62,595 nt of DNA, filler included, from Sphacelaria rigidula (GCA_964200075.2; 9 parts of 9 records of this genome joined end to end with filler, not necessarily neighbours in it); one strand, 5' to 3'; numbered from the whole stretch's first letter, positions 1 to 62,595 are shown. Numbers and translations are program-made. Notes: generated by a model not told the origin, from the letters alone.

Positions 1-257
1 GGCTAGCCAGTATGCGACAAAACCCCGAGGGAAGTACCGTCCGCAAGTGCCTTTGATCGATACCGGGGGGGGGCGGGGGGGGGCGTACTCATTTGTTGCT
101 TGCCTTACGTCGTTTGACTATTGACCACGCCCGCCTCGAAAGGTCAACAGTCAAACAACTAAGGCAAGCAACAAATGAGTACGCCCCCCCCCCGGTATCG
201 ATCAAAGGCACTTGCGGACGGTACTTCCCTCGGGGTTTTGTCGCTTACTGGCTAGCC
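1..257. repeat. Near-perfect long palindrome at contig start
   Basis: 1-~127 is the reverse complement of ~142-257 (GGCTAGCCAGTATGCGACAAAACC... / ...GGTTTTGTCGCTTACTGGCTAGCC). The inner arms are two LINE-A 3' ends whose tails point outward. Confidence 0.9.
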
Positions 258-259
258 TC

Positions 260-3200
260 CTCAAACCTCAATTCATTGATCAACCTCATTTTATAGAATC
301 CCCTGTTAATGGGTGTTTTGGTATGTTTTCGTCGACGCTGGAGGGTGTTCCGTCGCCCGTTTCTGTAGGAAGAATTATCAGATATCAATAAAGCTTTTCT
401 TCGCACGCTGTTCCTGGGACGACATGTACCGGCACAATGCGAACACGGCGGAAATTCTCCACTTCAAACTACGACCTCTGCCGTAGCGCAACGCACGCAA
501 CGGTCACCGGTTCTCATGTATCATGGCTGTCGATCTCATTGAGCGAGGCGGCGAAATCCACCGAGCCACTTGCACCATCATCAGTATTGACAACCACGCG
601 GTATAGTTACTGGTTTGCCAGGTTTTCGAACACACCTCTGCCTTTCTCGTTTCTGATCTTTCCTGCCGGGAAGAAGCTTTCTCGGCTGGCTGGGGTTTTC
701 TGCGGCCCTGCTTCTGGACTCTCTGCACGTTGTTGAGCGCTTCGCCCTTTCGCTTCTGTGGTGACGTTGATTGCAAATGGATTACACGGTGGGTGCACAC
801 CCGCGGTAGGTACGCTAGATGCGTTGAGACAATGGACGCGCGCTTAAACCTTCATGACCCGGGGAACTTACGCTGGAGCTACCAATGAACTGAAAAGGGT
901 GCCGTACAAAACGCGGCACACAGTTCCATGGTGATGATCGCAGTAATCAAACTGATACGCGTTGACAAACCTCGAAGCTTTCAACCGACGGTTTCAGGTC
1001 GTTATGGACTACTGCGGCGTTGGCGGAACCCATTGGCAAATAGCCAATAGCTGCACTACGCAGCTGCAGCAGAATCTTCACGGATAGCAGTCTCGCAAAG
1101 TAAAATCTCAAAGCGTCCTGTCGTGCCTGCTAAAAAAGTGCACAGTCTACGTGTACTTAAAACGTTGTACCTGCTTGATATGCTTCCCAAGCAAGGTGTT
1201 TCACTTCTATGACTCGTTCGTCGCTTTTTTCCGAGACGGGTCACCCATGAGGTGTTTTTCATGGCACTACAATCTTCCGCGCATCGCGGATAGTTCGAGG
1301 GAAAGTACGGTATTAGGATGGCAAATGTCTGATATCACACGTTTTGCTCATATAGCGTTCAAGACTGAAATGATGCGGTTGCTGAGTGGCCCACACCACC
1401 GTTTCGTACCCTAAATGTCTAACTGAGGTACAAAAGCCAGTACCGGACCAGGTTCGTTCTTAGAGGGGATAGTTGAACAAGTTGACACTTCAGTCGCACA
1501 TAAACTCACTACGTAAGCAACTATAATATTAATATCGGAATATTAAATTCGAGCATAGACGAGGGTAAAAACCGCGGTGAATTCTTTATTTTGCAGAGAG
1601 ACAGAGTACCTAACCGCATTCGTACCTTCACCTCTACCTTGCCCCCCCGCGACTTGTCTTGCAAAGAGAAACCGCTCTTGGCAATCTTGGTCTCTTCACG
1701 TGCTGACATTTTAACCCTCTTCACAGTTTTGACTGGCTTGAATGTTTTCTCCTGCGGTGACGTTGGTTGCACATTGACGAACCGATGGTTGTGCAAGTTA
1801 GCAGGCATGACACACGTGAGACGTAGATGGAAAGTCGAAGGTTTTTGATTTTAACAGCTGGGGGCACCACGGCAAAATATATTTCTAAAAGGCGTAAAAT
1901 CACATATATCAGTCTTTTTACCTGGTTTACTTGGGCTCAGGCAAAGAGGGGTGACAAATGAGCCTGGCACGGGGAAAGGAAAGTGACAGGAAATCCTGAA
2001 GAACTAGGTCATCTTAAGTGACTTCTGAATTAAGGGCTACGTGAATCCAAAAGCAAGAATATATACTGTGATGCAGCAATGGGGGGGGGCATTGGGGAAA
2101 TGGCCACCGGCGTTGATTGTGTAATGCGTGAGAGGACCGCGTGCTTAGAGGACCGCGCCGTTGCTCGAAATACCCCAGGGTCAACGTTTTTCAAAACCAA
2201 TCGGGCCAGTCCCTGCAGGTACCATGCCCCTGACCCTAACCCCAACACTAACCCTAACCCTAACTATAGGGATGCTCAAATTCCGATGCGGTCCTTAATG
2301 CACGCGGTCCTCTCACGCATTACAGATTGGTTAATATATTGATTGATTGGATCATTGAAGAAGCAATCTGCTGCTGAAGGAGTCGTGATCAGACGTGAGA
2401 TAGGCACAACGGGAATGCATGGAGACCCTCGCTGGAATGAGCCTCAGGGCAGCGGGAAAACAAAATCAAACAAGGGCTGAATAGAGTAGGATCAAACCTT
2501 TCAAGAAGCACACGAGAGGAGGAGACAAGCGAATAAAGGTGAGAAAAATTGAAAAACCATCCGGCTGAGGTCAGTTAATGGTTCCAACTCCACCCTGACA
2601 GGCCGCTGCTGGAACTTCAGGTCAGGAGGCAGTACAAATCGTGCCTTCAACTGGACGGGTATTTTGTTTTGGTGACAGCAGCAGCACTTGTTTGGAAATG
2701 AGTAAGGGATGCACGCAACAATGGGCCATCAGCGACCCGGCTAAGGGAAACCCCGCAATAGTATGAGCTGGAGAGTTGTGTCTAAACCTTTTGGCCAAAT
2801 ATGCGCCTGTGAATCTGACGTTTGCCCTTGACTGAGCAACGCGAGTTGGCCTTGCAGCCACTGTGCATCCTCTGCGAGTCTGTCTAGAGATGACACCGAA
2901 CCATAATGTTGTGTTTCTAACTTACATCCTCGAAGTTCGCTTGACCATGTTTGCGGTTTTGGAAGGCATCAGACTTCTTTTTCATCGTGTTGAAAAATGC
3001 CGCGATATCGCCCCACAAACCAGCCCAAAATCTGTCACGAAGGAAATATGTATATCGCACATGATAGCTTGTTTCAGACCACATACAGCGCCTCATATGG
3101 GCGGCATTGGCGAAAACGATAGCAAACGTGGGAGTTCCCAGCTGCTCGGCGTGGTCGGGCTTCTGTCGTTTTGATTCACACGTAGATGTTTCCTCCTCAA

Positions 3201-4930
3201 ACCAGCCATTTTCCTGGGGGAGGATATCGCGTCATCAATCTGTTCTTCGAAAAATAGGGAAGATAACACAATAGTGTCTCGATGGCATATATCCCCTTCA
3301 GATAGCGTGGGTCGGACACACTGCATAACCTAATGACGTGAGCATGACTTCCGGACGCACTAAAATGAGCAGTAATATAATTGAAGTAAGGCAAGCTAGA
3401 GCGCGAACGGAATGAGACACCTTCTACGATAGCCCCCCCAAAAAACCCCATCTCAGGCCGTCGTCAAAGCACAAAAAATGAGACACAAGCAGCAACAGGG
3501 CCACGAACTGCGTTCGAGCAGAGGCGACGGTAAATCCACAATAGAAACGAAAATCATTGCAATGGCATGCACTCATTGTTCGCGAGTCACCGTACAAATA
3601 ACTGTCAACACCTTCTCACTACCCATACCTCTGTGTTGCCCTCCGCTGCTGATTCCTGCACCGTAGATACCTTCTCAATGGCCTTGGGCTTTGCACACGA
3701 ATGCCTCTTCACCCTCTTCACGTTTTGGAGCCTCGCCCTCTCCTCCTTCAGTGCCGTTGGTCGCACACGAAAGAAACGGAGGTTGGACCCCCGGCACATG
3801 CGACGCAACAAGAACAGCGCAAGCAAAATCACGAACGGAAAAGCAGCAGTATAAAAGACGTTCGTTTTCAACTGAATTTATGTCACACTTACGTTAGCAA
3901 GTGTACGTGCACATTTGAGCTACTGCCGGAACGGTCGAAAACATCTAAATCAAGATAAACCGTTCACGAACGAAACGTGAAGTGAGACAATCAAGGCTAT
4001 TTCAGTTCCACACTGATTATGCTGCAGTCAGACGAGTACAGCGGCCCAACTTCCACGCTTTCCAGCTTAAACTGTCAACATCTTACGAAGAACGACATTT
4101 TCTCGATTCTGCGAGTTTGAAAAATCCAAAATGCAGCTGGGTTCTCGTTGGGACTGGTTCTAAACTCGATTCCAAGAAAGAAAAGCATCCCAACTAACAC
4201 GAACATGCGACGTAGTACACATGTCGGACGACGCATCACCAATCTCACAGGGTGGCTCCTTGCAAATATGGGGTGCGGTGCGATTCACGTGCCAAAGAGT
4301 CATTATACACGAAACACTGACAGGAAAAATACACGTTCGAGGTAGTACCGCATGAATGGCCAACGGAGTTCCGTCCGTTCTATACATTGCCGCACCAAAA
4401 GAAGAACAAAAAGCATGCATCTTCGCTTTTACGCTGCATGAATCACCGGTGAGGACATATCAATCTCATCCATCTCACGGTCATCCCTGGTTCAACTCCT
4501 GCCCTTCCTCGTGACGAGTCTGTCCTCGCAGGGAATCACCCCGTCAATGAAAAGCAGTCAGCCAAATCACAAGGGGAAGTGCCCCCCGGAAATCAAGCAG
4601 CATGATCAAGCAAACTTCGACGGGATGTGATACACAAAATCAGATCGAGCGATTCGCGATAACGTTGGTTGTAATCAATACCAGAGAAAAAGGATGAAGT
4701 GCCTCGTACCTTCGTCTCAAGCAAAAACTCGGCAACTCAACCCAGCAATGAACATCGTTTGGCGGGACGTGAATCACACACGTCAACTGGGCAAATTGAG
4801 ACGTCAAGTGTACCTACGACACCTTCGACTCGATCGCCAGGGTAACAGTGCCTCGCACCGCCAGTCCAAAGTGAGATAACAAAATCCGAATCAATCAATG
4901 TCAACCAATCAGATCAGGAAGCGGTGGTCC
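260..4930 (-). mobile_element. Possible heavily decayed retroelement-derived sequence
   Basis: Intronless, coding-like composition with many stops and no convincing spliced exons. Only faint motif resemblance; no domain firmly identified. Confidence 0.2.
2120..2324. mobile_element. MITE with TGT...ACA TIRs, 5-bp TSD and internal telomere-like CCCTAA repeats
   Basis: TIR TGTAATGCGTGAGAGGACCGCGTGC / GCACGCGGTCCTCTCACGCATTACA; GATTG at 2115-2119 and 2325-2329; CCCTGACCCTAACCCCAACACTAACCCTAACCCTAAC at ~2228-2264. Confidence 0.85.
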
Positions 4931-5249
4931 AACAACAACGTGCGCCCGTTATGGAGGCGATAAAATAAAGTAAAGCAAGGCTGCGGTCGGGGACATCCAT
5001 CTCTGGTCTTGATATTTGAAAACAAAACGCCGCGCCGTCATTTATCCGAATAGATTCAGCCAGCACTATTCATATACACGCATGTGTACATCCACAAATA
5101 TCCAACTATCACATATGATGAGACAGCAATAGATGGAAGCAAAGATCAAGAGTCGGACGGACCACAAGCGGCCTCAATCACGATCAGAAGACGCAAGCAG
5201 TGAGGGGGGTACGGGGGGTACGGGGGGTACGGGGGGTACGGGGGGTACG

Positions 5250-6780
5250 GGGGGGGGGGGGGGGGGGGTACTCATGAACTTGAACGCCGTAATTNNNNNN
5301 NNNNGGGCGCGGGGGGGCGGCGGGGGGGGGGGGGGAGCGGGGGGGGGGGGGGGGGGGGGGGGTATACTCATGAACTTGCATGCCGTATTCATATGACCGT
5401 TGACCTCGCATCCCTACGAAGCCGGGACCTGGGACGGAGGACGCCGGGTTTTTGATGGACCAGGCTCGCAATCAATCACCAAGCGCGAAGCGCCTTGATG
5501 TGTTCGGCGAGTCGCATGAAGGGTGGGCTACATTCTACAAAGATTGCGGGGCCCGAAGCGTACTGGTTCTCTTGTATTTGGATGTCAGCCTACAATGAAT
5601 GGTTGATTTGATTGCTTGATTGATGGTCGCATTTTAACTGACCCCAAGGGATCCAGTCGTGGTCACATGATAGACGTCCCTCAGAAGAAAAAGAACTGAA
5701 ACACTCGCGAAAGAAAAAGACGGAACAGAGAAAGTCGAACAGAACGACAGAGTAGACTAAGACCTTAAATGAGTTGCTTCATTTTCTGGTATCAGGGGGG
5801 TGCGGGGGGTCGCGCGTGTTTAATGAGGCAAGAGGACGCTCTCACAGTTGTACAGTTACACGTACGACCACCGCATGTTCATGTATTCACACCTTGTCTG
5901 GGAGTACCTCCCAACCGGAGGCCCGTCAATAAAAGAAAAGCCAGTTGGGGAAAGCACGTTCTCGACTGCCCTGGGGTCCACATGTCCGTTCCCTCCAACA
6001 GCATCGACGACGATGTTATCCCAGACCCCACAACTTGCTGATTGTGTGGTCTTTAACAAAAGACTCTCTCTCCCGACAACTCTCAGCCCGTGTGCGCGCC
6101 ACACTACACCTGTATATGACCTTGCGACTTCAAAAAAGCAGACCATGGCACGATACACTATACCACATACAAATATAATAGTAGCTCAAGCATTGCTGTC
6201 TACGGTTATCGCTTCACGCCATCGCTTCATCGCTCCTATCGATGCGATCGCCCGCAAGTTCTCCTTCTCGAATGCCTTCACAGAAATCCTCGTGCACTCT
6301 GAAGCTATTGAGCGGTGTTCCAGACTCCATCGATGCACGGAAACGTCCCCTCCACCACATGGTGCTTCGGCGGGTTGCTTGCTCTAACGTCTGAAGGTCG
6401 TTTTAAACGATGTCAAAGGTGTCCCTTTTCCCGAAATTTTCCGATCCCGACCATTATTCCATGACAATGTTCCGGGAAAGACAAGTGGAAAGTTGCAAGA
6501 GCTGTTCTCCATGGCGTTGTTCGTTTCAACTGAGTATTTCTACAGCACGGGTGCACTTTGCGGTCCAATCGTTTTCTGAGGCTGCACATTGGGGCACAGA
6601 TGTTTGTGATCGAGAGGCTCCTCACGTTCAGAGCCCGAGAAAAAAAGTGTGCACCCCTACTGTAGAATCACTTCACTTTGATGGGGTCGACAGAACATCT
6701 ACATGCCGTACTGCTGTATGATGGGTCCGCGTTCAGGATGAGACGTCGGAATATCGACGTTCGGGCTGGAAACAGTCGCC
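5250..6780 (-). mobile_element. Non-LTR retrotransposon family 'LINE-B', decayed 3' part (possibly CRE/R2-like, RLE type)
   Basis: 3' end reads ...GCATGCAAGTTCATGAGTA-poly(C) on the minus strand. Further copies at ~37455-37550, 37630-37740, 38885-38930, 41215-41310, 41540-41699, 41800-41873, 53730-53780 and 62480-62595. Upstream broken frames (EEPL..LCP, ESGTPLNSFR) weakly resemble a Zn-finger/RLE region. Confidence 0.6.
5605..5765 (-). repeat. Dispersed repeat 'C' (retroposon 3' end with (CAAT)n tail), inserted in LINE-B
   Basis: Homologous copies at ~33315-33535 (+), 40035-40275 (+) and 59500-59665 (-). Tail-only pieces AAAGTGCGACAAT(CAAT)n at ~35949, 39664 and 61624. Confidence 0.75.
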
Positions 6781-6867
6781 GGAATCGGGGGGGGGGGGGG
6801 GGAATCTGAAAAAAACACCCACCAAGGCAGGGGGCCCCTAAAATCAACCAAGTAGCCCCCAAATTTC

Positions 6868-6967
6868 NNNNNNNNNNNNNNNNNNNNNNNNNNNNNNNNN
6901 NNNNNNNNNNNTTAATTAATTAANNNNNNNNNNNNNNNNNNNNNNNNNNNNNNNNNNNNNNNNNNNN
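6868..6967. other. Artificial contig linker N44-TTAATTAATTAA-N44 (first of 8)
   Basis: The same 100-bp linker, with stops in all six frames, recurs at 13835-13934, 20802-20901, 27768-27867, 34734-34833, 41700-41799, 48666-48765 and 55631-55730. Contig lengths between linkers fall from 6867 to 6865 bp. Confidence 0.97.
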
Positions 6968-7029
6968 CTTCCGTGCAAGAGAGATATGCCACTTCAACCC
7001 CATATTTTGTATGAACCCCAAAATATAAA

Positions 7030-8062
7030 ATCGGCTGTTAATAGCTATCAGTAGGTAAAAAAATGGAACCATATTTCGATATTTGGTGCGGGTACGAAGA
7101 TTTTAATCCTCCGGGTTTCTGATCCCCAATAAATGATCCATCCCCAATTTGTAAGATCCCGTGTTGTTTGCTGATGTCACCATTGAAAGAGTTTCCAAAA
7201 CTGCTCTCATTGTCCGCGACCACCGTCACACCAACACAATGAACGCGGCGAAGGACAGAGAGACAACGACGAACACACACGGAATATAAAATATGCCTTC
7301 ACTACAAACATTCGATCCGAACACAACAATTAATTGATCCAAACACACAAGAGTACGTGATGATTCAGTTGCCTGCAAGGCACGTGAAGCGTGTGCGATA
7401 AATTCAACGGCGGTCTCCGTACTACAGTACTGCTGTTGCTTTTGCGGCTAGGTAGTGGTGGTTCGTCAGTGTATGTGTGCGTGTGAGCTGTGTTGTGGGT
7501 GTGCGCGCTGCGGCATGCCCTACCTCGAGGGCGTGTTCTTCGGTAGTAGTACAGCAGCAGCAGCAGCTGGACAATATTAATTTTGCAACAAGAGAACGTA
7601 TTCAGGTTCTAAAAAACACCGCGGAACTGCTGTATTGTCTTGTGTTCATTGTCGTACTCTGTACTCCATATACCACTGCAGAATTGTGTTGTGTTCAGTG
7701 TAGTAACCTGTACTCCATATAATGAGGTCACGTTTTGAGCAGTTCTTGGAAGGTTCTGCTTGTTTTTTTAAAAGTTCTCGAAAAGTTCTGCTTGTTTTTC
7801 TGTCACAGAAATCCAATGCCGAATCTGGAGTAAAGAAATGGAACCATATTTCGAAGATTTAGTGTGGATACGAAGATTTTAATCCTCCGGGTTCTCATCC
7901 TCAATGAAAAGCACCATCCTCAACATAGATGATCGGCTGTTAATAGCCTGAGACAACCAATTTGAAAATTGGAATCCTTGATATTGTACTGCGTTGTACT
8001 GCCAAAGTTCTAAAAGAAGCGAAGTTTTCTGTCACAGATTTTCCGTCACAAGAAATCAATGT
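7030..8062. repeat. Direct-repeat array resembling a DNA-transposon subterminal region
   Basis: AAATGGAACCATATTTCGA...TACGAAGATTTTAATCCTCCGGGTT at ~7060-7120 and ~7836-7895; TCGGCTGTTAATAGC at 7031 and 7933; TTTTCTGTCACAGA at ~7796 and ~8025. Confidence 0.5.
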
Positions 8063-8114
8063 GACATGAGAAAAGGCCCAAGACGACACCATTTGTCATG
8101 CTGAAAATCGGACT

Positions 8115-8339
8115 GGATGACTCCATCCCTCCCGACCTCCCTAAAACGATTCCCGGGGTTTCTAGCCTTCCGTTCGTCCAAAAGGTATGTGCGAAAACAC
8201 CATTTTCAGGCCCCAAAATGTCATTTTTCAACCCGAAACCGAGGCAACAGTGTGCTTTCGCACATACCCTTTGGGGGAACGGAAGACTAGAAATCCCCCG
8301 AAATAGTTTCAGGGAGGCCGGGAGGGATGGGGTCGTCCG
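8115..8339. repeat. Inverted repeat / hairpin with ~85-bp arms
   Basis: GGATGACTCCATCCCTCCCGACCTCCCT...AAAAGGTATGTGCGAAA pairs with TTTCGCACATACCCTTT...AGGGAGGCCGGGAGGGATGGGGTCGTCC. Confidence 0.8.
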
Positions 8340-9696
8340 TATGAAAGTCATGTCATGAATTCAGGTCAGGGAAAGCACGGCTCTTCAGTTGAACCTCATT
8401 CTTGTTTTCAACCCCATTTTCGAGAATCCAGTTTATATATGGGCGCATCAGCCAGGATCACACAGGAGGAAGAGCAACACAGGATTTTCTTCTCTTCTTT
8501 TTGTTTTACAGTAGAACTCCACCTTCCTTCTGCGTTGCTCTTATGTGACGAAGTGAGAACGAAAATCAAGCTTGTGCGACGAAGTAGGAGACCATGTTTG
8601 AAAGGGATCAGCCGATGTTTTTTTCCTTTATACTTGATTCCAAGTTCCGTTCTCCCTGTCATCAGTCATATATGGGTGTAAGGGAGTGTGCAAAGGCTAG
8701 AGGAGAAGCGGAGGGGAAGCGCGACTTCACCAGCGAAAAACAAATAGATCGCGCCCATGCTTGATAACACGTTTGTGAGATAGGAAACGGATTTCTCTGT
8801 CAGAACAAAGGGGTTTTCGTGATTGACACCGAGGCGGTTGAATCGTCCGGGACGCCCAATCTCACGGACGCGTTGTTACTTGTGTCTGTACTCAAAAACA
8901 GCAATTGACACTCACGCCCTGTAAGCTCTGCCTCCAAAGAGGAGAAATTGACGAAGTTAATAAATAGTGAAGCATGGCAAAATGTGCCCATCCAAGTGAG
9001 CTTGAACACTGAAACGAACGAGAGGGTGCCGATAAAAACACACCGCGAAAAAAGAAACAGTGAACGCGTCGGAGGCGTTTCGAGCTGGCGCGGGTCAGTC
9101 ATGTGCGCGCGTGGGGGAGAGGGGGGTATAGGAAGCAGTTGCACCTTCCCTCCTTCAATCGCGCATCACTTCCGCTACAACAGATACAACGAGCGCTATT
9201 CATGCAGCACACGAATCTTATTGGGGGGAAAATTGGATATTCGCGAATATTTTTGAAATCGTCCCAGTAAATCATGAAATCACAAGCTTTTTCATAGCCT
9301 ACAGTACCAAGACGAACCGCGAAGCTGTCGGTCAAGTCTCCTACCGCCCGCCTTCTCCACTCAACACAACACATCACCTTACAACAGCAAGAAACAGCAG
9401 CAAACGCTCAAAAGCCCAGCAGCACTGAGCTACGGCATGTCTCCCCGTCATCATTTTAATTTCATGCTCCCGTACAAAGTACGAAACACGCACGTATTCA
9501 CGCCTGAAACATGACGTATGTATTGCAGTGATGGGAGGACCCCTGTCGAAACGCACGTTAGTACACACACGCCTCCCCCCGAAAGCACAAACAAACCGCG
9601 CTCAACCCTTTTGGGACCGAACCTTCACTAACCAGGGGAGAGGGCGCGGTCTGCATGCAGGGTTCACATCGTGAATTGGTATCATCTTCAATCGTG

Positions 9697-9862
9697 TCTT
9701 CAAGTAAATATGATGCCCATGCACAAAGAGCCCTCAGCCCCCTTCTTCAGTGGTGTCTTCAAGTGAACATGATGCCCATTCACAACGAGCCCTCAGCCCC
9801 CCATCTTCAGTGGTTTCTTCAAGTGAGCATGATGCCTACTCACAACGAGCCCTCAGCCCCCC
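9697..9862. repeat. 60-bp tandem repeat, about 3 copies
   Basis: Unit TCTTCAAGTGAACATGATGCCCATTCACAACGAGCCCTCAGCCCCC... starts at 9697, 9757 and 9817. Confidence 0.9.
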
Positions 9863-10800
9863 GTGCAGTCCACTCCAGACTCAAAAGGGAAACATTCGCC
9901 ACCATGCATCCGGGCCCATCTCTCCTCCGAACCCAACTCCTTCCAAGCAGAGATTTCACGACATACCTTCGCCGATCTAGTATAATAATAACGCTCCATG
10001 ATCCCGGTGCTCCATACCACGACAAAATCGTAGGATACACAAAATACCGTACACCTCAACCACTACCGAGGAGGCACAGCTACAGAGCCCCCTCCTCCCT
10101 CCCCCGCTCCGTCTAGAAAGGGATGCATGGTCAATGGTCAAACGACAAAGGCAAGCAACAAATGAGTACGCCCCCCTCCCCTCCCCCAAACCTACACTCT
10201 TTGAAAGAAGAGACGAAAAAACGTGTCTGTACAACGTCAACATGCACACACCGGGGTGTCCTACGTCACGACCACAATGTCATGAGAACAGCAGGAAGAC
10301 TGTAGTTGGGAACCGGTGTAGCCTCTCTCTCCCACATCAATTTTCGTCGAACAGCGACCCCGCGTTTTGTCTCCGTCTAGCGCTCATATCATTTCTTCGC
10401 GGATTGCTGCTCTTTTGCTCCTGTCCCCAGCAGACGACGACACAGACAAACGCGGTACGTGAGCGTTTTTCAAAATCCCAATCGGATTTACTGAGATAGC
10501 CAGCCTGAAAGTCTGCACATCGTGCATACAGAGGTACAGTATGTAGTGGAGCAGAACGGATCGTCCGTCAGCAACCCCTACAGGAACATGCCGGAGTTAC
10601 ACGGTTTCATGTGTTCCGTAACAATTTAATTGCCCCGCGGCATGAGAAGGTGAGAGATAAACCCAAGCTTTTCATGGTGAGGCAGACAAGCTGTCACGGG
10701 TAATCATAAACTTGGGTCACACTACAAGCCATGATGGTATCTCCAAACACGTGGAAACGTATCAACATGAGGAGAAGGATCGTGCACGTGTACTAGACTA

Positions 10801-10915
10801 CCGGTTCATCCTTAGACCACGAGGTTAGTCTTCTATTGAATCGGGATCAATTTCAAGTGAAAAAAAAGTATGCATGATCCAGAAAGACTAACCTCGCGGT
10901 CTAAGGATTAAACCG
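10801..10915. repeat. Short hairpin with ~30-bp arms
   Basis: CGGTTCATCCTTAGACCACGAGGTTAGTCTT / AAGACTAACCTCGCGGTCTAAGGATTAAACCG. Confidence 0.8.
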
Positions 10916-11254
10916 AATTTATACTACAACCCTCTACAGCTTTTAAAATAGCAGCATGGACAGAATCTTCGGCCCACTTTATCCGAATAAAAAAATTGGC
11001 AACGAAGCTTCTCGACATATTTCCCAGCAAACTTCAGCCGCCTATGAAAGCAACTTGTGGGGGAAAACTCTGGGTAATGGCATCACACCCACGAGTGCTG
11101 TATCGACGAAACTCAAAACGTTTTAAAGAACACGTAAATAGTAACCGATAGACTGTTGCTCCGTAGCAGCGTACAGACATTGCAGGACAAGGGGTAGGTA
11201 TGCACGACCCCCGCTCCCCCTACCATAAACAGAGTGTGAACTATACAGGGAGGA

Positions 11255-11565
11255 CCGGGACATGTTGGAGGGGGAAATGTGGAAAGCAAACGAAGGCGAC
11301 ATGAAATCGTTCGATACATTAGACAGTAGCGAGAGAATGATCGCTATACTACTAGGAGATAGATGGCCACAGACAGCGAAACAGAAAGGGTAAACGGTAT
11401 GTAAAAGATTTTTGCGTAATGTATCAAGAGAAACGTAGTGAGCGCAAAAATGTTGGAGGTATCTCTAATAGGAGTAGGAACGGTGCTCCGTCTCGCAAGG
11501 GATGCGTGGTCGATCGTTACACGACGAAGTCAAGTAACAAATCAATACTGAGCACCCCCCCCCTC
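11255..11565 (+). mobile_element. 5'-truncated LINE-A copy
   Basis: Matches the 3' region of 57003-57300 and ends ...TGAGCACCCCCCCC. Other copies at ~10105-10190, 12475-12542 (-), 18514-18584, 27697-27767, 31897-32017 and 38718-38875. Confidence 0.8.
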
Positions 11566-11653
11566 CCAAAAAAAGACTTCATGGTCGTGTATGAAACAAT
11601 TCAAAATCTCGGAGGGAAAAAGTTCTACCATACATGTCACGTCACACACGCAC

Positions 11654-11948
11654 CTCTTCCCCGAACAAAGTGTTATACCGCGCCCTCGACTGCGCCACAC
11701 GAGAGCCCCCCACGCTTCCGCTTCCAGCATCCCCAGCCGCCGTGAACAGTCCATATCGGTCCCCCCCGCCCCCACTTGCGGCCGTACCCGCACCACCAGT
11801 GCGTCCTTGGGACTGAGGCCCTGATGACCCCAAAAAGTCGGATAGTCCGCCATCGTCGGTTTGCCTGCCTACCGGGGGCGAGCGGCTGGTCCTCGACTGA
11901 TCTCCGCCAGCGGACGAGCTCCCACTTCCTCCGAAAAAGTGTGTCGAC
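11654..11948 (-). CDS. Uncharacterised Gly/Ser-rich protein, exon c
   Basis: TACAG acceptor, GAG|GTGCGT donor, 295 nt (phase 2 to 0): STHFFGGSGSSSAGG...DRYGLFTAAG...ARYNTLFGEE. Terminal exon not located with confidence. Confidence 0.7.
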
Positions 11949-13263
11949 CTGTACTTGCAGTTCGGTGGGTCGGGCAGGCGCTTCTTCTCTTGACGGTTTG
12001 CTTTCATGTCATCGCTTGCTATAGCGGCCGGTATCATGTAGCTATCGCAACATTAAAAAAAATACAAATAAAATGAAATGAAATGAGCCCATTTTTATTT
12101 GAACGGAACTAAACATCAATAAAGATAGTTCAACGCAAGATTTGACCCACACACACATACATGTCGATTTCTCGTACAAGCTCCCTTATCATGACTGACT
12201 ACACCAAGCCCCGCCCTCACGAGAGTGTAATTTGAACCCCGCTTCATCTCACAACCTTCGTACCTCATTTTCTGTTCATCACCTTACCATTATTTTTCGC
12301 ACTTTGAAGCCCTCCCCTTTCTCGAGACAAGTCAGTGGTCTCAAGAAATCAACCCGTTCCTCCACGTTACTGTATTGTGCCCATCTCTTATCCTAAAGGG
12401 GGGGTTGTACTCACGACCATGCATTATTAGTCAGAAGATCTTTGACCTCCCCATCCTGTGCCATCTTGTAGGGGGTCGTACTCATTTGTTGCTTGCCTTA
12501 GTCGTTTGAACATTGACCCCGCACCCCTTTCGAGACGGAGCACCATCTTGTAGGGGTGGGGGGGGGGGGGGGGCAAAACCGGAAAAACGCGCCACGGCGT
12601 CAACCCCCAAACCCACAAAACCCCCCATTTAAACAAACCCCNNNNNNNNNNTTTTCTCTTGCCCTACGTGCTTTGACCTTGTCCCCGCCCCCCCTTTCGA
12701 GCCGTACCCCCATTTTTTAGGGGGGGGGGGGGGGGGGGGCATAAACTGCGAAAATCGTCAACGCTGTCATCACCCAAGCCACGAAAACCTCCAATTATAC
12801 AAACACCGCCGCGAAACAACTCGTGTGCCTCATCACACCAGCATGGAGACCAGTAAGCACATTTTAACCACCTCCCGCAAGAACGGGAAACACAAACTCG
12901 TCTTTTACACTTCGAACGCATCTTCTCTAATCACATTGCAGCGCCCCCTGCCCGTCCCCTCCCACCTCAAGGGGATTATATGGTGCAACCAAAAACTGAC
13001 AGCCTACAAGTAGGACTCAGTCTACAAGTGGATTGGGGCCCTACCTACCGTAGGATTGGGTTTTATGGTGCAAGTCGATTTCTCCGCTTCGACTCATTGA
13101 CCGCAAGGGTAGGTAATCTATTGAACCCGCATCGTTCCCACTTGAACAGAGGATATCCAAGACGCTACATCGCCTACCCGGGTGGCCAAAAAGCTCCCGT
13201 GTGGGCTGGCGTGGAAAAAACACCTTCCACTGGGGGACATAATTGCATGCCGTGATTCCTCAC

Positions 13264-13457
13264 CTGGCACCTGAAGACGCGGCTGGATGTCCAGCTTGTC
13301 GAGAGAAGTCCGCAGGGAGTCCTCGAACGGGACGGGCCGGGGGAGCTGGCGGGCTTCGAGACGGGCCAGAGGCGCTTGACCTCCCTGGACCGGTTCCCGG
13401 ACCGGTTCCCATCCCTCGAGAACCATTCGCCGTATCTCCCGCCCCCGAGTCGGAACC
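13264..13457 (-). CDS. Uncharacterised Gly/Ser-rich protein, exon b
   Basis: TTGCCCAG acceptor, CAG|GTGAG donor, 194 nt (phase 0 to 2): GSDSGAGDTANGSRGMGTGPGTGPGRSSASGPSRSPPAPPARP...SSGAR. Confidence 0.65.
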
Positions 13458-13701
13458 CTGGGCAATAATTGATCAAAATTTGGTTTGAGTTCTCCATGAC
13501 TGCTGAAAGCGTGCATCTTGAGGCAACGGTGGCATAAATATCCGCCACCGGGGAAAAAGTCGGTGTGGAAATCAGAAGGCGAAATTCAAAATATACCAAG
13601 CATGAGACTTCTTCCAAGGTCGTGTTTTGCAGGGCAGGTGAACCGGCTGAAATTAGTAGGGCTGTGGACTGGTAGCTCTGACCATTCAAGTCTAGACTGA
13701 C

Positions 13702-13834
13702 CGCGCCAGCGGCCAGTACATCGATGTTTTTCCAGCTATATAAATAGCGCGAGCGGCGCGACGCCCCACCCCGCCAAGCACCGGCGCCCCGCTCCGCTCC
13801 TCCCGCACCAGCCACCCGCACGCCCTCCGGCGCC
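13702..13834 (-). CDS. Uncharacterised Gly/Ser-rich protein, exon a (5'-truncated by contig end)
   Basis: APEGVRVAGAGGAERGAGAWRGGASRRSRYLYSWKNIDVLAAGA followed by donor GTCAGT in phase 0, matching the next exon. Confidence 0.55.
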
Positions 13835-14262
13835 NNNNNNNNNNNNNNNNNNNNNNNNNNNNNNNNNNNNNNNNNNNNTTAATTAATTAANNNNNNNNNN
13901 NNNNNNNNNNNNNNNNNNNNNNNNNNNNNNNNNNGGGACGATGGCTTTTGTACTTCTTGAGTTTTTCACCGTTTTTCGGGGGTCCGATAGGATCGAAGTC
14001 GTTTTTCGAAGTAGTCTCCATTCTTGGACCCCAGAAAAACGGCACTATGCTATTTTTTTTTGTTTTTTCGCAAAATATCTGCCTCCGCACAACCCAAGGG
14101 TGGGATCCACAATTTTTCGTCGCAAAATTCGATCAACTGATGCTTGAATTTCCATGTTCACGTCAAAGAAGGCCTAAAAACGTCGTTTTGGTACTAAAAT
14201 CAAGAAGCTTGCGGTTTCACCGCGGTACGGCAAACTTCATCGCACAAAGGTCAAAACTTTCA

Positions 14263-14529
14263 CGCCGTTTTAAGGAGTTAGATCCTGAAATTTTGCACAA
14301 CTGTGCTTTGGGACAATATGCAACTTTGCATGAACGTGGTTTCTTGATTTTGTTTTTGTTACCGTTTTACGGGGGTCCGATTGGGTCGAGGTTTTCCCCG
14401 AAAAACCAGGACCCCCGAAAAACGGTGAAAAAAGTAAAAAAGAAAAAGAAAACCCCGTTCCTGCAAAGTTGAGCAATGACTCATAGAACATTCGTGCAAA
14501 ATTTCAGGGTGTAACTCCTTAAAACGGCG
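14263..14529. repeat. Inverted repeat (~115-bp arms) within a foldback-type repeat (13935-14590)
   Basis: CGCCGTTTTAAGGAGTTA...TGAAATTTTGCAC...CCGTTTTACGGGGGTCC pairs with GGACCCCCGAAAAACGG...GTGCAAAATTTCA...TAACTCCTTAAAACGGCG. Confidence 0.75.
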
Positions 14530-14642
14530 TATAGTTTTGCCGATGAATGTTTTTTGGGTGATAAGCGTGAACCAGCCTACACATGTTTGTAATAAAAAAA
14601 CGACAAACGCATCGCGTGTTGAAACGCGTTCGCCGTTCACAG

Positions 14643-14828
14643 GCGTTCCGCGAGGCAATCCCCAAGCTCGAGAAGCTTGCAGCGGTCACGAAGCCGGGTT
14701 TGGCCGACGCCTCCACTGTGCGCACGCTTGCGGCCGCCTGGTCGGCCATCAGCAAGGCGCACGCGTTGAACACACGCGGCAAGGAGCAAGTGATATTCCC
14801 CGAGCTGGAGGCTTTCTTCCCTGGGCAG
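14643..14828 (+). CDS. Hemerythrin-like domain protein (probable SLAC1/TDT-hemerythrin C-terminus), visible exon 1 of 5
   Basis: CACAG acceptor, CAG|GTACT donor: AFREAIPKLEKL...AHALNTRGKEQVIFPELEAFFPGQ, with a hemerythrin-like 'E.VIFP' helix end. Upstream exons are outside the contig. Confidence 0.8.
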
Positions 14829-15399
14829 GTACTTGAATCTGATCTATTGGTCGATTAGTTGGTCGACGGTTAGATGAGGGGATCAACTGCGCTTCCATTG
14901 AAGTGACAATGGGGGGCTTACCGGTCGATGTCGAACTGCGTACTCGTGCGAGCTCTGTTTTCAATATCTACCACCCTTAGTGACGAAGAGCGGGGAGGGG
15001 GACAAACAGGTTCTTTTGGGGTGGCTGGCGTGGTAGCACGATGCACGGGGTCGCCGCGCCTCTTCTTGCGTTTCGAGGAAGCTGGTGTGGAGAACGCCAT
15101 TCATTGCATGAGTATACAGATAACAATAATGTCACTAAAAACACGCCGAGTCCGCAACAATCACCAGTGATAGGATCAGTGATAGGATCGCGAGGATGTG
15201 AAGTACGGTGGTACACTCTCTTGTGTGGCACTTGCACTATCGTACAACTTCCACCTCAAATTCGGATGCCAAAGACGGGCGTCCATCTGGCGCATCATAT
15301 TTCTGGTGAGTATCCAAGTGGGATGTCGGGTCCATTTGGGATATATACGTACGAGCTGGGCCGGCCATCAGAGGGTCTTAAACGAAGAGTGCGGATGCT

Positions 15400-15800
15400 T
15401 TTGCCGAGTTTTCTCTGGCAACAAGGCATTTCATCCCGCGCTTTCTTTTGCAGCGCACGAAGAAGGCGCAGCGGTCATCAGCGTTCAGGTTTGGGTGTCA
15501 TCTGATACCTGTGGCGCGTGTTCTGGCCACCGAAAGTCGCCCAAACTGGCTCTTTTTCGCGGGGTGTCAATCTCAAACCACAACAGCCTTTTCAAGTCAG
15601 TGGAAAACTTCAAACAGGAACCCGAACCACAAAAGCCTGTTCATGGCGAGGTACTTTTTCACCGCGTTTTTCTTTGCGTTCACGTTGAATTGGGAGCACG
15701 AAGATAGCGGTTATGCAGCGAATGTCACGAGAACATGAGAGCAAAGCAGTTGAAAACAGTTGGACATTGCCTTAGCCCTAGTCAGCAGCAAACACAAGTC
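15400..15800. repeat. Dispersed repeat 'D' (intronic)
   Basis: A reverse-complement homolog lies at ~40410-40800 (e.g. GTTCAGGTTTGGGTGTCATCTGATACCTGTGGCGCGTGTT). Confidence 0.8.
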
Positions 15801-17552
15801 AAATGATCTGAGAGTCCTTTTTATTTAGTTTTGACGTGAAGCCTCTAACATCGTCATATCTGCGTAATATGGGTCCCAGTTAAGCGAACCCAACAGTCCA
15901 CAAAAGCATGTGGAAGGTCATCGGAGAAGGTGTGGATTGGTATTAGAGGAAGGTGTCACACTCACAGCTACAGCAGGGGAAGTCGCTGACGGCCCGGTCT
16001 GCATTGATACGATGGGTACCCACGGTGCGTGGGATTCTATTTTTTCAACACTCTGCTGTCTGATGACGGCTATAGTGGGTACAGTGACAGTTGAGCACTC
16101 AGGCTGCGACGGATCCTGCCGGCCTCATCATTAATCTTCGCCCAGTTGTGAATAAACGCTCGACGAGACTCAGGACTCAGCAACAAGCATCGTTTATGGT
16201 CCGCCATATATATGAGGGTTGGGAGCTGAACATTTCCGCTTAAAACATTTCGACAGTCGAAGGTTAAGCTCGTGTCGCGCGAAGTTGTAGGGAGTGCCAT
16301 GAGTTGTGGGTAGTGCCACGGACCCTTCCCGGCGTAACTGGCACTGGGGGCGACATCCTGGTGCAGACAGTCTCATCATTACCGGGACGGCCGTGGAAAC
16401 AGGCCGGCAGTCGGAATGGTCAACTTTGCACGTGAATATTTCGGTGACTGCCTCACTTCCACTTCGGCCGTGTGCTGCGGACTATCTCATGATCTCACCA
16501 CCTAATATGTGTGAGAGCTTTCTACAGTCAGTATATGATTTGAAAGAATGTACTGTGCACAGTATGGAAGCTATTGCTTGATGCGACGTACGCAATACTC
16601 GTAGTGGGAACTGCGCGCAGTATGAACTGTTACAGTCGGCTTGCGCGCCATAGCGGCTGTGTTACCATACAGCTCCGCTGAAGATGCAGGCAGAAATTAT
16701 AGCGGCCGAGACGGTCTATTACTCCTGCGTGCGCCACCTAGGGCAAATGCACGCTTAGCTGCAACACCGACCACTGTACTAGATGTGGCGGAGCCAGGGG
16801 TGATACACCACGTACACACAGACAACAAGCAGTATCATACATATATACTGTATACAAGTGTGATTTGAAATCCGTGCGCGCGGGGTGGGGTCGGCATGTA
16901 GAGAACCCTTCGCATAAGTTCGCCGTGTACTACCGGGACGCGACCCTTTTTTCAGTAGCAATCACTTGCGATGTGTGCTGTGACGGGTCTCGTGCGTGAT
17001 TGTTCTTTTTCCACCTCCGCACACCGCCCGTGAAGCGAGCTCTTAATGATGGCAGTGCGCACCCCTCTTCCCGTGATGATCTCCACCCTTGGTCTGAGAC
17101 AATTGAAACTGCCGAACATGGTAGTATCTACTGGAAGGTACATATTCTCCCACACAAATGCCTCCATAATATTGAAAAGGAATAACACTGATAAATGTTC
17201 GACTTGCGTCACCCCCGGGAGGCCAGTACCGACCTCCCGAAAGGGAATCTTGTATATGTGTGTGTATATATATATATATATTTATATGAAGAAAAAAATG
17301 ATATTATAAGGGATGTCCCAGATGTACATCCCAGCCAGATATCCGCGTCCGCGATGGACGTCCATGGTCGAGATGGATATCAATATTTTAGATTTATATG
17401 TGGTTCAGATGAGTGCATGGCATTGTAACACTCCAACACTCCATTCGTTAGCAACACAAGGCCGCAGCTACCACTACTCGCCTGTTATCCCACTACGTTT
17501 ATTCAAAAGATCGAAGTGTCGAAAACGTCGTTCTCTCACCCGCTTAATACAG

Positions 17553-17647
17553 ACCGACGGGGCGGTCAAGAAACGCGAGGAGCGTGAGGAATTCATGACA
17601 TCGGTGCAAACAGCGATCAACAACCTCATGGATGAAGAGGGGCGGAG
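17553..17647 (+). CDS. Hemerythrin-like protein, exon 2
   Basis: TACAG acceptor, AG|GTGAGT donor: TDGAVKKREEREEFMTSVQTAINNLMDEEGR, phase 0 to 2. Confidence 0.8.
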
Positions 17648-17877
17648 GTGAGTTTCACGCCAAATCCCGTCTTCGTGGAAGCAAACGAAAAGTCAACCAG
17701 GCGCCAACCTGGCAGAGGGACGTTAGACCTGCGTCCCGTGAATGGATTCTAAAAATATGGTTTAGGCGCAGAATTCCAGACTTATTCTTGGGTCGCCGGC
17801 GTTTCGGTTTACCTATTGTAATAACGTCAACATATCTCATGATTTGAATGTCTCTTGTTTGGTCGGGGCCACTGCAG

Positions 17878-18016
17878 TGGCGGTGAGTACGAGAACGAGC
17901 CCATCCGCGCCGATCTACTGGGGAGGCTGCAAGCAGACCTTCAAGACTTTGGAACAGAGCTGATTGACGCCCTGGACGAGGAAGAGCTGGCTTTTGCTGC
18001 TCCCATCGCACGCAAG
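17878..18016 (+). CDS. Hemerythrin-like protein, exon 3
   Basis: TGCAG acceptor, AAG|GTCAGT donor: GGEYENEPIRADLLGRLQADLQDFGTELIDALDEEELAFAAPIARK, phase 2 to 0. Confidence 0.85.
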
Positions 18017-18048
18017 GTCAGTTGTCTTGTTTTATATGCACCAATTAT

Positions 18049-18100
18049 GATGGTGATGGTGATGGTGATGGTGATGGTGATGGTAATGGTAATGATGATG
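18049..18100. repeat. (GATGGT)n microsatellite
   Basis: Read directly. Other simple repeats: (TAT)n ~23481-23527, (GT)n ~22307-22340, (CA)n 56172-56194, (GGGGGTACG)n ~5204-5250. Confidence 0.9.
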
Positions 18101-18885
18101 TTCAGTTAAACCCGACTTTGGTCGCAGATGCGTGGGATTACATCAAGAAAGTCATTGCATCGCTGCACCTTCGGTCATATAGGCACCTCACCACCGTGTC
18201 AACGCGCTACGGCAACGAACGCCCCGCATCAGCAAACGTAGGGTCACACACAATGTTGATGTCGGTGAAATTATAGTCTGAAAGTATCATGTGACTACCT
18301 TCATTTCTTCAGTATCTGATACCCATCAAGTCGTCGCTATTATTTGAATGAGTGACAGGAAGAGTATGCGAAACAGGGTAGATAGTAAAACCAGAGTAAT
18401 ACACGATGGCCACATAAGCACACCCCGTCAATGGACCTGGAAACGAAGCCAGTCGAAGGTTTATGTAGCGAGGATGCTTCTCAAGACATTGCTTGTAACT
18501 TCCCCTCGATGATTCGGATGCTCCGTCTCGAAGAGATGCGTAGCCAATGGTCAAGCGACCAAGACAAGCAAAGAATGCGTACGCCCCCTCGATGATGTGG
18601 GTGCTGGCGCTCTGTGTTTGGACGGTGCTTTGCAGTGGATGTGTCAACAGATGCAGAGGGGACGGCATCGGCTTTCGGTACCTCGATTGCCTGTCTCGCG
18701 ATGCGGGTAGTGAGAGGGTTACATGCGTTCCGGACACGCAGTGACGATGAGATTAAGCCAAGCGAGTGTGCCCTTCATCTCTTCATCCTTTCATGATGAT
18801 TGTATTGGTTCCTTCTCACGCCGCGCTGGCCGTTGTTCTCACGCCCCGCTGGCCGTTTTTATACATGCGTGGAACCTGTGAGCAG

Positions 18886-19005
18886 TACGTACCCGTCAGG
18901 ACGAGCAAGGACTTGGTGAGGAAGGTCTGGGAGACCACCTCCAATTCGGAAATGTCGGATCTCCTAGGATGGGTCATGATGACGCTCCGCATCCGCGGCC
19001 AAAGG
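18886..19005 (+). CDS. Hemerythrin-like protein, exon 4
   Basis: AGCAG acceptor, AGG|GTGAGT donor: YVPVRTSKDLVRKVWETTSNSEMSDLLGWVMMTLRIRGQR. Confidence 0.85.
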
Positions 19006-20336
19006 GTGAGTATGGGTGCATGCCTATCAATGACTACTATATTGCCCAACTTGAAGTGAAGGTTGAGACAGTAGCCACGTTTCCACGACCTCCGCGTGTA
19101 TGGCTGTTACCTATTCCCAAACAAAAGTAAGAACAAAAGACGAAGACAAGAGACTTGCCCTTCACCAAGCAGTTCAGGTGTCCATGTAGATGAATACATC
19201 TTCTTGCTAACAGGTTGGTTGGTTTGATCTTTGGCAGTCGCACATTCACTGATATCATGTATCGCACCCAAGAACACATCAGAATACTCACTGATTGAAC
19301 CTCGATCAAAATGGAGAATGAAAGAGGAAAATTACCGATTAAACCGAGGAAGAAGAGGGTATAGCAAGGAACAACTCCCGACAAAAATTGACCAGTTTGG
19401 TGTCAGCCCCGCGAAAACCACAGAGAGCATCCTAGCGCAAGAATTGAGGTGAGGAGGCCGTGGAAAAATTAGCGGCTAAGCAACTAAGCTATCTGGGGCG
19501 TACACAACTTGAGCAGTTTGGTTCCCCCCCCGGCAAAATACGAGAGAAGCACAGACAGTGATGTGCTCTGAGGCAAACATGACTATAAAGGGTGCAGGAG
19601 AACAGATTCATCGAATAAACGCAGATTGGTTTTCCTCGATTTTCATAACCCCGAACAATATCCTGATGATTCATTCCCCGAACGATAGCTTGCCCATTGT
19701 TTTCAAGAGGGCCGGTCGGTATCAGCCGAACGCGCAGGGAGTCCTCCCCACTCCCTCCTGCCTACTGCACATGCCCCCACTAACAAGCGCGGAACGTGCT
19801 CCTCATTGAGGGAGCAGACACGATAACAGGTGTAGATATTGAGATCCACAGCGTTTGATTGCCCGGAGTTCATGCGGCCTGCACAGGTGAACATTTTGCT
19901 TTTGCCGCAGGGTACATAAAGGCGGCACATTGTAGAGCGTGTTTAGAAGGTCGCCACAGGGGCTTCTATATCATGTAGAGGGTCGGAAGAGGGTTCCACA
20001 CCTTAAATAGGGTCCCAAGAGAGTCCTAAAAGGGTTCTTCACCTTGTAGAGGGTTGCCACAGGGTCTGTACCTTCGGAAGGTTCGGAGGGTGTAGGAAAG
20101 TGTCCATCTGTGTGTCAACAAGCTCCCTCTATGGACAGCCCCTCCGTGGTGAAGGACACCCATCCCGACCTCCAGGCATCCCTATCCTTCCCTCAAAATA
20201 TACGGCAGAAACAAAATGTCTCACATTTCTACCTCCAATAATATTTGGGTGTTTACTGTGATCCCTCAGTCGTGAGACGAGTCTGGCAAGTCGCTTCATC
20301 CCTTCCCCCGTCCCGTATACCATCCAAACTCGATAG

Positions 20337-20498
20337 GCCCGCTTCCTGAAAGCGTGGGTCTGGGCGATGCCCGAACGTGCGCAGCAGCTGGGGTTGATGG
20401 TGTATCGTGTCGTTGATGATGTCACCTGGGTCGAGGTGGCGCGCGATCTCCCCGAAATCATCCCGCGCGGGCTACCTGGACACCGCCGCTACTACTAG
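20337..20498 (+). CDS. Hemerythrin-like protein, terminal exon
   Basis: GATAG acceptor: ARFLKAWVWAMPERAQQLGLMVYRVVDDVTWVEVARDLPEIIPRGLPGHRRYY*. From recall, this resembles the C-terminus of algal SLAC1-hemerythrin proteins. Absent from the ORF track. Confidence 0.85.
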   Translation, partial: ARFLKAWVWAMPERAQQLGLMVYRVVDDVTWVEVARDLPEIIPRGLPGHRRYY

Positions 20499-21842
20499 TG
20501 ATTGTCGAACCCGATGATGCAAGGGTTTGAGTGTTTTGGTTGCGAGAGGGGAGGATATGTTCCTCGTTGGAAAGGGTAAAGCGTTTTACACAGTTCCGCC
20601 TTTTGTCGCAATTGTGCATGAATTCGAGAAATTGGGTTAACATCCACATGGCGACGAAAGGATAAACGAGAATCGGACCGCCGTCACAAACAAGAGGCTG
20701 CTGCGTTGACAGCCGCCGATCGAAGAATTCTGTCTGAGTCATCCTACGATAGGGGGGGGGGTATTTGGTTGCACGAAAAAAGAGGCTCATAAGTGTGTCA
20801 GNNNNNNNNNNNNNNNNNNNNNNNNNNNNNNNNNNNNNNNNNNNNTTAATTAATTAANNNNNNNNNNNNNNNNNNNNNNNNNNNNNNNNNNNNNNNNNNN
20901 NGCCTGTCAAACGCGCGAACGCTGGTCTGTAGCTCCAGGTATCCGTGCTGGTGTGGAGACCTCTCTTCCAAGGACGTCCGCCCTCTTTAGTCTCAGCATA
21001 TTTTATGCCTTAGAGTATGACCGTCTTCAATTGACGCCGCGGATGATGAATAATAATTTCAGTACAATGCCTCCATAACGTTGAAAAGGAACAACACTGT
21101 GTGTAACCGTCTAAATTCCAGTTGCCCTCGGACGCTGAAGCAGCCTTTTCCTCATGTTGACTCGTCATGCTTCTCAGCCCCCCCGCTCCCTTTTCCCGGG
21201 AGGAGTCGTTCGTCTCAAGGAATCAACCCACCCAATTCTTGTTGTGCCCGTCTGGCACTTCACTATCGAGTACGAGTATGGGATACTTATCACTCGCACA
21301 GTAGCCTGGCGGTTTTTGCCGATTTTATTCCATATATATGTATATATATATCTTCACTGAGTACATGGCATGAGGAACAGGTGAGTGAAAACTCCGCTGT
21401 GGAAACGGTTCGACAGAGTTGTCGTGGTAGTAGTCGTAATCGTGGTCGTAGTATTTTCATCAGCACCATAGCTGCCATCATCATCCTGCTTGATGGACAC
21501 GAAGAAAAAATTAATTGTTCAATTTATCACTATCGTCATTATTATGCTTGACGGCGGCTGATTGTTGTGTCGATGTTCGGCTTGTGTATGCCCGCCATCA
21601 GCCTCTCACCCCAATATAGCCATGTAGGTACTCGGAAAATGTCTACCCAAACGACCGGACTCATGTCTGAACAACCGATCCACGAATAACTCACCAGACA
21701 CGTTTCACAAGTTCTACTTCCGATAAGTTTACGACAACATTGTTTTTGACCCCCCTCGTGCATGTTTCGTGTGCTGCGTGTTTTCGCTCTCATCACGGAC
21801 GAAAAATGTCCATGTGCACAAAAAAAAAATAAACACAAAAAG

Positions 21843-22023
21843 GAGTGTGGAGGAGACCCAATACCTCATCTCCGCCGCTTTGATCGTGTCGGGCATCACG
21901 TCCTTCATACAAGTGTCTCAAGTCAAGATTCCCGGCACAAGCATCGTCATCGGAACGGGGCTTGTTTCCGTCATGGGCACATCTTTCACCTTCCTTCCCG
22001 TTGCTGTCGATGCTATAGCTCAG
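21843..22023 (+). CDS. NCS2/NAT (UapA-like) xanthine/uric acid permease, visible exon 1 of 5 (gene incomplete at both ends)
   Basis: SVEETQYLISAALIVSGITSFIQV...IGTGLVSVMGTSFTFLPVA, the NCS2 TM2-TM3 signature; CAG|GTAAGT donor. Confidence 0.9.
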
Positions 22024-22304
22024 GTAAGTGTAGTGTTGCAAACGCAGGTCGAGTAGAGTATACTCAAATGCGGGGTATTTTGAAAGAGGCACTTGGGGTG
22101 CTCACATTAGGGTAGAGTGGTGGGAGTCGTACCCCAAAAATAACTGGAGAGCGACCCCTGAAACCCTACCCCCAATTTATTTACTTGAAGTACGACTTTC
22201 AAAATATCCCGCAATTTAGTATAGTCTACTCGACCTACCCTTGTAGCGTTGTTGATGTTCCGCTCAAATGCATGTTCATTGTACCCTTTTTGACTGATCA
22301 GCGT

Positions 22305-22342
<38 letters not shown>

Positions 22343-23477
22343 TTGTTTCCATACAAACGTAGATGCGTACAAGAACGCTGCAATTTGAAGAAGACATGGA
22401 TGGATGAAACAACAAGGCAATATAACACCTTGCCATGTGTTGAATCGGCATATTTTATTTTATTTTATTTTTCAAGTGCGATTGATGCCCTTCTCCACCG
22501 GTGTCCGGAATATACGGGATGGCAGCACAACACGACGACACGCACAATTGGACACCTCCGACCGTGACCATTTCGACGCTTGGACCGCCGGACGTGTCTA
22601 GTTGTTGAATCGGCATCATTTTCAGTCTGGTTTCAAGTGAATATGATGCCTGTTCCTCCCTACTGTACTGTGCTGCTGCATGTGCGAGTAATTTCCCGGG
22701 AAGCAAAACGATCAAGGGTTGCTCTGTGCGCACATATATTGTTGTGTATGTTTGCGTGCTGGTGCGTATGTGATGGGGCTCGGAAACTGTTTGTCTGACC
22801 ATTATCCAGTTAAATGGTACATGATGGTTTGGTCATCGGGGGGCACAACCGCGAGCCAAAAAGCTCTCCCCGGCAGAGAAGGCCCAGCCGGAGGCGCCCC
22901 CGGAGGGCCCTAGTGGAGGCGCCGTGCCGGAGGCACGCTTTCACGCAATTTGGCTTCACTAGAGCGAAAAAACACCAAATATTTTGGCCATTTTCAAGGG
23001 CTGTATGTAGCGTACGTAGCCGGTAATGACTCCTAAAGCCGGTAACGGTAAATAATGGTTTGAAACCATTATCCAACTTTTTCATATAACCATTACCATT
23101 ATTACCATTATAATGATGATGGCCAGTTATAACTGGTACCATTCTCGAGCTCTAGTATGTGATGTTTCAACGACACACTGCAGTCAGTACAGGATACCGT
23201 GCAGTCAAGCAGTGCGTAGTGTCAATATTTCCGTTGCCCTATGATTGTACTATCATTAGTCCATCCTGACTTATCATGTTGGGGAGGAGGAGGGCACACG
23301 GAGGATTTTTTACTCGAAAAAAACAGAAGATGTCGAGAAGCTGCGCCAGACAAAGTAACCGGCTGCTCACACCTTGATGAGGGACTGTTTCGCTTGAGCC
23401 AATGTCAGGACGATACGCCCAGTGTATCATGTTACTGATATTTACGTGTTGGCGAGTGATCATATCTTACCGACTAC

Positions 23478-23527
<50 letters not shown>

Positions 23528-23659
23528 CATAACTATTTCATGTTCATGTCTATGTCTATGTCTATGTCTACTGCTTCTTCCTTTCCTTCTTCCTTCTTCT
23601 GTTCTTTATTGTATTGTTTTTATTCTCTTCTCTCTCGATTATTCCGTTGTCCAATCCAG

Positions 23660-23788
23660 ATGAAGGAAAAATCGGCCTTCCAAACCGACGACGGAGAGTT
23701 CGACGGAGGCAAGGCGTACGGTGCCGTCCTAGGCACGTTCCTCGTCTGCTCCTGGGTGGAAGTTGTGCTTGCCTTCATCAGGCCCTCG
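23660..23788 (+). CDS. NCS2 permease, exon 2
   Basis: MKEKSAFQTDDGEFDGGKAYGAVLGTFLVCSWVEVVLAFIRPS; AG/GT bounded, phase 0. Confidence 0.9.
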
Positions 23789-24310
23789 GTACGATGTTAC
23801 TTGTCGCCATTACAGTGCACAACTACTTCTTCATCCATTCCACAAGGCAATAACGCGGAAGTCTCGGCGCAAAATTCCAACCTTTGATGCCGCGTCTAAA
23901 ACAAAAATGTGCGGTCCACGCGTGTTCTGAAGATGACAAAAAGAGCCTGCACGGACTGCTAGTAAGTGACGCAAGTGTTGGAAAAATCCAATGTATGAAC
24001 ACGGCACCTTCCTCACAGTTTCCATTTGATTTCGTTGTGTGCTCGCCTCTCGAGTGTGTTTCTACAGAGTCAGAGACGGTAACCAAAATGTATATCTTGG
24101 AACTTTTAAAACAGCGTACATAGCATATACGCACATACATCGAGGATGAACATCCCGTCCCCTAAATTTCTCCTTCACGAAAAGGACTTGCAATTTTCAT
24201 GTATGAAAACACACGTTTAAAAGGAGGAAAAACTAGTAATACTGAGGTCACGATGATGATGATGATGATGATGCTGACGATGGTGGTGATAATGTGGCTG
24301 GTATGCGCAG

Positions 24311-24453
24311 GCCTTGAAGAAGGTGTTCCCGCCCATTGTAACGGGTGTGACAGTGTTCCTCATCGGCGCCGCTTTGATCGGCACGGGTTTCAAGTACTGG
24401 GGAGGCGGCGTGTTCTGTGCGGACAACGTGCTCTCTTTCGCCCCCAACTGTAG
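24311..24453 (+). CDS. NCS2 permease, exon 3
   Basis: ALKKVFPPIVTGVTVFLIGAALIGTGFKYWGGGVFCADNV... (FPPxVTG motif); phase 0 to 2. Confidence 0.92.
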
Positions 24454-24934
24454 GTGAGATTTTCCGTTCCTCCGTTGCGACGGCGGTACTGCTCCTTGTG
24501 GTACTGCTTTGTCGATAACTCAGAATTACTCAAGAAAAAAACGGTGGGGATCGGGGCAAGAAGGCCCACGCGACCGCAGCGAGGGATAGCGTATATTGAC
24601 GAGGAAGAGCTGTGTGCGAAAAGAGTATCCTGTACAAGTGCTTGTTGTATAAGTATGCGTTTCTCAGAATTTGTATCTTGGTCTACATTTTACATCGAGT
24701 TTTTTGTTTCTGTCACTCTTATGTCTGTTATACCCCGGTGGTCATAGTTTTTATACAGTTGTAGCGTGGTCAATGGTCTTACGACTATGGCATGCATGCA
24801 TGATCATATCCCCCCCCCTTCCCCTCAAGTTTCTGTCGAAACTCCCAACTTTTTTTACAGCACACCTCTTCGGCCCTTCTCGCCCGCAACATTTGCTCGT
24901 TCTTCCACGCACGCGCTTGCCTATGTCATGACAG

Positions 24935-25010
24935 CAACAACGGCGATGTGGAGCTGCCCTTCGGTTCTCCTGAGTACGTTGGACTTGGTTTCTCCGTCTT
25001 TGCCATGCTG
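24935..25010 (+). CDS. NCS2 permease, exon 4
   Basis: NNGDVELPFGSPEYVGLGFSVFAML (cf. UapA-type LPWGSxEFIGLGF); phase 2 to 0. Confidence 0.9.
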
Positions 25011-25214
25011 GTGCGTCGCGTAAATAGGTGTTGCTCACGTGAATCACGCATTGATATAATGGTAAGGAAGAGATTGAGAAAAAAGAAAAAAAGAGGCTCA
25101 ATTCATGGCTCGTTGGGTATGTTGCACGTGGCGTGCATGAGGGGCGAGGCGAAGATACGTGTTGTTCCCTGTCCCTTTTTGGGCAGTTTCTGTGGGGTAT
25201 AAAGAAGGGAGAGA

Positions 25215-25460
25215 ACAGGGTTCGATTCCCGATGCGTTGGGTTTTTTCTTCGTAGTATCTGATTTGCACCGTAGAAAGCGTGAGAACGTGAGTAAACAAA
25301 GTAGTTGACTGAGGTTGTTTGACGGGAGTTGACGCGGTGCGTGAGTGCTGACTCAATCCGCGAGAACAAAATGCAAGGCGTGTACCGGGAGAGATTGATT
25401 GATTCCATGACACTACGGACTCGTCCCGAGGAATGGGAGGGGTTCAAAGTGCGACAAATA
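25215..25460 (+). mobile_element. tRNA-derived SINE family 2 copy (partial head)
   Basis: Box B GGTTCGATTCC, then a body matching 61285-61535. Confidence 0.75.
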
Positions 25461-25879
25461 ATGAAAAATATTAGCAATAAGTAAATTAGCAGCCTACTTA
25501 CTGGTGTGTGTTGACGCGGAAAACGTTTACATCGGTTGGGATCGAATCTTTTGCTTTTTTTATGTGTACACTGAGCACAGTGAGTGTTTCCGGTACAGAT
25601 CAAAATGTGCTGATTCAGTTTTGAATGAATAAATCACTCAGTACAAGCACGTTTTTCATACTGTAGCTCTGACTTGTTTATATAAATATAATATATCACG
25701 GGGGGAAAACTGTGCAGACAGGGTAGTCAGATTGCGCAGCAGTACCCTTCGACATGCTTCGCTGCGGTGGGTTTGTTCACTGACGTTTGGCCTACGATCG
25801 AGACAGGACCCGCTCGATCGCAGGCTGATCATTGTTGCCGCGATTACATTGTGAATCATGTTTGATATCCTCTTCCTGT

Positions 25880-26030
25880 CGGAGTTATGCCACGCTAGGG
25901 GTTGCACATTTGGGCGCAGATGATTCTCATTGAGGGGCTCCTCAAGTTAGAAGCTACACCCACAAGAGCATGGGTCAGGACATTCCCGTTCGAAAATTCA
26001 TTCGAGACATCCCTATCCCATGGGGATACT
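25880..26030. repeat. Dispersed repeat 'F'
   Basis: Reverse-complement homolog at ~36800-36935. Confidence 0.65.
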
Positions 26031-26943
26031 AATTGTGACCTGCTCTCACGTATTCCATGCGTCGTTTTCTGCGGTAAGATAAAGGGCCATCAATAACTGC
26101 TGTCTTGAAAAATGTTCGCGCACCCTTACCTGTGACCACGGGTCCGCGAGATTGGACTAATGTGCGGAAATAATAATACCAATAATTACCGTGGCACCAG
26201 TCCTCGTCTTCCCCTTCATGACGTGAAGGGTCCGCCGGTTGCCTCTATTTTCTCTCTCTTCAGACAATGCGGCAAAAACTAAAGAATGCTATACTCGAAT
26301 GATAGCATGCCTACCCATCAATGCGTACACGTGCACCGCAAAGGCTTGCACTCGAATGAAGAGGATGAAAACCAACTCTACCTGCCCCGCTGCTTCGTGC
26401 TGATCGTACCGCGGGACGGAGCCATCGCGTTTGGTACTCACAATCGCTCTACTACCACAACATGTTTCTCTCGATCACACATGTCGTATGACCATTCCAC
26501 GTGTGGTGACTTGGCCGAGGGCGAGTTTACGCCAAACGGGCGACAAAAATCCATGGCTGAATATTGATTGTTGTTGTCAACCCCTGACGCTAAACCTTAA
26601 TCTTGACCTTAATTCCAACCCCCAACAATCGGCAGACCGAGTACCCTCCGGCGGGGGGGTGCAAATACGTAGTGCCGTAGGAAAAGCGTATGTCGACTTG
26701 AGCTAGAGCGCGTGTGCGCACGCTAGGCGAGGCGTTGGGACGGAATGTAAGCCCCCCCTTGAGAAATCCGAATATGACCGTCTACACTGAAACCAAGTGC
26801 TTTCAAACCGTTGGATTCATGTCGCCGAGTTGGCGTAAAACTTTACTGACCAATCCCGCCGCTCTCTCTCGCACAACACACATCTCATATATTCGTCCAT
26901 ATTTTATTTTGTTTTTCTCAATATAATCGACCGCGTGACGCAG

Positions 26944-27079
26944 GTCATCCTCGAGATTTTCGGATCCCCGTTCATGCGCAGCGTGAACGTCGTCATCGCT
27001 CTCCTCTTCGGATACTTCATCGCGGCCGTGTCTAGCCACCAGGGCGAGAAATACGTGGTCAGCGACACGATCGATGCCG
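26944..27079 (+). CDS. NCS2 permease, exon 5
   Basis: VILEIFGSPFMRSVNVVIALLFGYFIAAVSSHQGEKYVVSDTIDA; G|GTAAGT donor. Confidence 0.9.
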
Positions 27080-27867
27080 GTAAGTCCGTGAATTGGTGCA
27101 ATGATTATGTCGCTACGAAGGTGGTCAGGATGATATATAGTGTAGATCAATTGGTTGTCTCATATTCACTGATCTCCGAGGGACGACTGTAGGTCACCGC
27201 GTGTGTACCCATGGTATCCCGTGTATCTGGGTTGTATGCAGTACCGAGTACCCCCCGCATACCAGGGGTATTGACTGCCGAGGATACTGAGTATTGCAGG
27301 GTGCCTGGGGTGTTGTTGACTGAGGGAAAAAACGAGTATTCCCTGGTGCAGTAGTACCTGAAGTTGTGAGCCATGCCCGTACTCTACCAACCATATTTCA
27401 TTGCTACTACTTCCACTCCTACTGAGGGTTAGTATGTACGGAAACACGGGAAAACGGGAAACCGAGATAACGCCCACCCAAAAACTCTCACACACGAATC
27501 TGTGGAGGGCTAAACGGACGTGGACAGTGATAACCGTGTTCCCCATCTCCGTCACTTGCGCAATCCAACGTGAAGCGTGAACTCCATGCTGATCATTCCA
27601 AATCTCGCCGATAACAACCGCACCCGGCAGCAAACAGTACCACAACAAAGAACGGTGCAACAAAGCCTGGCGCTCCTCCCCCTCCCCCCCCCCCGTCGAT
27701 TTCGAGTGGGGGACCTAGACCTGCCAGAAAGGAGGAAAAGATATAACAGTCGTCGTCTGGAGGAGGANNNNNNNNNNNNNNNNNNNNNNNNNNNNNNNNN
27801 NNNNNNNNNNNTTAATTAATTAANNNNNNNNNNNNNNNNNNNNNNNNNNNNNNNNNNNNNNNNNNNN

Positions 27868-27921
27868 AACTCAACCATCAGAAGGTTACGAGGTAACCGA
27901 CTGAGCCACCGGGGCGACCGG
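27868..27921 (-). mobile_element. SINE family 1 tRNA-like head (truncated by contig start)
   Basis: Nearly identical to 60848-60899. Confidence 0.8.
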
Positions 27922-28622
27922 TCTAAACCGGTAACCGACAATTTTGTCATGTCTGTAAGACTTTCCCACCGGTACCCGATATTTCTGTAAGTTATGTAAG
28001 GAATCCCATACCCTACAGAACATACCCGTACCCTACATAACACAGCCTTGAAATTTTGTGTACATGCTCTGCACGGACTGTGGGCGTGTCGCCTTTGAGT
28101 CGGGAATGGCTTTTGAGTGGTTTGAGCCAAGCACGGGCAGCTCCAACTTCCGCGTTCACGTACACCCACTTTGTGATCGAAAAAGGGGATGGTGCACCCA
28201 ATTTTGCCTATTGCATTATATTTTAACGCTGGCCAGCGCAAGATTGCGTGTACAACACCGAGATAAAATACCCTCGGGGACAAAAATGACATGACCTCAG
28301 GGCAAGTACCACCTGCTCATTTGCATACTGCCTGTACTTTGGCGTGCTAACCGTTTGCACCGCATTTTACATGTCCTTGCATTTTCCCTTGTACTTCGAA
28401 GTAGATATTTTACGAACTCCTTCTCCTACACGGGAGCTACGGCAACAAATCAAGTTGCTCTGTATTGCTAAGGTTCATCACGTCTTTAAACCCTCGAGGC
28501 TCTCTTCGATATCATGCGCCCGTTGACGCAAACGAAAAAACTGAGGCAAAGAACCTGTAAACGACCTCAAAAATTGCACTTTTTCGTGAGGTTAGTCTGA
28601 TACGCCCACGGCATTCATGTTT

Positions 28623-28870
28623 TCAACCATCTGAGAAAATAAATAGCGTGGAGGAATCAGAAACGAGCGAATTCGACTCGACCGCACGTTTTCGACACGA
28701 AAACAATTTGATGAGATACGGCCTCAGTCTTTGAACGTGTGCCGAACCAGCGTAATGGAAAATGACTTTCGAGCTTGCACAGTCATGTACATCTGCCGCG
28801 TTTAGGGTAGACATGATATCCATTTCAAGTTTTGTGCACTGTAGTTGATGGAATTGAGTCGGACTTCATT
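28623..28870 (-). pseudogene. Possible NCLDV-like gene remnant
   Basis: Intronless frame ...TKLEMDIMSTLNAADVHDCASSKVIFHYAGSAHVQRLRPYL. The MD...YAGxxH layout resembles hypothetical giant-virus proteins (recall only, unverified). Confidence 0.25.
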
Positions 28871-31800
28871 CAGGAAACAAATGTAGAGATCTTGAAGAGG
28901 TGTGAATCAGCGCTACTACTGTACCGTACTGTAGCACAGCTCCATCCACTTGTTTGATTCCGCCGCATTTTTTTTCAGGGTGGTGAAGAGCGTGACACTA
29001 TTATACTCCTGTACATCAGGCGAGACATTGCCCATTTTCCTTGTTGGTACGCGGTGCAACACAAGCGCAAATGCAACAAACTTTCCACATTGACGAGATA
29101 CGAATAGATACTCAGAAGTCATTCCCACACTCGACAGCCCCTTGCACTCAAATCGCGCTACGGTCTGTACACCACTACAAGTATGGGACAAGCCCCAACA
29201 CAGAGAGCGAGGAACTCAAGAGCACCCTGTTTTCCTCCTCTGGCAAATATGCGGTTTTCCCACCTTCGCTCTCATCTTTCTGTTGAAAACGAACAACTTT
29301 TCGCTTTCTCGCTCCCCTTTCTCCACTTCCATCCGCGCCCCCTCCCCCACCACCGCTTGCATGTCGGCTCCTTTTCGAGGACATGACCGCCTGCCTGCGA
29401 AATCGGCACACTCGCGGACAGATAGTGAAAAGCCAACGGGTATCCTCCCAGAGTCATACTCCACAACTTGTGGGTACCCAACTTTCGTGGGGGCGGGGAT
29501 GCCGGGGGGTACACGCTGATCCCGGGAGAGGCCGGATAATCAGACACGAAAGTAATACGTTTGGGGGGATTGCACTTATTCCGTGCAGTTGGCCGTGTTT
29601 CAATGTCTGTGTAACTTTCGGAAATATCTGGTTGTCTTACAGAAAGAAAGTTGACCTTTCTGCTGCATTTCGGGAGCGGTTGGATTGTTTTGGATTTTGT
29701 ACACAAACATTGGCAGTCTGCTCTGCTGCACTGCGCGACACTGTTGCACTGCGCGAGGGCTTCAGGCCTAGCACGGGCGGCGCACAATGTCCATGTGAGT
29801 TGAGGTTTGTGAAGAATACATTGCACCCGTCTATTTCGCTGAATCAGATGTCTTTACGGCTTTGTACAAAGTGTTGCATCTGTTGTTGCTCTGTACGAAA
29901 TAATGCTCCGTTGATGTCGGCAATTTGGTCCTTTTCGCCCATGTTTTACTCCATGTGTCGTGAGTTGGTTGCACTTCATACCGGTACTGGTACTCTACTG
30001 TACTTTTTGTAGCAATATCCTAAGCGGCATCGGCAGACGTGGAAGTAGCAACGCGAGGGCGCTTGAGTCCCACGCCGATGGTGTAGACACGTAGAGATAT
30101 ACGATGATGCAAAGCGTGACGTGCCTAGTGTCGTGGGTCATAGGAGGCTTACTTTGTTTGCCAACTTATCCCCCACTACGATTACACTGGAGCGCGAGAC
30201 GACGTTGAGTGCCGCAGAGCACATGTATGTGGTATCGTACTGCGACGTTACCATGCTCACGTGCGGCACTGAGCCGGTGAAGGTACCAACTGAACTACGT
30301 GGTACCCTGCGTCGGTGACCCACAGTGCACACTGTACCCGCTTTTTTGCGAACTGCAGCGCGTTCACTTTCAGTCGGGAGTTGACGTGACGCCGGGTGCT
30401 GTCGAAAACATGATGGAATATAGCACCCCCTCGTTTTCCAAGACTTTCGACCTTTTTGCAAGACTCCTACTCTGCCAAAATATCCCCCAATCAAAAGGTA
30501 TTCACGAAATAATTCCGACGATGTTCGAGTTACGATTGCAGTCGACCCCGCTTTAAGGTCATGCATGTTTAAAAAAAAAAACGTCCTTATCCCGGGGAAG
30601 TGTCATTACGATTCAGGGGACCATAACTCACCGTCCCCGGTGTTGATGGAGGCGTGCTATGGATCAAATCTTCGAGAGGGGCATCAGTGGGACAAGAGAA
30701 AATGCAGACAACTTCCTGGGCAAAACATGTTGATGTTGCTGAACATAATAAACGCTATAACGATGTTTGGTTGGTTTATTTCACCTTCGTGAATCTATGT
30801 GGCTGTTACAGAACTCTCATCGACTTCTGATCAGCCTAAACGAATATGACTCCTTTGGGTTAGTCTTATACTTTTGTGATGCAGTTCAGACGGGCGCTTG
30901 CCCCAGCGACGATGCGTAGTTCAATGCGGCAGGAATTCCCAACACAATATACAAACACGACGACTTCGTCCGTACATCGCCAAGAGTTGCCTGTGTCTCC
31001 CCCCCCTCCTTAGCTGTACGCTTGACCTGATTTTCATGAGTTAACGAATGTACAACTTCGAAAGAGGGTACAGTATCGTGCACGTAGGTCCTTCGCATGG
31101 CCATTTGCCAGGCGCAGATAGCTCTCTCGCAGATGTAAGGAATCTTTTCATTCGGTGCCCGCAGAAGAGCAGGTGCAGCAGCAGATCTCTCTCCGTGCCG
31201 GTGCTTTTTGTACATAGCAGATGCGGCACCCATGCAGCTAGTTTTATTTTTTTATTTTTTAGGGGGTTCAGCGGTTTGTACTCTGTATCTTCCCCTGTAT
31301 GTTTATAATCTACGGGGCACCTTGCTTTATAGTGTCTCTTTAGCGGGGAGTGTCCTTAATTTTGATGTCCTTAAAGCGGGGTCGAACATATGTGGAAATC
31401 GACACCAAACAATTTACGCAAAGGGCGTCCTTCGCAGCCATTTTGAGTAGCGGAGCCACCGCTGATATGGATGCCCCATTTTCAGTTGAACGAACGCACC
31501 TCAGGCTCTGGGAAGTCGAAAATTGTTCCGACATCTCGGTCTGAAATAAACCGCTAGCTGTACGAACTCAACACCGCTTCGAGGTTTCATGGTTGGATAC
31601 GCGGTCTATTGCACATTAACAATGTGCCCCACTGAGCAATGTTGAAGTTGTACTCGTTCATATTGAAGTTGTACTCCGTACTTCACCATGGTTCGTTGGT
31701 ATATGTCTCTACAGTGACGTGCGCGTTGGGGCCGGCGATGCTGATTACCGAGATCTTGTGTTGGATTGTGTGCTGAACAATGCATCTTTCAACTGTTTGT

Positions 31801-32107
31801 GTGGCATACAGAAACAGTTCTAAGCATACTCGATCACGTACGTCAGAACTAAAATCCGTCACCGTGGCGGAGTGCTTCGAATGCCCCCCCCCCCCCAAAT
31901 GTTGGAGGTGTCTATAAGGAGTAGGAAGGGTGTTCCGTCTCGAAAGGGATGCGCGGTTAATGGTCAAACGACCAAGGCAAGCAACAAATGAGTACGTCCC
32001 TCCCCCACCCCCCCCCTCTGCAACGTAATTATCTCTACTTTTCCATAAAAGGTATATTCGACTGAAGCGTGAAAACACGACGGTATTCATGCACTGTGAG
32101 CCCGCAG

Positions 32108-32193
32108 ACAACTTCGCATCAGTGAAGGCTAAGGCGGGGAAGTTGATGGGAATCGAGCCAGGACAAATCGGCCTCTTCGCAACTCGAGATAAG
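32108..32193 (+). CDS. Candidate exon of an unknown protein
   Basis: CCCGCAG acceptor, AAG|GTGTG donor: (D)NFASVKAKAGKLMGIEPGQIGLFATRDK. Confidence 0.4.
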
Positions 32194-33602
32194 GTGTGAA
32201 AAACATGGACGCCCAGGTGTATGTGCTGCGTCTCTCTGTGTGCGTTGATGTTGCTTGCGGAGGGAATACGGCACGAGAAGATGCTCGTCGCCGACATGCT
32301 GCACGACACATGGCTTTGCAGGGCGTGAACCCCAGTATCGGTGACAGTACGAGTTCGTACTGCTGCTGACAGGATGTGCACTGAAGACAAGCTAACGAGT
32401 GCGCCATATGTGCTTTGGATATCTGAAATACATGCTCATTTTCCGCATATTGCTGAAAAATTCCAATGTCCTTCGCGTTTCCGCTCCTCTGAATTCATTC
32501 TTGTGCTCCGTGATATCAGGCAAGAGAGCTGGTAGATTTAGCGACAATCGGTGACCAGGAGATTAGCAACGATCAAATATTGTACGTTGTGAAGAGACAA
32601 GGTGCGTTACACCTTCACGGTTGCTTACTCGGTCGGAGCCCCTTTTCTATTTCGGGAGGGAGGAGGGCTTCAAACTTGTGAATACCAAAGCGATTTTCAG
32701 AATTGTCGTAGCGGGCGCGACGGTGATGAAGAAAGGGTCGCACATACGTAACTTCGTGAAGTCTGAAGCCTCCATAGCCCATCGCCCATCGCCCACATGA
32801 AACGGGTATGGCACATCCATAGGAACCTCCGACCCTCAATAATCACTGGCTGTACCTTTTTATGCCAATGGATGCTGCATTATCAAGCACGAACCCGAAC
32901 CCAGGAAGCTGTTCGTAGTGGTAATTTTCAGCGCTGTTACCGTGTGAAGTGTTGGTGGATCTGTATATCACGGTGGAGTTTAATTTGTCGCACTGATCGT
33001 CTTCTTCACGGCGGAGGTTGATTTGCTGTCTGGACTATGTAGTGTGTAGGCGAGACATTGCCTGGATTCCGCTCTTGCAATTTTGTTGAAAAATGTCCGC
33101 TGCAACCATGATAAATCCGTGTTTGCCCTGAATCCCTAGGGCCTTTTTGTTGTTGTTGTCCCTTTTTGTCCCTTTTTGTCCCTTTTTGTCCCTTTTCTTC
33201 CTTTTTTTCCTTTTTTCCCCTTATTTTTCTTCTCTTTTTTTTCCATCGTTTTATTTTATTTTATTTTATTTTATTTGCTCTGTACTTTCCTCTTCTTTTC
33301 CTTTTTTCTTGTTTAGGTCGGCCATTTCTCTCTGTGCTTTGCTTGTGTTGACTTTTTTATTACTTTTTTTTTTTGTTACGACTTAGTCTGCTATGTCGTT
33401 CTGTTCGACCCTTTTTTTCTTTTTCTCTCTCTTCTTTTTCTTAGAGCGTACTTCAGTTTCGTTTTTCTTGGGGACGTCTATCATAAGACCAAGACTGAAC
33501 CCCTGGGGGGTCAGTTAAAGTGCAACACTCAATCAAAAATCAGAACAAACTGCATCATAACCGCAGGGGCTCCCCTGCTGCACTATCGTCTTTTGCCATC
33601 AG

Positions 33603-33672
33603 GTGATGGGTACGAAGAGGTGAATGTGGTCAACCCTGACGGAACAACAGTAGAGGGAGCGGTGGATGACAA
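33603..33672 (+). CDS. Candidate exon of the same unknown protein
   Basis: TCTTTTGCCATCAG acceptor, GTAAGC donor: (G)DGYEEVNVVNPDGTTVEGAVDD. Joins in phase only via a micro-exon at 32322-32340 (GVNPSI). Confidence 0.4.
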
Positions 33673-35404
33673 GTAAGCAGTGGCGAGACTTCGGAACCAA
33701 GATTACTCATGGCTTCCGGCGTGCGGGGTCGCGCAGATCGTATCCCTGAGCATGAGCACATTAGCCTGGCCTGCCTGTCGTGCTCTGTTTTCGCCCGTAC
33801 ACCAATTAAATGTAGTAGTTAATATACATGTACGGACCATTTCCTTGTTGCTGCTCAGTGTTTTCGATGCCGACAAGTGAGGTCTTTATATAGAGGGAAA
33901 GCTAAGGGTGAATTGACCCCTTAGCGAAGGGACGTATCGGTTAATGTATTTATTGGATTAGTTGCGCTTCTTTTGGCGACATCAACTAAAGCTACCACGC
34001 ACGGGAGTGGGGGCGATACCCCCTGGGGGTTACAGATGTGAGCCAGTAGGAAGTGGCTGCTCGTTCTTGTGTCCGTAGGTTGACATGGGACACGAGTAAG
34101 AGTGAGTATAGATTCGACTTCGTTGAGCTACCTCTCTATTTGGAGTCCGACGATATTCCGGTGGTGCAATAGATGAAAACCTGAGGTGACGGAGCATCCA
34201 TTCCAAGGAACGTTCTCGGACCCATGCGCGGGAAACAAGATTCGGACGCATGCGTGGGGGCCTGTTATGGACATGTATATATATCCCTGATAGTGAAGTA
34301 GAATTGATAATTTCGCTTCCCTGGCAATTCTTTGTTTCCGATATGATCGCGACGCTGACTGTACCGCGCCTGTGCGGACAGTGCTTCCGCGGAGCACACT
34401 GCACCATCCAGTGTAAGATAACAAGCAAATCGACCACGAGCTGTGCCAGCCAAGAGTAGGTGTCAATCTCGCTCAGGCGACGCACGGCGCGATATCACGA
34501 GTTGGACGCTGAAATTTTGACAGCAGCTTTTCACGACCGATATGCAGAAGATCACATGAGCAGCAAAGAAAAAATGAGAAAAAAAAAAAGTTATGGGCAT
34601 TTGAAATTTCAGCAAAAACAAGACAATGTCGTAAGTCCAGGAAAAAAAGGAAAGTCTGCAGCTGCTCACGTGAAGTATCGGTTTCTTGGGTGCAGAAGGT
34701 CTACCTGAAATTTCAGCTCAAGAGTCGTCGAATNNNNNNNNNNNNNNNNNNNNNNNNNNNNNNNNNNNNNNNNNNNNTTAATTAATTAANNNNNNNNNNN
34801 NNNNNNNNNNNNNNNNNNNNNNNNNNNNNNNNNCTTCGAAGGGTATCAGCGTTGCGGCGCGCATACATACAGAATAGTGCAGTACAGTGCAGTACGCCTC
34901 TCCGACTGAATACTCTCTTGCATGTCCTGGGCATTTCTCAGCGACCGAGATCAGCTGCCTATATACCGCTTCTCCATCCCCGCTCACTACATGCATGTTA
35001 ACTGCACACTGCAAGTCATCAGCCACGGGGCAGGCGAGTCCCGCATCAGATGCTGCAGCTGCAGGCAATGGCCAAGATTGGCTGGAGGCTGCTGCGGCAC
35101 CCCCTTGTTTTGGACCTGCCGTTCCCCCCCCCCCCCTGGATCCTTGTCGTGTACTGGTGCACGTGAACGCCACGTGCACGTGTACGTCACACCCAGTCTC
35201 TACATATGAGTGTGGTCAAGATGATTATGATGTTATGATGTTATTCTGTCACGATAGCTTATAATGTGTGAGGTGGCGCGGAGCGCGCGAACTTGCTGAA
35301 ATAGTATGTCCTATACTGTGTGCATTCAAACTCACTGGTTTTTATTGAAGCACAATCTTCTAGGATTTGAAAGTTCATCCCAAACTTGAAGTGTCACCGC
35401 CTCA

Positions 35405-35605
35405 TGTAACGTGTTTATGACGTTTCATGTTTTGAACGTTCGGGCAATTTAACGTTCACGTTACGTTACGTTACGCATGTCACGTTGAAAAAAGTAACGT
35501 TGCGTTCACGTTACGTTCATCACGTAATGTTTTTTCGTGTTCACGTTACGTTTCGGCCAAAACGTAACGTGCAACGTTATGGCACGTGTAACGTGTATAT
35601 CCCTG
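35405..35605. repeat. ACGT(T)-dense array ending in ATCCCTG; probable hAT-type element end
   Basis: Many ACGT cores in both orientations. CAGGGAT on the minus strand is a typical hAT TIR start. Confidence 0.55.
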
Positions 35606-36181
35606 GAAATCATGATGAGGAAAGAGAGAGAACAAGATGAAAAGTGCAAACAAACAAAAAATGAGGGAAAAATATGGAGAACGGACGGGAAACGGGGGAA
35701 GAAAACATTGACAAAGAAGGGGAAAAAAATGTCAGAGTAAGGTCTAGCGCCGGCTGGCTCCCCACAAAGACAAACAAGCAAAGACGATCGATTTCCGATT
35801 TGTCTGATATATGTGATATCTGTTTCGTTGTTGACATCATTTTTTCGCCCAACTATTCCCCTCGCGTTTTGCCTCCAAAATTTCCACCAACCTCCCCGTC
35901 CCCGCCCCCCCGTCCCCCATCCACCCACCCTTCTTTGCATCCATTTACAAAGTGCGACAATCAATCAGATCAATCAATGAGCTCAATCAATCATTAACGC
36001 CATAACCACGTACCCATAACTGCACGACTCCCGAATGGGTATGTTAACCAAGCTCACCACGACACTCACCAGAGTACCGTAGTGTGGTAATAATATCATC
36101 TCTTTTTGTTGTCCGCATATCTCTTTCCCTCTTTGATTTCGGGTGGCGTCCTGGACCGGGGGGGCGGGGGGCAATTCGCAG

Positions 36182-36394
36182 GGCTCTCCGCGCCTTCGCG
36201 AGCCGTCTAAAAATACTCTTCAGGTAGAGGCCATCATGGGTGCCAATAAAGCAGCGGCGTATGTCGTACTCATGTTCGCGCTCTCGGCTGCCCAAGAGCG
36301 ACATACTCAGGCCTCCCTGAGGGACTTGCCTCTGCCGTGGGTGCTGGCGACGTTGCATTTCGGCGGCGGATTGCTTTGGATATTTCCGGCGTGG
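36182..36394 (+). CDS. Divergent triose-phosphate/phosphate translocator (TPT/DMT) family protein, exon (start uncertain: 36182 or 36224)
   Basis: ...AAYVVLMFALSAAQERHTQASLRDLPLPWVLATLHFGGGLLWIFPAW, matching TPT TM1-TM2 (PLPWxLAxxxLxxG); TGG|GTACGT donor. Confidence 0.75.
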
Positions 36395-37803
36395 GTACGT
36401 TGTCGACAGCAGAGACAAACAAATGAACAGGCAGACATATGAGAGAAGCAAGAGAGGAAGAGGGAAGAGGAGGTGGGGGGTGGAGAGGAGAGGAGAGGAG
36501 AGGAGAAAAGGGACAGGAGAGGGAAAAAAAAACGAAAACTTTATGTTGAGTCCTGTGTTTTTGTTTTCGCACAACGTATTTCATTCAAAACAGTCCAGTC
36601 AGTTTTGAGTGGTTCTATAACTTAGATCCATTAATTAAATAATTGTTTGAGGATGGATGTTTTGTTTTTTTTCTTGAACAAGGGAAAGACAACATGGTAT
36701 CGGTGCACAAGATATTTTATGATGTCCAAAATTTTTGGGACCCTCCATCTTATCATCTTATCGAAAATAAGTTGCTTGGGAATTATGTGAGACAGGCATT
36801 CCAGTGGGCTAGGGATGTACCGAAATGGGTTTGAAAACGGGGAATGTCCGGACCCATATTCTTGCGTAGCTCCTAGCTTCAGGAGCCCCTGAATGAAAAA
36901 GATCTGGGCCGAAATATGCAGCCCCCACCGTAGCATGACTCCCTCCGTCACTAATGCATCACACATACGAGGGAAAACGACGACTTCTCGCGTGCGTCGT
37001 CGTGCCTCCTTCATCGAGAAAAGAAATAATGGTGAGGTGCGCGGATGGAGTGGATAATGGCCATTCCAGTGTGTACCCAGAGTTATCGACCGCCGCAAAA
37101 CACACTTGAGTATATGACGCAAGGGGATGAGCGGATACCTGTGTTATTGATCGGCAAACGGACAAATTGTTCTAGAGTACACACGCATAACCCCCTCTTA
37201 CGCCGCCGCACCCCCGTGTTCAAAATTAAAATGGTGTCAGCAAGGGCCGGTTCCGGCGGCGAAGTTGGCGACTTCGAATCCCGGCAGACGTGGTCTCTTT
37301 TGGCAGAAAAGTATGATTTCCACTGTCGAAAGAGGTAGACTACGGAAAATCAGAGAGATTCGATTGGAGTCAATCCGGTGCCGGGCGTGCTATTTGTGAT
37401 CCAATCCGCGAGATTCCCGTGTGTCAGGCAGGGGGTAGGTACCAGGGATGTGGGCGTGCTCATGACCTTGCGCGTCGTAGTCGTAAAACCGTTGACCTCG
37501 CATCCCTGCGAAGCCGGGACGGAGCACGCCGCGTTTTCGCCGGACCAGGGTTGTGGATACCAGGGGAGAGATGGGTCGATCCTCCTCGCGACTACCACCA
37601 GCTCGTCCCGAAGAGGGGAGGGTGGGGGAGTCGTATGCATGATGTGCGGGACGGAGCACGCCGGGTTCCTGCTTGATCAGGAGCGCAGTTACTAAGCGCG
37701 GAGCTTCGCCGTGATATGTTCGGCGAGTCGCATGAAGAAGAGCGGGGCAAAGAAAGTGTGACGAAGAAAAAAAGGAGAAAAAAACTGGGGGGTCGACTAT
37801 TTA

Positions 37804-38266
37804 GGCCGTCTTGTATGGTAACCCAATCCGTATGTGTACAAATATCAGGATTCCAGCCCGTGTGCATCCGATTTTCTCCCGTGGATTGATTTTTCGGACC
37901 CCAGTCCGTTGGGCAATGTTTTTCGCCTAGCTCCGAGGAAACCAGATCAATTCTCCGATTCTCTGGACGCTGACTTTTGGTTTGTCATCTTTCTGCTCAG
38001 ATCGGGACACTCTCGCATATCCCTCGAATCTGGGGCTCAAATCGGGGGAGATGCGGAAATGTTCCGATCTGAGCAGAAAGGTGATGGACCAAAAGTCAGC
38101 GTCCAGAGAATCGGAGAATTGATCTGGTTTCCTCGGAGCTACAGGCGGAAAACATTGCCCAACGGACTGGGGTCCGAAAAATCAATTCACGGGAGACAAT
38201 CGGATGTACACGGGCTGGAATCCTGATATTTGTACAAATACGGATTGGTTGCCATACAAGACGGTC
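37804..38266. mobile_element. Fully palindromic MITE, Tourist/PIF-Harbinger-like (TTA TSD)
   Basis: TTA|GGCCGTCTTGTATGG...CCATACAAGACGGTC|TTA; the ~220-bp arms pair almost to the centre (~38030). Confidence 0.9.
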
Positions 38267-40887
38267 TTACTCATAGGAATGTAATACAGAGTATCACGGA
38301 GGTTACCTTTACCCCTAATGCCCGTCACCCGTATTCAGTAGAGTATGACTCTAGATGCCGTAGGCAGTCTTGTACGAAAAAGTCTTCAACATAAGGTGGG
38401 GATAACGGTACCGATTGCATCTGCACAGCAGTCGCCAGGCTGCGTCTGCCTACACAGCTATCTTCGCTTGAATGAAAACTGTTCCGAAATCACGCCAATG
38501 GGACGCTTTTTTTCCTGTTTTTTTATTCTTCATACTCGAGAATTAACACGCCCCACTACCCCCAACTTACCACCCTCCCAGCACCCGTGCCATCTCAACA
38601 CAGACACANNNNNNNNNNACCGTTCCCCCCCCCCCCCCCGCGCTACTCTGCCTCTTTTTTTTTTTTTTTTTTTTCCCCCTACTTTCCCCCCCCCCCCCCC
38701 CCCCCCTCCCTCCCTCCATAAGGTTTTTGTGTAATGTATGGAAGAAACTTGATGAGCGCCGGAATGTTCAAGGTGACTCCATGAGGGGTAGGAACGGTGC
38801 TCCGTCTCGAAAGAGATGCGTGGTCAATGGTCAAACGACTAAGTCAAGCAACAAATTAGTACACCACCCCCCCCCTCTTTTCTCCTGGTCTTATGACCAT
38901 GGCATGCATGATCATGAGAACATCCCCTCTTTTCTCCAGATGAGCCCGTCTTAGTCTCAAAGGGTTAGTGCCGCTCTACCCCCAGGATATTTAATTTAAC
39001 AATGGTATCGAGCGTTGGACGAGGCACTCCCGTAGTCCTTATGTTGATTTTCCACCGAAATTTGACTCTGCTACGTAAACACCTCCCGGAGTAATTCTAC
39101 GGTAGGGTTATACTTTCCAGTTTAAACGTTTTCTGAGGCTGTACAACAAGGCCCAGATCTTTGTCACCGAGAGGCACGCACAGTGTAGAACCACAGAAGA
39201 AAATATGTGCATCCCTGCCGTAGAGCCACTCCCTGGCCGTTTTCGCCACGAAAAAGCGGTCACTCTTGGGATAAATAATGTGTATATATGTTTATCACTT
39301 TCGTAGCAGAACCCCACGGAGTTCGTTCAAACTGGCGTTGGCGCGATTGCGAAGCGTCATATTTTGTCATACGAGCATATTGCGGTTTATAGTACTCTGT
39401 TGACGAACGAATGCGGCCGCTAGGGGGATCTGTTGTGGTCGGCAGTGTCTATTGGTCGATGCCAATATGTATATATTCAATGACTTGACATTTCGATATA
39501 AATCGATCAGAAATACCCACGATGCTGTCTTTTATCCACTGACTGTACGCACGTTGTGGTCATTGTACTTCACTTTTCTTCAGCGAATGTTCCCGTTTTG
39601 TAGTTTCATCTCGGGTACTACGCCTATCTCGTGACCCGTGGCGGGATCCACGAGGGATCAGTTAAAGTGCGACAATGAATGAATGCATGAATGAATCGAT
39701 CAATCAACTCATAATTATATTCAAGGTTCCCCTTCGGGAGGTTAGTACAGGCCTCCTGGAGGTGACGCGAGTCGAAAATATATGGTTAAGAGAGGCTCTT
39801 GTATCTCAATGTACAGTAAGTGATCGTGGCTGTAAAAATATCGCATGTGTTATCAAATGTCGTTCGGAAATACGGGAATTCGGACGGAAGCCGACGGCGG
39901 AACCGCCAGCGTTGGACATGTGTGGTATTGCCGAGGTGCCAGGGAGCGAAGTAGCTCTCGTGCCACAGAGACATGACAGCGGGAGGCACTCCCGAAAAAT
40001 TGGAATGCGTGGGACATTCTCCCGTTTTTTGTTTCAGGTCGGCCATTTCTCTCTGTGCTTTGCTTGTGTTGACTTTTTATTACTTTTTTTATGTTACGAA
40101 TTTGCCTGCTTTATCGTTCTGTTCGACCCTCTTTATTTTTTGCTATGTTCCTTCTTTTTCTCAGAGCGTGTTTCAGTTTCGTCTTTGTTGGGTACGTCCA
40201 TCATGAGACCACGGCTGGACCCCTGGAGGGTCAGTCAAAGTGCGACAATCAATCAATAAAATCAATCAATCAATTCTTGGCATGATCTTTGTACATCGCT
40301 GTGGGTTCCATATCATCAGGCCTGTTGTAAAACAGGGTGTTTTTTTTTTGCGGCAAAACATTCCTGTGCTGCTGTGCCTCGTTCAACTCGCCAACCGCCC
40401 ATGGTAGGGTCTTGTGTTTGCTGCTGACTAAGGCCAAGGTGATGTTCAATTGTCTTCGACTGCTCTGCTCTCATGTTCTCGTGATACTGGTGGCATAACC
40501 GGTGTGCCCGTTCTCCCAAATGAACGAGAACGCGACAAGGAAAAACACGGGGGGAAAATACCCCGCCAAAAGTAATCCTGTTTGAAGTCTTCCATGAAAT
40601 TCAGCGGGCTTTTTTTGTGGTTCGGGATCGACACCCTACGAAAAGGGGCCAGTTTGAGCGACCTTCGGTGGCCAAAACACGCGCCACAGGTATCGGATGA
40701 CACCCAAACCTGAACGGTAATGTACCGTTGAATCTTCTCAGTGCGCTGCGAAAGAAACCGCGTGAAAAAAATTACTTGCCGCCAGAGGAAACTCGGGAAG
40801 AGTGGTGAAAAATGTGAAATGATACATGTACATGTATATCAAGTCGCATGCATACCATGTTTCTTTTTTCTTTTTTTTCGCGCGCAG

Positions 40888-41031
40888 GCTGTCGGGTTGC
40901 GGCAAACACCCTGTCTCAATGACATCCAGAAGAAGCGGGTAGCTCCGCTGGCGTTCCTGCACGCCGCGGGGTATCTGTGCTCCCTTGGAGTTTTGAGCGC
41001 GGGCTCTCCGGTTGCCTTGCACGCGTTTCAG
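40888..41031 (+). CDS. Divergent TPT family protein, next exon
   Basis: Polypyrimidine tract plus CAG acceptor: AVGLRQTPCLNDIQKKRVAPLAFLHAAGYLCSLGVLSAGSPVALHAFQ (cf. GLRxxP...PLAxLHxxGH...GAxSFxHxxK); phase 0. Confidence 0.8.
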
Positions 41032-41874
41032 GTGCGTGTGCGTGTGGTGGTCCCATCCGGTAGTTGCAAGAGGGACATGAGATACAGTGGGGGGTGGTCC
41101 ATGTATAGTGCGGTATGTTTCGTACTCTTTTAATACTGTTTGCCGTTCGTCATTCGTGTGATACTACCTGGAACATTTAGTTTACTTATCTCTGGTTCGC
41201 ATGTGATGAGTCTTCGACACCCTCTTTCCCCCCCCCAGTCCCGGCTTTGTAAGGATGCGAGGTCAATTGTCTTAAAATTACATCGTACGGCATGTAAGAT
41301 GATGAGTGCCCCATTTTCCTTCAAGGGTTGGCGTCGGTTGGTAACGATGCTGTAAAACACGTCACTCATTGTGTAAAGTAGGCAGCCAGGCTACTGTTCA
41401 AATTTTCGCTCGTTAACCATGATGGTCGAGTTGGATCATGTTGTGTGGGGTGGGAGAACATCAACTCCACGCAAAGGGGCTGATTGAATGGTGAGACATT
41501 CATGAGGCCGTGCGTAACCCATGGCTGTCTCTGGAGGTGATGATACCAGAAAATGAAGGAACTCATTGCAGGCTGTCATCCAAATACAAGATCATTAGTA
41601 CGCTTCGAGCCGAATAATCTTGGCAGGATGAGGCTCACCCTTCATGCGACTCGCCGAACACACCACGGCGCTTGGCGCTTGGTGGTTTGAGTGCGAGCCN
41701 NNNNNNNNNNNNNNNNNNNNNNNNNNNNNNNNNNNNNNNNNNNTTAATTAATTAANNNNNNNNNNNNNNNNNNNNNNNNNNNNNNNNNNNNNNNNNNNNC
41801 GTCCCGGCATTATAGGGGTGCGAGGTCAATGGTCTGATGACTATGGCATGCATGATCATGAGTACACCCTCACC

Positions 41875-42944
41875 TCAAAACGCTTCAGGAGCGTGTCCGT
41901 GAACGTGGTTGGCGTTACAGACAGCGTGCCTCTATCCTAGTCTCTATCCACTGCGCACCCCATGTACCAGGTTACCTCTCCGAGATTGTTCGTGGGGAAC
42001 GTTTTGTTGAGGATTTGGCTCACCTTTCCTACATATTCCGCAGGACCACTGATAAGGATGTTGTCCACCTGGGCAACTAAAATCACAGACAAGTCTCCTG
42101 CATCCTCCATCTTGAAAACACATGGACCAGCTTCGCACTGCACCATCCCCACATCCTCCAGTGAAGTTTGACACAGGGGACGAGACCACTGCCTGCCTGC
42201 TTGCTTGATCCCGTAAATAATGTATGCAAGCTTTACGGTCACGTCTGTCAAAACGGAGCAACCTTCAGGCAACGTCATCTATACATCAGTATCCATTTCC
42301 GCTTGAATTAAAGCCTGTGTCACATCGAAATGGTACAGCGGCCACTCTTTCTAAACTGCCACTGCCATGACCAGTTTGATGGAGGCCATGGAGAACGCTG
42401 CCGCGAGTGTCTCGAAAGTCTCGAAAGAGTCGACTGCAAAACGTTGTCCAAATCCTCGCGCCACCAACCTTGCCTTTGCCTTCGCTACAGTACTGTCTGC
42501 GTCAGTCTTCCAACTAAAAACCCACTTCGCTGAAATCACGTTTGCTGCTTCCGGTACAGGGCCAGTCGAAAATGTTCCAGCCTTTTCGTGACCTCCTAGC
42601 TCGACCTGCATCGCGCCTAACCATGCCTCTCGAAATTCTGACTTGGTAATGCTATCCATACTGGTTGGTGTTGCCTCTATTTCGCCTACGTGTAGGCCAA
42701 CTGGTAAACGCAGACCGAATTCAGGTTGCCCTACCCTGTTTTCCTCAGCGATAGAACAAAAAGTACTCGTTTTCAGCTAACTCGTGTTGAGTCAAAAAGA
42801 TTGCATCTTGCCCAGCCACCTGTCCTGCTGCCGCGGTGATCAGCTCCATGGTTGAGCATTTGTCCTCCACCATTCCCGCCAGCGCCATCTCCGCTTCCTT
42901 CTTGCTTTCCTCCTCTCCACCAGCCACCAGCGTGTCGTCTCGTG
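41875..42944 (-). mobile_element. Ty1/Copia reverse transcriptase region, pseudogenised
   Basis: AWLGAMQVEL...SAKWVFSWK...KAKARLVARGF, IYGIKQAGRQW, and VAQVDNILI (decayed YVDD), with in-frame stops. Continues at 48440-48665 (linker GRTRNQTR). Confidence 0.92.
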
Positions 42945-45900
42945 TAATCGATTACACTTACGCTCCAGGATCAGATATCAAGACTGGATCATGACGTACA
43001 CGGGAAATACGAATTAGAGATACAGTTCTGTTATTTGAGGTATACCCGATCTAGTGCTTGCAGTACAAATCTACTGGGGGCACACGCCTTCTTCGTGTGC
43101 CGAAAATACGGGATCATGACGTGTGTTTTTGTATGAACGATTTCCCGCCCCCACTTGATTCAGTTGTGTGTTATGTGTACGAAAGTGGGCAAATGTGGGT
43201 AAATTAATTACATGAACGATACCTGGTCTCAACTGGCCACGGCAGGCCTACAACTTCCTATTATGCTAGCATTAAACCTGGGTCAAGGCTCATGTACGGA
43301 CTGCTAGGGATTTACACGTCGTAGGCTTAGATCAGGCTACGCTTCGCTCAGGCGACGTCAAGGTTTTCTCAAACCGTAAAACATGGTACAAAATATCTCT
43401 ACGGTATTCAAAAGGAGAGTTAAAACGGATTTTTCAACGAGGCATCGGAACGCACATACGCCGCAGACAACAAGAAGGACACCATCACCAACGGACACCA
43501 TCACAGCGCCACAAGAGCTAACTGGAGCAGAAAGGTACCCAAGACCGGCAGCGGAAACACCACCCGGCACGCGCGTCGCCAACTCTAGCATCCAAACGCC
43601 AGTGAGCAGCTATATCAAGGACAACAGAATCAGAGCTTCTCAGCTTATATCCCAGAGGGGCGGAGGAGTCCAGGAGGCATGTAGTCATCTTTATTTTGTA
43701 TTTGTGAGCTAACCGGAGCAGCAGTAAGAGGTACCCAAGATCGGCAGCGGTAATATCCCTCGACACGCGCGTCATCCACTCTAGCATCCGAACGCCAATG
43801 AACAAGCCACGTCCGGGACGACAACGTCATCAGCTTCCCAGCTCCTACTTCAACACGAGCCGCAGTGCTCAAGAAGGCACGTTTTCCCTTTTAAATTTTT
43901 CTTTCGATTGAACATCGAATCTTGATAGAACCACCAGGATTGAAGAGTAGGGTGACTTCAAGAATGTTTTGTTATCGGTAAGTAGTCATTCTATTCTAGG
44001 TTGCGATTTAGTTTGCACATTTTCCTGCTTTTTAGAGTATCATATGCCCTTGTTCTTCTGTTGAACTGAGGTTGTTATACAACACCACACTAAATTGACA
44101 TCTGGCCTAACGTGTAACGTGTCGAAGATTCATTTTGCAGGCTTACAGTCGGATTGGTTTTAGTCGGCAATACATTGCCCTTCCCTTTTATCCCCTGTTT
44201 TTTGGACCACTGTTATGCCCTGCCCATCTATGCAGTATCTTTCGTACATGAATGCCCCGAGGGTATGGATGTAATTTCATATTTCGTCATGTAGGCGTGT
44301 TATATTCCGTCATCTACCTTCATTGCGTAGTTGACAGGTCGCCCGATGTAATGTTTCGAATTCATGAATCATCATTTTTGTTTGGATCGAGGACGAGTTT
44401 TTCAAAAGTGTGTAGTGTTGTTGGTTTTCTTTTCCATTCAGCATCACGCCCTGATCGCTCTGTAATGAGACGGAGCGCAAGTGTGATTTTGGAATGTTTC
44501 ATGTGTGCCCTACTTTGGTTCTCATGTGCTTGAGACTTTGGTTTTTTCCTTCTCCACTGCAGAATGATATGATCCCCTTGACTGTAGAAGGGGGTGTTAT
44601 ATTCCGTCATCTATGGTAGTTGAACTTCCATTTTTGACTCTAGATGACTTCGACGAGAGATGCTGCGTTATACATACATGTTGCCTTGTGTGCACAGCTA
44701 CTTGTGTTCCAAACTGAAATGATTGAAAGTCGTGAATTCAACTGACCGCGATGTACAGTACAGGAGGGCAAGATCGCATTAGCTCGTGATATGAGATGCG
44801 GTTGCTTTTCGTGTTGTCGGACATTGGACGCTGATCAAGCACGTTGAGCGCGCAGACTGCAAACAGAAACGGAATTGGGAAGTGTTATGAATGATTTTAC
44901 GTAGCATTTCTCATGTTCAACTATTTTCTGTATACTGTACTCCAGGCTGATCACTGCTTGTAGACTGTACTGCATTATAGTCTGCTGTGTATTGGCGTAT
45001 GATCGAAGTATCTTGTCCTACAATAACGGTACATTTCTCATTTTGCGGGCAAATGCGGACCAACGAATGATTTTTGTTCTTTTCGTTTCAAGAAATTGTT
45101 TGTTGAACATGCTTACACTATTTGTAGAGTGTACATGGTTCCCCGCATACAAACATGTAGAGAAAACACGTTGAGCAAGAATGTACTGCTCAAAATTTCC
45201 ATGTTTCCCCCCCGGTTGATCAAGATTATTGGTCCACAGTATAGTATAGCTTGACAAACTTGTGTGACCTACATTGAGTGTAGTTGAATACAGTACCACT
45301 GCGTGTGTGAGTCGTCCCATCCATCCCGGATGCCAGTATACACCTTTCGGTACATGAGGGCGCACCAGCCGGAGTCTGACAGGAGGAGGGTCAACACAGG
45401 ATTTGTTTTTGTTCCCTGTTTTTCTTTGGTACCCCACGTCTCATACTTGCGTGTATATTTTTTTGTTGCGACGAAAGTTGAGCGCAGTCCCTTCCCCTGC
45501 TGGGGGTCCGCTCGTCGACCGTTGGGGCAGAGTTTGTGTACTCACGGCATGAAACTCTGAAATGTTTTCACAAAATTCATTTTTTTTGTTGCGTTGCGAG
45601 GAAAGACCCATGGGTTTGTAGGGGAGGAATTTCATCTTTGATATGATGGATGTACGGTGTATTCGAATACTTTTCGCATTTTTGCATGAAATACAACGGA
45701 CGACTTATCTCTGCGATTATTTTCTACCGCACGTGTGCCCTGCCCCCAGTGCTGTGAGCCACTCTCTATGGCGAAGCAACTGCTTTCGAACCCAGGCGGA
45801 CGTACACAAAAATGACGAAGCCCGGACCGTGACACCGCAAGAACCAAACGGAAAACAGCGACCGCGGCCTGGGCGACGACAGCACAACCGCTCGGGGGGC

Positions 45901-48439
45901 TTAGCAGGAGTCAGGGCAGGAACCAGACACGCTTTGGCATTTAGGTTTTTATCATTTGATTTCTTTGGGAGTTTGCATTTGATTCGGAATGTTTTCGTCT
46001 CGTTGTTCGCAGCAACGTGACATGTCAAACATGTGTACCGTTCCGTGGTTGCATTTTTTTGTTTGATTGTTCTAGTTTTTGTTCCCTACGCCCTATGAAG
46101 TACTACCGTAGTTTTGTTATGATTTTTTTAACTTGATCCTCCACATGATTGCGATGATTTTTTTTAATTATCGAGAAAGGAAATAATTGGGGGGGAATTG
46201 ACTATTTGCTTCCATGATTCTCTTTTCGGGTAATTAAAAGCGAAGAAAACTCATGTGATTGGGGTTATCCACAGCGGAGTATTTTGGGAGAAAAATCATG
46301 TGATGGGATGATCCACGGCGGGGTATTTGGGATAATTTGATGAATCGGTTATGGATTTCGAAAAGGGAATTTGATATTTTGCGATCCGCGCTAAAACATT
46401 TTTGGCAAAGCGATTCACCGGCTCTGGGTTTTGGGTTGGACATTTTCAATGACGGAAAGAACATGGCGTGGATCGAGAATACTTCCGAGAGTAGAATGGT
46501 TTTTCGTCTTGGGTGTCACTAAACAGTTGACTACCCACCCGCCGTTCAAAATGCGGGACCGACTATGCACCAGGATAACTCACGACAATTGACTCTGGGG
46601 TCATCGATGTTATGTTTTCATGTACTACCTGGAAGTAATACTCCCTGCAAAATAATATGTAATATTGAATCGGGGGGGGGCATTTTAATACGGAGTAGTT
46701 TATATTATGTTCTCTCCAGGGTGTGGCGTTTATTCAACGAGTAATATCCGTCCTGATATTTGGGTGAGTGTGCTGTTTATGCAGAGTAACTTCTCATCCG
46801 ACTTCTTTGCATGCACTTGGACTTTGGTGTACAGGAATTGATTGTTTTGAAAGAAAAAATATTCGAAGAGTAGGACGATGAGTTTGACGAGTTTAGGAAT
46901 TTATCGGGCCGGACGACGAGCGAAATTTGCATCAAAGATCAGTAATTCGAAATTAAGTGGACTAATCAATCGCTGGTTTTGGTTACAATATATTTAGTGC
47001 TTACAGAGTTTGGTTTTATGTTTCGAGTTACTCCCTGATGGGATACAATCAGTACAAGTCGTTGTGAAATGCACGAGTGTACTGGTACATTAATTTTCTC
47101 TGGGTTTTCTAGGGTCTATGAAGTGAACGAGGTTAAAAGAGATTTTTTCGTGTTCTGACATTAAAAGCACCCAAGCTTGCAAGTTTTCACTGATGTGGGT
47201 TCTATCAACTATTCCCGGCAGTTGATAGATGGTCGACATCAGGGAGGCTAATGTTGTTTTTCTAGGATACAGAGTGGTACAAACACGAGCAGACCTTGTG
47301 TTCTTATGTTCGGACGGATGGAAAATCTATATATTTTGTATTCGAGCATACCTCTAGTGTGAGCGATTTGAACTTGAATTGATTCGATTTGAGTTTGTAT
47401 TTTGTTCTCGAACTCGAGGGGAAGTGGTACACACACCACTACTGCAAGTTTTCATTTTGCAGTGTTTATTTTTCATACTATTTCGAGGAGTCATGTTATT
47501 ATTCAGTGGAATGATATCTCGGTCACTGGACATGTTGAATGTGGACACTTGCCTGGTGTAGACCGTGTTGTAGACGGTATGTTGAATCGAATTTCACATA
47601 GACAACAGCATCTTGTTACCATGAGAATAGTGCGTTTTTGACATATTCGAGTATTGGAAGGTTGAGTGTGTTTCTCCAATGTCATCATGGAAACTGAGGA
47701 GTAAGAAAAGGGTGTCCACTGTGCATTCATGTGTGATTTTTAGTTGTTCCAAGAAAGATTTGGGAACTGGTAATGGTTGAGATTGATACACATATATCTA
47801 TTTGTGTTGTGCTGACTAACGCAAACAATTGTTGAAATGGAGCATGGATAGGTTACAAGGAACGGATTATATTCAGGATTTGAGCTTTCGATTGCTAAAA
47901 TAGACGAGTTTGTGACGTCTGCGCGTGGCTAAAAAGGTTTTTTCCTGACGGAATCGGGTGTTCTTTTTCAATTATTGGTAATATAGTGTTGGATTCATGT
48001 CATGAAAAACTGACATATTTTCGCGTTTTAGAGTGAGGCACTATGTATTCAGGATAAACTATCAGTCCAAGAGCCGTAAGCAGGGAGGCTAATCGATTAC
48101 ACTTACGCTCCAGGATCAGATATCAAGACTGGATCATGACGTACGCGGGAAATACGACTTAGAGATACAGTTCTGTTATTTGAGGTATACCCGATCTAGT
48201 GCTTGCGGTACAAATCTACTGGGGGCACACGCCTTCTTCGTGTGCCGAAAATACGGGATCATGACGTGTGATTGTGTATGAACGATTTCCCGCCCCCACT
48301 TGATTCAGTTGTGTGTTATGTGTACGAGAGTGGGCAAATGTGGGTAAATTAATTACATGAACGATACCTGGTCTCAACTGGCCACGGCAGGCCTACAACT
48401 TCCCGCGACAATGCACCCGGTGCATGAGGCTTCCTATTA
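42945..48439 (+). mobile_element. Complete non-autonomous LTR element (LARD-like) nested in the Copia
   Basis: LTRs at 42945-43263 and 48090-48439 (TAATCG...CTATTA); TSD TCGTG at 42940-42944 and 48440-48444; purine tract AAGCAGGGAGGC just before the 3' LTR; no long internal ORF. Confidence 0.88.
45302..45640 (-). mobile_element. SINE family 1-related body inside the LARD
   Basis: GGGCGCACCAGCCGGAGTCTGACAGGAGGAGGGTCAACACAGGA matches 60590-60635; another fragment at ~8430-8540. Confidence 0.7.
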
Positions 48440-48765
48440 TCGTGCGTGCACCGATCCCATTGCCTCGCGGGTTTGGTTCCTCGTACGTCCCGTCCTTGGT
48501 GTTGGTACCCGGTCAGCCCACGCAAGACGGCGTTGCTCGGTCCTCTGGAGTTGAGGAGCGTCGCCCCCCCCCCCCGCCATCTTGCGAGGGACCCGTGGAA
48601 GAGGGTGACAGTGCGGGCGACGAGGCAGTGTCCGATGCCGATGTGAGCGTCGGCGTAGGTGCCTGNNNNNNNNNNNNNNNNNNNNNNNNNNNNNNNNNNN
48701 NNNNNNNNNTTAATTAATTAANNNNNNNNNNNNNNNNNNNNNNNNNNNNNNNNNNNNNNNNNNNN

Positions 48766-50676
48766 TCTACCAACGGGGCGATTACCTGTGCGAGATTCGG
48801 AATAAATGTTCTTACAAAAGTAATCGTCCCTAACACTGAACGTAATTGTTTGATGTTCGTTGGTGTAGGTAAATCTAAGATGGCCTTTACGCGGTCTTCC
48901 CCAATTTTGATCCCGTCAGCGGACAAAGTGTAACCGAGGTACTTGACCTCCTTGGGACCAAACTGTGCTTTAGAGGGCTTTAGGGTAAGACCTGCTTTTT
49001 TCAGTGCTTTGAACATGTCTTCCAGTAGAGTGAGGTGACTTTCCCATGAGGAGGAGCAGGCGATCAAATCATCCATGTACAACAACAGACCGCTCCTGGG
49101 GGTCCAAAGTGTGAGAAGGTAAGAGCCATTATTCACGAGAAAATGAACGGGGAAGATGCCAGGTCGAACGGTAACCTGTTGAAAACCCACTTACCTTTCT
49201 CTGTAATAAAGGCCGTTTTTTCTTTCTCCTCCGCTATTGGGATCTGATGGAACGCGCTCTGTACATCAAAGACAGAGATCAATTTGGCGCCTGCCACCGT
49301 ATCTACACGACTTTCCAAATTAGGCATTGGCCATGACTTGCGCACAAGACTTTTATTGAGCGTGGATCTGTAGTCAACACAAAATCGGGCAGTACCATCA
49401 TGTTTAGCTACGATCGTCACTGCCGAGCCCCATGAGCTGGGTCTCTGTTCGATTATGCCGTATTTTCCCATCTCCTGTACACAGTTGTCAATGACTTCTT
49501 GAATTCTGGGGTTGGCTCTGTACGGGGCCCGATCGATGGGCTTGGTACCCGGGGCAAGGGGAGAAGTTGCTTCCCCAATTGTGCAACAACCTAATTCTCG
49601 TTGTGACAGTGAGAAGACGGACCTGTATTTGATGCATAGGTCGAGCACTTGACTCTTCTGATTTTCAGAAAACGTGCTATATTTATATGCATTTTGGAGC
49701 GCTATTGTAAGTTCTTCTCGGGCGTCAGTATTTTGCCGTTCAGCTTGTGAAATTGCACGGACCGTCGGGTTATTTGTTTCAACTTGTGAAAGTTGACTGG
49801 CGGTTCCTGTCGGGTCATTTTTTCCGACTTGTGTGATGTGTCCCAAAAGTAAATTTCTTGGGAGTTGGACGTGTCTATTCGACGGGTTTGCTACTTGTGC
49901 CATAGCTGTTTTGTTGACCGCTGACCAGATGCAAGCTGTGCGTGCTACAACGAGGCGGCTAAAAGCATCCGGTACTTTGTTGGATTGGAGGTCTTCACTC
50001 GTTACAATTCTTGGCTCAATGACCGCTTCAGTCGTAAATTTTGGCGGCTCATTTGTTTCGACCAAGAGAGCCATCTCACTTCGCGGCGGGACGGAGCATC
50101 TTTTTGAGAGGTACACCGGTACATTTTCAGCCGATGCTACCCGTATGACAGAACAATAATAATATTCTGAAAACTTCGGATGAACTTTTCTGTCTCTTCT
50201 TCGATGAGTAGCTGTTAGGCGAACTGTTGAACTACGAAACGCCAGGGTTTCTTCCTGCCAATCGAGGCTCCCGCCAAATGCGCTCATCACCGAATTCTCT
50301 ATCAGCATGAGATCTGGCCTGAGATTCCTGAGGACAAATGCTTCAACGGGCAAGATTATGTCACCCAGCTTGAGGTCAAAGCGAATGAATCCCTTATCGT
50401 GATTGGGGAACCGTCAGCACTTCGTAGATCTATAGAACACGATGGGACGGATTGAATGCCCTGCTCTCTCAAAGTAGGATGTGCACGAATGAACTTGAGA
50501 CTGATTATGGAAAGATCCGAAGCAGTATTAATGGTTATGGCCGGAACCTCCATTCCGTTGACTCTGGCGGGAACCTGCACTCTTGCTGATGCAGGTCGTA
50601 ACGTTGCCGGCTTCCTAGGGTAGCGGGCCAACGAAGACATGAAGAAAGGCTCGAATTCTGCCGAGCCTGGGGGCAA
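48766..50676 (-). mobile_element. Ty3/Gypsy pol (protease-RT), frameshifted and 3'-truncated by the contig end
   Basis: Decayed protease motif ITINTASDLSII; RT motifs SSWGSAVTIVAK...RFCVDYR, DVQSAFHQIPI, KTAF...RLPF, LLYMDDLI, KYLGY; frameshifts near 50355 and 49140. Confidence 0.93.
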
Positions 50677-50769
50677 AAATTTGGATCTGTGCTTTTCATT
50701 ATTTTTCCGAGACGTCTTGGTTACAAAAGCAGCTTGGGGCGCAATTTCTAGGTGGCGATGCTTCCCACG

Positions 50770-53620
50770 TCACATCTGATCTTGACCTGCTGTATTCCCC
50801 ACTTGCTCTTTTGTTCTAGCCGTTGCAACTGTAACCCCTTCCACATGTACTATCTTACATGATCTCACAGAAGAAGCTACGCCTTGACTAGCAAACCGCA
50901 CATGTTTCTTGCCCCTTTTATCTCCTACCAGAGGGTCGGCACCCATTTCGTGGTGCACAACATTTTCCCTCGATTTTCCGTACTTTTGCGTAACGCGTGC
51001 TACCTTTGAACCTCCATCTTTGATAGATTCTACGGTAGTTGCTCTTCTCGCTCACACACTCTACAGAAATTTCAGTGTGGCATGATCCGTCACCCAGGTA
51101 TAGAATGTCGACCCCCAAAAAACGGGGCGCCTTGATGTATCGTTTTTTTTTGTTTTTTTTCACCCTACATAACATTCCCTGGGTTTCACAGAGTACTGCC
51201 GCTGAGCGTGGTTCAAGCGTCGGTTGATACATGTTATGAGCACACCTCGTCGCCTTCTATTAGATCGAGATCAAGCCGGCCTCTCCCGTTGACGCCTCTG
51301 GTTGGATGGCTTTGAACATTCTAGGAAATTGAGGACCAGTGTGCTTATCAGAAACCGTTATGTTCTACAAGGCTGCGTCATGTTCAGACTTCCAACGTTT
51401 AGTGCTGCGCAGTCACTTCTACGAGGTTCGGTATAAGTTACCTTACAAACGGAATCGTGCCGATCACTGAAAGTAAGTGCTTGCGCTGATGGTCGGTTTG
51501 GTCATCTCCTACTTCGATAACATTTGCTGACAGCGCGTGTCTCAGGTACTGGTTTGATCCAAGCTTAACTGTCGATGGTTCTGGGATCCCGACCGACGCT
51601 CTTTTCAGAGCTTGAGCATGCGTTCGAGTCAGTAGGGTAAACCCTCTACCGTATCACGAGGTCAAACAGATGAAACCACTATTCGTTCATCGGTAAATTA
51701 TCCACTGTTTCCGGTGGTGAACCGTTATTTCTTCATTTAAAGATCCAGATAAAAATATCCGCGTGGATGTGACCGGATGATCTTTTGAAGTGAATATGAG
51801 TAGGTCCGATTTGAAATCAACGACCCTTGCCTACAGCCTTGCTCTTCACTCTGGCGGCAGGTTGAAGAGGCGTCAACCCATAATGTAACGCCACCCGTCC
51901 GTTGGGGTACCGAGTAACATGCAACATATTATCAGTCCGCGAGTTGAGCTATTCATCTTGAACGACCGTGGACACAGTGCTTGATCGACGGCTGTATTAC
52001 AAAGGCTGCTTAGGAGATGAGTCGAAATATGGAGGCTGTTCATATTACACACCACACTCCGTTTTTTGTTTCTCGACTCTTGGGTGCTATCGGACTGTGT
52101 GTACTCCCTCTTAATTTCAAGAGTTTGTTGGTCATGGGTTTACCCCCCCCCCTATACACCTCTCCCTTGTTGCATGCGTTCTGTGATGTTGAGAATTGAA
52201 CCATCTGCAATTTGCAACTCCTCTCAACTTGTGAGCTGTGAGATGGGGCAAGGCCGTCCATACACCTTATTTCGCTTGCTAAATGGAAGGGTATGATAAG
52301 GTAGTGAATTCGCAGATTGGGTAGTTCCACCTATACACCTCCATTTGCATGCGCTTTGAGATGTGAACTTTCAAACTGTCTGCAATTTGCAACTCCTGTC
52401 AACTTGTGAGCTGTGAGATGCAGCAAAACAGTTTGTACACCTTGCGCGTGCTAAATGGTCGGATATGTAGATAGTGCATTTGCAGGTTGGGTACTACTTT
52501 TTTCAGTGCTATCTCGAATCACCGCGTTTGTAGAGGTCGGTTTGCTTGATTGATTGCCGTGCCTCTAGTACTACGCGGTGGTGAGAGGTGCGTTGTGTGG
52601 TTTCGCAATTTGACAAGCCATGAAGGTGACACGTGATGCACCCTACAGAGGCTGATTTCGCGCTGACCTGACCACATGACCACTCTGACCTCTCAACCGA
52701 AAGCATTGACCGCATGACCCATGCATTTCACCTGCTATTGCACTCCGTGCACAGCCCTGGCGTCCCTGGCGTCCCTGGCGTCCAAGCAACATCTTGTTGT
52801 TTGTGCTTACGAGCGCCTCGACCGGTGTAGTAGGTGTCGCTGTTTCTGCCTTAGCTAAACATATCTAGTGTGCCCCCCACACGTGTCTACTAAACTGGTG
52901 CTCGCCAATGTGGAAGTCGTGAGACTCCCGGTGACGGTAGAAACGGTCGAAGGTGTCCGATGATTTCCCTCGGATTATGTAGTCAAGGATTGACCGTAAG
53001 TCGTGGGGTGAGGCAAAGTGGATCACTCGGGAAAGCTCGACGAGCGCGAGCGAGTTAGCCCGATGACGAAGTCTGAGAGTCTTTGGTCAAGAGTGATCCC
53101 CGGGGATAGCCAGTAGTTCGCTGGGAAGATCCCTGTTACCTTGGGGTCCCAGATCCGGCTGTACAGATATGGACGTTTCGGGGCTCCTGCGAACTTACCC
53201 CTGTAACAGCCGTTCACCAGGTTACAGGTCATAAAAGGAAATCTCTCCGCACATGCCCAAATGGCGATCTCCACACTCGGTCCAATACGCAACACTGCAT
53301 CTAGTGTCAAAGAGACTTGCTAACTCCTGCGGTGTGTGCCAATCGAGTATGGACAGTATGGCATGTGTCCTTTGTTTGATATTCGTGCTTGACCGCGCTT
53401 CTCGCACATGGTTGCCGCGCAGTTGTTGCATGCCTGCCGCGCAGTTTTGTTGGATGTAGAGGGCCGTGATGTAGGATTCGTTGGACTTGTGTGTAACGTC
53501 TGCTAGCCAGCAGCTTCTCCAGGCGTGTAGATAATGGAAAGCCACGGTTGGTATATGCAACTGGTGGATTAAGGGTGTGTGAACCCGTGGGCACGCCGTC
53601 TCACACAATTTGGACCACGC
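50770..53620 (-). mobile_element. Decayed gag / 5' region of the same Gypsy element
   Basis: Lies directly upstream of pol; broken Cys/His-rich knuckle-like frames at ~50750-50870 and 52150-52500; possible PBS TGGTCC near 53617. Confidence 0.45.
52151..52497. repeat. ~175-bp tandem duplication
   Basis: CTATACACCTC...TCTGCAATTTGCAACTCCT..CAACTTGTGAGCTGTGAGATG...GCTAAATGG...TTGGGTA occurs twice (from ~52152 and ~52332). Confidence 0.8.
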
Positions 53621-53701
53621 TGTTGGGCAAAGTTACATCGTCGGTACACGATTACATTGCAGTGTTCATACTAGTCACTGTGTAGATCTGCCGCTATAGG
53701 T

Positions 53702-54027
53702 GAGTCATCCTACGATAGGGGGGGGGGGGAGGGGTGTACTCATGATCATGCATACCATAGTCATCAGACCATTGACCTCGCATCCTACGATAGGGGTGGG
53801 GGTATTTGATTGCACGAAAAAAGAGGCTTATAAGTGTGTCAGACGATCTGCCACACTCGCGGTGCGCTCGTATTTGGTTCAAAACGATGTCAGCCGGCAT
53901 GAATGAGCGTTAAGTATCTACAACAAGCTTGTTCGAGCAACCGCTGCTGCTTTTAGGGACGATTTGACCTGGAATTTCGTGCACGAAAGGGCCCGAAATA
54001 CCCCCCCCCCCTATCGTAGGATGACTC
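53702..54027. mobile_element. MITE with GAG...CTC TIRs and 4-bp TSD (Sola-like)
   Basis: AGGT|GAGTCATCCTACGATAGGGGG...CCCCCTATCGTAGGATGACTC|AGGT; partial copies at 20736-20801 and 55235-55375. Confidence 0.85.
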
Positions 54028-54489
54028 AGGTGGTATGGGTTGCTGTTGTGCCGCGTGGTGAATCAGGCACGAACGATAAGTAATCTCAGTTAAACAAGAG
54101 TGAGAGGTAACGAGGAGGCGCAGTTAGAAATGTTTGGGTCAGGGTTGTTATCATGGTGGTAATAGCAATGTCTGTACACCCGATTGTGAGCAATCATTTT
54201 CATTCGATCGAAGCAGCAATGGAGCACGTCGACATCGCTTGCGCATGCTACTCGAAGCCATCTCTCACTGATTACGCAAGATTACATTTATTTAGGTACA
54301 TTTTATCTTGGATTTAAGGTAGTTTTTATCTCGGTGGATGAAACGTCTACATATATTGTCATAATGTCCAGTCTTGTGTTGAGACTTTGGCCGAATCGCC
54401 GCAATGTCTGAACACCGCGTGATGCCACAGTGTAGCTGGTCACGTACATGCAGCAGTACCATGCGCATGTGTGGAATGAGAGAATCGAT

Positions 54490-54790
54490 ACCTTTTCCCT
54501 CCCGCATACTTCGAACCTCCTCCCCTTCCTCACCACGAGCCCATAGTGTCTCGGGGACGAGAGGGTTTTCCCCCGATGTTTGGCACTGCGGTATCACGGA
54601 TCGGATTAACGCTCTCATCACAGTACCCCATTTTTTGCTACCTACTACTCACTTCCTCGCGTTCTCAACGACGGAAATCGCGCACGTTTCAGAACAAGAC
54701 GCAATCCCTGCAGGGATTCGAACCATTCACTCTTGCTGGATCAGGTTCGAACAATGATCAAACGTATTCACATGGTGACTCGGCCCCTAC
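54490..54790 (-). mobile_element. Divergent SINE family 2 copy
   Basis: Box B GGTTCGAATCC at ~54715-54725 (minus strand); 3' GAGGAAGGGGAGGAGGTTCGAAGT resembles 61507-61528. Confidence 0.55.
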
Positions 54791-56194
54791 TCCACATCTA
54801 CCGTAGCAAGCACAAGCCAGCGTCACTTTCCCGTCAAGCAAGGCAAAGCGTTCGAACAGCAATAATAATAGATTCACCTCCAGTGCACGATTCGGTACGA
54901 TCTTCGTGGTCGCACATTCGCAAATTAATTGCTCATTTACAGCGGGCTGTTCGGATCAGTTTCGGAGGCCGAGTGTCGGACACAGTGTGGAGGCAAAAGG
55001 TGAGCACGTTTCGTTTCATCCTTGCTGACGCACCCGACCGTACCATGCATGTGCAGACCATCACAAATGTGTAACTCACTTGAGCGTATCACGGGAATGG
55101 AGGGCACGTAAAGCGCGAGCAATCATTTATCGAATCAAGTCTTCGTCTACCTATACATTTATTTCGCCATGGGAACTTTCTCTGGATTCGCGGGTTGAGG
55201 AGAAATATTGGATCTGTCGCTGGCACACTGTAATGAGTCATCCTACGATAGGGGGGGGGGGGGTGTTTGATTGCACGGGGAAAAAGGCTGATAAGTGTGT
55301 CAGATGATCTGCAACACTCGCGATGCGCTTGTATCTGGTTCAAAACGGCGCCAGTCGGTATAAATGAGCGTTAAACAGCGGATCCTAATCTTTGGGGTTC
55401 AAACAAAAAATATGGTTGAAGTCCCATTTCTCTATTGCAGGGAAGATACGAAAGAGTAACACAGAGCGAAAGTATCTTCCTCCCCAAAACTCCGCAGGAA
55501 GAGTTAACCGTTAGACCGCGAGAATAGGTCACATGCTGAATCGACATCACTATTCACTTGAAAAAGGTACACGTGGTCCAGATGGACTACCGGCACCGCG
55601 GTCGAAGGGTTAAGCACCTCGGGCTCGGTGNNNNNNNNNNNNNNNNNNNNNNNNNNNNNNNNNNNNNNNNNNNNTTAATTAATTAANNNNNNNNNNNNNN
55701 NNNNNNNNNNNNNNNNNNNNNNNNNNNNNNGCGCGCAGCCGCATTGTTGCTCGTGGGGTGTGCGGTGTGGGTGGTGTGGGGGGCGTGGGGGCGGTGGGGG
55801 GGGGGGGGGGGGGGGGGAGGCTAAACCCTTGAGTTGGCAGCGTCAAGATACGCGCGACGCAATATTCGCGTACAGTGTACAATATAAAATATCTTGTTTC
55901 CAATATTCACATGGAGAGATGGTATCATTTTCCATAAGACTGAAGGAGAACGAAACGAATGAGTATTTACGTCTTGACGCGGAAAAAACAAACGCATCTA
56001 GATCACCTTTGTCACCCCACACCCCAGACCTCCATACCCCAGATACCACCAACACCAAGAGCACGTCAAATCCACCGGGGCGAAACAAGGCCGCGGCTGT
56101 AGTTCCACTCATCTTCAACCCGCTCTTCAGAAAAGAAATAACGGACGCCCGTCTCCCACGTCAATCTCACTCACACACACACACACACACACAC

Positions 56195-56684
56195 CTCTTG
56201 AGGTATTCCTCCGGGAAATTAGCCTGCATATCTTCCACGGTTAACGGCACCAGCACGAGCCCCATGCCACCTGCCTCAGCTTCGACATCGATGGCCTCAA
56301 TAACCTCCTCGACCGCGTCAAGATCATCATCATCGTCATCGCTCTCTCCTTCCACCCGTTGGAGCTCCCCAGACCACTTTTCATCTCGTCCCCCACCATC
56401 TTCCGCCTCAACCGCGAGCTTCGACGGTGACGCTGACGACGATGCCGCAGAACTGGCGCTCCCGCTGCGCTGTTGGTCGTCGCCCTTGGCTCGCCCGCGA
56501 GATACCCTTTGGTGTGCCTTCTTCTTCAGCTTCCTGGCCTCCCGCTTGAGCCTCTCGCGGTCGTCGCGTTCCCCCGCTCCTAGGGGGTGACGGGGTTCGC
56601 GCCTGCGGCCCATGGGGTCATCATCCAGAAGGCGCGTGGTGGCGTCTATGCTGGCCGCGAGCTTGCTTGTCGCGCCCAGGGCAC
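56195..56684 (-). CDS. VPS13: VPS13-family protein, exon c
   Basis: TGACAG acceptor in phase 1: GALGATSKLAASIDATTRLLDDDPMGRRREPR..., then a charged low-complexity tract; AG|GTGTGT donor. Confidence 0.8.
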
Positions 56685-57002
56685 CTGTCAATGTTTTTAT
56701 AATTAATAATAGTAGTTTTGGGAGGGGGGTCCTACGTCATCAACTAGCCTTTTATTTAGCTGTCAACGGTATTGGAGTATAATAAAAGATTGTGCATGAG
56801 CATTTTCCGAGATGTATTTGTGTTGCTGTGTTATCCTGCATGAGAACACGAATTAAATTGTTGATGTGGATCAAGCCCAGGACATAGTGGGCGAAGAAAT
56901 TTCGAAGAAAGTCGCACTCACGTACGTGCATGTTGTTCATTCACGAACATACTTGGTAGAATCCACTCAGGTTGGAAGGGCATGTGACACTACTAACCGT
57001 GT

Positions 57003-59016
57003 CGGGGGGGCGGGAAGGGGGCGTACTCATTTGTTGCTTGCCGTAGTCGTGTTACCATTGACCACGCATCCCTTTCGAGACAGCACCGTTCTTAGTCCTC
57101 ATAGGGACACCTTCGACATTTGGCCGCTCATTACGTTCCTTCCATACATTACACAAAAACCTTTTCCATATCTTATCCCCTTCCGGTTTCACCGTCTGTG
57201 GCCACCACCTATCTCCTAGTTTAGTTATCGTCTTCTCTCTAATGTCTAATGAATCAAACGGTTTCATGCCACTTTCGTGTGCTTCCCTCTAACACTTCCT
57301 GCTCCTTCTTGTATAGTCCACATCCTCCCACTTCATGAGTTTCACTCTCTGTTTCTTCCTCCTCCATCCGAGTACGAATTGGTATACCATTTTTTTTCTT
57401 CTTTCTGGCAGGTCCAGGTCCCCCACCCGAAAACGCACTTTCAACTTTTCCGCGTAGTCTAGTGGGCCATGCAAATATATTTCCATCCCCATCTCATCTT
57501 CAAAGCCCACGTATATCTTCAGGTGTTCTTCCTCGTCTACTTTCCGTCTTAGCGATCGTTTCCCGTTATTTCCGTCAAATATCTTACTGTATCTTGTACA
57601 CCCACATTCACCTATGGACAATATCTCCTCTTGGTTTCCTCCCATGTCCTTCAATACTTTGCGACTACCCTATCCCACCTTAGTACAGCCCGCCCTTTCG
57701 TTACTTGCTTATAACTCCATCAACCATGGCTGGCAATCTCTTTCTTGGGATGTTCCTTGCGTTACACTGTCATTTCACTTTTACCATGTCTCCATTCGTT
57801 TCAAGTGAGAACATTCCCAACTCTGCTCTCAAAATTGTATAACTCGTCGTTTGCGAGCATCTAAGTATTTTCTTAGCTGCTACCATCTTCACTGTTTGCA
57901 TACCCTGGCTTTGGTACGATCACATTAATTAAAAAAAAAAATCTTTATCCTAGAATCTAGGCTTTGTTTTCAGCATTATCTCTCACGTTCGCGCACCCCA
58001 GGCACGTGGAATAGCGCAAAAATTGTGTGGATACATTTTTGACCAGCGGTCGACGTCGGTTCTCTCTTCAGAGCACTGAGTAGTGTTGACCACTTGGTCG
58101 ATTAGAACCTTCCCGGAATTTTATTACTTGGCTTGAGTGTCAACACCGATATTCAGATCTTTAGCGGGGCTGACAGCCCTAACTGCCCCTCGCGTGCGCA
58201 GAACGCATTTTCATCCAAATCGGCGCCTGCAGCGTCGTTTTTTGGTCTGCCCACGCCACACTTTGCCTGGGCAATGCTTCGCACATCCCTCGTCCGAGGG
58301 TTCTCGGTATTCCTTGGGTTGGGGTCAGGGTTGGGGTTTTTAGCGTTTTTCAAATATATATGTTTCCGAAAAAATTCTTCGTCGATCAAGTGGTGAACAC
58401 ATCTCAGAGCACTCAAGCCTCAGAAATCGTAGATTTGGCGATGGGAACCATCCGCCAACATCCATCCCGATATCGTATCTTCCCCCACCCTGACCCCTTG
58501 CTCTACTGGTCGTATCGCTGCTTCATCATTGATTATTTCCGCACATAAGTCTGCCATGTCATTGATAAATACCTCGGGTAAAGTGGGTGATAACGTACAT
58601 CCTTGTGCAACTCCTTGTAAGATATCCAAATATTTCGATATTTTCCCATCTAGCATCATATACCACTTTTGGCACATTCTATTATCCGGACCATTCTCCA
58701 CATCTTCCTCTCTGATCCCGATGCCCCACATCCTTTTCTCCAGCCCTTTTTTGCATATTGTATCATAGACCTTGTGTAGGTATAGAAGTAATCAGTACGT
58801 TGTCAACCCGGCGTCTTTCCCCACCTTGAGTAACATTACCTCGTTAGTATGTACACATGGTCTACGCAACTACAGTTTGGCCTAAAACCTGCTTGCCCCT
58901 CGCTGATTTTTTCGTCCTTATCTAGCACCGTTCCCACTCTGTAGTTCATAGTTAGGAATATTACAGGATGTTTTCCCTACAGTCCTCAGTCGCGTTATCC
59001 CTATTTAGTTCCCTGG
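57003..59016 (-). mobile_element. LINE-A non-LTR retrotransposon (RT remnant plus 3' end) in a VPS13 intron
   Basis: RT motifs LQGVAQGCTLSPTL..VFIND and ISGWMLAD (decayed FADD); terminus GGCAAGCAACAAATGAGTACGCCCC. Confidence 0.88.
58077..58406. mobile_element. MITE with TG...CA TIRs, 6-bp TSD and telomere-like repeats, nested in LINE-A
   Basis: GAGCAC|TGAGTAGTGTTGACCACTTGGTCGA...TCGATCAAGTGGTGAACACATCTCA|GAGCAC; GGGTTGGGGTCAGGGTTGGGGTT at ~58316-58338. Confidence 0.8.
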
Positions 59017-59212
59017 GTCAGCCTTGTCTCTTTTTTTTCAAACGGTCTAACACCACTGGGGGGGGGGGGGCAGTAGTCGTCGCAAAGCGTGTTGGAACAA
59101 AAGAGGCGTTTTTTTTCTCGCGAAAACTTTTTTTCTTCTCATTTTTGTTTTGCGCTTGTTCTATTTTTCTGCAAAAAAACGTACGTGCCACGTAACGGCT
59201 GACATACAGTAC

Positions 59213-59393
59213 CTGACACGGGAGCAGCAACGAGGCCGACGACACCCCTCCCCATGCCCTTTATGAATCCGACCGCACCGCCCTTCTTCGCCCCTTGGTA
59301 GGGTCTGAACACAATTCCGGTTACACCGGCCTTGAGGGTGTGGCCGAAGTACTTCAATCCCTGCGTCACACCCTCTCCCACGTGCTCTGGGGC
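59213..59393 (-). CDS. VPS13: VPS13-family protein, exon b
   Basis: APEHVGEGVTQGLKYFGHTLKAGVTGIVFRPYQGAKKGGAVGFIKGMGRGVVGLVAAPVS, the hallmark GVTGIxxxPxxGA...GFxKGxGxG...P motif; phase 0 to 1. Confidence 0.9.
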
Positions 59394-59787
59394 CTGGCTC
59401 ATGGGGAAGGGGACGGGACAACAAGACAAGGGGGAAACCCCATCCCCCGAAAATACGTCCGAAACGAAACGAGTGAGCATCAAGAGAGTGAGAGAGAACT
59501 TATTGATTTGATTGATTGTCGCACTTCAAGTGACCACCCATGGGTCCAGCTGTGGTCGCATGATGGACATACCCAAGAAAATAAAAAATGAAAACACTCG
59601 CTCAAAAAAAGAAGGGACGGAAAAAAGTTGAACAGAGCGACATATAATAGTAGACTAAGACGTCAAAAAAAAGGAGAAAAAAATGCAACAAAAATAGACC
59701 ACATACACACATAACTACACCGCTCTGTTCCCCCCCCCCCCCAAAAACAAACAAGAACAAAAACAGACACAGACAACGGATGCACAC

Positions 59788-59949
59788 CTTTTCCATGCTG
59801 CCTTGGGTGGGGGAGTCTGCGTCGAGCTGACCGGCACCGCGGACGAAGTTGTCGAGGGCATCGGTGATCTTGCTGGCGCTGCTCGCGGCGCCGCCCACCA
59901 CCCCCTTCACCAAGTCCTTCGAACCTTCTCCGATGTGCCCGGCGCCCGT
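59788..59949 (-). CDS. VPS13: VPS13-family lipid transfer protein, C-terminal region, exon a
   Basis: TGAGHIGEGSKDLVKGVVGGAASSASKITDALDNFVRGAG..., the Gly-rich amphipathic VPS13_C/ATG2_C-type pattern; AG/GT bounded, 162 nt. Confidence 0.8.
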
Positions 59950-60525
59950 CTGTACACCCATCGAGAACATCCAACAAACACCCATCAAACAGTTCAACAC
60001 CAGCCGCTCAAAAGTAAAAATCCGTTTGACCGACCGCGAAGCAAGGAGTCATTCTCCATCTATCCGAGTTCACGTGTGCCTATGGATTCCTTTTCGTGTA
60101 TAGACTCCTCTATCCGATTTATCTATGGAAACCGCATTTCCTTGGCTTCCCGAGGATGCCATATTTCCGGTCCCCTCACCAAAATGCACCCGAGAGTCAT
60201 CGTCCACGACCAGACAGATAGGGATAATTATTTTCCTTTACATACCTTGGTCACGAACCCCACCACCCCGCTGGAGAATCTCTTGCCCAATGAAAGGGGG
60301 TCGCCCAAGATGTCGATGTGACCCAGAACCTTGTACGCCTGGTGACCAAGCGGTAACAAAGAGTGGGTCAGGAGGATGAGGAAAGCAAGAGAAGGAGAAA
60401 GTAGGACAGAGCGGACAGATGTTCAACAAGAATATTCTAACAGGCTCCACGTAGCAGTGTGGTATGCTACGGTGCCATATATTCCCGTGTGATTGCTTAA
60501 TTGATAGTGCTGGGTACTGGACCAG

Positions 60526-60899
60526 TGTGTGTGTGTGTGTGTGTTGTCCCCTTTATTCTGGGCATCAGTCTACACCTTTCAGTATATGTGGGCGCATCAG
60601 CCGGAGTCACACAGGAGGAAGGTCTACACAGGAGCTTTTTTTTGTTTTTGTTTTTTTGTTTTCAATATTCCACCTTCCTTCTACGGTGCTTGCCTTTATT
60701 TATTTTTTATCGCGAGAGGGGTTCAGCAGTCCTTTTCCCTCGTCGACCGTTAAGTCGAATTTTGTGTACCCACGACATAGTCGCTCTCCACTGTTGGGCA
60801 TGGTGTGAGAAAAGAATCCAGATCGCTTCGGGAATCGAACCCCCATACTCAACCATCAAAAGGTTACGAGGTTACCAACTGAGCCACCAGGGCGACCGG
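60526..60899 (-). mobile_element. Full-length tRNA-derived SINE family 1 with (CA)n tail
   Basis: Minus-strand head CCGGTCGCCCTGGTGGCTCAGTTGG (box A) ... GGTTCGATTCC (box B), ~270-bp body, (CA)n tail. Confidence 0.88.
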
Positions 60900-61080
60900 A
60901 CCACGACACACTTGGCAGTAGTACTGGTACTACCTGTACTCCCCTATCCACGTATGTTCCACTATAACACCTCCTCATTCCACATAAACTCATCTAATTG
61001 CGCCGCGAGTGAAGACGAATCACTTGAAAATGCGGGTCCGGTGGGGCTTCGCCGTCTAGCCGAGGTACTGGCGAGATCAG

Positions 61081-61725
61081 TACTGGGTGGCTGAACCAGT
61101 ACCTAGCCCAATTCAATGATGGATGCATGGATGCATGCATTATCGCATATTACGTGACCTGCATTAATAGACACACTTCAGCGGGAACAATTTGAAGCAC
61201 TCGCCAAAATAAAGAGATCCAGCATTGCCGCTGCGATCCGGTGGTGAAATGGTCCGACTGTCACCATTAGGGCGGAGCGAACGAGGGTTCGATTCCCGAT
61301 GCGTTGGGTTTTTCCTTCGTAATGTATGGTTTTCACCGTGGAAAACGTGAGAACGGGAGTATACAAAGTAGTCGACTGGATTTGTGTGGCGTAAGTTGAC
61401 GCGGTGCGGGAGTGCTGATAGTCATGACCCAACCCGCGACACCAACAGGTACGGCGCGTACCGGGGGAGAGATGGGTTGGTCCCTAGAGACCATGGACTC
61501 ATCCCGAGGAAGGGGAGGGGTTCGAAGTGTGAAGAGAAAAGAAAAGAAAAGTATACTGGGTGACTGAGCCAGTGCCTAGCCTAATTCAATGATGGGTGCA
61601 TGGATGCATGGACGCATGCGGTTAAAGTGCGACAATCAATCAATCAATCATGCATCATCGCATATTAATTGGCCCACATTTATAGACGTACTTCAACGGG
61701 AACATTTTGAAGCACTCGCTAAAAA
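61081..61725. repeat. Diverged ~130-bp direct repeats flanking SINE2
   Basis: TACTGGGTG.CTGA.CCAGT.CCTAGCC.AATTCAATGATGG...TTTGAAGCACTCGC at 61081-61205 and 61554-61719; the second copy contains a repeat-C tail. Confidence 0.75.
61236..61545 (+). mobile_element. tRNA-derived SINE family 2
   Basis: Box A-like TGGTGAAATGG, box B GGTTCGATTCC, body shared with 25215-25460. Confidence 0.8.
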
Positions 61726-62595
61726 AACACAACAAAACAAAAACGCTAAAAAAATCAAGAGGAGAACAATTCTTCCTTGCCCCCCTCTGACCTTTCGCGC
61801 AGGTAACTCTCTTGTACTGGTTCGATTTCTCCTCCGGATGAATTGACAATATGTCATGTTTGTATGTACGGTTGCATGTATGTCAGCATCTATATATACA
61901 TACGTGCTGCCAGGGGGCAGATTCCCGCAAAATTTGACCAAACACCATTCACAACAAGTGGACCTTGTCAAAAACATAAAAAAAAACCCGCATAAAACAG
62001 CGGGTAGTGTGAGGCGCGTATGCTTGGCTCATAGGCCACGTACGCCCCAGGAAGCTATTTTCTCTTCATGTATGCAGTACAGCTATCAAAAGAGACGAGA
62101 AAATTATCCATAGCGGCTACTGAGCCTTGCTTGAAAACAATACGCACTATACCAAGAGCGCCGGGACTCCAAAAACTATCACGAAACCCTCCGCTTTTGC
62201 CACTTGTGTTTGTCCCCGTTTTTATTTTTTTTCGTGATGCTTCTGATCCCCTCCTCGAAGGACTCAACACGACTTCTCCCCGGTACTGCGCCTGCCTGAA
62301 ACCTTGCTGCAGTATCCATACTTTACGTCAATGAAGGCTGCGCTTGCTTGCAGTACAGCCGAGTGATCCATTCATTCAAACTATAATTGGACCAGGCGGC
62401 ATGTGCATATGCATGTGTGTGTAACTTCGTTGCAGAAACAGCAAAAATGAAGCAAAAAAAGGAGGGGAGAGAGAGAGGGGGACGGTGTACTCACGATCAT
62501 GCATGCCATAGTCATAAGACCATGGACCTCGCATCCCTACAAAGCCGGAACGGAGCACGCCGGGTTTGCGTCGGACCAGGCTTGCACTCAAACCA

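Follow-up and report, generated by a model that had tools for sequence, protein, structure and literature searches.

A TA-ended LARD in Sphacelaria rigidula, probably derived from a brown-algal Ty1/Copia clade and moved in trans

The window analysed here is a stretch of 62,595 nucleotides from Sphacelaria rigidula (GCA_964200075.2), a chain of contigs of about 6.9 kb linked by N-TTAATTAATTAA-N spacers. It carries a 5,495-bp element which we consider, with a probability of about 0.85, to be a LARD (large retrotransposon derivative; PMC4350172), i.e., a non-autonomous derivative of a TA-ended brown-algal Ty1/Copia clade that is moved in trans. The proteins of the parent clade, whose LTRs run TA(or TG)ATCGA...TTA, are predicted to package, reverse-transcribe, and integrate the LARD RNA, with a 5-bp staggered cut. 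The LARD would have retained its cis signals, namely the att ends of the LTRs, the primer-site palindrome, the leader, and the polypurine tract (PPT), and its coding region would have decayed. The TA ends would be inherited from the clade, rather than being an innovation of the LARD, through an integrase that tolerates both TA-3' and CA-3'. For annotation, this means that filters based on TG..CA would miss or mis-bound the whole Copia clade and its LARD, which moreover have no detectable PBS. The parentage of this LARD is traceable, as that of many others is not, and the element bears a footprint of recombination with its parent.

Structure of the element and its insertion site

The whole element, two LTRs with their interior, flanked by a target site duplication (TSD), lies within a single contig (G000:C17685) of the 244-Mb assembly of 27,214 contigs. 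Its parts and surroundings are as follows.

41937..42939, minus strand: reverse transcriptase (RT) part of the host Copia, two RVT_2 pieces in different frames
42940..42944, plus strand: left TSD, TCGTG (from the sequence and the empty-site joints)
42945..43263, plus strand: 5' LTR, 319 bp, TAAT...ATTA (from alignment), with a U3 about 72% identical to the LTR of Copia family B
43264..43272, plus strand: palindromic site TGCTAGCAT at the PBS position, not of the TGG type
43330..43386, plus strand: leader segment, 79% identical over 57 bp to the family B sequence directly 3' of its PBS-position site
43515..43843, plus strand: a pair of diverged direct repeats within the interior, kept in copies, with a period of 190 bp and about 135 bp alignable
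47098..47257 (approximate), plus strand: decayed remains of the RT end and RNase H of the parent Copia clade (profile match, nhmmer)
48071..48089, plus strand: PPT region (from junction comparison with families A and B)
48090..48439, plus strand: 3' LTR, 350 bp, TAAT...ATTA, with a type-2 U5 (from alignment)
48404..48434, plus strand: 31-bp U5 segment, absent from the 5' LTR, with CTTCC microhomology at its borders
48440..48444, plus strand: right TSD, TCGTG (from the sequence)
48445..48665, minus strand: IN-RT linker of the host Copia, upstream of the insertion, to the contig end (from the frame and the empty-site joints)

The alignment of the two LTRs bears out the sizes, the roughly six substitutions, and the CTTCC-bounded indel given by the first-pass annotation: there are 6 substitutions over 319 aligned bases (1.9%) and one 31-bp gap. 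Since other copies have the 31-bp segment, the gap is a deletion in the 5' LTR of the window element. The segment itself holds a short hairpin. The PPT-like tract reported beside the 3' LTR is present as AAGCAGGGAGGC at 48078-89; its last 10 bases together with the first 9 of the LTR are identical to family A, and the 46-bp PPT/LTR junction is 76% identical to family B. At the other end of the interior, TGCTAGCAT and the final A of the 5' LTR together make up a palindrome of 10 bp. The leader segment is likely to be a packaging/leader signal.

The element sits in a broken Copia of a family other than the LARD's parent families, two ORFs of which match RVT_2 (Pfam). The flanks, read separately, form one continuous minus-strand frame between the host RVT_2 matches, in agreement with the earlier statement that removal of the element restores the Copia frame. 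Contigs of three of the four public runs contain a joint skipping exactly 5,500 bases (42939->48440 with 5 ambiguous letters in runs X1 and X6, 42941->48442 in X4); these joints represent host Copia copies in which the site is empty. The TAAT...ATTA ends and the TSD TCGTG at 42940-44 and 48440-44 were correctly placed. Taken alone, the window copy would also be compatible with a TG start, or with an end in ATTAT and a TSD of 4 bp; the other copies, in the form of solo-like LTRs, exclude both.

The interior was described initially as non-coding, and this stands insofar as its longest ORF encodes 140 aa and none of the 33 interior ORFs of at least 60 aa passes any Pfam cut-off. The description missed the decayed RT-end/RNase H remnant, which encodes DRWSTSGRLM at 47224-47253. 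A profile of the 3' pol of the parent clade (nhmmer) matches all 11 of 11 LARD copies at about 47098-47257 (E 9e-10 to 1.5e-3), with no match in the reversed control, and on this comparison the LARD interior is read as decayed Copia pol, not as never-coding sequence. A conserved second PPT at 47240-47252, considered as a central PPT, was rejected as it consists of RNase H codons. The fetched LARD copies have no interior ORF of at least 250 aa with retroelement character, and a search of Rfam returned a single chance match (E 0.15). Assignment to the LARD class, as first proposed, agrees with a length above 4 kb, two LTRs, a 5-bp TSD, an interior without long ORF, a PPT adjoining the 3' LTR, and presence in multiple copies.

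Copies, ends, and target sites

At least 41 genome matches were obtained with the LTR as query (40 of 243 candidates scored), the nearest other LTR among the matches listed being 93% identical to that of the window. With the interior there were at least 107 (40 of 1,027 candidates scored), the long pieces mostly at 82-93%. An exact-pattern search found 74 LTR starts and 66 ends, and its controls found none. When termini and TSDs were tabulated over the fetched loci, a check suggested in the first-pass annotation, LARD LTRs were found to start with TA in 62 of 64 cases and to end with TA in 60 of 66, with variable flanks. Sixteen of the 64 starts sit right after a PPT and the remaining ones after genomic flank. 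Among 19 solo-like LTRs, i.e., those without a PPT or clear primer site, a perfect 5-bp TSD was found in 11 and one with a single mismatch in 3; of the 5 without a TSD, 2 precede a degenerate primer site. None of the 19 has a perfect 4- or 6-bp TSD. A second full-length copy (C1966) is flanked by AGCTG.

The two LTRs of a copy diverge by 0.6-6.1% in eight LARD copies. The window element had been called young and recently mobilised. Its youth is relative, and a notably recent mobilisation is not supported: a divergence of 1.9% falls in the middle of the values for the family and its helpers, and in age the window copy is an ordinary member of its LARD family, identical copies of which may be collapsed in the assembly. 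Five LARD LTRs and two family B LTRs are arranged in tandem arrays, with a PPT on one side and a primer site on the other. LARD insertions favour G at -8 (36/48) and C at +8 (29/42), against a background of about 24%. Two types can be told apart by their U5: type 1 (nine LTRs) has a B-type U5, and type 2, to which the window copy belongs, has another.

The parent Copia clade and its integrase

Candidates for the autonomous partner with the same ends that the first-pass annotation had recommended looking for are the TA-ended Copia families A and B, all read copies of which contain stops or frameshifts. Both encode gag, protease, rve, RVT_2, and RNase H in Copia order and lack the TG...CA termini of Ty1/Copia. 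Family A was reached through a pattern joining the PPT and LTR start (30 matches); its Copia pol is followed by a 19-base PPT/U3 junction identical to that of the LARD. Its LTR of about 730 bp starts with TA in 17 of 18 cases and ends with TA in all 20. The 5-bp TSD of the parent families rests directly on the solo LTRs of family A, not on family B: it is perfect in L213, L214, and L215 and not in L212, L217, and L222.

Family B (L043, L258), with at least 65 matches (40 of 222 candidates scored) and an LTR of about 400 bp, starts with TG in 7 and TA in 5 of 12 cases and ends with TA in 12 of 13, the latter number being the 22 pattern matches minus 9 type-1 LARD ends. Open frames at close matches to the family B integrase reach at most 763 aa. 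Three of the TA-starting copies form a supported sub-branch in the tree, which implies that TG and TA starts are both inherited. Since both occur within family B, the ends would be explained by an integrase that tolerates TA and not by one that strictly requires it. A third family, C (L177), ends in TCGATTA followed by a similar site and gag, the LTR end TTA being followed by CGCTTGCG; its start is tentative. An integrase accepting TA ends, as had been postulated, is supported by the TA ends and 5-bp TSDs across copies and by these TA-ended autonomous Copia relatives.

The integrases of A, B, and L177 form one clade (support 100/99) in which the HHCC and D,D,E residues are present. They carry Asn or Ser after the catalytic Glu, where all but one of the other Copia rows carry Arg (L188, with Lys, and L159, with Thr, aside). 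They also share a 7-residue insertion, which is found as well in the sister row L178, where the Arg is retained; the L178 element apparently starts with TA. Ser or Asn occupies the post-Glu position in 31 of the 39 database homologues with the motif, and Ectocarpus homologues of the clade integrases are 41-56% identical. The post-Glu change could be tied to the TA ends, which we put forward as a hypothesis only. A search of solved structures returned only distant matches to foamy-virus integrase that end before the post-Glu helix.

Probable descent from and exchange with family B

The LTR of the LARD aligns to that of family B with a score of 121 (shuffles 23.9+-3.5, maximum 37) and an identity of 72-73% over 167 columns, and the two share the PPT region. 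The window copy, being of type 2, has about 60 extra bases ahead of the leader common with family B, and its U5 is 53-58% identical to family B over the last 130 bases. The nine type-1 LARD LTRs have B-type U5 ends followed by the site CGCTAGCG, and three of them are solo LTRs with perfect TSDs.

One solo LTR (L130), with the perfect TSD GGTCG, joins a LARD U3 to a B U5. Its first 200 bases group with the LARD (100/100) and are 89% identical to a type-2 copy, whereas its last 130 bases fall inside B (100/99), at 84-93% identity to B versus 65-75% to LARD type 1. At another locus (L203), LARD interior and LTR are followed by the B leader and gag (82-85% versus 63-66%). Judged from these alignments, L130 appears to show LARD/B recombination, with the pattern expected if first-strand transfer took place between co-packaged RNAs; such transfer is an established mechanism of recombination in reverse transcription (PMC6894440). 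L130 and L203 are single cases, for which genomic recombination or misassembly could be the alternative. The first-pass annotation had missed both the recombination with a helper family and the palindromic non-TGG primer site. A Copia beside a LARD in C8675 (L032) was rejected as a partner, having its own PPT followed by TG, and no similarity to the LARD was found at 20 long-ORF integrase loci and 30 rve loci.

The priming site

Families A and B and the LARD have no TGG after the 5' LTR and no TGG-type PBS. They have in common a palindromic site in which the terminal TTA is followed by YGCTAGCR, in the form of TGCTAGCA in 21 of 24 LARD type-2 sites, of CGCTAGCG in 2 of 3 family A sites, and of CGCTAGCG in 4 of 7 sites of family B and type-1 LARDs. 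Both main site forms are palindromic, perfectly so in LARD type 2 and in one A copy (L218) and as an 8-bp palindrome in B, and the swap of C..G to T..A between the forms keeps the palindrome. The variants also fit a single primer by means of G-U pairs.

For tRNA priming, the best complementary run was 8-9 nt versus a shuffle mean of 9.2-9.5, with a set of 61 tRNA genes, of which many are organellar and none is a nuclear initiator Met; a control half-Met site gave a 12-nt run with the same set. An initiator-Met pattern matched only one gene, on a plastid contig, and an anticodon-arm pattern gave 17 matches versus 21 in its control. Tf1-like self-priming on the LTR was rejected because the 8/9 complement seen in the window LTR is absent from the L121/L131 subfamily and from B (alignment by eye). 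As for a hairpin like that of the fungal GalEa elements, the downstream complement is only 4-6 bp and the fold (z +1.2 to -2.1) does not rise above shuffles. Priming may use a tRNA fragment outside this incomplete set, or else self or dimer priming at the palindrome.

In a post hoc comparison, 14-17 bases of the type-2 U5/primer junction were found again in the terminal repeat of a TA-flanked MITE family that is abundant in the genome. Conceivably, the type-2 subtype rebuilt its primer site from this repeat.

Candidate helpers and alternative origins

Family B is the candidate helper that we favour, by a little over even odds, on the strength of the LTR, leader, and recombinant sequences. Several observations weigh against it: the type-2 U5 and the site TGCTAGCA of the window copy differ from the CGCTAGCG of B, no coding element with a type-2 U5 occurs among the sites fetched from the 66 exact matches, the 19-base PPT/U3 junction is exact in A and not in B, and the bias to G at -8 is 1/5 in B, whereas A (7/15, with C at +8 in 10/17) resembles the LARD. 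No intact helper is present among the A and B copies read. A role of both families, or of an unseen sister, has perhaps one chance in four.

A somewhat less probable reading is that the window subtype has family A as its real helper. The LARD would then have come from B, and its PPT and att end would have converged on, or been taken from, A. The exact 19-base junction (E 2.5e-4) speaks for A, as do the LTR starts, which are TAATCGAAT in older LARDs and B and TAATCGATT in most LARDs and A, the common G(-8) bias (pooled count for A 17/33, p=1.5e-3), and the peptide DRWS of the remnant, which matches an A copy (L193). On the other hand, the LTR bodies of LARD and A are unrelated (their score of 30 is one that shuffles also reach), their leaders share no homology, no LARD/A recombinant was seen, and the bias of A to C at +1 (14/17) is weak in the LARD (15/42).

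About equally doubtful is an unseen third family of the clade, which would have swapped LTRs with the LARD and so donated the type-2 R-U5-primer site, would act as the helper, and would be collapsed or lost in the fragmented assembly. The type-2 U5 aligns weakly to B, further clade families exist at 55-65% integrase identity, and family C (L177) likewise ends in TTA followed by CGCTTGCG; however, a list comparison with 131 integrase matches gave no type-2-end contig with a same-strand clade integrase, and the type-2 junction matches the MITE terminal repeat instead.

Derivation from a tyrosine-recombinase element (Ngaro/DIRS) or from a DNA transposon with direct repeats is very improbable. There are palindromes at both LTR ends, a junction in common with a MITE terminal repeat, and abundant Ngaro elements in Ectocarpus; but in place of split direct repeats, a tyrosine recombinase, and no TSD, as in the curated Ectocarpus Ngaro entries in the part of the table covered (PMC12477816), we find 5-bp TSDs, solo LTRs, a PPT, a DDE partner, and Copia homology of LTR, leader, and RNase H. 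That the TA ends are a post-insertion mutation or boundary artefact of a TG...CA element, as the TG preceding TAAT at the left end of the window copy and the TG-starting copies of family B might suggest, is refuted by the copy table, with its TA termini between variable flanks, perfect 5-bp TSDs located at them, and PPT adjoining TAAT in 16 LTRs, and by the empty-site joints.

Comparison with known systems

In soybean, LTR swapping between autonomous and non-autonomous elements has reportedly been described by Du et al. in 2010. The likeness consists in an LTR with the U3 of one partner and the R-U5 of the other; here there is one clear case (L130) plus one junction (L203).

The first-pass annotation treated TA...TA termini as a rare exception, which is overstated in view of published elements. 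AtRE1 has TA...TA ends, and LTR_retriever searches seven non-canonical motifs (10.1101/137141); in lotus, 154 TATA copies are reported (PMC9804982). AtRE1 and the TATA Copia of lotus and grape resemble the present case in their Copia machinery, TA...TA ends, and short LTRs, but they are autonomous elements of land plants.

Ends other than TG/CA occur commonly in Ectocarpus, where 10 consensus entries are flagged noncanonical in the supplement of PMC12477816. In the part of that source covered, the curated Copia all have a 5-bp TSD and the Gypsy a 4-bp one; Copia-1 is TA-CA with an LTR of 332-353 bp, Copia-8 is TGT-TTA, and Copia-N5 is non-autonomous, with a 331-bp LTR and 3.9 kb. Their likeness to the present families lies in the non-canonical ends, the 5-bp TSD, and the existence of non-autonomous partners. 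The covered part of the table, compared by termini and not by sequence, has no TA-TA LTR entry, and among the matches listed for "TA-TA" (2 of 5) both are Mariner termini. The LARD family may already be catalogued in Repbase or in the Ectocarpus libraries. The literature searched, with most subscription papers outside it, contained no brown-algal Copia clade with TA...TA ends or a palindromic PBS.

TRIM/LARD elements are recorded for Ectocarpus (PMC3145265). With known LARDs the element shares a length above 4 kb, LTRs, no coding ORF, multiple copies, and, probably, trans mobilisation; it differs from them in its TA...TA ends, its non-TGG primer site, and a traceable parent with a pol remnant.

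The closest parallel to the priming site is found in fungal GalEa Copia, where a palindrome, the Conserved Hairpin Site, replaces the PBS, unexplained by the authors in the part of their report covered (PMC5445492). GalEa has no tRNA PBS, and the LARD has none that matches the 61 tRNA genes above shuffles; both carry a 9-mer directly 3' of the 5' LTR that makes a palindrome together with the LTR's final A. In GalEa, by contrast, the LTR ends are TGT...CA, and another 9-mer, complementary to the first, follows 12-41 bp downstream. It is conceivable, though we think it unlikely, that the clade shifted jointly to TA-3' att ends, a post-Glu integrase helix without Arg and with the 7-residue insertion, and tRNA-independent palindromic priming, convergent with GalEa. 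If so, the ORF-less LARD would be a minimal substrate for testing such a joint shift. The palindromic primer site provides a second, non-fungal lineage in which to ask the question of GalEa-type priming. TA ends as such are uncommon but already on record; the novelty lies in the palindromic primer site, the recombinant LTR, and a parent that can be traced.

A third family in the TA-ended Copia clade

The element at L177 (G000:C25954) is a third family of the TA-ended Copia clade, beside families A and B. Its putative LTR ends in TCGATTA, which exactly inverts the TAATCGA found at LTR starts in the clade, and this LTR end is followed by CGCTTGCG and then by gag.

G000:C25954 1103-1591, minus strand: L177, third family of the clade (putative LTR end TCGATTA)

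A Copia lineage sister to this clade was found at L178 (G000:C21338), and among the relatives compared it is the closest to the window's host Copia. In L178, TA follows the PPT, and the integrase retains Arg after the catalytic Glu. Locus L172 (G000:C1999) holds an apparently intact Copia with a 1597-aa ORF, an LTR pair 97.5% alike and a primer site of the half-tRNA-Met type; L173 (C1322) carries a 1537-aa ORF and an LTR pair 99.7% alike.

Insertion sites and junctions of the LARD

In the insertion flanks of the LARD, the non-coding LTR element, target preference is symmetric, with G at -8 in 36 of 48 and C at +8 in 29 of 42. For several insertions, the target is an ORF of another Copia or Gypsy element. 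Duplications were also seen at junctions, of 5 bases between PPT and U3 (L004) and of 23 bases between U5 and primer site (L005).

The motif TATTATGCTAGCAT is common to the LTR-end/primer junction of the type-2 LARD subtype and to the terminal repeat of a MITE; for the MITE at L076, 17 bases are shared. This TA-flanked MITE/DNA-transposon family is abundant in G000 (L051, L052, L059, L062, L070, L076, L078 and others), and L076 and L078 contain short forms with terminal repeats at both ends.

Window composition and other elements

N50-TTAATTAATTAA-N50 linkers recur every ~6.95 kb along the window, which consists of concatenated unplaced contigs; adjacency across linkers is therefore not genomic adjacency. 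A LINE-like ORF sits on the contig next after that of the LARD.

Window 6867, 13834, 20801, 27767, 34733, 41699, 48665, 55630: linkers N50-TTAATTAATTAA-N50
Window 49133-50413, minus strand: 426-aa LINE-like ORF, weak RVT_1 match (E 6e-5)
Window 67-200, 10108-10187, 31934-32013, 38801-38880, 53718-53785, 57004-57081: dispersed repeat with poly-C/G end

Elsewhere in the assembly, a Gypsy-type element (L171, G000:C4324) has a 2075-aa open frame. Two tRNA genes (L104, G000:C562; L109, C20961) have nearly identical bodies, yet are called Lys(CTT) and Glu(CTC), respectively, possibly reflecting an anticodon shift or a pseudogene. The poly-C/G-ended repeat is spread over many contigs (families D3, D4, D7 and D8) and may be akin to RTEX-N1 of Ectocarpus, whose description it fits.
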